A DNA stretch of 61,240 bases, filler included, from Rhabdomonas costata (lineage: Eukaryota): assembly GCA_019059605.1 (NCBI GenBank). It is 19 parts of 19 records of this genome, joined end to end, with 100 filler letters (N's around TTAATTAATTAA, not from the genome) between each part and the next. Parts side by side here need not be neighbours in the genome. Positions count along the whole stretch, not along the records: positions 1 to 3,133 come from JAHMHO010001319.1; 18 more parts are not named here. One strand, given 5' to 3'. A program made the translations under genes and the position numbers. A model generated the notes under the pieces. It was not told the origin of the DNA. It did no database searches and saw nothing but the letters and a program-made list of their open reading frames with translations. Position 1 is the stretch's first letter. Each line of letters opens with the position of its first letter. This document shows positions 1 through 61,240 of this stretch, piece by piece.

Positions 1-109
1 TTTTTTGTGGACATATTTGTTAGGCTGCTTTAAGGAGAAATGAAGCCATTTTCAGATCTATGCTGTTCACGCTGCCTGACGGTAGCCTGTTTTTTCCGTA
101 TCGATGCAG

Positions 110-2649
110 ATTTGCTCCAGAGGGTGACGTGCCTGGTTCTCGACCAAAACAATGGCAAGCTGTCCCTCTGCGCCAGCCGGAGGGAAGCGGAGAGCCTTGT
201 GCTAGGAAGCACTGCTCCTGACAGGCTGCACCTGATCGACCTTCCCACGGCGCTGCACCAGCCCGCTGCTGCACAAGAAATCTTCCACTTGACATACATA
301 TCCCGTGAGACGCATCGGTACACTGAGAAGCAGCTTCTGCAACTGGCAGGCAAAGCCCAGGCCTTCAACTTCCGGGTGGTTATCACAGGCTTCTTGATCT
401 ACTCCAAGCCCTTCTTCATTCAAACCATCGAGGGCTGTGAGGATGCCGTCCGGTACCTCTACGCTAAGATCGCACGAGATCCCGGCCATCGGGATTGCAT
501 CTTACTCTTTACGGAGAGAAGCCAGCAAAGGAGGTATGAAAACTGGAGCATGCAGACAGCGAACATCGACTCTCTGACTAGCTTTGCCCCCCTCCGAGTT
601 CTTTTATCCCATTTGAGCTACTCCTACGCCACCATGCGGAAGTACCTGCCCCTGCCCATCACGGAGATGATGGTGAGCGGGATCGACCCCACATCCTCGC
701 CGGCTCAAGCCGCGGAGTTGTTCGTGATGGTTACGGACATTGTCTCCTTCACCACCATCACTGAGAAGCTGGTGAATCCGGAAGCTGTGGGCGTCATAGT
801 AAACGCCTTTGTGGATGCTGTGACGAGGCAGGTTGAGTCGCACCGTGGGGTGGTGCTGAAGTTTCTTGGAGATTGTGTCACGGCATACTTTGAGCGACCC
901 AACGCGGCGGAAATGGTGGCGGCCTGCCAGGAGATTCTCACCGAGGTTGGGCTGATCCAGGCTGAGAAGGGGGTCTTCTCTGTGCTGAACTGCGGGGTGG
1001 GCATCGGCTATGGCACGGCAGTGCTGTGCTCAGTGGGGTTTCGGCGCAAGGACTACGCCTTGTTCGGTCCTGCGCTCATGGATGCCACCAAGATGGAGAG
1101 TCTGACACGTGAGGTGAAAGTCAAGCTACTCCTGTCGGCCGCGGCTGGGCAAGAGTGTCTTCGGCAAGGTTGCATCGGATACCTTTCTTGATTGGTGCTT
1201 TTTGATGACGTTACCAGGCTCCTCAAAGTGGTGGGAGACGCTGCATCTTTTGTGTTACTTCTTTTCTTTTTGGTCCTTTTAGGGCTGCCGCTGCGGGAAC
1301 TTTCTGCAGGATACACAGCCATTGCATCTGATGTAGAGCTGGAGCTGGACCTGAACCGAATCGCCGCCGATATTGCGAACTTACCTGCAGCTTTGCCCGT
1401 CTTCAGCCGGTCGCAGTCAACAATGTCCGACCTCACGAAGAAGACCATGGCTTTCTACATGCTTTTTGTAGCCGAGATCAGCGAAAAGCTCTCCAAGGAC
1501 GAAGCTTCTGCGCTTATCGGGCGTCTCGGGGTCAACCACGCTCGCTTTGGAATAACAGGAACTACAATATACGCCCACCCGATGCTGTTCTGCGCAATTG
1601 AAGGGCCGGAACAGCTTCTCCTGGACACGTACAAGAAAGCTCAAGATGAGCGCGCAGTGCACAAAGTGACGTTTCTGCTGCACCGTCCAACCGAAGACCG
1701 AGTGCACGCGGAGTGGGACTCTGAGGTCCACGAGATCACCTCGCTGACCTCTTTCAGCCCGTTATGCGCCACCGTGGAGCGTCTGGGGGTCGCCATGAGT
1801 GTGATGAAGAGCTTTCTTCCGCAGGTTGTCGCAGATGCACTGCTGCTCAACCAGGACCCCACCTGCCTGCCCACGCGCCGAGTCGAAATCTTTGCGATCT
1901 TCACCCATATCAGTTGCTTTCCCGATCTGCTGGAACTTTTTGGACTGGAAGCCGCTGTTCAGGCCGTCAACATCTACGCCGAGATCTGCGCCACTCGAGT
2001 GCTGGACAACGGAGGAGAGCTTTGCAAGTTTATCGGGGACGGTGTGCTGGCCTACTTCCCTGGTGGTGGGGGAGATGGGTTGTCCCGCTGTGTGATTTCC
2101 ATCCTTTCGGATGCCCGAGCGGTGCGCACGGCAGCAGACCGTCGCCACTCCAAGGCGCTGTTCTATGTGAGCCTGGGAGTGTCCTATGGCAAAGCCTTGA
2201 TGTGCTCCATTGGCAGCAATCGTTGTGACTACACACTGATGGGTGATACCATCAACACCGCGGCTCGAGTGCAGTCGATGTGTGAGAAGCTCAACCAGCC
2301 TGTGCTGACCTGTGAAGCCACGGCGACACTGGTGAGCTCGCTGAGCCTGTTTCCTTGCGGCTCTTTTCAGATGAAGGGCAAAGCCGGGGAGGCAAAGCTT
2401 TTTGCGCTGGACAGCTCCCAGACTGTTGAGCTGACATTGAGCACCACACAGCTGAGCATGAAGATGCGGGAGCTTCGTTTTTCGTCGGGAAATCGGTCAG
2501 TGCGTTCATCGGTATCCTCAATCGATGCCACCACCAAAGCAGGGGAGAAAGCGATGGATGCCGAAAGAAGAAATGAAGGCCGAACGTTGGCTTCTTCATT
2601 CACGTACGCTGGATCTTCTCGAGCTCGATCTCCTGAGGCTCTCCTGTGA
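110..2649 (+). CDS. Photoactivated adenylyl cyclase (PAC)-like protein, BLUF-cyclase-BLUF(degenerate)-cyclase; 5' end probably off-contig
   Basis: Exons about 110-1168 and 1283-2649 are joined in frame by a 114-nt GT-AG intron (1169-1282) that removes the TGA at 1189-1191. BLUF-A (about 280-555): LTYIS...N...ITGFL...FIQTIEG...DPGH...WSM. Cyclase-A: TDIVSFT...KFLGDCVTAYF. BLUF-B (about 1447-1725): GITG...IEG. Cyclase-B: KFIGDG...DYTLMGDTINTAARVQ...MKGK. A pyrimidine tract plus CAG at 107-109 suggests an upstream exon or a trans-splice acceptor. Confidence 0.9.
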
Positions 2650-3133
2650 GGCCCAAACTGTTGGTTGGTCCTGTGTTTTTCGAGTTTTTCGCTGAAAGTT
2701 TGCGTTCATTTCGGTTGGCTTTTCTTACTTGTGTTTGATTTGGTTTTTGATTTTGCGAATCCCTGATCTTTTTCTGATTTATACGGTCTTTCTTTTGCCA
2801 TTTTTATTTGACGTGTGTTTGCTCTGTGCCCTCACGGCGCGGCGTTGAGAGTGCCTGATGGGGACGTTGTGCTTTTTTCGATATATATTCCCGTGACTGG
2901 GAGGTAGAATTTACTCCTGCTTTGATCCATTGCTGTCCTACGTCCTGATTTAAAACCAGGACGGTTGTGGTGTGCACGGAGAAGAACCGTGTGGTGGTGT
3001 TACTTTTCGTCCTGGAGCGTCGTTCACGAGAGCCACATTGCATCTCTACGTCGACAGCACCCCCTTGCGCTCAACTTAGCACGTTTCTGCGCAGAGCACA
3101 GCTGTCTTCGACCTTTTTTTTGCCCACACACAA

Positions 3134-3233
3134 NNNNNNNNNNNNNNNNNNNNNNNNNNNNNNNNNNNNNNNNNNNNTTAATTAATTAANNNNNNNNNNN
3201 NNNNNNNNNNNNNNNNNNNNNNNNNNNNNNNNN
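3134..3233. other. Artificial contig spacer (N44-TTAATTAATTAA-N44), recurring about every 3.2 kb (18 spacers)
   Basis: The same N-flanked linker, with stops in all six frames, sits between every pair of contigs. Neighbouring contigs are therefore not biologically linked. Confidence 0.99.
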
Positions 3234-5243
3234 CCAGAGCTGGCTGCAGGACTTGCACACTCGGGTGGCCCTGGCGCCGGCCGCGGTGACCTCCGGGGGT
3301 AGCCGGTACAACATCCCCCTGATCAACTCCTTGGTGCTGTACGTTGGGATCTCCGCCCTGTCCCAGCTTCAGGTACATCCTCACAAACACACGCATCGAT
3401 GAGGCCGCATAACCCGTAACAGAGGGCCAGGGGGGGACCCTGATTATCAGTAAGTGTGCTCCACAGACGCGACTCGAAATTACACAAGTTGAGGTACTTC
3501 CATTTACCGAAATGAGCACCGCCTTAGTGTGCAGAGAGCATGCAAACTTGGGGCGCTACCGGTGTGCAAACATGGATTCTTCTTTTGCCACGGCAACTGG
3601 ACCCAAAAATCACCTAAATGCCCCTTAAATGCCGTCTGGAGCACCTGTAAAAAGAAGCATTCCGGCCTACTCCGATGCCAGCTTGGACCGCTCGTATCCT
3701 GAGCTCTACATTAGATAGGTTAAGCTCAGTCTGCAAGCCTGCAGGCCTCAAAATTTGCCCTGTATTGACCAAATAGCTAGCAAACCTTATCAGCGTCGAG
3801 TTGAGCCCACTCCTTTCACTTCACTCTTACACACCGACATAGTGTCCAGTCGGGCCCATGCACTTCCCTCAGGGTGGGTCTGCGGACCCGCCGCAGTCCA
3901 CGGCCAGCATCGTCGACTCAGCAGCCATGGACATCTACCACACCCTTGGTGTGCCTTTATGGTTGGGATTGCACTGTGCTCCTGCCGTGCCTGTCCAGTT
4001 TCGTACCTTCCAGGACACCACGAATCACGAATGCGTTAGAGCGGTTATCAGGAAATCTATCTGGGATAAGGCATTGCAAAAAAGGATTTCAGCGCTTCTC
4101 GCACTTGAGGGGAAGGGAGGGAAGGCTGAAACGGCATGGCTGTTGTTGACGAGGGCCGCCTAATATTCCGCCTTGCACACGCACACGTGCGCACTCAAAT
4201 GCCTTCCACCGGTTCCGTCCTGATATTCCATCTACTATTCGCCAGTGCTGCACTTGGACACGGAGGGACGCTACCTGTTCCTCAACGCGCTGGCGAACCA
4301 CCTGCGGTATCCCAACAACCACACCCACTACTTCTCCTGCGTCGTCCTCCACCTGTTCGCGGAAGTCTCGCCACAGGCTGGAGAGGTACTCCTGCGCCGC
4401 ACTCTTTCGAGGAAGGGAGAGGACGCCATCGTTGTTTCACGGAGATCCTCGGGGGTTCTGAGAGTTTGAGAAAATTTCTTTCGTGATTATATGTTTTGAA
4501 GGTAAGCTGGGTTGTCGCACACAGGCCAAGGCGGTGCATGAGATCATTCAGGAGCAGATCACTCGCGTCCTGTTGGAGCGCCTGATTGTCAACCGTCCTC
4601 ACCCTTGGGGCCTACTGATTACCTTCATTGAGCTGGTGAAGAACCCCAGGTGGAGTTCCTCCCCCCTACAGTACCGTGAGTTTCGAGCATTTTCCCACAC
4701 TAGGCAGCGGACCAACTGACACCGAACGCGAGCCTCCGTTGCCATTGAGCATCCGCACTTGTTTTGCCGCTCACAATGACGCACAAGACACAGTGATGAA
4801 GCACGTGATTGTTCCCATCCCTTTGCAGTATACACACACAGACACACACCTTTACGCAACTTGTTGTTATCCATCCTTGGTTGTTTGACTTAAGGACAGT
4901 TGTGTCTGTTCCCGTTCGTGTATGTTTCGTGTTTATCGTGCTTAAGGATGGAAATTTCCTGTGTAGTTAAAGCACTGAACGGGGTGGGGTGTCCTTCAAC
5001 CTTTTCTGTACGCGCTCGTGCAGGTACGAGTTCTGGAAGAAGCCCTTCATCCACTGCACTCCGGAGATCTCCAGGCTTTTCGAGAATGTCGGACAGTCCT
5101 GCGTGGGCGGGGTGCCCAAACAGAGGTTGGGTGCGGCCCCTCAGGCTCCCTCGCAACAGCCCCAAGTTGCAGCTGTCACCGCCACTCCGACCGCGCCTCA
5201 GCAGCCGCAACAACAAGCCCAGCCCTCTGGCAAGCCGGCTTAG
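3234..5243 (+). CDS. CNOT1: CCR4-NOT complex subunit 1, C-terminal exons
   Basis: Exons 3234-3372 ([15 protein letters not shown]), 3873-3948, 4246-4364 ([28 protein letters not shown]), 4525-4649 ([34 protein letters not shown]) and 5024-5243 ([15 protein letters not shown]). All introns are GT-AG and phase-compatible. Confidence 0.95.
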
Positions 5244-6639
5244 AAAGAAAGGAAAGGCTAAGAAGGAAAGGATCGACAACGTGCTCCCTTCACCTTCGCT
5301 TCAAAAACTGCCTTCCTCCTTTCTTCCCACCTCACTCCGCAATGATTCCTTCCTACATCCTCCTCCTGCTATTCAGCCCCCCCCCTCCACAACCTTTGCC
5401 TCCTTCTCCGAAAGAAAAACTAGCAAAGTGAACGTGGTGAAGAGAGAAAACTGTGCGTTTGGACGGTTTTGGACGTTTTTTTCTTTTGAAGTTTTGACTT
5501 TCGCCTTGCACGGTGTGTTGCGTAGTCCTCAGATGCACATCAGCTTCTTCTTCTTCCTCAAAGATAGTTAACAATTTGTGGATGCCTCTGCAGAGCATTT
5601 GCTAAGAATATTCATTTTTTCGAAATGCTATGTTCTTTTAGAAATAAACCATCACCACTTGATATCTCTCACGCGCGTTTTACCCAAAAACACAAGGCTT
5701 ACCGCATCCAGTCTTCGTTTTTTGCGCTATCAAATAAGTTTCGGATCAGAAACGAACTTGAGACTTGCGACCTGCCCCCAACAACTTATTTTGTTCCCTT
5801 CGTTTGGTTATCACGCGGCACGAATTTGTGAACGATCCACTTTTGAATGCTGTCGCGGACTTTTTCCGGGACTGAAATCTTTACAAAAAAGCCGCCGCCA
5901 TTTGCTACCGGCCATTTCCGGCAATGACCATGGAGGTACGGCCAAAAACGTGGCCGCTCCCCAATCTTTTGCCGTTTGCCCACCCAAGGCCCACCCAAGG
6001 AAAAGGAAGTGCCGATTTTTAAACGTCTTATGCCACCCCTCCTTTTGGATATGGGATTGAGGCAAGAAAGTTGAACTGTAACCGCCGGGCGCGGTGAAGT
6101 AATGTGTGTATTGACTATAACGCTCTACCAGGACTTCCCTGCGCTCGCGCTGTTCCCCGGGATGCTCAACCACACGTCAAAAGCCAATGCCCCTATGCCT
6201 CCGCAACAATGCTGTGGTTTAAAGCATGTTCGATATAGCCAATACGACACACCATGCCATAAGTTTGCAACAGGAGGCACCCGCATGCCTGATTCCTCCG
6301 GACAGTGGAATTTTCAATGCCCATCCTTGCCATACTTCCACCGCGCACTTGGCCACCACCAACNNNNNNNNNNNNNNNNNNNNNNNNNNNNNNNNNNNNN
6401 NNNNNNNTTAATTAATTAANNNNNNNNNNNNNNNNNNNNNNNNNNNNNNNNNNNNNNNNNNNNTGGGGGGAAAGCAGCGGTAACAGTTACCAGTGATAAC
6501 AGAAAACTGGCATGGTTTCAGCTATCCTGTTTCCCATTCCTTTATAGGGTGATCGTGTTTATTTTCGTTTCGCATTCCTTTGACAGCAGTGCGGTAATAG
6601 GAATATAGTTTTTCGTCTCCATCTTTCCTTTTTTCTCAG

Positions 6640-8581
6640 GCATCCTTCGGGTGGCGTACAGCAATTTTTCCAGGCTGCTGCTGTCGTGCGGGTACAGCCG
6701 GGACGTGTGGGTATGGAACCCGTTCACCAGGAACGTCCTGCACAAGCTGTGTGGGCATGACAAGGTGGTGATCAACATCCACTGTGTGGACAACTCCAGG
6801 GAGGCAATCTCCTGCGACGAGTCCGGGAAGATCGGTGTGTGCGTCAGTATGTTCGAACCACAGATCCTGGCTTTCTCACTGGGTTTAGCTTTTTTCTCTT
6901 GCTTTTTTGTCGAGGTGTGGCCTGCATCCCACTTCCATCCATGATGCGAGTTGACTCACAAGGTGAGCCACGAAACAGCGCAAGACTGTGCCAGTGGACT
7001 GCTGTGCAAGTGGCTAGCTCGCGGATCCGAAGCACCAAACGTTTTGCAAATTTAAACCAATTACCATGGTCAATTTTAGGGAGTGAAAACCGACGCGGGT
7101 ATGAGGTTGATCGAGTGGGTTGGCCGTTTGATGAAATTCCATTTTTCACCTTCTCGCACCCGTGCATCCTCTGCATCGAAGCACCCGGTCCCAAGCTGAC
7201 ACACATACACACACAAACAAACACACCGCACACACATACGGGCTGCAGGAACGCGGCCTCCAGGGAGGGCAGAGGCCGAGACAGTCACCGGAAGAGTCCA
7301 AGATAGAGGATAAAGAAATCGCACCGGGCAGAAGCTGGAAGACTGAGATGCGCGGGAACCGAAGAAGAGGTTACCGTGTTGGGAAGGCTCGGCAGTGAGC
7401 TAGTTTCCCACGGCACCTTTCGCTCCGAAGTCACCTCCCGCGAGCACCGTGGCCACCAGCGCGAGTCCACAGCGGTCACCAACAACCAACCTGGCAACAG
7501 CCAGCGCGCTTTGTCACCAACACACACATACCGACAAGCTTGCAGCTCGCCCCTGACTAGGGGTAGAGTCACGCCGATAGTCCGACCCCCGGAAACCGGA
7601 AGAGGAGTACCTCGCACCACGAACGAGCTTGTGGCCAATTCCGGTATAATGCCTCAACACCCTCCAACGGACGGAATCAATCCGAAGACTTATAGAAATT
7701 GGCGTGGATGGTTTCCCAGATGGGTGGAATTTTTGTGCTGATGAAAAAAGCAGATTGGAATAGTTGGGGGATGCTTAAGTCCAGTATACGGTTCAGTTCG
7801 GCGCAGAAGGCACCGCCGCGCTGTGGTTCTCCCCCTTAGTGGAACTTCCCTACCCCACACCACTTCCTGCCCCTTCCACGACAGTGGTATGGGACATCTT
7901 GAAGAACACGATCGCGCAGACCTTCGGCGGCGCCGAGGCCAAGACCCCGATCGGCACCGTTACCGCGACGGCGTTCAACCCAGAGCACACCACAATCTGC
8001 GCCATTGGCTCCAACATCTCCCTGTGGACCTGCCGGGACAGCATTGACACCCAGACCCTGTCCCTGCCGCGGCCTGTGTCCTGCATGCTGTACCACAAGG
8101 CTTATCGAATGCTGCTCACCGCTTGTGGGGACCGCATCTCTCTGTGGCAGGCAACTCCTCCCCCTCTGCCTGCATATGCCTGCATTTGAGGGCACAGAGG
8201 TGAACTTCTGGTGCTCAATATGGCGATTGAGAGAGGTCTTATCATGAATGGGATTGTTCTCAATGCAGTGGCGTGGCTGATGTCACTCCACTTTTGTCCA
8301 CCCCGGCTGTCCCAGAAAAGAAGAAAGAGCCCAAAAAGAGCAAAGGGCCTCTGTTGCCTCCTGCCTGATCCTCGGCTGCTGTGATTGAACATGAAATGCT
8401 TCCGAGGAATCCGCGTTCAGAGCGGCTCCACCCGAATAGAACCACCGGTAAGATCCATTGCCCTACCCAGGTCCTCAATCCTCAAATCCCCTGTGCTGAC
8501 CACCTCTACAAGTTCCCCGCCTGGGCCTTCCACGGGCTGTGCGCTCTCTCAACCGACGTCGATGACGGGACGGAGTGGACA
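6640..8581 (+). CDS. WD40-repeat protein, internal exons (possibly WDR49/WDR64-like)
   Basis: Exons 6640-6834 (LLSCGYSRDVWVWNPF...LCGH...ISCDESGKI), 7885-8150 (VVWDI...LLTACGDRISLWQ) and 8471-8581. The second intron has a GC donor. Confidence 0.75.
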
Positions 8582-9733
8582 GTGCATACGAAAAGCAAGC
8601 TCGTTTGACGCTGCCTATGCTCGCATCAGCTTCTCGAGAATGGCCTTCGCAGCCACACACACACACACACAAGCACACACACATGCACAGACTCGAGAAC
8701 GCGACTTTCCCAGCGGAGGTGGCCTTGCAAATGAGAAAACAGAGATTCGGTGATTCTTGCGAGTTGGAGGCGGCCAAGAGCCATTTGCCTGGCCCCATCG
8801 GGCGTGGGTGCTTTTGAATATACCGACAATTTTTTCGAACCCTCGGAAGCGCCAAAAACGACGGATTGAAAAGGAAAAAAGCTTCCAAGGGGCACACGGA
8901 CCGGTAACAGGGTGCGAGCACTGGTTTCGGGAGGGCTTTTGTGTATGTCAAGACCCCAGGATTGCTTCGGCTTTGCCCTCTGCCAGCGTTAAATTTTACA
9001 TAACTTCGTCGCATATGTTTTTTTCTGGGTCGGAAATCAAGCGCGACTGCAGAAGTACACAGTGTACCCTGTCGGGTCATGCCCTACCAGTTGGGTTGAA
9101 GTTGTGAGTGGGGGATCACCATCCACTTACAGCTTACCAGCCTTTTGGTAGAATCATCTGGACCATCAATTAACCCAAAGAAGACACAGTCAGCCTCTCT
9201 CCAAGCTGCGCTGTTACCAGTGGAAAAAAATTTCTTTATGGACCATTCGATAATACGGTCCGCAAACACACACTGATTTGTGTGGATGGATTGGCACCCG
9301 CCAATCCACCATACACACACAAACAGTTTAACGTCTTCTTTAAAAATGATAAAAAAACGATACAATTTTCTTTTACCCGTGGTAATTGTTACCATGGGAG
9401 TCGCCCCACACACACGAATACTCATACCCCATTTCTTTTCACCACTCGGGAGGAAAGCAGCCACGATCAGTTCAAAGGAAAGGAAGTGAGAAAGAAGAAG
9501 AAGAAGATTAGCCAGGAGTGGAGTGGTGAGATAAAACCTAACCTAACCTACAATCACAAACTGATCAGCGCTCAATACATGGGCGAAACCACAACCCNNN
9601 NNNNNNNNNNNNNNNNNNNNNNNNNNNNNNNNNNNNNNNNNTTAATTAATTAANNNNNNNNNNNNNNNNNNNNNNNNNNNNNNNNNNNNNNNNNNNNTTT
9701 TTGGTGTCCTGGAGTCTGCAGTGACGAAGCAAA

Positions 9734-9828
9734 TTTCCTGATCTAGGGGGCTCTCGGAGAACTCCATAACCACTCTCGGAGCTTTGCTTCGTCACTGCAG
9801 ACTCCAGGACATCATAAAGTGTCAACAT
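9734..9828 (-). mobile_element. Degenerate N-terminal stub of a Merlin/IS1595-like transposase (relative of 30762-31049)
   Basis: MLTLYDVLE, then in a shifted frame CSDEAKLREWL, then YGVLREPPR. This matches MLTLYDLLSIVDDDVERKKWMEQYGMRRP starting at 31049. Confidence 0.4.
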
Positions 9829-11916
9829 GAGCAATGAAAGGAGCCTTAAAAAAAAGGTACACTGCTGAAGGAGTGCCGTTTATTTTTCTTCTTCGGTTGT
9901 GGACAATCAATGAGGCTTTTTGTGTGCGCTGCCATGCAGATGCAAAAATGGACAAACGTTGTGTTGTGTGGGATGGGAAAGATGGTTGTCAATCCAGAAG
10001 GATATTGCACCAAAACCTAAAGAGATAATTCACTGTGGGCCTTTTCTCAAAGAATGCGTGAAGCAGGAGATCCGACCCCGGTCTTGGGGAATCCTCCACC
10101 AGGACACCTCAAGGTCAGGCTTGGCCCTCACCACTGCCGCGCCACACCACCCGCCAGCGCAATAGACACAGCCACTCGAACCTCCGCAGTCACCTCCGGA
10201 AGTCCCCCGTTCTAAGTTGCTCGGTTCTGAGTCAGCTGCCGCACAAAACGCTGCCCCGACATCACGCCCGGTCGTCTCCATGGCAACGTGCATAGCTCAC
10301 CTCACTTTGTCGTATTCCTCTACCTTAGATCTGGTTAGATGCTCCGACTGGTCTTTGAAGAGAGGTCAATGGAGTCAATTTTTGCGTCATTGTATCCTGT
10401 TCAATATCTTTTTATTCATTTTTAATCGTATGAGATAAGGTTTGGACGAGCGTTGGTGTTCAATCGCGATGGTGGCGGTTCAGGCAGGGACGCCGTTCGA
10501 AATGCGCTGCAGGTGGCCGACCTTCACCTAAGACGCTGGACTTCATGTCCACAACCATGGAACCATAATTTCCTGTGCGGTCAATTTTCCATGTACGCGT
10601 AGCTGGTTTTCCCTTCTTGCCGTCCTGTAATCTTTTACGGGTTTGCCTTTGCTTCTTTTTTTTCATCTAGCTCTGTTTTTTTGGGCTCTGTATGTGCTCT
10701 GCGCGCCTGTGGCCCAGGTGGCAGTTTCTAAGGGAAAAGTTCTGAGGGTTTGTGGCACGCCCCCGAAATGCGGCGAGCGGGCGTCCCTGGGTTCATCGAT
10801 GCTGCCCTTCGTGGGCAGGCACTGTGAGGGATTGGCTGACCCGTCTGGATACTGCTCCCTGTAACCCTGAGTCTCTCTCACCCCGCGACAACTTTTTCCT
10901 GAGTGCTCGAGGGGCGGAGGAAGTCAGGCAGTTGCTTTGTGGAGCGTTACCGGATTTTTGCTTGTTAGTGCGCGCTGTGGGCATGGGGAATAGGTGCGTT
11001 GATTAAAGGCTGAGGTGGCTATGGTTGAACTTGCCGTCACTGTGGTAACTTACCCTGCCACAACGTAACCTTAACTAGGCACAATGCCCCCCCCCCAACG
11101 GTGCATGTCCCAATATGTGCCTTCTTTTCCATTGCACATGGTTTGATTGTGGCAAACACCATCGAAGACAACTGTGGGTTTCTTTCATCCTCCTGCACCC
11201 GCTGCCTTCGTGTAGACTGCACTTCTTCGGTAGAAGCCCCTTGTGAGAGCTGTGCGCAAGTGCTATGCCGGACGCTCGTCTGCGGCGGGTGCTACTCTGC
11301 GTGGCCTTTGTGTTCGGATGCGTGTGCTGGAAGGCCACCCACGACTCCGCCTCCCCTTTGGCCCAAGTCGGGGAGCCTGTCAAGAGCCTGCAAGAAGCCT
11401 CCTCGACTGGGCACACGCCGTGGTCTCACGTGCACAGGCCATGGCCGAAAACCATGGCCGCTGGACTGCCCTCAGGTGAGATGGTTTTCTTTTTTTACAC
11501 TTAATGGGGAGTGCACCTTCGGGACATTCGGGTGGAGATAGGTAGCATTGTGTTGGTTACCTGGTTACCTGGTTGCCGTCAGTGACGCCTTCTTGCGGGT
11601 CTATTCATGTAATCTGGTAACCCCAAAAAAAATTTTTCACTGACAAATCGCTGGTGGTGTGGTAACTCTCTTTCGGTCAAAAGCAAAGGGCACTAGCGCC
11701 AGGTGCCCGAACAAAAGCACGGGACGGTAAATCTGCTGGTTTCATTTTTTTTGAGTGTCGTGCCGGGACTCTGCCCTTCGGTCGCAGAGCCAGGTGCTGA
11801 AAGGAGCGCCCTTTGTCCGGTCCACTGTGCATTCTGCATGTCATCCTTCCCTTTTGCGGTAAGTGCCGCGAAGGAGCCAAAGGTATTTCCCACCGCTCAC
11901 AATTCCTTTTTGGCAG

Positions 11917-12226
11917 GAGGCACCGCGGACTGGGCCCCTGGGGGCGAGGAGGAGTCCCCCGATGACGTCGCCAACGCAGTACGCCGGGAGCTCCGGCTGC
12001 GGCCTTCCAGTGGTCCTGGCAGTGGAGCGGGGGGTGGCAGTGATGGCCCACGGGACGATGGGAATGCAAGTCACCCGCCGCGACGCGGTGCCATCTCTGT
12101 TGTCAATGTGGGTGGAGGGAGCAGCAACGGCTCGGCAGGCCCTCCCGAGCAGCTGGGGGCGTACTTTGATAGCTTGGAGGCCTTTATCGCCTCCCACACG
12201 AAGTTCCTGATCAGCAACAGCCAGCG
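11917..12226 (+). CDS. Exon of an unidentified protein
   Basis: GC-rich open segment bounded by TTTTTGGCAG and GTAC. It is Gly/Ser-rich, followed by LGAYFDSLEAFIASHTKFLISNSQR. Confidence 0.5.
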
Positions 12227-14762
12227 GTACTGTGCGCCTCTCGCTAAATCTCCCCCATCCCTCCAGCCTCCAGCCTTTCTAACGAGGCAGAAAAGGCTGC
12301 GATGCGGACCCCCATTGTGTCCATTGGCGGAGGCCCTTCAGGCCCTTCCTTTTTTATCTCACCCACTCTCTGTCGCTGCTTGATCAGGAAAGTTGCAGCC
12401 CACAGAGGTCCGAGAGTCCGAGATTACCTAGCCGGAAGTCGACGAGCAGTAGAAGAATGAAGGATGGCAAACAAGAGACCAAAACAGGGAAAACATAACA
12501 GCTCTCGGTTGTTGAACACCGTTTCATACAATTTGTTCGGCTGCGCTTCTATGTCGGGAATTACATGGCCGTTCATTTCAAGGCTCAGTTTGGTGTTCAG
12601 GGGCATTTGTCAACGCTGAACATGTGCCAAAACCTCAGTGATCACCTGCATTTAAATTATACGCAAATACTTTGACCCATTCAATTCTCTTTTCGCATGC
12701 CTTTCCGTTGCCTTAAACGCTGGAGCTGCCCGTGCCCCCCTCCCACAAGAAACAATGGAAACAATATTGAAGCCGCGTATCCGGCCTCTTTTCGCACCAC
12801 CATTGTCTTTGGGGGGGGGGGGGGGGNNNNNNNNNNNNNNNNNNNNNNNNNNNNNNNNNNNNNNNNNNNNTTAATTAATTAANNNNNNNNNNNNNNNNNN
12901 NNNNNNNNNNNNNNNNNNNNNNNNNNTCATTCCATTACATTTACAGGGAGGATACCAGTGGACTGAGGAAGGGCACAAACCAAACAAGAAGAAGAGAAAA
13001 GAGGAAGAAAAGGCCTAAGATCTGGCTAACACCCTTGGCAAGGAGGGAAAGGGTGGGATGGGGGTTATATCTCGTATTCCAGGTGATCCAACACGACTTC
13101 CTGCCCCGCATCTGAGAGCTTGGTCAAAAGGTCTCGGTAGAGTTGGTGGAAGTTCAGAGAGGACCCCCTAGTCCTGCAGTTGGTTCCCCCCCACAGAAGC
13201 ATTAGAAGTGGGAAAGCCGATAAGCAGGGAACGGTCGACATCAAGATTGCACAGAATACGGTTCGGAACTGTTTTGGTGCGATGTACTTTAGTGAGCGGT
13301 GGGTGAGGGTGCGAGAATAGCCAGGCTTCGCGGAAATACAGCAGGAAATTCACATGCCTAGTAACATCCCGAAACTGAGACAGAATTTAGAATGTGGCAT
13401 TTCGAACACAAGTCTTTTGGGTCAGTTTACGGTGTACCCTGCCGTATCTCATATCGAGGTTCGTGTGACGCCGGGCTGCATCCAAGAACTGCGGGGTCCA
13501 CATTCCAGTAATACACATTCTGCGGGGACTCGCATTTTTTTTGGGGGGGGGAGCAATGCTAAACGTTTTTAGCTTTAGAGGTTTTTTGGAATTCACGTTG
13601 CTGGGTTTTGCCAGACCAATGGGACAGGATTATATTGGAGCCAGAGGCCATTCCGCTGCGCGGCTGAAAAGGGTGTCATGGGGTGGACGATGCTCGGTTC
13701 ACAGTGTTCAACAACCAAAACAATCACTGAAACATGATGATGATGATGATGATGATGATAACGGGTGCGGAATTAGTAAAACCGTGTGCCGTGTACTACC
13801 GACTACCGCTAAAATCATTAACTTTTTTTGGGGGGGGGAAGGGCTTCGGCAAACTGATTTTCCGCGCCAGACATTTTTGAATTTTTTTTGGGGGGTTAAC
13901 AAGTTATGCCCTTACCACTGCCAAACTCAAACACCACTTGCGCGGTTTTGCAAATTTTTGTGGGTGATGGAGAGCTGAAGAAACGTACCTGCGGACTTCG
14001 AGCACGCTGTTCTCACCCTTACGCCTGACGGTGATGTTGAAGGAAACCAAATCGCCCTGAAAGCGCACGTTTTGTTGCAGCGTCGAATGCAAGACCTGCA
14101 GTATATAACGAGTTTCGTGGCAGCGTCAACAGCAACACCTGGTGAATCTACAGTATGCCAAACTGAATCGAAGCGCTTCCCATCGCCCAACCAGTGAGCA
14201 GTGCATCATTTGTACTGGTGCCATTCCGAGGATGAGTGAAATTGGAGGTAGAATAAATGAAGAGTCCGCAGCCTTCCGCCCTGTCCATATGCCGGTCCGC
14301 TCTCCTTTTCGGATAATGGCGCGTTTCATCTCAAAAGGGAGAGTTTCTGACACAAACAGAGAAAATGATGAACATATGAAGAAAATGCACGGCTGATGCG
14401 CAATGTCTTTCACTCACCATGCGACAAACAGAAGCAGCCCATAATCTTTAGCAAAGTGTTGAAAACCTTCCGAAACATTGCCGCTCGTTTTGGGAAGAGG
14501 AAACTATGGCACTCATTCCACCTGCGCAAGCTCAGAAAAAACACCTCTAGGAAATGTAGACTATAAAGCTCGAAAATGTACCCCCCGCTTCAAATTCAAA
14601 ATTCGTCTTCCCGAAAACCCTTTCCACCTCTCGCATCTGAGCTGAAATGGGCAATATCCCTTTGCCAGGGTAGACTGAGACGCGTAGACAGCAAACCGCC
14701 CGTCACTCCTGCAGACATGCACACAGTTATGACACAAATAACGCAAGCTTGCACACACAAAC

Positions 14763-15563
14763 CCCAGGGTGGTCGGCCATCGCCTTGATCTTGAAGTAGT
14801 TCTTGCCGTTTTCGGGGTTGCAGTTGAGCTCGGCCAGGGCCTGCACAACCTGCTTTACCACCACCTCAGGGGGCTCCTCAACCTCGAAGTGCATGTTCGA
14901 GAGCTTCTGCACGAAGGTTTCCAATGCGAAACTCCTGTGCCTCGTGAGCTGCTCCACCGTCTCCACTGCCTCCTCGGCGGCAAGGGAAGCGACGCGCGTC
15001 ACCTTTCGCGGGGACAACTACGCAGGGCGAGAACCAAACACTCACCAACACCACATAAGTCACACGCCAATACACGAGCCATGGGAGATGCACTACACCG
15101 ACCGACCGCAGGCATGTACTGCCCTGTCGTTGTTTTGCTCAAGCTGAAATGTTGGGAGGTAAATAGAGTGGATTATCATCCGAGGGAGGATTTGCCACAA
15201 GAGTGCTCCACGCGCGCACGCTTCGACTTGCAATTCGATGTCACCAATTTGTGGTAATACACACATCACAGTGTCCATGGTGCGCGCAATGTAACGCAGC
15301 CAGATCGGAGCAGCTCCATACACACATGACACAAGCACACCATAATCAAGAAGGCGTAAGAGATGGTCAAGGAACCGAGCCCACCACCACCCCACATGCC
15401 ATTCTCGGAGAGAGAAATAGACTTGAGTGGGAATGAGCAGTAGGGTGCTGGGAGCACCTCGCTGGAGATGGGCGAGAAGGCGTTGGCGAGGTCCTCAGCA
15501 GTGATGTTGTGGGGCTTCACATTCCTCACGCGCTCCAGCTCCTTCTCCGGCATGGGTTGCATC
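14763..15563 (-). CDS. Two exons of an unidentified protein
   Basis: Exons 15563-15458 (MQPMPEKELERVRNVKPHNITAEDLANAFSPISSE) and 15002-14763 (VTRVASLAAEE...NYFKIKAMADHPG). They show host-like GC3 bias and join in phase across a GT-AG intron. Confidence 0.65.
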
Positions 15564-15871
15564 CTGCACGCAAAGGGGGTGAGATTGAAGGCCTACTCAG
15601 GAGGAGGCGCCGCGGTCGGGGTCCACAGCTGCCCATCAAAGGAGCAGAAAAGGGGCGAAGCCTAAGCAGTCTAAGAATATTTCGTATACATACTGCAGTC
15701 TTCCCGAAACCAATGAGTCCAACCAGATTCCACGCAGAAGCAGTCTCTCATCTCACACAACCCTTCAAGCCCACCCCGTTGTTGCGGTTTAATAAAACGG
15801 GCCCTGGCATGAGAGCAGCCATGCAGCAGTACTGGGTGAAGAGGGGAAGCTGAAAGTCCTTGGTCAGTTCC

Positions 15872-16049
15872 GGTCGATTTTTTGTAGTGGTGGTGGTGGG
15901 GAACGGTGTTAAACGGCATAACGCCGTTAGAAAAGAAGAAAATGGCACAGGTTCACTTAATGGGCCCAAAGGAGGAAACATTTTTCTTTTCTAACGGCGT
16001 TATGCCGTTTAACACCTTTCCCCACCACCACCACTACAAAAAATCGACC
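15872..16049. mobile_element. MITE-like foldback element with about 70-bp imperfect terminal inverted repeats
   Basis: GGTCGATTTTTTGTAGTGGTGGTGGTGGGGAACGGTGTTAAACGGCATAACGCCGTTAGAAAAG... (15872-15944) is mirrored by 15979-16049 with a few mismatches around a short spacer. Confidence 0.6.
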
Positions 16050-17448
16050 ACAACACNNNNNNNNNNNNNNNNNNNNNNNNNNNNNNNNNNNNNNNNNNNN
16101 TTAATTAATTAANNNNNNNNNNNNNNNNNNNNNNNNNNNNNNNNNNNNNNNNNNNNGGTTTTGGGTAAATTTTTCTGCTGATGAGGCAAAAACAATCATT
16201 TCGGGTCACTCGCAAAAAAATTTACCCAAATTTACCCCTTCACTATAATAACGGTATTTTGAGTGTGCTGCTATATTTTACGTGGTCGTTTGATCGTTTG
16301 TGTTATCAAGTAAAAGTTTTAAGCCATGGTTCTATTACCACTGGTAACCGTTACCGTTCTCCTCCCCCCTCCAACTTCCATTGGGCCGTGTTCACGGGTG
16401 AGATGACTTCTCTGAAAAGAGAGGATGGGGGCAGGTGCTGGTCATCTTCGGCAACCCTTTATGGCTGATGGGGAGATGGGTGTTGAGTTTTATCCAGCTC
16501 CTCTTCGTGAGGAACATAAGCCTTTGTTCCCTGCCCTCCCACCATCTGCTCGTCATCTTTTTCCGCCGTCTGGTTTGTTTTACTCCCCACCTTTCTTCTG
16601 CCAAGCTCTGGCCACCCAGCTTCCGTTCTGTGGCATAGCGTTGGTGTACACGGCGCGCCCGTGGAAGAGAAGAGGAAGTGCTTTCTATATTTGTGTATCT
16701 CTCTCATGTAACAGTAGCTGTCGTTGTAAGTTTTCCGGTTCAGGCGGGTCTGAATGTCTCGGAAGCGGCCGGGGGGCGGCCGCGGCCTCTGCACTGTCCC
16801 GACTGTTCAGTTCGCTCGAACGACATCCCTGTGCGTGTATATCAGCGTTCCCGGTGTCTGCCTGAATGCGTTCAAAGGATGCCTTCGGAAGCCGAGAGCA
16901 CCGTCAGTGGCCAAGATTGTTCAGAGAATGGTTGAAGAGACGGGTTTTGGGGTACTGTGTTGGGGTGTTGCTGGGTCACTGGCTGGGTCACTCCGCATGC
17001 TGCGCCCCTGGTCGTTCTGTCTTTAGAACGATAAATAGGTTACAGGAGGGAGGCTGAGAGGGCAAGGGGGGAGTTATTGGCCCCCACTTGGCCCAAACGG
17101 CACCCTCGAAATGACTTTTTAGTGAAAGGGGATTGGGGGAACGTTCCAGTAGAAAAAATGTCACGACGACCACCTCAGCACCGCCGCCGATTACTGCTTT
17201 TAAGGGCACAGATCGTTTGTCACAGCTCAGATGGCGTTTTATGTAGTTGCAAACGCTGCGTGAAGAAAAGGTAATCAGATCTTGCCCAAACACAATGAGC
17301 AGTTTTATTGTTTCCGCCTCGCGCAGCCCCTCTTTTCAGTTATGGTTTCACCCGTGTAACCATCAACCACCAGTTTGCTGCACTCATTACCCGTGTTGAC
17401 TGGAAGTACGCGCGAATTGAAAAGTGGACGAAAGTCGACACCCTCTGG

Positions 17449-18761
17449 ATGATTGCGCTTCCTGACGACATACTGGTCTGCAGCTTTTTGTACCTGAAGC
17501 TCAAGCCCAGCTCATTGTGCGGCTGGTCTGTCGGCGTTTTCAAGCGCTAGTGGATGAGTTCCTGGTCCCGAAGTGGAGGGTAGTGCTCCGCCTTCGCAAG
17601 GCCTTCCCAACTCGCGTGGAGCGTGAAGTTGTACTTGGGAGCTTGTGGCTGGGCTGCTCCGCTGCGGAGATTTTCGTCGAAGTTGTCATTTTGGAGCTCT
17701 TCCACTGGAGTGGCGCGACAGAAGCCGCGGCATTGTCTAGCACTTCTCTCTTCCCCAACCTCACTTCTTTAAGTATTGTGGAAAACCATTTTACCAGCTG
17801 CAGGTGCGGGGCACGTGCAATGCGAGCGTTAGCGGCCTCATCGCCGTTTCTTCACCTCAGGTCTTTGGATGTGGGTGGAAACTGGATCGGAGCAGCTGGA
17901 ATGCAAGCACTTGTGGTCCGTCCCTTGTTTCCCGGCCTGACGTCTCTGAATATCGATGGCAATCAGATAGCGGTATCGGGGATGCAAGCCCTTGCGGCTT
18001 CCCCGTTTTTTTCTAACCTCACGTCACTGAATGTCGGTGGAAATGGCATCAGTGATGCAGGAATTCGAGCACTTGCGGCTTCTCCTCATTTCCCGAATCT
18101 GACTTCCTTGGTATTGAGCAGCAACCAGATCTTGAATGCAGGTATGCAGGCTTTTGCTGCTTCCCCCTTTCATCAAAAGCTCACGTCCTTGAATCTGAGC
18201 TACAACTCCATCCACGCTGAAGGAATGCAGGCGCTCGCCGCTACATCTTTTCTTTCCAATCTTGTGTCCTTGAATGTGTCCGGCAATACTTGTGGAGGGA
18301 TGGGGTATCTTCTGCCTACTTCGGCTGTCCTTGCCAAGCTCGCCTTTCTGGATGTGAGCCTCTGCATCCACATGACACCAGTTGCGAATGCATTTGTGGC
18401 TACAGCTCCGGTTACCAGCCTGATGGCTTTAGACGTCAGCAACAACCAGCTCGGTGATGCGGGTATAGGAGCGCTGGCCACTTCATGCTCCTTCCCCAAT
18501 CTTACATCGTTGAAGGCACGCAGCGTCAATTTCGGAAATGTTGGAATGCAAGCACTGGCGACTTCGGCGTCCTTCCCCCATCTCAGCTCCCTGGATCTCT
18601 GGTTCAATCATATTGATGACGCCGGGATGCATGCCTTCGCGGCTTCTCCGTTTTTTCCCAAACTCAAGTTGCTGGAGGTGTGTCATAACAATGTCGGAGG
18701 TTCCGGAAAAAGGGCGGTTGTGTGCTCATCATTCTTCCTCGGCATCCGCGTGTTGTTGTAG
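17449..18761 (+). pseudogene. Intronless F-box plus leucine-rich-repeat protein with a frameshift in the F-box
   Basis: MIALPDDILVCSFLYLKL is in one frame and AQLIVRLVCRRFQALVDEFL in the -1 frame (shift near 17500). About 11 LRRs of about 27 aa follow (FPNLTSLNVGGNGISDAGIRALAASPH type). Confidence 0.75.
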
Positions 18762-21700
18762 CGTCGTTATAGATGTGCGATGTGGGATCACAGATGGTGG
18801 GTTTCGTTTTTCACCCGCTTGCGTTTTGCCTTTCCTGCGCTATTTTCTTCTTCGATGGGAGGAAGACGTTTGATGCACGGCATCAAGCATCGCCTTACTT
18901 CCTCCACACACACCAGCGATGCGACAGTGCATTGTGGCCATTTTCCTGGGGGGCCGAGTGTTCCTGATACCAGCCTTTTCTTGCCCTGCCGGCCTCATGT
19001 CTCTTTGTCAAATGCTTAATGTGTGCTTGGTGGTTTCCTTGTTTGGAAGCTTCATTAGTGGTGTGCGGAGCTCGTTCATTGGTACTGAACATGCCATCCC
19101 CCCAACAATTGGTTCTGGATATAATGGGGAGGTTTTCTACCTGTAGATACAATATTCAGCTCAGTTACTAATCACCGATTTTTCAATTGGGGCAGCAGTA
19201 TCTGTTGGATTTCATCTTCATATGCTCATGCGCAAGACGAAAACTCTGACCCAATCGTGTGCAGCGTACTGGTGGGCACCCAACCCNNNNNNNNNNNNNN
19301 NNNNNNNNNNNNNNNNNNNNNNNNNNNNNNTTAATTAATTAANNNNNNNNNNNNNNNNNNNNNNNNNNNNNNNNNNNNNNNNNNNNGTTGTTGTGGTTCC
19401 CTCAGTTTTGGTGAGCGATTGTTTGCTGGCTGGTGAAGTCCCAGATTGCTGCGATGCTTCCGTGTAACCACGCTGTTGTTTTTACCTCTTGTTTTCACGG
19501 GGTTTTCAGGTGGCGTGGATAATATCTCTGAGTCCGCTGACCACGGTTGCTTTCAGCTGAGTCTGTCTGATAATGATAGTAATAGTTCTGCTTGCCTTTC
19601 AGCTCCACTGTACTTTCTCCTCATTGCTTCTTGTCTGGTTTGCTTTTGTTTTGATTATGCTCCGTTTCCGATTTGAAAGCGTTTCCATTCGAATAGGTTC
19701 TCGCCATGCAGCTGCCTTGCGGAAGAGCCCTATGAAGAGCTTCTGCCGCCCCTCTCCGTTGGCTTCCCCGACCTCTCTTCCCTGCCCTGCCCCAAAATTT
19801 ACGTCACCGAGGTCCCTTTGCGAAGGCCATGCCCGCAGGACCGTGGCGCAGTCGCCCGGACCTTGCTGTGGCTTTTGGAGGCCCTGCTACCAGCGGCAAG
19901 GCGCCGCGAGTAAGGGGTACTTGTCTCGGGCGCTGCCTTCTCAGTGTCCTCGGCTCCTGGCTTGTGTTTCTTTTGAAAACCTTCTACCCCCTTCTCCAGA
20001 ATCAAAGCCATCAACCTTGCTCTTTGAGAAACTTTTTCTGTTGGGGTGGAAGAAAGCGCATTCCACTTTTTCCAGGGGTCCACGCCAGTGACCTTCCTCC
20101 CCGTTCACATACCCATCCACCATCCATTGAAGAGCTGACCCATCTGGTGGGTCATGTGATGGGCCAGCTCGGTAGAAGAGGGAAACCCTTCTTTGGTTGT
20201 GCACCCCTTCGTTTAGTGGGTCCCTTTGACCTTTCAAGGGAGAAAGTCCGTGTACCCTGAATTCTCATCATTTGTCGTAGTGTACTTTGCAAGTTCTTGC
20301 CGTTGGTTTTCAACTGTCTTTGAAGGCGTATTGCTCTGCGCCGGTATATTGGAAGTGGTCCCTCTCCTTCTTGGATGGGTACAAAACAACAACCACTTTT
20401 CTTCGGGAAAAGGCGCCAAGCCCCCTCCTTACCCTCCCTCATGATTTTGAGCACGCTGGGTTCTCCGAGTTGTTCGGCTCAGTCTTTTTTTTTTGCCTTT
20501 CCCTTTTTTCGCGTCAGCTGGTTTTCAGAACCGTTGTTGCGGTGAAGTTTTTCCTTTTCGCTCTGCCTTCACCACCGCTCTGCCTTTTTATCCGCAACTC
20601 CCGCCGCAGGGCTGGGAAACTACTTTTTACCGGGCATCCGGCAGCGTGAATGTAGATGTGTATCACTGACCACGACTGGAACAGTTGCAGCAAGCCTGCT
20701 TCCATGACAGCGTGTGTGTTGGCCTCCAGCACAACTTTTCTTATGTCGGCCAATGTTTGTTTGTTTTCAGCTTGGAAGGACGGGTCGCTCCCTTGAATAG
20801 TTCAGCTGACTTTTGTAGTATATGCTTTCTGTTTGCTGGATTCTCACGGGAGCAGACAGATATCCACGCCCAACTGCGAGGATGCGGGAATAAGTTACCC
20901 CCGATCAATCGTGTTCTGGCTTGGATCGGTAAAGCGGGAGGTATCAGGGATGGGAGTATCTCTGCCTCGTTACTTTCTTCTTGGTTTGGTGTTTTTTTTT
21001 TGGACTTTTCCTTTTCACGCATTCAGGAGAGCAGGGGCCTGCGAGAAATCTTTTGGTTTTTGGAATGAGTGATTTTTTGGTGCGCCCGCCCAGCGAGGGA
21101 GGTGCGCATCTGCTCAACACCTGCACGTCATCTGACAGTGCAGTGCGGAAGGGGCTATTGGTATCCTCTCATGCGTTGTATGAGTCTGGGTGATGTGGAC
21201 CTGTTTGGGGGAGGGTGGGGACGATAACAGTAACCATTCTTTTCCTTGGTGGACCGTACATAACTCAAGGCCCGGACTTTCCCGCATCATCCGCCCGTTC
21301 CAGTTTTGGCTGCGCCTCGAACTGGCGTCTGCCTCCCAAGCTTAATCTGCCCAGCTGGTCCTTAGCCAACAGTCTCTGTGTATGTTAACTTCAGGTTCTT
21401 GATCAAAGCGATAAATTGCATCCTAGAGGGCTTCATGAGGATTAACATTGGAATAACAAGACACAGTTTATTTAACTTCTCTTCCCGTTGTCAAATTAGT
21501 CATGTAGGGTTGTATTGGGAACTGCTTTCAATTTTTTCCAGTGTTATTTTAATCGTCCCACCTCTCCTTCCTCCAAAGGTGCACTCGGCTTGTGTCTTGT
21601 GCCTGGAATGGTTCGCTGCGACATCATTCCCGGTCTTTGGTTGGCTGGGTCTCAGGCTCCCTTTTTGGAACTCCCTGCAAGGAGGCCTTCAAATCAGAAG

Positions 21701-22769
21701 GTTCAACACGCTGGCAGTGGTTACGCTGGCTTTCCTTTTTTGGCTTTTCTTTTTCTTTTTTTGCTTCCATTTTTCTTTCTTTCTTTCTTTCAACTTTTCA
21801 GTGATCTCTATGTCCTTTCACTTGGAGACCTCCATTCTTTTTTTATCTTTTCAACTCCATACCGAGTCCAAGCATTTTGCCATGTTCGGTTAGAGCCGTT
21901 TGAGGGAAATGACCTGGACCTTTTTCAGGAATCGTGGGGTGTAGCCTTCCTTGATAAAAAGAGGGGTTTTTGTTGGTAAGCATGACCGGAGCTTTCAGCT
22001 TCCTACAAACCGGGGCCCCGCAGGGCTGGCGGCGATATTCTGGCCTGTGTTAGCCGGTGTGTGGTTCGCCGGCAGCAGTGTTGTAGACCCCCACCCCCGT
22101 GCACTCTTAGGCTGCGCGGGTCTTGACTAGGACACCGTTTCATGTTTCTTTTCTTTTCTTTTCTTTTCTGCTTTCTTCCCCAATTCCTCCATTTTCTTTT
22201 TCTTTCGTGCACAAACTTACACACTGTCAGTCGCGCAAACCAAAACCATTGCAGCAGCTGATTGGTACGTTTGTGCGTCACACCTGTGTTTCGGCTGCAG
22301 CTCGCAAAGGAACCCCTTTTCTCAAGTTGGGAAAGGGCCTTTTTCCTGAGATATAATCCGCCTAGCCTACGAGCGGTTACCTCTCGTGTGTGCATTTGGA
22401 TAGTGGCACTGTTTCCCCGTAGGCGCTTTACCGGGAAGGGTATTTTGTGGTGTGGCCGGCGTTCTCTTCGACCACGATGGACCCCGAGGTCGAAGAGAAC
22501 GCCGGCCACACCCCCNNNNNNNNNNNNNNNNNNNNNNNNNNNNNNNNNNNNNNNNNNNNTTAATTAATTAANNNNNNNNNNNNNNNNNNNNNNNNNNNNN
22601 NNNNNNNNNNNNNNNTGTGGGGTGGACCAGCAATCAGTGCGAAATCAACTTCAGCGTCTGGTTTGATCCCTCTTCACCCCACCCAGCATGATCCTTTCCT
22701 TCTCTACGGTGAGCTGAAAATGATTTCGCACTGATTGCTGGTCCTTCCCAATCCTCTATGTGCACACAG

Positions 22770-25304
22770 CACTTTAGTGAGATGGTGGCCTTGGAGCGCG
22801 AGCAGGTCCGCACAGAGGTGGCGAGGCTGCAGGCAGAGAATGCGGAGGTTCGTGTACCGTTTCCCTTCTCCCCATTCAGCATGCGCTGTGAGGTGGTGGC
22901 TGCGCCCAAAAATCGGGTGAGTAAGCAGCCCAGCTTCTTGGCGCCATATCATTTTCGTTCAGGGGAACTTCAGGCGACTGTGCAATGGATAGATAGTTGG
23001 GCCGATGCAAGAAGTGCCGTCGCGTGGCGAAAGTTGCATCCTACCAATACGCCTGGGATGGTTCCCTCTTCCTCTCTGGTAGTGGGGCTGCTCATTCTTT
23101 CGGGGGGGGGGGGATCTGAAGCAGTTGTCTGAAAGGATTCGTACAGGGCCACTTTCTCATGAGGGAGGTAGCATGTGTGTTTTCTATTCTGCAATGGAGC
23201 CTGCGTACTTAAATGCGTACGAAAATACACCTCGGTTGCCTCGTCTGAGGACGCTAATGGCTTCTGGGACTCTCCCACGACTCCACCCTGGGTCACAATT
23301 TTGGTAGAAAAAAATTGTAGTAAAATAAGGTCGTTTCAGCGATCCCCTCCAGCCCATTCAAACAAGCGCCAGTGGCAACCCCCATTTTAGCAAATCGGAA
23401 GTGGTCATTCGTCAACGGCTCTCGTCACATCAATCCACAAACATCCGATTACGAAACGTGCTCCCAGTGTGTCGGCCCTGCCATCCTCTGCGTCCTCCGG
23501 TGCATTTGTTTGCAATATTTGTTTGCAGCTTGTCCACCAAGTGGAGCACTGGAAGGCCGTGGTTGGGGGGCTGGAGCAGCAGCTGGGCCTCCTGGGCGAT
23601 GCACAGCGCAAGCTGGACCTCTCTGTGGAGGAGGCGGGGACCTCCCAGGCAGCCCTGGACGACCTCACCAGACGGCACCTCGAGAGCGAAGAGAATGTAA
23701 CAACACCCACCATACACACCTGCACCCACATCCAGAGTCTTAGGAAAAGGTTACTGGATGCCATCATTCCATTTACAATAGCTACTTTAATGGGAAATGG
23801 GGAGTGAGGTATTACTGTACTCCCAGTGGGACAACTGAGCAAAGAGCAAAAGTTGATGTGATTGAGCATTCTTCCAAGCGTTGGTTTTCCCACCTTCATC
23901 CTAGATTGTTTTTCTTTTTGTGGCTAGTGCGCAACTGCTGCCTGTGAAATTTTAGTTGTTCAACTGTTAAATTTTCTGGTTCCACTCGAGCCGCGCCCTT
24001 ATCCACATGCGCCGCATATTTCATCTTTGCTGTAAAATCACGCCCAGCAGTACAGAGGACATTGTAAATCCTACCGTTCTTACTTCGTCGCTGCTCAATG
24101 GCCCCCTACTACTCCAATTGAGGGGACAGATGCTCGCTCAAGGACATACAAATCACGAATAGATGCATCAATTACCCCTGTTTACCCGAAAAGAAAATCC
24201 CGCTCCCACTCTCTCTTCGCAGCTGAAAGTTATGCAGGGGCGGCTGTCGTGCAAGGAGTGGCAGCTCGAGGCCACCCAGAAGGAATCTCGGGTACTGCGA
24301 TGCATGCTCGCGTAGGATAACAGACACGCACACACAACCACTCCTTTTCTTAAGCATCAATTTCCGAAACACCAGTGCATTAAGCAGATTCGCGTATGCA
24401 CCAGAACGTTAATGCTCTTAATTTTGTAGAGATGCAAATGAAAAAAATCAGTCGGATGCATGACGAGTCGCTCTCCCCGTTGTCACAGCTTCTCACTTGG
24501 GTCGCACCCTTCCTGGCTCGCACACTCTTCACTTTCCTTTCCGTCGCCTGTTGCATTCCCAAAGGACAAGGACGTTTTTCTGGCCCAAGTGAAGCTGGAG
24601 CTTCAGTCCAGCGAGCGCAACCGGCGGGAGCTGCAGGCTCAGCTGGCGCAAGCTCAGCAGGACCTGGCCGACGCCCAGCGAGACAAGGCCCAGAGGGAGG
24701 TGTGCCCTGCCAACATTTCGTTTGCTGCTTTTATTCTGGTCAGGTTCCTGTCGGTCTGCTTTCCCCATCAAGTTATAAGTTGCTCCCATCTCTTAGTTCC
24801 CTGACATCCTATTTTCCATGCGAATTTGTTTTCATGTCTCTGGTGCTCTTAAGATGAGGCTTTCCACCGTTCTCTTTTTTGGACTCCGGTATCTCATTGG
24901 ATAATCTTCCTCAAATCGATGTATCCGCCGAGACGAAAAAAGCTTTTCTTCGCCTGAAGCTCGTATCGCGTTCACCGTTTCACACAACCTCGGGCTGGCA
25001 GGCTGGCAGATGCATCATGCGGGGGTTGCCTCCGTGAGATCCCTTGCTCTCCTCTTTAGGCGCGGCTGGCAGCCAGCGAGAAGGCATGCCAGTGCCTCAG
25101 CAACCGCTTGACCCGGGTCTTGCTCAGCAGTCATCCTCCTGGGCAGCATGTGCAGCAGCCTCAGCAGCAGCCTCCAGCTTCCCCGATACCTCTACCATCC
25201 GAAGGAACCCCGAAGCCGTCGTCGATCAGCGGGGCGCTCTTCCCGGGACTCGCTCCCTCTTCGGTTGCGAAGGCCGGCGACATCACCGAGAGCGGCAGCG
25301 AAAG
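22770..25304 (+). CDS. Coiled-coil protein, internal exons
   Basis: Phase-0 exons 22770-22847, 23529-23696, 24223-24291, 24565-24699 and 25060-25304, all GT-AG. The translation is E/Q/L/A-rich with heptad periodicity. Confidence 0.75.
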
Positions 25305-26489
25305 GTTGCAACAAAAAGCCGAACATGTGTGGCAAAGGGAGCCCTTTGATTTTTCGTGGAAGCGCCTGATATCCATGTTTGTAATGTTTTTCTGTTTTCT
25401 CTCTCGCTCTTGGAATATATTGTCCGCTTGACTTCACAAATGAGAAGTGTCTCTGTCAAAGGAGAGCATTTCACAGCGAAAAAAAGGGTCGAAAAACAAA
25501 AAGGAATTGAGATGATTTTGCCCTGTTCTCTTCGTGGCAATAACGTTTCCCTTGTATTGACATTGGATTTATAAAATTCTCACTTTTAGCGTGAAGCGAG
25601 CTATATCTCCACGCACCCACCCAACGCACAAGAGCAGAGGAGTTCAGAATACACATAAAAGTCATAGCATCAACATGACAGCTTCTGATCGGCCTGATCA
25701 ACCAGCGCGCATTGCGCTTGACACACACAAGTATACCCCAACCCNNNNNNNNNNNNNNNNNNNNNNNNNNNNNNNNNNNNNNNNNNNNTTAATTAATTAA
25801 NNNNNNNNNNNNNNNNNNNNNNNNNNNNNNNNNNNNNNNNNNNNGGGGGTGGGTGCACATTGTATACGAGCACCAATATTACATATATGCGTCGTTATTC
25901 AGACAACGGCCCCCCTTCAAAAAATATACATGTGACCGCACCATTAGAAGTCTAATTCCACCCCAACTTCCCCTCAACTTTGCATGTCCCTTTGAGGCCC
26001 TTTTTACAGTGCTTTCGGTATTCAGTTCAAAGGTATATGGACGTGCACAAGAATCAAGGTTTAAGTTTTCGCTTAGGCGAGAAGTCGCGCAAACAAAGCT
26101 CAACTTCATTGTTTTTGTTCTGAGTTGGGTCCCTGGTCGAAGTTTAAAGGTTATGTGCTTTCATATGAGGTGAAGGCACATCCGCTTTCATGCGTGATTT
26201 GCATTGAGGCAGGTGTGCGCATATCCTTGTCTTGCGATGCGGGTGTTCAAACGGTTTCATTTTGGCAATTTCGGGAAACCATTCAGTGGTGGGCTCCACC
26301 GCAAAGCGTAAACACCGCTGCCGTTTACTCCCTCCTCCCGCTTTCCCTCTGCGATCAGTTCCTGCTTTGTGTTCGTTTGAGAGCCGTTCGCTTTCCCTGT
26401 GCAATCCCTCAGCACACCGCTCTAGAGAAGACAGCCGAGAGCCCAGAGAGAAGCCCAGGGTGCAGGGTGAGTAAGGGCAGCGCATTCCA

Positions 26490-28929
26490 ATGTCGACGCC
26501 CTCTCCGACAAGCACCAGTGGGGCCTCCGTGGGGGGGCTGGCAAAGGCCCCGAAGAAGCGGTACTTCACCCCAAAGGAGGTGGCGATGCACAACACCGAG
26601 GAGGATTGCTGGGTCTCTGCGCTGGGGGGGGTGCTCGATCTCAGCGCCCTGGTCGCCGCGCACCGCGGGGCCCTCACCGCGCCCATCACCCGCGCCGCCG
26701 GCACGGACATCTCGCACTGGTTCGACCGCACCACGGGCGATGTATGGGCCTCCCTCCTTCCGTCCATCCCTCCCGTTCTGAGATCTGCTGCGCTTTGCTG
26801 TGCCGTGCTGCGTTGCTGCGCGCTTGCCGACCCCCCCCCCATTCCAGAAGCTAAACAGCAAACACTGCCCTACTCCAGGAAAAAAAACTACAAGCGGAAA
26901 AAAGTGCAATTGTTTTTAACTTGAAGCAGTGCGAACCTTGAGCGGGGCATGTGCAGTCTCTCTCTCTCTAACGACCGGAGGGAGTGAGAACGATTGTCGA
27001 CTGGAGGAATATGAACGACCGGAACGCAGTGAAGGGAGTGAATGTGACGACCAAGAGAAGGAGCAAGAAGCAGTGCGAGCCTTGAGCGGGGCATGTGCAG
27101 TCTCTCTCTCTTACTCGTTTTCGCTTTGTTCACCCCATCCTTCTGGTTCCCTTTTGTTCTCCTCTCCCGGATAATGCTCTTGAGAGCGTTCTTGTTGAGC
27201 TTTATGCTCCAACCACCAAAAGATGCATCGCCATCATGCATGCACACTACGCCTTTGGGTTTTTCTCTTCCATCGTGCGTAGTTAACTATGCAGTAAGTG
27301 TCTTATGTTTCGTATATCTTGCTTTGAGTTCTCGAGCGTTCTCTGTGGTCTGGGGCAGAGCAGGATCGACAGTGTGACAGTCACAGGTTGGCGCCACGAG
27401 CCGCAACCATCAGCGGTGACCAAAATCCATGTCGGTGTCGCTGTCATTCCGGCCCGCACGTGATCACAGATCAAGCGGTGTGTGGACCCCCTGACGGGGC
27501 TGGAGACGTACTACACCCCGATGGGCCGGTTTGTGCACGTCCCGCCCAGCGTGGTGAGCACCGTGGTAGAGACCACGTTTGACGTGCCGTGGTGGAAGGA
27601 CGAGCAGTACGTCATCGGGTACCTCACCCGGAAGACCCGCCAAGTCCGCGTCGTGAACACCCTGAACCACCACGAGGCCACTTTGGAGGCATTCCCCCTT
27701 CTTCCTCCTCCCCCCCTCCCGCTCCCTCTTTCTTGCTTCGTTGGTTGGCCCTCGAAAAGCACAGTGGGCGCTGGTGGCGCTGATGAGACACCAAATACTT
27801 GGGCGATGCAACGGAGGCAGGGAATAACAGGCTGTCATCCCCATCGTCTCTCTGGTTTCATCAGTCCACTCGCACACTGCCACTCTCTGTGACGAATGGA
27901 GAAGTATCGGGATTAAATGTGTGTAAACCTTGAGTCCGAATCCCGTACCGAGGAAATTCAGAAGACCCAGGTAATGTTAGAATCTTATCATCACTATAAT
28001 AATAGGGTCAGAGTTGCTAGAAGTGCTAGAATACATGAATTTAGGCACATACTGTCCGTGTCCACATGAGCTACTAACAAGTTCCCCCCCCCCAACATCC
28101 CTCCCTCGCCTGTTGCACGGACCGTCACCCTACCTCGCGCAGGTGTGCTCGGAGGAGACGCTGAGTGAGATTCAGGACCGCTACCGCGAGTTCAACGCCC
28201 ACGCCGCGAGCTACACCTGGAAGCGCCTGTGTCAGCCCCTGGACATGAGTATGCCCGGAGGAGGGGGGGGGCGTGCATCCGGAATGGGAGGCAGACTTCC
28301 GCCCACATCATGGCTTGTCCTGAAAGCACGCCGTTGACTGGCGGAATGGTGCAAGCGCTGACCCGCCATCTTTTGGGGACAGCAGGCTACGCGATGAACT
28401 GATAGTTTCAACCGCAGCACGTTGCAGGATCCCGCAAGGACCAGCGGCATAAATTTAGACTGAAAAGACTTTTGTTCAAAATCTCACGAAGAAAATTCTC
28501 AATGTCGGGACGTTTCCAAGGCTTATCTGTACCCCTCGACAAATAAAAGGTTGCATTTGTACGAGATGGCTGAGGGACCGCTGTGCTTCGAGGAAGCTTA
28601 ACCTGGTTGCTTCGATTACAATCGCTTTCACAGCCATTGTAATCCTGTGGGCCTGTTTCCACTGCACAAAGGATGGACCCCAAAAGGACCACCAAAGCAG
28701 CCGTGAGGTGAGGGAATCGGTCCCAAACCCCAGCCCGAGGATAACCTCCGAACGAACGGGTGGTTCCTTTTTTGTAGGGGGGGGGGGGTTCGTACCCCTC
28801 ACAGAGAAGACCCTGGAGGAGAACGGGATCCCCGACGAGACGGAGGAGTTTGACCGCCTGGGGATGCCCGGGGACTACTACATCCCCGCCATCCACCTCT
28901 ACTTTAACGACGACCTCACGGTGGGGTAA
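26490..28929 (+). CDS. CYB5D1: Cytochrome b5 domain-containing protein 1 (flagellar radial-spoke associated), complete
   Basis: Exons 26490-26741 ([20 protein letters not shown]...[10 protein letters not shown]), 27470-27688 ([13 protein letters not shown]...PWWKD...IGYLT), 28143-28248 ([14 protein letters not shown]...[10 protein letters not shown]) and 28805-28929 ([11 protein letters not shown]...[14 protein letters not shown]). Confidence 0.93.
26923..27111 (+). repeat. About 45-bp direct repeats flanking a purine-rich core, inside CYB5D1 intron 1
   Basis: GAAGCAGTGCGA(A/G)CCTTGAGCGGGGCATGTGCAGTCTCTCTCTCT occurs at 26923 and 27067. Confidence 0.85.
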
Positions 28930-30761
28930 CGCGAAAGCGAGTACTCCAACACCCACTGACCACCACAAACANNNNNNNNNNNNNNNNNNNNNNNNNNNNN
29001 NNNNNNNNNNNNNNNTTAATTAATTAANNNNNNNNNNNNNNNNNNNNNNNNNNNNNNNNNNNNNNNNNNNNTCGCAGTTGCCCCTGCACGAAATGCCATG
29101 CGTCGTGAAGCTCCCCATCCCGTTCAGCGACTTGCCCAGCAGCAATACCCCCTCCCAAGCCAACTTCCCTTGGCAGCACCCGTGCATCCATCATCGCAGC
29201 AGTTTGGGCCACAGGTGGCCCACCCTGTCACCCATACCGCAAGCTCTTATCCTGCGCAGTCTTCGGTGCCGTTGGTGATTTCTACGGGGACCGTGATGGT
29301 GCCATCCCCACACGTGCCCTCTCAAGTTTCCAACGCCCGTTTTAGACAGCCGCGGAGTGGCGGGAACAGGCTGCGGGCTGAGGCTCCGGCCTTTCGGCCA
29401 GGTGCCTCTGGTGGCTACGTAGGTGGGCTTTGGATTCCAAAGCCGCAGTGACCATAGGGCTTGCTCGATTACTGCGTTGCGTGTGTTTGTGGCTATTTGT
29501 GCCTTTTGTGACATCGGAAGACGAAGGAGATGATTGTCGGTTTATTCGATTACACTGAGAGTCGCTGTTTAAAACAGTGTTTCAAAGACAGCTGGGCAAA
29601 AGTGACCATGGTATATGACTGGATCTTCAAAAGAGCACCACCGCTACATTTTGAACCCTCAGTAGACGCATCGATTGGTGATCGCATGGGCACATGTCAG
29701 GGCACCAGCGAGCCTGAACATATCAACTGGGGGGATCTGAAAGAGAAAGAGGTTGACGTATATCTGCCTCATGTCATGTCATGACTTGCCATCATCTAAT
29801 TAGTTTCACATCACCGGGAAGCAGAAACGCATGTTGCTACTTTACTTCATGTGCTTTGCTTCAGGTAGAGTCGCATCTACCGCAAAACAAATTATGTTTA
29901 CAAAGAGGGAGGAAAGAACATGCCGCAGGCGGAAGATGGAAGCAATTGATGTGGTGTTGACCGGAGCATACCCTTTTTTCCGTTCAGCCATATTTCGATT
30001 TCTCAGTCGATTCCTTAACTTAAATTTATTTTACATGAGCCAGTTTAGAAGAATACATTGTTCGCTGGCAGTTCCCACCAAGCTTACCCAATCGTAGGCA
30101 ACGCCTGGCCCTATTTTGAAGTCGCACCATTTTGATGACAGGTGCAGTGTTTTGTTTTCGATTGCTTTTCAGCGCGGTGGAGGATGCAGGGAACATCTAG
30201 TTCTGGGGAGCTGGAGGGCCTGTTGAGGTTCTTGCCCTGTATTAAGTGTATCTGGGATGTGTGACCACGGGAGTTGTGCTTTCTTGACAGGCTTTTTTGT
30301 TTCTCAGGTTGTTGATGGGAAAACTCAGAGAAAACAAGGAAGTTACGGGTACGAACTACTGGGAAGGGCTCCCGGAAAAGCCCACGAGGTAAACCCTCTG
30401 CACTTGTCGTGCTTCTCGAAGAAAATTCGCCGAAGAGAATTGTATATGGGCTCCTTTTCATACTGCTTTGGGATCAGCTTGACCTGCACGTTTGCTCCGC
30501 AAGCCGCCGACGAGGATTCTCCTGAGCTTCGTGCACTCGATGCTTTGGGAGATGCACTGGTACGAAATTTTCTCAGCTTATGGCTGATTTGTTGGCAGTT
30601 AAATTAGGGCATGGAGGAAATGCAGAATGTGCTTTGAATGTGAATGTGCTTTGAATGAATGGCATAACTTTCCTTTTGTACTCCCCCCGTGCATGGCTCC
30701 CTAACCCGTGTAAATTGCGGGGGGGGGGGCAGATATACCGCTGGGGAGCGTGTATGGGGAG

Positions 30762-31049
30762 CTAACCCTGTGCAAATCTTCTATTAGGACTCCTGGGAAG
30801 CGTGCATCGCCCTCTAACCCTGGCAAAAAGAAGAATGGAATCACTGAAAGAAACCACCACCCCAGAGGCTCTCGTTCGACAACCCTTATCAGAGCACATA
30901 AATCCGGCCTTGCCCCGATGTACCGCAGCCCTCATACGGGATCCACAACGAGGGCAAGCAACAGGACGCCTCATCCCATACTGCTCCATCCATTTCTTGC
31001 GTTCGACATCGTCGTCAACAATAGAAAGCAAATCATAAAGCGTCAGCAT
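30762..31049 (-). mobile_element. Merlin/IS1595-family transposase N-terminal zinc ribbon, truncated
   Basis: KWMEQYGM...CPRCGSRM...FMCSDKGCRTRAS fits the CxxC...CxxxxC ribbon that precedes ISXO2/Merlin DDE domains. No DDE domain is visible. Confidence 0.5.
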
Positions 31050-31922
31050 CCTCTAAATCTCTGGGGGAGTGCAAAAGCTAAGCTGTGCCGAATGAATGTT
31101 TTTCTTGCTTTTGCATTTTCGAGCGTTCTGGAAAACTAGTACCAGTGCTTAAAGCTGCACGACACTTTTTTGAAAGATAACTTTTCAAATGGTTTCTGCG
31201 CCTCACTGCACGCGCTGTTTTCCAGGAGGCGTCACTTGCGAAACAGCAGCCTGAGGACACTGCGGCCCCGCAGCAGGCCACGGCACAATCGGCGGTTGTT
31301 CAGCCACTGCCCAGCGCACCTTGATAGATCGGATGATTTTTGTGTTTGTCCACCTTGTCCATCATGCTTTGTTCAGACCTCGGCAACTCATTGCCATGAG
31401 CTGTTTGTACAGTGTTTGTTTGCTCATTGATTTGACGTGCTTTGAGGAAATTTGTTGCACACCTCAACCGACGGTGCGTCTCCTTTCAGGAATTACCGCA
31501 ATTGTAGTTTTTGGAGAAACCCCCGAACGCCTTCCGTGGTTCCGCGGATTAAGTTGGTCATGGTTGGTCAAGGGTTTGAATTCTGCGAGTATGACGACAG
31601 AGGAAATATATACTCGTGCTGGGCTGTTCTCTACTTGCATCGGTCAGAAGCTGACGCTCTTGCTTCAGCTTCTTTCCTTATTTTCTCCCCATTCAACTGC
31701 TTCCATATATCTCCCGTTACTTCCTCCATTGGTTTTTTCTGACTGCACCACTGCTTCATCATCACTTGCGCTTTTCTGGGGTCTCACCAAATAAGAAAGC
31801 GTTTTTTTCACGCGTTCAGACTGACGTGAAGTTCATGCGTCAGGCACGTTTTGCGCAGCATTGGAAATCTTTTTTCACTTCAACTTCGCTTTCGCATTAA
31901 ACTTTCGCTTAATCGATCGAAA

Positions 31923-32160
31923 ATGCCGCCCAAGGCGACTCCGCCTAAGCGCAAGGCTCCCAAGGCAGGCTCCCGGTTCATTGCTCGACACGTCACTGCC
32001 CTGAGCTGCGCTGCCATTGCTGTCGCACTGGCTGCTTGGGTGGTCATTGAGCTCTTTCCTGTGGACACTTGAGTTGTATTCCGCCGTGTGGAACATGTAC
32101 TGCGGGGAGGGTGGGTCTGAGGAATCCCAAGCCATTGCCACAGCGGTCTTCAGTACGCAC
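31923..32160 (+). CDS. N-terminus of a type II membrane protein; its continuation is present but inverted
   Basis: MPPKATPPKRK... is followed by a hydrophobic helix ending VVIELFPVDT. The minus strand from 32196 re-reads VVIELFPVDT and continues WCVLKTAVAMAWDSS. Confidence 0.55.
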
Positions 32161-32493
32161 CAAGTGTCCACAGGAAAGAGCTCAATGACCACCCAACCNN
32201 NNNNNNNNNNNNNNNNNNNNNNNNNNNNNNNNNNNNNNNNNNTTAATTAATTAANNNNNNNNNNNNNNNNNNNNNNNNNNNNNNNNNNNNNNNNNNNNGG
32301 TGTGGGGGCGCAAGTCCCCCTCCCCCTCCTTTTGCAGTTTCTTGAGCATCCCGAGGAAGTGGTGTTGCCGAATGATACGCCTATTATTTTTAGCTTCCTG
32401 CGCCGCCCCAAACAAAACGATCCGAGCGTCTTTTCTTTTAGGGAAAGCCCATTTTGGTCTCCCCCCCCCTCCTCCCATTCCCTTTTCCCACAG

Positions 32494-33610
32494 CGCATGC
32501 CCTGGTTCCCTGGGAGGCGCGGCCCAGCACAGGGGAGGTGCTTGCCGAGCTCCGCGCCGGGGGGCTGCCCGTGGTCGGGCTGGAGACCGTGCTCCAGCAG
32601 CAGTGCCTGGGGACTTTCTCCTTCCCTCCCCGCTCCGTGGGCTGCGCCTTGCTGCTAGGCATGCTTGTTTATATTCCTGGCTGCGTGTGCGGACTGTGGG
32701 GCAGACTCTCTGTCTGGCAGTGAAGGTTCCAGCAGCAGCGAAAAGACTCTCATGGTCCAAGGTTCAAGGTGACCACCAAGGGAGGGTGGGGCAAGAACCA
32801 GGAGATAAACTCTCGCTGTGCTGGGAAAAGCAGCGGCACAAGATAAAAAGAGGAAGAGCCCCCAAGATACCAAGATACGGGTGGTTACCTACGGATTGAG
32901 GACGAAAGGCGTTTCGGGAGGCCCACTACATAGAAAACACCTCGGGTCTTCTTCGGCAGACTCTCCCCACAGCCTGCTAATTGAGGTTTCCTTCTCGATG
33001 TTAAGAATAAACAACCAGTAAAATAAACCCGTGAAAGTGCTACCCTCCGCGCGCGAATTACGCAAAAGAAATTAAACTGCTGTCGCTTTGGAAAGGTCCT
33101 CGCGGCCCGCTGTGTGCAAGGAGCAGCAAAGCAAACTTGGGGTAGCTGCTAGTGCTGACTTGACCCTGTGAGATGGATGCGCCGAATGAAAAACCTGCTA
33201 TGGTTTGGCCTGGATGCCGATATGGGTGTCCTTGTGAATCCCGGGCTGCACCGGAGAACATTCCGGAAGCAACGCCCGTTGTACCCTCCGATTTTGCAGG
33301 CAACGAGAGGTTTGGGCTGGGCCCGGAGCTGCTGGCGCTGTGTGACCATGTCGTACGGATCCCCGTGCTGGGGCGCAAGAACAGCCTGAACGTCGCCGTG
33401 GCTCTGGGCATCGCCGCGTTTGAGGTGCTGCGGCAGTGGGGAATCCCTGAGGCCTACACAGCCCAGCAGCGGCAGCAGCAGCAGCAGCCACAATCCCCAC
33501 CCCCTTCCCAGCCGACCGGGTCCTCGGCCACCTCCAGTTGCTCCTCTGGCGTGGCGTTAGCGATGCCGCCACTCAGAGCTGCACAGAGCTCCAACCCCGA
33601 CGAGTCATGA
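32494..33610 (+). CDS. SpoU/TrmH-family (SPOUT) RNA 2'-O-methyltransferase, C-terminal exons
   Basis: Exon 32494-32658 (...VVGLET...CALLLG) is spliced via GC-AG to 33300-33610 (GNERFGL...CDHVVRIPVLGRKNSLNVAVALGIAAFE). These are the canonical SpoU motifs 2 and 3. Confidence 0.9.
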
Positions 33611-34263
33611 GGACAGGACTGCTTCTTCGGGACTTGTTGCGCTGGAGGGAACATTTCCAGCTGGCATTTATATGCTACCCGTTGAGCCAACGGCTGTCAC
33701 TCACCCGCTGATCTGGAAGACGTTGGCGCTGGGCAAGAGCACCATGTGCGACGGGGGTTGTCTTGTCGCCAGCGGTTCATCGGTCCTTTGCACGGTCGAT
33801 ATGAATCCTGCTGACTTTGAAAGGTTTTCCCGGTCACAAACCGAGGACAGTTACCGGTGTGCATTTTGCGCATGCTGGCATGCTGGCAAGGGGCGATCCG
33901 CGAACATGGTACTGGGTGGTGTCCTTCATGCTCCCGAGTGTCTTCAACGTACAGCGGGAAGGAAAGATAGAGGGGGGAGAAAAAGGCACACACCTCAAAC
34001 CTCGCATCTCCTTCTCACACGATTTGATTGCGGTGTCGATTCAATGATGACATGGCACTCACTCCTCCCGCAAATCAGGATTGCAATTCGGTAGGCATCT
34101 CCTCCATCTCTTTTGCCCTCTCTGTTTTTTCTTTCACCACTTCCTTTCTTTGCTCTTAGTGATTTACTGTGTTAGCAGTCTTTTTGGGGGTGCCGGACTC
34201 TCAATCGCACACTCACGCGAAGCAGCTTTTGGGCTTAGTGAGCAACAACCAAGAGCGAATATC

Positions 34264-35142
34264 ATGGCGGCTGCAAAGAAGAAGCCTCAGTACATGACCT
34301 TCGTGGAGTCCTGCTGCGGTGGGGTCACGGGATGGCTTCTGGTGCATCCCCTGGACGTGCTCAAGGTATCCCTGTTGTGTGGCACGGGTAACCGGAAGTT
34401 GTGGGACTGTTGTGTCCTTCGGACCGCAAGGGGCAACAGACCAGAAAAGCACGCCCACGAGGCACAGAAGAAGTCCACCGCAGGGAAGATGGTGAGTACC
34501 GTACCAAACGAACAGCGAAAACAAACAATGTGCTGTGAGGGGTCGAATGCTACGGAGGCGTGGAATGTGGAATGCAATGGATCTTAGTAGTGAAATTAAG
34601 CCATGTGATTCCCGGGGGGAGCTTTTGGGGCTTGGTCGTCGCGGAAATAAAGGAGTTGTCGGTCGATTGGCATAGTATGCATCCAAGCGCTCATTGGCTC
34701 GTGATTATTCAGCAATCTTTCTGCGTTACCGCCCAACTGTCCCCGTTTTCTTTCATTGTCTCTTTCCCTACTTTTCTACAACAAAACTCGCAAAGTCATT
34801 CCGTGTGTTGGTCTTTGTCTCCCAGGTGGGCGCAGTCAGTATCTTCGATAAGATACCCGCATGGAAGGCCACTCCCTCTCGATTGCCTTTTGCGCAACGT
34901 CCATAAACCTCCTCCGATACCTTTTTCGTTGCTCCTGTGCGCGACGATGCAAGCGCTGTGCACCTCGACATGTGACAGCTTGTGTGCACCTCCTCGGGCT
35001 TTCGCTCGGTCCTCAGGTTCGCCTGCAGCTGGCGGGTGAGTCAGGGCAGAAGATTGGCACTCTGGCCATGGCGCAGAGCGTGGTGCAGAAGGAGGGCTTC
35101 CCCGCGCTGTACTCCGGGCTCTCTGCGGCGGTGATGCGACAG
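34264..35142 (+). CDS. Mitochondrial carrier (SLC25), oxoglutarate/malate or dicarboxylate carrier-like, first two exons
   Basis: Exons 34264-34365 (VHPLDVLK) and 35017-35142 (VRLQLAGE...EGFPALYSGLSAAVMRQ) give the PxDxxKxRxQ signature. Confidence 0.9.
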
Positions 35143-38100
35143 GTCACCACCCACTCTCACGCCCCCCCCCCACTCTCTGTCGCCCGTGTTCCGACACCGC
35201 GAGGGGGTTTTCTGTCTTGAGCATGATGAACATGGATTGCTCCGACGGGTGGGGACAGGTCTTTTCCAGAGGCCAACTCCAGCCCGGCTGAGGCGAAGAC
35301 TCCGACAAGGGGTTTTTAGTAGCCTTGACCACACCGTTGAGATACGGTTCCGTAGCTGATCGTGGCATCGTTGAACCGTTCAATGCCCAACCCAGTGCCG
35401 CTGGGTTGGACTAGCGAGCTCCGCNNNNNNNNNNNNNNNNNNNNNNNNNNNNNNNNNNNNNNNNNNNNTTAATTAATTAANNNNNNNNNNNNNNNNNNNN
35501 NNNNNNNNNNNNNNNNNNNNNNNNGTGGTTGTGTGGGGCGGGGCACTCGGAGCTCATCGCGCTGAACCTACTGTGCGACGTCAGCCCAGTGGTTTAGAAA
35601 AACGAAGGCTGTTTGAAAATCAGGCTGATTCATATCACGATGAGATCGGGTGCGTCCGAGAGTGGCGATGAAGCTCCGCAAAAGCCCTCGCTTCTCGGCT
35701 CAGATGGTTTTCATTTCACGAGGCATTGGTTCTTGATGGTATGCTGCTGTGGCCATCGAACTTCAGGACTGCTTTGGACCGTTCTTCAAGGGGGCACATC
35801 CATCATCGGGGTCGAGAAGCTGATGACTCGAATCAGTACTTTAGTACTTTAGCATCATGCGGAATTCTCGTTGTTTCGTTTAGACATCAGTGGATCTTTG
35901 CCAGCGTGGGCTTGAATGCTGCTTGGTTGGTTCTGGTAAATGCTCCAGGCAAATCGCTGATGGATTTCTGCACTTGCGAAAGAAGAAGAAATCCGACGAG
36001 GTTGAAATGTTGAACGTGCCTTTCTCTCAGCCCCGACAAACCCGGCTGTTGGTTGGTGATGCGACGTGCCCTCGCCGACTGGCGCAGTTGTGTTTCAGCT
36101 TGCTCTTGGGTGGTTTTCGCGGCTCAGAGGCGTGCTGTCGCATGTTGACACGGACGGGTTTTCCACCCAGCATTCCACAAACGGTGTTAAAATGTCGTGA
36201 TGTTGGTGAACGGCTGAACGGCTGGACCCTCGCTCCAACCCACCTCATCCCCAATTCCCGTCTTCCAACCGCCCCACACCTCCCCACAGTTCCACATTAA
36301 AACGAATATATAACCACGATTCAGCACGACAAGTCTGATGGGTTGGGATAGAGCTTCTCTGCAGTCAAAAACCCGCAAGAACCCGCAAATATTCCACAAT
36401 CGCACCATCCTGTGCTATCGTTGACCAAGTGGTCTATGGTAAAGTATGGGATGTTTGAAACGAAATCCTTACCTTCGTGTGTCCGTTTATGGCTGTGTTC
36501 TGTCAGTTGGTTGTCGTGCTTTGGAGCTCGGTGAGCCCCTTTCTATGTCCCGAGCCTCGGCATGGTGGGGTGTTGCCACAGCAGTGATCTTGTTTGGCGC
36601 CTACTCCGTGCTGGAAGAGCATTTTCAAAACGGTACTGATTGAAATCACCTCCTCCCTCCTTTTTGCTGGTCTTTTTGCTGGTGCAAAGGAATCCTAGAC
36701 CACAACAGTTGAACCACACCTTCCACTTCTACACAGAGCCCACACCCGAGGCGTGACTTAGTAAGGAGCTAGTAGGGAGCAAAGGCAAGCTGAGTTGTGG
36801 AGAGTGAGTGAGATGCTGGTGTCCCTTGAGATGGTTTTTACCTCGTTCTTGTCAGTATGGTCCTTCTAGTGATAACACTTTGAACACTGGACAATGTGCT
36901 GTGCTTATTATAGTGACAACCCAGGCGTCACGATAATCTTCACCGCGATTACGTTACTCGTAAATAGGTTTTGTATGACCTTTTGGTGCTTGACGGCGAT
37001 GGAGGGGGGTAGTTGGATGCAGTGCAGCGGTGAAAGGAGGGGGCCATGGGTGGAGTGATGGGTGCTGCCGTGAAACAAAGACATGTACAAAAGGGGGTTA
37101 ATCTTGTTCTTAAGGGACGTCTTATAAACCGGATGGGGGCGTTTGCACTGCAGCTGGGGCCACGCCGAAGCTGGACTGTCGCTCCATGATCTCGTGCGCC
37201 CCTCAGCTTTTTCTGCTGGCGCCTGAGGGGAAGACGTGCGCTGGAGCCAACTGCACTCGGGAGGAGTGCTGCGTGAATGGTGTGCGTTGTATGGCATTTC
37301 CGCGTTTGACATTTGCTTTTACATTTTAGATGCTGGTCGATCCATCTAATGCACATCTGAGAGTCTGCAAGTCATCATGGGAGTTTTTCTTTGCCAGACA
37401 TGACCTTTTTGGTTGCTGAAAAAGGTGAGCGAGAGATAGAGGGAGAAGTCCAAACAAAAAGAGCAGCAGCACTCATCAGCATTTCCTCATTCCTCACCCT
37501 AAGAGATAGACAGAGATGGAGAGAGATAGAAAGTCAACTACCAGCGGCTACAGCCCGTGCTGCCCACAACCTCTGCGCGCCGAAGAGGGGACAGTATCTC
37601 CCCCTAATTGAGAGTATCATCATCAAGGATCCGGCTCTACCCGACCTCTCGCACCACCACTCTCCTTAACATTCCCGAATAGCGAAGTCATATGACTGGT
37701 GAAAGGCTGACATGGTGAGATTATAGTATGTGTACACGTTTATCGCATCTAGCGTGACACAGCAACCAATTAATAGAGCCACGTATCCAGCGACCCCTGT
37801 TCTAGGACGATATTTCAAGAGCTTTTCTTTGCTGGCGTTTGTGTTGGTGGGATGCTTTTTTGCCGGCTCCCCGTTTCCATGTGCCAGAACTAATCGTACC
37901 GCTGAAATTGCACTTTTTACGTCCTGTAGTGTTTCTAGAAAGAAATCATGCTATGTGATTGAAAGAGTTGTCCTGAACGCTTGATGCACTCCTATTCTGA
38001 AGCTTGAAGGTACTGCCTTGCTCGACTTCGTGCAATTACGTAAGTCTGCAACATACGGAGTCGAGGGAGGTTTCCACACCAAGCTTACGCAGAGTCAATT

Positions 38101-38752
38101 TATCCCACTCTGTACCCTCCCCACACACAGAAAACCGAAAAGAACACAACCCTTCAATCTTCGGCCAAGAACGTCATACCTTCATCCGACTTCGGGACTT
38201 CGGAGGGTCCCACCGTTTCCAAGCAAAGGGCACAAAATGTGCAAAGGACAGTCCCGCAACACCCAGCGAGCAACGCGTTCATCATCATGTATTTATAAAC
38301 ACAGCGCCAACGTGCTTGCTGGCGACCCTCAGCATGGAGTGCGGCCCAGGAAGGGTGGTCTCCCCCCGGAGCACCTGTGCCTCCCATGAGTGCACACCCC
38401 AGGACTGCTGCGTCCATCATCGCTCTTCTGTCCTTTCCAAGATTGGGACTGACTCTGGTTCCAAGAGCAGCCTCTAGCTGGTTTACCCTGCTCCCCAGCA
38501 GCCAGAGCTGCCCGCCATACCGGGGTGAGACGCACCGAGGGGGAAGTGACCCTTTCCTCCGAGGACATGGCTGCCCACCGGGCTCGCAAGTGTTCCACCG
38601 CCAGGGCAAGCCGAGGGGCTACCCCGGCTCGGGAAAAGGTCCAACCAACAACNNNNNNNNNNNNNNNNNNNNNNNNNNNNNNNNNNNNNNNNNNNNTTAA
38701 TTAATTAANNNNNNNNNNNNNNNNNNNNNNNNNNNNNNNNNNNNNNNNNNNN

Positions 38753-48636: not shown

Positions 48637-50975
48637 ACATGGACCACCCTATATGCGGGCTCTTTCCTTTCGCTTTGGGTCTTACTCAGGGATGGTGGCT
48701 TTCCGACGGAACGAGGACGGACCGCACGGGTCACGGCTATGACATCACCTTTGCCCCGCTCTGCAACTACTTCTCGGACTCGGGGTGGTTTGGTGGACTG
48801 ATTCGGGTTCCGTTGTATATTCCCGAGCCGATCGGTTTGTGTTTCCACTCGAGGGGGGCAGGGGGTTACGCTTTTCGAAGGTGATTTTGGGATTCGGCTG
48901 TGACTTGTTCCATAATGCGACCAAAAGTGAGCGGCAAATGCTGAATGGATTTGGTTAGTACCTTGTGTTCAGACAGGGGTGGGTGACGATGTGCAGTGTA
49001 TATGTTCCTTATCGACCGCGCAGCACTTCTGTCTCCCTCCATATATATCTTCCTGACATCTGTTGCGTTAGTAGGCCCGCGTCGCCTTGTCAACTTTTCC
49101 AGGTAAAAAACTGTACAAAATTATAGAAAATGTTTCTTTCTTAAGAATAGTGGGCATGCCGTGGTTATCGTGATCTGTACAAAAAGTGAGAGAAATTCGG
49201 TGTCCCGGCATGCGGGGGGCGCCAGGGAGGTTTTCTTCCTTCGTGTTGTGCGCCTGCTGGCTTCGAAAAATGTTGACAAGTGTCATTTATTGAGAAACAC
49301 ACCAGAAAGCGAAGGCGAATTCTTTCCACAGTTCATCTTTTGAACTCTTGCGAACCTCCCATTAACCAAAGAGAGGGGTCTCGGGCGGGGTGGATGCGGA
49401 AAACTCGCTTTTGTCTTCTCATGAGCTTTCAGCACCCCCTCACTCTGTTTTTGTGTCTCTCATTCAGGGGCACCATCAGGATGCAATTCGACGGTGTACC
49501 TACCCCCCGTCCCCCTGAACCCGACCACAGAGACGCGCTCGGCATACGTCAAGCCAGGGGCTGGCTTTCCGCAGCGCACGGAGATTCTCAGCTGGGGCAG
49601 CTCCACGGGAGCCTACTCAAGCTTTGCTTTGAACCAGCGAATGGTGTGAGAAGTTGCCGCAGCAAAGTGCTCCTTTCAAATTTGAATCCTGAAACAACTG
49701 ATAAACAATCGTGTAGCGCTGATTCAGTGGTGTGACCTATGACCTTACAGAGACCTCAGAGTGGCGGCTTTTTGGATCGGTTTTGAGATTGCACTCTCCT
49801 TCTATAATGCACGATGTGGGTGGTTGTCTGTGTGCCAGATTGCAACGAGCAGTTTTACTTTCATTCGCTTTGGTATTGTCATCTGATTTGATTCACTTCC
49901 ATTTCATCCCCTAAAAGCTGCAGAAATGTGAACTTTCCCTTCTTTTTTTTTGGAGGAGGGGGGAGTGGCGTGCAACAGGGTTGCGTGGCCTCTTTGCGAG
50001 TTGAAAGGCAATCTTTTTCCGTTATGTTTCGAGGTTATGCGTGGTTGTTTTCGTTCAGCTCGAGTACACTCTTGTTGATGGCTCCAAGTTTTGCCAATGG
50101 CGGACCTCATCTTCCAAACTCACCTCAGACACCGATTGGTTCCACGCTGCTGTTACAAGGAACTACACCGATGTTCGGCTGTACGTAAATGGGGAGCTTC
50201 AGTTCGACGCATCGGCCAATCCTGGGTTGAACTGTACGGCAAACCCCTTCGTAAGCACAACTTCAATCGGAAGGTATGGGGGACAACCCAGTTTCGCCCC
50301 CCCACCGACAGCCCCAGTTTTCTTCATTTTCGTCTCAACATTGGTTCAACGGCTTTTTTTTCCGCCCTTTGTCATTCAGTCTTTTGTGTACGTCCACCTG
50401 AGCTGAAGGGCATTGCCCATAATTTCTCAGCCTAAGCATACGAGGATGCCCTTCATTCTGTCTGCGTGTCTTCTTTTGTTTGTGTGCTCATTCTTTCGTT
50501 TGTGTTCAGTCCTACTCTCGGATCGATACCTAAGGAATGCCCCCGTGCCGCTGAACCTAACACGAGCCCGTCCCCACCCCACTTCATCTAAACTTTTGCA
50601 TTCCCATCTATCGCATATCCCATCCCCAACCCATCTGCTTGATACCTATTTGCCACCGCCCTCCTCCCTGCACTTATTCCAGAGCCATTCATGGCGACTT
50701 CTGGTTGACTTTGCTCCACATACCTCCTCTCCTTCTCCCTCTTTGCAGTTTGCTTAATGGCGGCAACCGCACCGGCATTTACTATGGGTACATGTTTGAC
50801 ATCCGCTACTACGACCACGTGCTCACCGCCGAAGAGATCAAATCACTCACCACTCCCACTCCAACAGCCACAATGACCTTGACATCGACCCCCACAATTA
50901 CCCCCACGACCTCCTCGTCAACAACGATCACGCAGTCCTTGACGCAGACTCCGACCATCACTCCAACTCCCACAG
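48637..50975 (+). CDS. LamG/concanavalin A-like domain protein with a Thr/Pro-rich mucin-like stalk, internal exons
   Basis: Exons 48637-48792, 49468-49643 (TRSAYVKP), 50059-50273 (WFHAAVTR...VRLYVNGEL) and 50749-50975 (YYGYMFDIRYYDHVLTAEEIKSL, then TPTPTAT...). Confidence 0.8.
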
Positions 50976-52292
50976 GTATGGAACTGCGTTGTCCTGGCAG
51001 ATCGAAGTGCGGACGCAAAGCGTTGCTGATTTGCTGAGCTTTGCTTTTTTTTTTTGCCAAGGGGGAGACAGAAGGACGGAAGAACAGGGATTAAGGATTG
51101 TGGGTTATTTCAGGGTTGCCTTTTGGGCGTTCCAGCTGCTCCAGATTCTTTAGGTTATGATTGGAATTGGAAGCGTAGAGACACGGTTCGCGCGGAAACC
51201 ACCAGTGTAGGTCGTGCTTAAGGGGGGTCAATGTTAGGTCTCCGGTCCGGTCCAGGAGGCACTATGGGAATGCCGCCGAGCCGCCTCGAAGGCTGGAAGA
51301 ATCCCCAGAACAGCGGGAAGAGAAACGAAAGTAGATGACTTGGTCTCGCTTTACGTAGATGAGCGCATTTATAAACGCAGGAGACGACATCTGTGTTGCT
51401 ATGTACGTATTCAGTAATTTAGAAAATTTAATAATACGAAAGGCAGGCAAAGACACCCCAAAAGGGTGTAACCTCGGGTGTCATTTTGGATGGTGGTAAA
51501 TGAAGGTGCCCCTCTGGGGTGGGAAGCCCACAGGAGTGAAGAAGGCCTTAAGGTTCCCCCACACCANNNNNNNNNNNNNNNNNNNNNNNNNNNNNNNNNN
51601 NNNNNNNNNNTTAATTAATTAANNNNNNNNNNNNNNNNNNNNNNNNNNNNNNNNNNNNNNNNNNNNAGGCAAATACCCTGAAGTCACGACAGCCAAATAT
51701 ATTGCCCGTGCCACCTTAAAAAGTGAGAGTTGGAAAAGAGGAACCGAAGCGTACCATTTGGACTAAAGGGGGTCAGAATAGTTGCTTCTTGTGCATTGGA
51801 AGCTCCTGAATCCAGGTTATGTTTTCTGGGGGTATCACGATGTTTTACGTGCGTGTGTATTAGCTATTGTGATATTAGGTTGGTTTTTCTCACTTTTGAC
51901 ATGGCGCAGGCCATATAACGTGAGGAAATAAATGTCACACTTGGCAGAGGGCAGCCGCTTCAGCGTAGCGTGAGGGTAACTTTCGTGTAAGCGGATCGAT
52001 TGTCTTGGACGGGCACACAGCAAAGGTCTGGTGAGCACCCACTCACCCACGTAACGCGCGGTTTAACGCGGTTTAACGACGCGGGACTCAACACCGAGCA
52101 CCAATAGATTCAAGTTTCGCAGGCGTCACCCTCGAATTCCAGGCGAGCTCTTTGGCCTCCAACAAGCGTGAGTATCACACTAGGTGGCTCATATAACTCA
52201 CTTGCCTGAAGTGCGGATTGCACATAGCTTGTTAGTTTTGGCCGAGACACCAGTACTTCAGGGTAATTTACCCCCAACTCACCCACTCACAG

Positions 52293-53795
52293 GTTGGCCT
52301 GAAGAGTCAGTTGGGCTCATTCTTTTTCTGGTGGCTCGCCCTGTTGCTGTACACCTTCACGCTTCACTCGTTCGGGGTGGTGGCGGGGCACCTCCTGCCG
52401 GACGTCCAGACGGCGCGGACCGTCGCCAACGCGGGCAACGTCTTGTGGACACTTTTCGGGGGCTTCGTGATTCCTTTTGGGCAGTTTCCAATTTTCTGGA
52501 GGTTTGCCTTGTTTCCGCCCCGGTTTTTGAGCCGAAAAACCTGGAGCTCTGATTGGGGCATATCATCGCCATGCACTGTCGTGGATGTGAAGATATCGGG
52601 TCCAGCAGAAACAATTATTGATCAGCATTGGTTTTTTGCCTCACCACAACGGGCTCTCTTGTTGTTTCGCGCCTTCTAGCAAATATTGCAGCGGCTCTCT
52701 TTTGATCCTGTGGCGTTGAATGGACCAATTTTTCTCATCACGCTGCATATTTGTGGAAGAGCCACCGGTGTGCTAACATGACATGAGTAGTTGCGCTGCA
52801 CGAGTGTGCGAATTGCTCAAAACGAATTCTGTCATTTGTTACCGTGTGTTGAATGGAAACGGGAAAATAGCTGAACACCAGATGCGCACCTCAAGCTTAG
52901 CTTCATTTTTTTTACACTGTGTCACGGCCCGTTATTTCTGCACAACCTTTGGGTACCGACTTGCAGGTAAATCATCGATTAATGGCACATGCTCGCAACT
53001 AAAGCACTTCAGCGTCCCGATTGTGGCATAACTGCCTCACTGCCTCATTGGTAGTGAGTTTTTGTTTGCCTGAGGTTGTGGTGTGGCGCAGGTTTCTTTA
53101 CTATGTGAGTCCGCTGTCCTGGGCATTCCAGAGCGTGCTGGTCTCTCAGTACTACTGCGAAGGCCCCAATTGCCCCTTAGTCTGGGTACCACCTGTTCTG
53201 TGAATTCTCTCTTTTTTTTGTTTCCCCAATTTTGGCCTCACCTTTAGACCGTACTCATCAAATATCCAGGGGCACGATCTCTGGCGTATTCATTTGTAAA
53301 AGAACTTTTCATCCTGACACAGCAACCGTAACACCCTTAATCTAATTCTAACGATTCGTGCACACAATGTTGAACCCCCCACAAGGTCCGCTTCTAAAAC
53401 AATTTGATTGCTGAAAGGGTTTGTCATAGGGCCCCTGTTGTATGTCCATACTTCTCCCCAGCAGCGAATATTTTGTTATTTGCATGGTATTTGGTTGGGA
53501 CACCCGTATCTCTTTGGTTTCGAGCTTGGAGCTTCACGTTTCACAACCATTCCTTTTTGTCCTGGGTGCTGACAGGATTCCTTTTTGTCCCTCTTGCGCT
53601 TCTATTGTGCAGGTCCTGGACCCGGCGAATCCTGAGCAGCACATGCAGATCCCAATTTGGGAGTACCTCCGCACTTACTTTGGAGCCGACCCAGACAGGA
53701 TGTGGCCTGGACTGGGCGTTCTGCTGGCCATGATCATCTTCTTCCGTTCGGTGGCTGTCCTTGCGCTTCAGTTTGTGTCCCACCAGAAGCGGTAA
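52293..53795 (+). CDS. ABCG/PDR-type ABC transporter, C-terminal membrane domain
   Basis: Exons 52293-52501 (LFGGFVIPFGQFPIFWR), 53092-53185 (FLYYVSPLSWAFQSVLVSQY) and 53613-53795 (FRSVAVLALQFVSHQKR*). Confidence 0.9.
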
Positions 53796-55869
53796 TCGTT
53801 GTTTGTTCGGGTTTCCATTCTCTTTCCACACTGGTGAGACACCGGTGCGGGGCCCTCAGTTTATGGGAGCTCCATTGCGCAAGAGTCCTCCTCTCCTCCT
53901 CTCCTCTCCTCTCCTCTCTCTGACTGCAAAATTCTGCAGGCCTGTCCCCTTGTGCACTTCTCTCACTGTCTCTCTTTTACCGCCCTTCCCCGAGCCGAAT
54001 TTTACAGCCCAATGCTGCTTGCTGAAAAGAAATTGGGGCTGCTTTCTCAGACTGCGGCGAAAACATGAATTGCTCGAGAGTGCCCCATCACCGTCCGTTT
54101 TTTGGGGAGCATTCATTCTGCAAACCCCCGCCGCCTCCACTTCGCACCTGACTGTTGGAGCCCACGCTCCGACACTGTCACTGCTATCGCACTGTGTGCG
54201 GAAGGACAAGTGTTCGTTGACAGGAAATCCTCTCAGGGAAAACCTCGTGAACTTCTCATGTTTTTCTTCAAGTCCCTTCGACTTAAGTTCTCAGCGACGT
54301 GATGAAAACGATTATAATTGCCCCCTATGTATTGCCAACTGCTAAATTAGTACCGTTGGTGACAAGTTCTGCCCACGCGAGGCCAACGGCCGAGAGTGAA
54401 AGTGTGATCGCATTGCCACTTTTCTCCAGGCTGTGACGTCTGATTGATGGATTGATTGGGTTGACCTCGAGAAACGGGGAAAGGTCCGGTGTGAATTGAA
54501 CCTGAGTTGAGGAGGTTACCTTTCAGAAACTTCTGTTTCTTTTAGAGAATAGGCAGTTTGTTCCACGGCAAGTTGCACATAGGGCAAAGGTTCCTAATGA
54601 ACACAATAATAAGACGATAAACACAATCGCTGGAGGGAAGGGCAGCGAATGTGTTAATGTCAACTCAAGAAGAACGCAGCTGCTTGAAAACAAGTAACAC
54701 CAGATGTCAAGTGCACGCACCCCCCCCCTCAACAATAATTACAGGCCGAACAGGTAGTAAGGCGAAGCACCCTCAGAAAGACACAACAACNNNNNNNNNN
54801 NNNNNNNNNNNNNNNNNNNNNNNNNNNNNNNNNNTTAATTAATTAANNNNNNNNNNNNNNNNNNNNNNNNNNNNNNNNNNNNNNNNNNNNGGGTGTTTTT
54901 ATTGGCGTTTTTAAATCGTATTGGATTTCTTTCTTCTTGCTTTGTGCCTAGAGCGGTGGAAGACTTTCGACAGCAATGGTTGGGCTCAAGGGTTGCGTTC
55001 GAGGTTCGACGACAAGGGCTGGCGGAGGGCTGCGCATCTGGCGCGAGGGGTGCGGATCTTTCGGCTCTAAGAACGCAGCTGGAAGCAAAGCCGGTTTTTT
55101 TATTTTGAATCGTTTTAAAACAATTAACAACATGGCGGAGCCAGGGCTTTATCTGCACTTTTCTGGGACTGCGAAAGAGGTTGACGTTTCTTTTAAGAAG
55201 ATGGGATGTCCAAGTCATCTGCAGGTTTGAGAGAAACACGCGCATCTCTGCCCCACCTACCCCGCCACTGGGTTTTCGTAGAGTAGAAGGTTTTTTAAAG
55301 GGCGATGCACATCTTCAATTGGTAGGCCGACAAGAGTTATATCGAGCTTTGAGAATCAGGCGGAAACTAAGCACACAGGGGCCGGTGTACATGCACGCGG
55401 TGCGAGCCCACCGTTTGGTGAAGGCTAGGGAGTTTTTGCTCCAGGCTCCGGTCGTCTCAGCCGCACGGGAGAAAGCTCCGCTAAACAACTCGGCGAACCT
55501 CTTCGACTCAACGACATTTTGAGATTTTGGTGATGATGTTGCTCAGCAGCAAGAAAGGAGAGTCCCATGGACAGAAAATGTGTAAGACGACAACTGTTTT
55601 TGCCTTTCGTACCACCTAGCCTTCAAGTCGTCGTTCCGACCAGTTCCATTGGACGGCACACAAGCACTAACCTGGGGACAGGCCCAAGCAATGAAACAAA
55701 GCGAACAGTGCGGACGAACAGAAAGCAAAAGACCGTTTTGTAACGCTCTGTTTTTTTTTTTGTTGGAAAACGGGTTTGGCCTGTGTCTGTTTTTGATTTT
55801 GTTGAGTTGTGCCTTTTCCATTTCTTCACCAGTTTTCAATGGCTGTGCTTGGTCTTTCCTTTCAGCTCA

Positions 55870-56934
55870 ATGATGTTTTTATGCCATAGTCCTCTTCTGC
55901 TTTCTCTTCTTGTTGGACTACTACTTTACGCGGGGTCCACGACAGTTAATGATGCTACTTGCATTTATTCTGTGTCGTCTGCCTCGGTTCAACCTTATTT
56001 CGGTCCACTGACTAATGTTTGCATGGAAGAGACTTCATCGCCGCCACCTGTTTATCCTTCTCCGATACAATTGGGTTCTAGAACTGCCACTGTTGAGGTT
56101 TACATAAGTGTGCGACGAAGCAACGCGCATTGGTTCACTTTTGCTCTGGCATCCCTGGAGCGATTCTCTGCTGGTCTGATTCATGGGGTCCTTGTTGTTG
56201 TGCCCGCTGCAGACGTTTCCCTGTTCAAGTCTCTCGTCCGAAGTTCGGTTCTGAAGATTGCTGTACAGAGTGTCAGGTTCCAGGGCAGTGCTTTGGATAT
56301 TCTGAACGCGGACACATTGACTGGAGCTCACTTTGTACTTTTCTGGAGTCCTGTGGGAATTGCTTTGCGGAAGCTTGCGCAGGAGGACCTGTTCACTGGG
56401 GATATTCCCAGGATTTTTTACAAGGTTTGCATGAACGTGTATCTTGTTGTTTTTTCTTCGCGAACGAATCCTTTTGCCTTTTGAACTGGGAACGGGGATG
56501 ACTGGATCTCAGCCCATACGAACGCCACAAAGAAGGCCACAAAGAGTCCCCAATATTGCCACTCGGAGCACACGCACACATCATCACACTCTATTTCCTG
56601 TTTCCATTGTTTCTGGAGCTCAGGCTTGGGAGACCTCCAGCGAGCACGTCCGACTCGATGCACAACGAGCTTCTGGAGTTTCGCCTCCGGTTCGGCTGTC
56701 GGGGTTTGCTCACATTCTTCTCCCTCGGATGGTGTTTGCAGCCGCCCGCGAAAAGGTTAGTCGGGCTCATGGCGGCGCCAGCGTCGAGAGTGTCTTTCAC
56801 CCGTCGCGAGGGTTTGACGAGACTACTGCGGTTGATGTCCTTGGAACCACCCTGCGAACTGATTACCTTGATCTGGCCCACTGGGAGCGGCAACTGGACG
56901 ACACCACTCCTTTCCCGGTTTTGCTGCTAAGCAG
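55870..56934 (+). CDS. Signal-peptide protein with a GT-A glycosyltransferase-like domain
   Basis: Exons 55870-56424 and 56624-56934. The translation includes LASLERF...VLVVVP...LNADTLTGAHFVLF...DLF...P. Confidence 0.5.
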
Positions 56935-58263
56935 GTGTGAGTGGGTGTCATTTTCTGTAGCGTGCTTCGTTTGTGGTCAAATCTCTGTTGCCCACCAACC
57001 ACCCTCCCCCCTTTTCTTTATTCTTTTGAATTAGTAAAGTTTGGGGTCAATGTCGGGGTGTCGAACGGTACGACGGGAATGCACTCTCGCTCTAAAGAGC
57101 CGGTCATGTTGTAGACAGTGCGCCCTCTTCTCACCCGCTAGGGTTTGCCTTTGTATGGTCCTGTAAGAAAAATTGTTGCTGGTGGTCGTGACCCCCCCCA
57201 GAAAAAATGCAAGAGCCACTTGTTTTTTTTTCCGACGAACGGTATGTACCACGCATCACAAAACGCCATAAATGGCAAAATACCAGGCGGTTAAATGTGA
57301 AGTTGAAATCAAAGCGGTGATATATATTGCCTGTTTCTTGTTTCGTTCCCAGAAAGTCCTTCCAGAATGCCCTGCGGCAGACCTTCCTGACGGTCCATTG
57401 TGTTCTGAGGTCCACCACTGCGAACGAAAGCCAGCTGTGCCTTCGTTTCCGCAGAATGAAGATCAAAATGAATCAAGTTCACAACACCAAGTGAGAGGGT
57501 CAAAGGAGGGATGAAATTCGGTTCAGTAGCACGCTTCTACACGCTCGATCGACCTTCGAGCGCGGCCGAGAAGCCAGAGCGCTGTGGCCAAGAGAAGTTC
57601 CGCTCCGCCGCTGAATGGCAGTAGTTTGAGCAGGACGCTCAGACCAGCACGGTCAAAGAGAAGTTCACAGAGCTCGTTTACGTTTGCTGTGATTGTGGCT
57701 GCCAGGGGATGGGATGGGATGGGATGGAAGGATGTTACAGGCTGCTGTGGCTTGCTTATGTTCAGGATGTGGGCAAAAGCTGGAAAAACCAAACGATTTG
57801 CATCTGTATGCACTTGCAGTTTGGTTTGGTTTGGTTTGGTGCCGGCTATTTTTCTTCGCTGACAAAGGGTTGTTGTTTTCTTTTTGGCGCAACGCGCAAG
57901 AGCAAGAAAACAGGTGCAGTAAACAGTCCCAAATCTTCCCCCCGGGTCTTCAACTCAATACGTTCTGTGACACTATTGAATTGGTTGGACTTCACCCCCC
58001 CCCCTCCTGCCGACACNNNNNNNNNNNNNNNNNNNNNNNNNNNNNNNNNNNNNNNNNNNNTTAATTAATTAANNNNNNNNNNNNNNNNNNNNNNNNNNNN
58101 NNNNNNNNNNNNNNNNATTAAAAGAATCACAGCAGAGCCGCAGGCCAGAGCCGAGCGGAGACCATGAGGGCCTTGCAGAGGGTACAGAGGCGGCGAGAGC
58201 AGGGCGAACAACGCGACCGGGACGCTCAGATGAATTAGTGGGCGAATGATAGAAAGCGCTTGA

Positions 58264-59277
58264 TCAAGCTCGGTGGAGCTGCAGGCATAATAGAGCATGT
58301 TGGGTGCGGTGGGGAGTCCGGGGCCACAGTGCGTGCAGCTGCAACACCAAGACGCCCTCAAGTTGCTGGGGCAGAGTCGCACGCTCAGCTTTTGGAACGG
58401 GGCAGAAGAACGTATTGGAGGGAAACAGGAATTCCTCCTCAGAGGGGTACTGTGAGATCCAGGAGACCGGAGCCCCACAAAAGAGTGCCGCATCGTCATA
58501 AAAGTATGGATCACATATGTTGTGCAAGGACTGCAGAGGGCGAATGGCAAACAGAACGTTTCCCTTGAACGTTGAGTCTGCAGCTACATCGAAGCTTGCC
58601 GTGGTGGATACAAAGGCAAGGTCGCACAGACAAGGCAGCTTCAAAGGAACTGCATCGCTATCTGCAAACGTGGAGGCCTCGTCAAAGTTGCGGTACTGCC
58701 GAACGAACGTTTCGTCGACCGCGCCACTCAGACCTCGATAAAGAGCCTTGGGGTACTCGCCGTGATCTTGGCAGTCAGACAGAAGCATCAGGGCGCTGTC
58801 CAGCGCGGCGCCTGTGTGGAAGAACTCGCGCGCCATTGCCCTGCGGGCACCATTAAGGGCACGGTACCCCGGGCCGGTGCCGCAGCGCAGCGACCTGGGC
58901 GCGGTTAAGCCCGGCTCGCCGTGCCAGCGGGTGGACCAAAAAGTCATCCAGAGTTAGGCCCTCGTGCCCGCGGTCACGCAGTTCTCCATCCCAGAGGCGA
59001 GCTGCCTCATCCTCAGGAACAGCGGCGGTGACATAGTTCAAGTGAGCCGCAGTTTCTGGGGAGGAAGCCCACTCTTTCCGAACTGTTCCTCATCGGAGAT
59101 TCGCGGGTGGCCTTCGGGAAAACGGCTGTTCATGGCCATTGGATTTCCCGTGATAAGATTGAGATACTTCAGCTCCCGAGCATCGTCTGGTGCTCGCTTG
59201 CGGCCACCTCGATGCGAAACTCGCCGATCCGGAAGGGTATTTTGAGGCACCACAAGGACACTGGTGCAGCACCCCAT
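58264..59277 (-). pseudogene. Intronless R-S-E (ARTC-type) mono-ADP-ribosyltransferase with at least two frameshifts
   Basis: MGCCTS start; LDDFLVHPLARRAGLNRAQVAALR / TGPGYRALN; LYRG, FVSTT and WISQYPSEEEFLFP catalytic motifs. Frameshifts lie near 59085 and 58880. Confidence 0.8.
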
Positions 59278-60133
59278 GATATGCACACATATAAATAAAG
59301 AATGATAACAGCAACCCAAAAAAACTCCGCCCGCCTGCGAGCACACCGCCGTCAGACGGTGAAAGATTAGACGTAAAAACCAACTCTGTAGGAGTTAAAA
59401 CTGACAACAGAGTTAGTTTTTACTAGTTGGCGTGTTTCATTACAAGCCGGGGGGATCCTTTCACCTGCCCGATAATACAGCGAATCCAGACAGTGCAACA
59501 CTGAAGCACCACCTTTCATCGGTGGCTTGAGATGGCTCAAGGCGGGTTTCTTCGTTTTCACTTCGTCTCCAACTTGTCCATTTGTACAAGGCAACTCAGG
59601 GGCCATACTAAACATTGAGAAAGCCGGTTTATTTTGGGTTCCACGTTCACCCCGCACATCTGAGCAGGCAATATGCTGCACCTGTGATGAAACCGACGCT
59701 GATGAAAACAAGGCTCCAAAAACACATGGCAGGACTTCCTCGAGTCTCGAAATATTCGAGAGTCTGATCCATCGGCTCCACGCAACATCAGATGTGGTGA
59801 CGAGGCATCACGACTGACCAGCACAAGGCATTGCATTCAGACTGAAGGCAAACCGGGCACCCCCGAACTAATCTGAATCACAAACTGCGCACACATACAC
59901 ACGAGCGCACATAAACAATCGCGAGAAGGGCAAAAGCCGAAGCCACCGACCGCAAAGCAGTCAGAAAAAACGGCAGAGTACCCAGAACCAAAACCTTCCG
60001 CACACAATCGTATTCCCTCTCCCCCAAGATATTTCCAACGCCTGCCTCTTTTGGAAACAAGGCACAAAGCCATCCCATTTCCGAACACGTCAGCTTTCCT
60101 CAGTTTTTAACATTTCCCATGCTGTTGGGCATC

Positions 60134-61026
60134 TCACTCCGAATTTTTCGAGCCCGCCTTGGGGTAGCCAATGTAGTACACCACGTTGGGGCCCCACCAG
60201 ATCCTTTTGGTGCCAATCTCCCACTCAAACTCCTCGTAGCCCTCCAGGGACCGCACCATGCCCCACACCTCAGCCGAAGAGTAAGTCCGCAGGTGAGAGA
60301 TGAGCCCGTCGAAGCCTATCACGAAGGGTACCACGGGAATGACCCAGCTCAGCAGAAGCTGCCGCCAGGAGAAGGGCCTCACGAAGGGGGCCAGCACAAA
60401 TGATAGTAAGGAGCAAATCGGCGACCCGAGCAGAAGATTGAACAGACTCCGCTCGGTGACCTCAAAGATGGCGATCGGGGAGCGAGTACGGAGAGCGTTC
60501 TGAAAGACAGAACGCGCGAAATGAATGGAGTGAATTTTGTTGGAAGAAGGGTCGGGGGTTGCACAACGCACAACCCAGATGAACAGTTGGCATGCCCTTC
60601 AATCCTCCAATTCGCGGCGTCAAACATTGGCCGTCCTACCTCACCGCTCGGTAAGGTTCACGCTGGAGAAGCTTTTCTCAGATCGTTCGGGGATCTTTCA
60701 TGCTGTGGGTGCATCGGGAAATCTTCCAATGGGTGGTGAGTGTGTTGGGCATGCATGGGCAGCCCTGCAGCGTTTTGGGGGGGGCTTCCGGTGTACAACA
60801 AAGACAGTAGGCATGCTTCAGCTCTGCCCTCAAGGCCAGGGAATATTGATTTACAAACATTTCAGATGTTCGCCACAATGCAACTTGATGTCAGAGTCAC
60901 GTACCTGAAAAACTCGCCGGGCAAGGGCCTCGGGGAAATGGTGGAAGGCCCCAAAGATGGTGCGCATCCCTTTCATCGTGCACGCCGTGGCGTCGACAGA
61001 AACGGGCAGGTACTCCAGCTCGCAGC
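60134..61026 (-). CDS. Class I SAM-dependent methyltransferase-like protein, C-terminal exons
   Basis: Exons 61026-60905 (VDAT...RTIFGAFHHFPE) and 60499-60134 (IAIFEVTER...PFSWRQLL...IPVVPFVIGFDGLISHLRTY...YYIGYP). Confidence 0.75.
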
Positions 61027-61240
61027 CTGAATCTTCAGCGCGGCCACCCTGCACGCAACCACCACCACCCCATCCAGAAGAGAGATTCATTGACTTATTA
61101 GCTCCCTCCTTCCCTCCCTCAATCCCTCTCTCAAACCCAGCACCCAAGTGCTGCACCTCAACACCTTGCTACTCTGGTTCTTGGATGGAACCCAAGCAAA
61201 GAATACAAAAACAAACCACAAAAACCTTCACACCAACACA

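What the first reader, a model, noticed from the sequence alone, without database searches (positions are those of the whole stretch)
110..2649. PAC-like photoreceptor with reversed module order, or a third module
Seen: the first cyclase keeps both metal-binding Asp (TDIVSFT, GDCVTAYF) but lacks the Asn/Arg pair (MDATK). The second has INTAAR but His at the first Asp position (THISCF). From my recollection of Euglena gracilis PACalpha/beta (F1-C1-F2-C2), it is C2 that reads TDICSFT/GDCVTAYF/ACQEI/ALTRE and C1 that reads DFTLLGDCINTASR. Here an F2-C2-like module therefore precedes a C1-like module. The upstream linker (DRLHLI) resembles the recalled C1-F2 linker (DRLSLI). Inference: this is either a circularly permuted PAC or a three-module F-C-F-C-F-C protein. 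Either would be an architecture I do not know to be described, and it is of optogenetic interest.
Basis: partly seen in the sequence, partly recalled or inferred. Interest (0 to 1): 0.85.

Follow-up and report, generated by a model that had tools for sequence, protein, structure and literature searches.

The report
Reversed-order tandem BLUF–cyclase photoreceptor gene
This is a gene for a blue-light-sensing, cAMP-making enzyme related to the Euglena photoreceptor PAC, whose two complementary half-active-sites stand in the opposite order to nearly all relatives and whose second light sensor looks dead; it is a new variant of a known photoreceptor type, not a new kind.

Summary
Contig 1..3133 is one of 19 short contigs joined by linkers. 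It carries two BLUF + class III cyclase modules in one reading frame, interrupted by a single TGA at 1189-1191. Module A keeps both metal Asp and lacks Thr/Asn/Arg. Module B has His at the first Asp and keeps Lys/Thr/Asn/Arg.

Of the 16 other two-cyclase relatives tabulated, 14 have the opposite order, one is ambiguous, and only P0049 shares the window's order.

The TGA most likely lies in a 114-nt GT-AG intron, 1169-1282, which gives one chain of 831 aa. This is not proven.

BLUF-B has lost the Tyr, Asn, Gln and Met of the photocycle.

Not supported:
- A third module: no remnant on the contig, and TAA at 31-33 precedes ATG 40.
- The linker resemblance DRLHLI/DRLSLI, which is at chance level.

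Trees neither establish nor reject circular permutation. The closest relatives are only 32-35% identical.

Verdict: a new variant of a known kind, of moderate interest.

The parts
1..3133 (+). The whole contig that carries the gene. Its neighbours in the window are unrelated contigs joined by N44-TTAATTAATTAA-N44 linkers.
   Evidence: 19 contigs of 3124-3137 bases, in roughly descending order of length. The first runs 1..3133.
31..42 (+). In-frame TAA (31-33), then the candidate start codon ATG (40-42).
   Evidence: Sequence read; ORF list. Whether ATG 40 is the true start is inferred, not shown. Coding score for 34-93 is negative (-0.32).
40..1168 (+). Proposed exon 1: N-terminal leader, BLUF-A, and most of cyclase A.
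283..555 (+). BLUF-A. Photocycle residues are intact: Tyr, Asn, Gln, Trp, Met.
   Evidence: Pfam BLUF 1.9e-23, residues 84-174 of ORF A. Residue table.
700..1167 (+). Cyclase A, the 'metal' half-site. Both metal Asp (TDIVSFT 733-753; GDCVTAYF in 859-891) and Lys are kept. Thr/Asn/Arg are replaced by Ala/Met/Lys (1063-1113).
   Evidence: Pfam Guanylate_cyc 2.3e-10. My own cyclase profile covers residues 221-376. Residues; coordinates.
1169..1282 (+). Candidate GT-AG intron of 114 nt, a multiple of three. It holds the in-frame TGA at 1189-1191. The acceptor is preceded by 18 of 20 pyrimidines.
   Evidence: Leu codon CTG 0/11 here against 33/66 in confident coding (p=0.0018). GC3 17/37 against 424/607 (p=0.0034). 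pLDDT about 50 for the residues it would encode. No RNA evidence.
1283..2649 (+). Proposed exon 2: end of the cyclase A fold, a short linker, BLUF-B, cyclase B, a tail of about 80 residues, and the stop TGA at 2647-2649.
   Evidence: coding score 0.55-0.86 at 1300-1389; pLDDT 91 for model residues 361-370.
1456..1719 (+). BLUF-B. The fold is kept but the photocycle residues are lost: Tyr->Phe, Asn->His, Gln->Cys, Met->Ser.
   Evidence: Pfam BLUF 2.2e-07, 31.3 bits, cut-off 25. Residue table. The AlphaFold2 model shows full BLUF topology, pLDDT 84-89 over residues 11-70.
1867..2460 (+). Cyclase B, the 'substrate/transition-state' half-site. First metal Asp -> His (THISCF, 1903-1920). Lys, second Asp, Thr, Asn and Arg are kept (DYTLMGDTINTAAR 2227-2268).
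   Evidence: My own cyclase profile covers positions 3-201. Residues. AlphaFold2 pLDDT 90-98.
2650..3133 (+). T-rich flank after the stop, with no coding signal. Taken as 3' UTR or intergenic sequence.

Best explanation
One nuclear gene of an unidentified intron-bearing eukaryote encodes a single chain of about 831 residues: leader - BLUF-A - cyclase A - short linker - BLUF-B - cyclase B - tail. The one in-frame TGA is removed with a 114-nt GT-AG intron (1169-1282).

Class III cyclase sites form at a dimer interface. Neither domain here has a full residue set, so the two cyclase domains should pair within the chain, as the C1 and C2 domains of membrane adenylyl cyclases do. That would give one working ATP site. 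Cyclase A would supply the two metal-binding Asp. Cyclase B would supply the adenine-reading Lys and Thr and the transition-state Asn and Arg. The mirror site is dead.

Only BLUF-A can run the flavin photocycle. BLUF-B keeps the fold and would serve as the structural partner in the alpha3-helix bundle that passes the light signal to the cyclase pair in bPAC and OaPAC. The predicted output is blue-light-stimulated cAMP.

The order 'metal half first' is the reverse of euglenid PACalpha/beta and of 14 of the 16 other two-cyclase relatives tabulated. It is shared with one other protein, P0049.

Shown: the domains, the residues, their order, the single frame, and how rare the order is. Inferred: the splicing, the start codon, the pairing, flavin binding and light activation.
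For: Domains: Pfam BLUF + Guanylate_cyc in both ORFs; bacterial PAC structures are the best PDB matches.

Residues: A = D,K,D/A,M,K; B = H,K,D/T,N,R. BLUF-A = Y,N,Q,W,M; BLUF-B = F,H,C,W,S.

One chain:
- Both ORFs share a frame, with 77 stop-free codons between the TGA and the first ATG of ORF B (1423) and no ATG among them.
- The coding score is high at 1300-1389 (0.55-0.86).
- In the AlphaFold2 model of read-through module A, residues 361-370, which lie after the TGA, reach pLDDT 91.
- That model aligns to bPAC 5mbc_A over model residues 3-373: Z 33.3, rmsd 3.0, 335 aligned of 342.

Intron:
- GT at 1169 and AG at 1281-1282, behind 18/20 pyrimidines.
- Leu CTG 0/11 inside, against 33/66 in confident coding (p=0.0018) and 5/8 just after the acceptor (p=0.0048). 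GC3 is 17/37 against 424/607 (p=0.0034).
- The residues it would encode have pLDDT about 50.
- Four of six other exon fragments in the window begin at a pyrimidine tract + CAG.

Order is real, not an edge effect: P0049 is one uninterrupted 678-residue ORF, BLUF - cyclase (D,K,D/S,N,M) - spacer - cyclase (N,K,N/T,N,R). It is collinear with the window protein (35% and 23% identity). Its first cyclase is sister to cyclase A (99/96*; 96/68 with catalytic columns dropped). Its second groups with cyclase B once those columns are dropped (91/88).

[quoted passage not shown] The split of roles between the two subunits is established knowledge of class III cyclases (recalled, from the mammalian C1/C2 structures).
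Against: No RNA evidence exists for the intron, the start or the end.

Against the intron:
- The donor AAG|GTTGCA matches only GT.
- The segment it would remove reads, after the TGA, somewhat like the last beta-hairpin of cyclase B (global alignment).
- The spliced product leaves about 10 fewer residues there than module B has.
- A profile of the family's C-terminal part cannot tell the two versions apart (-0.5 against -1.5 bits; module B scores 18.3).
- The AlphaFold2 model places a low-confidence strand at residues 307-310, inside the intron-encoded residues 300-337.

Against the stated start: the coding score of 34-93 is negative (-0.32). An acceptor-like site (pyrimidine tract + CAG) ends at 109, so an upstream exon beyond the contig end cannot be excluded.

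Against the stated end: a donor-like CG|GTCAGT lies at 2496, and the coding score of the tail is weak, so the chain might continue.

P0049 begins with Leu four residues before the BLUF Tyr. It may be cut at a contig edge, so it does not prove that nothing precedes the first BLUF.

Pairing of the two cyclase domains was not tested: complex prediction never accepted the job because its queue was full.

The gene could be a recently disabled copy.
Confidence: 0.55

Rival explanations
1. The TGA is inside coding sequence. It is either a very recent nonsense mutation (a disabled copy) or a base error from DNA amplification or assembly, for example TGG read as TGA. The true or ancestral product would be a two-module chain of 869 residues with a 38-residue longer cyclase A tail.
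For: - One stop in 870 codons, with the frame kept on both sides.
- The segment after the TGA aligns loosely with the last hairpin of cyclase B.
- AlphaFold2 puts a strand at residues 307-310 of the read-through model.
- Contig ends are G/T-rich at 5' and C/A-rich at 3'. From recall, this resembles primer-based whole-genome amplification, which is error-prone.
Against: - Codon usage inside 1169-1282 is unlike the gene's: Leu CTG 0/11 against 33/66, p=0.0018; GC3 17/37 against 424/607, p=0.0034. It switches back right after the AG (5/8 CTG).
- A strong pyrimidine tract + AG at 1282 matches other acceptors in the window.
- pLDDT is about 50 for these residues.
Confidence: 0.18
2. The gene continues upstream of the contig. 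What is seen is the last two modules of a chain with three or more modules, or an upstream standard module joins at an acceptor near 109.
For: - The contig starts only 39 nt before ATG 40.
- An acceptor-like pyrimidine tract + CAG ends at 109.
- The coding score of 34-93 is negative.
- Module A scores marginally best against the second module of PACalpha, with its preceding linker (157 against 155 bits).
Against: - An in-frame TAA at 31-33 followed by ATG 40.
- A leader of 85 residues before the BLUF Tyr is within the range of first modules elsewhere (24-101).
- The linker likeness is at chance (406/1000 and 192/1000 shuffles).
- No BLUF or cyclase remnant in 1-300.
- No relative with three modules was seen among the proteins whose domains were mapped with my own profiles.
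Confidence: 0.12
3. Two separate genes lie head to tail. Gene A ends at TGA 1189. Gene B starts at ATG 1423, using the pyrimidine tract + AG at 1282 as a trans-splice acceptor. The products would pair in trans, or the contig spans the 3' half of one standard PAC gene and the 5' half of the next.
For: - A stop codon, then a pyrimidine tract + AG, then an ATG ten residues before BLUF-B. This layout is typical of polycistronic units in Euglenozoa (recalled).
- The closest named relatives are euglenozoan.
Against: - Cyclase A would end 13 residues after profile position 162 of about 206, and so lack the end of the fold.
- There are 77 stop-free codons between the TGA and ATG 1423. That is about 0.025 by (61/64)^77, my arithmetic.
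- The coding score is 0.55-0.86 at 1300-1389.
- pLDDT is 91 for residues encoded at about 1351-1380.
- P0049 carries the same order in one uninterrupted ORF.
Confidence: 0.08
4. The A-B junction is an artefact: an amplification or assembly chimera that joined the second half of one standard PAC-like gene to the first half of another.
For: The assembly is very fragmented. Relatives form large paralogue families (PMC6366073, passages).
Against: - The junction would have to fall in the roughly 50 nt between the end of the cyclase A fold and BLUF-B while keeping strand and frame.
- P0049, from an independent record, has the same order.
- Neither module is close to any known paralogue (at most 35% identity).
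Confidence: 0.04

Closest known systems
Euglenid photoactivated adenylyl cyclase PACalpha/PACbeta (Euglena gracilis, E. stellata, Colacium sideropus; P0038, P0037, P0001)
   Same: Two BLUF + class III cyclase modules in one chain. The half-sites are complementary, so one composite site is expected. These are the best full-length matches in 1.84 billion representatives (1.7e-85 and 8.9e-79).
   Different: - Only 32% identical.
- The half-site order is reversed: PAC has first module Y,K,G/T,N,R and second D,K,D/V,A,E.
- Both PAC BLUFs keep Tyr/Asn/Gln, whereas BLUF-B here has lost them.
- The inter-module linker is about 25 residues, against about 70.
- There is no long C-terminal extension.
- Neither module falls inside the euglenid module clades in the whole-module tree, although AU tests do not reject that (p=0.146 and 0.246).
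P0049 (678 aa, unnamed record on a 52-kb contig, held by JGI/IMG and NCBI; called 'adenylate cyclase' by one source)
   Same: It has the same reversed order: BLUF - cyclase with both Asp - cyclase with Thr/Asn/Arg and no Asp. It is collinear with the window protein (35% identity over 289 residues, 23% over 179). Its first cyclase is sister to cyclase A (99/96*).
   Different: - No detectable second BLUF: a spacer of about 250 residues instead.
- Very A+T-rich coding, against 54% G+C here.
- Both Asp are lost in its second cyclase (N,N), against H,D here.
- Its origin is unknown. It was not found in viral, metagenome or prokaryote genome contig scans.
PAC-like paralogues of Euglena gracilis and E. 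longa, and of Entosiphon, Petalomonas, Rhynchopus (diplonemid) and Thecamonas
   Same: Tandem BLUF-cyclase proteins with complementary degenerate half-sites. Some also have a degenerate BLUF in the Asn/Arg-type module: JGI820 Gln->Glu, Thecamonas Gln->His, E. gracilis transcript 1657. A subfamily with 'one or two BLUF domains with a double NCIII domain' is noted in PMC6366073 (passages).
   Different: All 11 of these that are two-cyclase proteins have the Asn/Arg half first. Identity to the window protein is 27-31%.
Bacterial single-module PACs: bPAC (Beggiatoa) and OaPAC (Oscillatoria), solved structures 5m27/5mbc and 4yus
   Same: Each window module matches them end to end. The module A model against 5mbc_A gives Z 33.3, rmsd 3.0, 335 of 342 aligned. 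Sequence E-values are 2.4e-41 and 3.4e-34. The proposed signal path (alpha3 bundle to the cyclase interface) is taken from them (PMC6937261).
   Different: They are homodimers of one complete module, with two equal sites and two working BLUFs. All 12 single-module rows printed have D,K,D and Thr and Asn; 8 of 12 also have Arg. Here two unlike modules are fused and each is incomplete.
Mammalian membrane adenylyl cyclase C1/C2 pseudo-heterodimer (for example 1cjk)
   Same: One chain, two class III domains, one composite site, with the metal-Asp domain first and the Lys/Asn/Arg domain second. This is the same order as here (recalled knowledge). 1cjk_A appears among the fold matches at Z 18.7.
   Different: It has no BLUF sensors, is membrane-anchored and G-protein regulated, and is only distantly related in sequence.

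Membership tests
BLUF-coupled class III adenylyl cyclases (PAC in the broad sense) | BLUF domain directly followed by a class III cyclase catalytic domain | tested here: met
   Pfam BLUF + Guanylate_cyc above the curated cut-offs in both ORFs. Models of both modules have PAC topology. Z 33.3 to bPAC.
BLUF-coupled class III adenylyl cyclases (PAC in the broad sense) | Photocycle residues of BLUF (Tyr, Gln, plus flavin-contacting Asn and Met/Trp) | tested here: met
   Met for BLUF-A (Y,N,Q,W,M). Not met for BLUF-B (F,H,C,W,S). One competent sensor is enough for the broad family.
BLUF-coupled class III adenylyl cyclases (PAC in the broad sense) | A complete catalytic residue set at a dimer interface, with Lys/Thr (ATP) specificity | tested here: met
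   The set is complete only when the modules are combined: D,D from A; K,T,N,R from B. That the domains pair is inferred, not tested.
BLUF-coupled class III adenylyl cyclases (PAC in the broad sense) | Flavin binding and blue-light-stimulated cAMP synthesis | not testable with these tools
   Needs expression and assay.
Euglenid PACalpha/beta (F1-C1-F2-C2) | Two modules in one polypeptide | tested here: inconclusive
   One frame, with a single TGA inside a plausible intron. No RNA evidence.
Euglenid PACalpha/beta (F1-C1-F2-C2) | Order of half-sites: first cyclase without metal Asp but with Thr/Asn/Arg; second with both Asp and without Asn/Arg | tested here: not met
   The order is reversed in the window.
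Euglenid PACalpha/beta (F1-C1-F2-C2) | Both BLUF domains keep Tyr/Asn/Gln | tested here: not met
   BLUF-B has F/H/C. All three PACalpha/beta rows have Y/N/Q in both modules.
Euglenid PACalpha/beta (F1-C1-F2-C2) | Modules fall inside the euglenid first-module and second-module clades | tested here: inconclusive
   - Both window modules lie outside those clades (each 100/99*) in the whole-module tree.
- AU tests do not reject inclusion (p=0.146 and 0.246).
- In the cyclase-only tree, A is sister to all Asp-type second cyclases (87/57).
- B with all Asn/Arg-type first cyclases gives a slightly better likelihood (p-AU 0.628).
- No deep signal is left after dropping the catalytic columns.
Euglenid PACalpha/beta (F1-C1-F2-C2) | Conserved C1-F2 linker motif (DSLVDRL.(L/M)IAKL in the three PACalpha/beta sequences) | tested here: not met
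   The pre-BLUF-A leader is no more like that linker than shuffled versions are (406, 192 and 883 of 1000 shuffles reach the score).

The most novel reading that the evidence does not exclude
The contig shows only part of a longer chain, with a further BLUF-cyclase module (or more) joined upstream of position 110 through an intron. That would make a natural photoreceptor of three or more modules in which Asp-type and Asn/Arg-type cyclase domains alternate. No relative with such an architecture was seen here. A milder novel reading, which I think more likely (about 0.35), is that the window protein and P0049 form a separate lineage of single-chain 'one-eyed' PACs, made by permuting an ancestral tandem.
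Probability: 0.1. Interest if true: 0.7.

Novelty: new variant of a known kind. Interest (0 to 1): 0.45.

Why it matters
PACs are the standard optogenetic tools for raising cAMP with light. Two designs are in use: the large four-domain Euglena subunits, and the small bacterial homodimers with two sensors and two sites.

A natural single chain with one working sensor, one structural pseudo-sensor and one composite active site would be a third design. It would let one ask directly how much of the light signal one BLUF can carry across the helix bundle. It also offers a scaffold in which sensor and catalytic halves can be changed independently.

For evolution, the finding bears on how class III cyclases split their active site after duplication. 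They do so repeatedly: in membrane cyclases, in euglenid PACs and here. The window shows that either order can result.

These are modest gains. The family, its domain types and the principle of complementary degeneration are all known. Expression and light response remain untested.

Tried and rejected
Tools that were not available:
- The window's own genome is not held.
So there was no upstream sequence, no reads and no RNA.

Searches for close relatives with flanks:
- Metagenome contigs with exon 1 found none.
- P0049 in viral contigs, metagenome contigs and genome contigs found none.
- A word-based protein search with ORF A, longer proteins only, found one PAC (Colacium) among 35 hits.

Other searches that found nothing:
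- Rfam and tRNA scans of the whole window.
- The bacterial promoter/terminator scan, which does not apply to a eukaryote.
- Taxon of the source: an ABC-transporter exon gave no hit, so the organism's proteome is not in that collection. I did not pursue the origin further.

Ideas tested and dropped:
- TGA read as a sense codon. The gene has TGG 2 and TGA 2 in 870 codons. The second TGA ends the ORF before a T-rich stretch with no coding signal. I therefore saw no reason to assume recoding.
- The linker motif as evidence of homology: rejected.
- My by-eye match of the post-acceptor tail to PACalpha second-module tails is mostly at chance: z 1.55 for Colacium, -0.31 for E. gracilis, 4.42 for E. 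stellata.
- A profile of the family's C-terminal part could not decide between the spliced and unspliced forms.
- Alternative in-frame GT..AG pairs are listed. The donor at 1109 (GTGAGG) looks better as a signal, but it would delete a conserved strand that aligns with relatives.

Complex prediction for cyclase A with cyclase B never ran.

Literature searches listed no paper describing a PAC with this order. They cover open-access text only. I read only search listings, plus passages of PMC8911436, PMC6366073, PMC8130358 and PMC6937261. Supplements were not opened; the PAC-family trees in the supplements of PMC6366073 could bear on the novelty claim.
Full report
**What the window is.** The 61,240 bases are not one locus. 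Runs of 44 N around TTAATTAATTAA split the window into 19 contigs of 3124-3137 bases, in roughly descending order of length. The finding lies on the first, 1..3133, so nothing beyond 3133 bears on it, and the window start is a contig end.

Most contigs begin G/T-rich and end C/A-rich. From recall this resembles primer-based whole-genome amplification; I did not pursue the origin.

The other contigs carry partial domain matches (SpoU, mitochondrial carrier, ABC-2, cytochrome b5, WDR3, LRR). These were found in 9 of 138 ORFs of 110 aa or more. Four of the six exon fragments I inspected start at a pyrimidine tract + CAG. The source is therefore an intron-bearing eukaryote. No whole genome, reads or earlier notes were available.

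**The observation.** It is correct.
- Frame 1 holds ORF A (34..1191) and ORF B (1192..2649).
- Each has a BLUF and a class III cyclase domain above Pfam's cut-offs.
- Each matches the solved bacterial PACs end to end.

In a family alignment, module A reads D,K,D / A,M,K at the six catalytic positions: metal Asp 1, Lys, metal Asp 2, Thr, Asn, Arg. Module B reads H,K,D / T,N,R.

**Is it one gene?** The two ORFs share a frame and are parted by one TGA (1189-1191).
- After the TGA come 77 stop-free codons before the first ATG of ORF B (1423), with no ATG among them.
- A codon-usage score trained on the domain regions is high at 1300-1389 (0.55-0.86 bits per codon).
- An AlphaFold2 model of module A, read through the TGA, is confident to residue 300, drops to about 50 for residues 301-350, and rises to 91 for 361-370.
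- The model aligns to bPAC over residues 3-373 (Z 33.3, rmsd 3.0, 335 of 342 aligned).

So sequence downstream of the TGA appears to belong to the fold of module A. That argues against two separate genes.

**The TGA.** The best reading is a 114-nt GT-AG intron, 1169-1282.
- Its acceptor follows 18 pyrimidines in 20 and resembles other acceptors in the window.
- Inside it, none of 11 Leu codons is CTG, against 33 of 66 in the confident coding parts (p=0.0018) and 5 of 8 right after the AG (p=0.0048).
- GC3 is 17/37 against 424/607 (p=0.0034).

Against it:
- The donor is weak (AAG|GTTGCA).
- The removed segment, read through, loosely resembles the last hairpin of cyclase B.
- The spliced tail is about 10 residues shorter than that of module B.
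- A profile of the family's C-terminal part cannot decide.

A base error or a recent nonsense mutation therefore remains a live rival. TGA as a sense codon has no support: the gene uses TGG twice and TGA only at 1189 and at the ORF end.

**The ends.** ATG 40 follows an in-frame TAA at 31-33. The 85-residue leader is within the range of first modules elsewhere. However, the contig starts 39 nt upstream, an acceptor-like site ends at 109, and the first 20 codons score as non-coding.

No BLUF or cyclase remnant lies in 1-300 or 2400-3133. The DRLHLI likeness to the PACalpha linker is at chance: 406 and 192 of 1000 shuffles reach the score. A third module is therefore unsupported, though not excluded.

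**Relatives.** An exhaustive HMMER search of 1.84 billion representatives found 53 proteins at E<=1e-30.
- The best are euglenid PACbeta and PACalpha at 32% identity.
- Next come unnamed E. gracilis and E. longa transcripts, a diplonemid (Rhynchopus), Thecamonas, Petalomonas, Entosiphon and metagenome proteins.
- No representative is closer than 35% identical, so this gene has no near relative in that collection.

I mapped BLUF and cyclase domains with profiles of my own and tabulated the catalytic residues of all 17 two-cyclase proteins.
- 14 have the Asn/Arg-type domain first and the Asp-type second.
- One (ENA718) is ambiguous.
- Two have the reverse order: the window and P0049.

P0049 is one uninterrupted ORF of 678 residues: BLUF - Asp-type cyclase - spacer - Asn/Arg-type cyclase. 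It is collinear with the window protein. This independent record makes an assembly artefact unlikely.

**Trees.**
- Whole modules, 56 rows, careful search: module A + P0049 (97/81*), then module B (96/74). This group lies outside the euglenid first-module and second-module clades (each 100/99*).
- AU tests do not reject A within the euglenid second modules (p=0.146) or B within the first modules (p=0.246).
- Cyclase domains only, 58 rows: A + P0049_c1 (99/96*), sister to all Asp-type second cyclases (87/57).
- Forcing B into the Asn/Arg-type group gives a slightly better likelihood than the free search found (p-AU 0.628).
- With 29 columns around the catalytic motifs removed, these deep groupings dissolve. 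This suggests they owe much to shared losses. A + P0049_c1 (96/68) and B + (P0049_c2 + Petalomonas_c1) (91/88) remain. The bootstrap had not settled in that run, and long branches meet there.

The window protein and P0049 are therefore probably collinear relatives. Whether their order arose by permuting an ancestral tandem or by a separate duplication is not resolved.

**Mechanism (inferred).** Class III cyclases act as dimers with sites at the interface. One subunit gives the metal Asp pair; the other gives Lys, Thr/Asp, Asn and Arg. This is established knowledge, recalled.
- Here only the pairing A·B gives a full set, and only one of the two possible sites is complete. Lys/Thr predicts ATP as substrate.
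- BLUF-A has all the photocycle residues.
- BLUF-B has Phe, His, Cys and Ser in place of Tyr, Asn, Gln and Met, yet it models as a full BLUF fold.
- In OaPAC the two alpha3 helices form a bundle reaching the cyclase domains (PMC6937261, passages).

I therefore propose one live sensor and one structural partner controlling one site. In three other tandem proteins it is likewise the BLUF of the Asn/Arg-type module that is degenerate.

**Comparison and verdict.** The protein works like a PAC and belongs to the broad BLUF-cyclase family. It fails three defining features of euglenid PACalpha/beta: half-site order, two intact BLUFs and the linker motif. It should not be filed as a PACalpha/beta orthologue.

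That E. gracilis holds photosensor cyclases with 'one or two BLUF domains with a double NCIII domain' is in print (PMC6366073, passages). I found no description of the reversed order in five full-text searches. Those cover open-access text only, and I opened no supplements.

This is a new variant of a known kind, of moderate interest.

Noticed in passing
window 1-61240 (linkers at 3134-3233, 6364-6463, and so on): The window is 19 separate contigs of about 3.13 kb, in roughly descending order of length, joined by N44-TTAATTAATTAA-N44. Findings that span a linker would be artefacts.
   Followed up: partly
window 38753-41889 (ORF 40120-40824 +): One contig has 33% G+C, against 50-57% for most of the others (one is 44%). 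It carries an ORF with a Pox_A32-type packaging ATPase match (E 2.9e-06, 27.4 bits, cut-off 22.8). It may come from a large DNA virus, a virophage-like element, or another organism in the sample.
   Followed up: no
window 17466-18758 +: An uninterrupted 431-residue ORF made of LRR_6 (RNI-type) leucine-rich repeats (E 2.5e-39). It is the only other long ORF in the window.
   Followed up: no
window 2496-2501: Donor-like CG|GTCAGT inside the C-terminal tail of ORF B, where the coding score is weak. The chain might continue in an exon beyond the contig.
   Followed up: partly
It could be a cis- or trans-splice acceptor, in which case ATG 40 would not be the start.
   Followed up: partly
P0050 and cluster members (ENA, 688-872 aa): A metagenome protein family with the architecture cyclase - BLUF - cyclase: an Asn/Arg-type cyclase first, with no BLUF detected before it in the 688-residue form. 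This is yet another layout in the family.
   Followed up: partly
JGI820 (P0044), Thecamonas (P0045), E. gracilis transcript 1657 (P0054): In these tandem proteins, as in the window, the degenerate BLUF (Gln->Glu, Gln->His, or several losses) belongs to the Asn/Arg-type module. This hints at a recurrent trend towards one working sensor.
   Followed up: no
window 12811-12826: The contig ends in a run of at least 15 G. This is probably a sequencing or assembly artefact.
   Followed up: no
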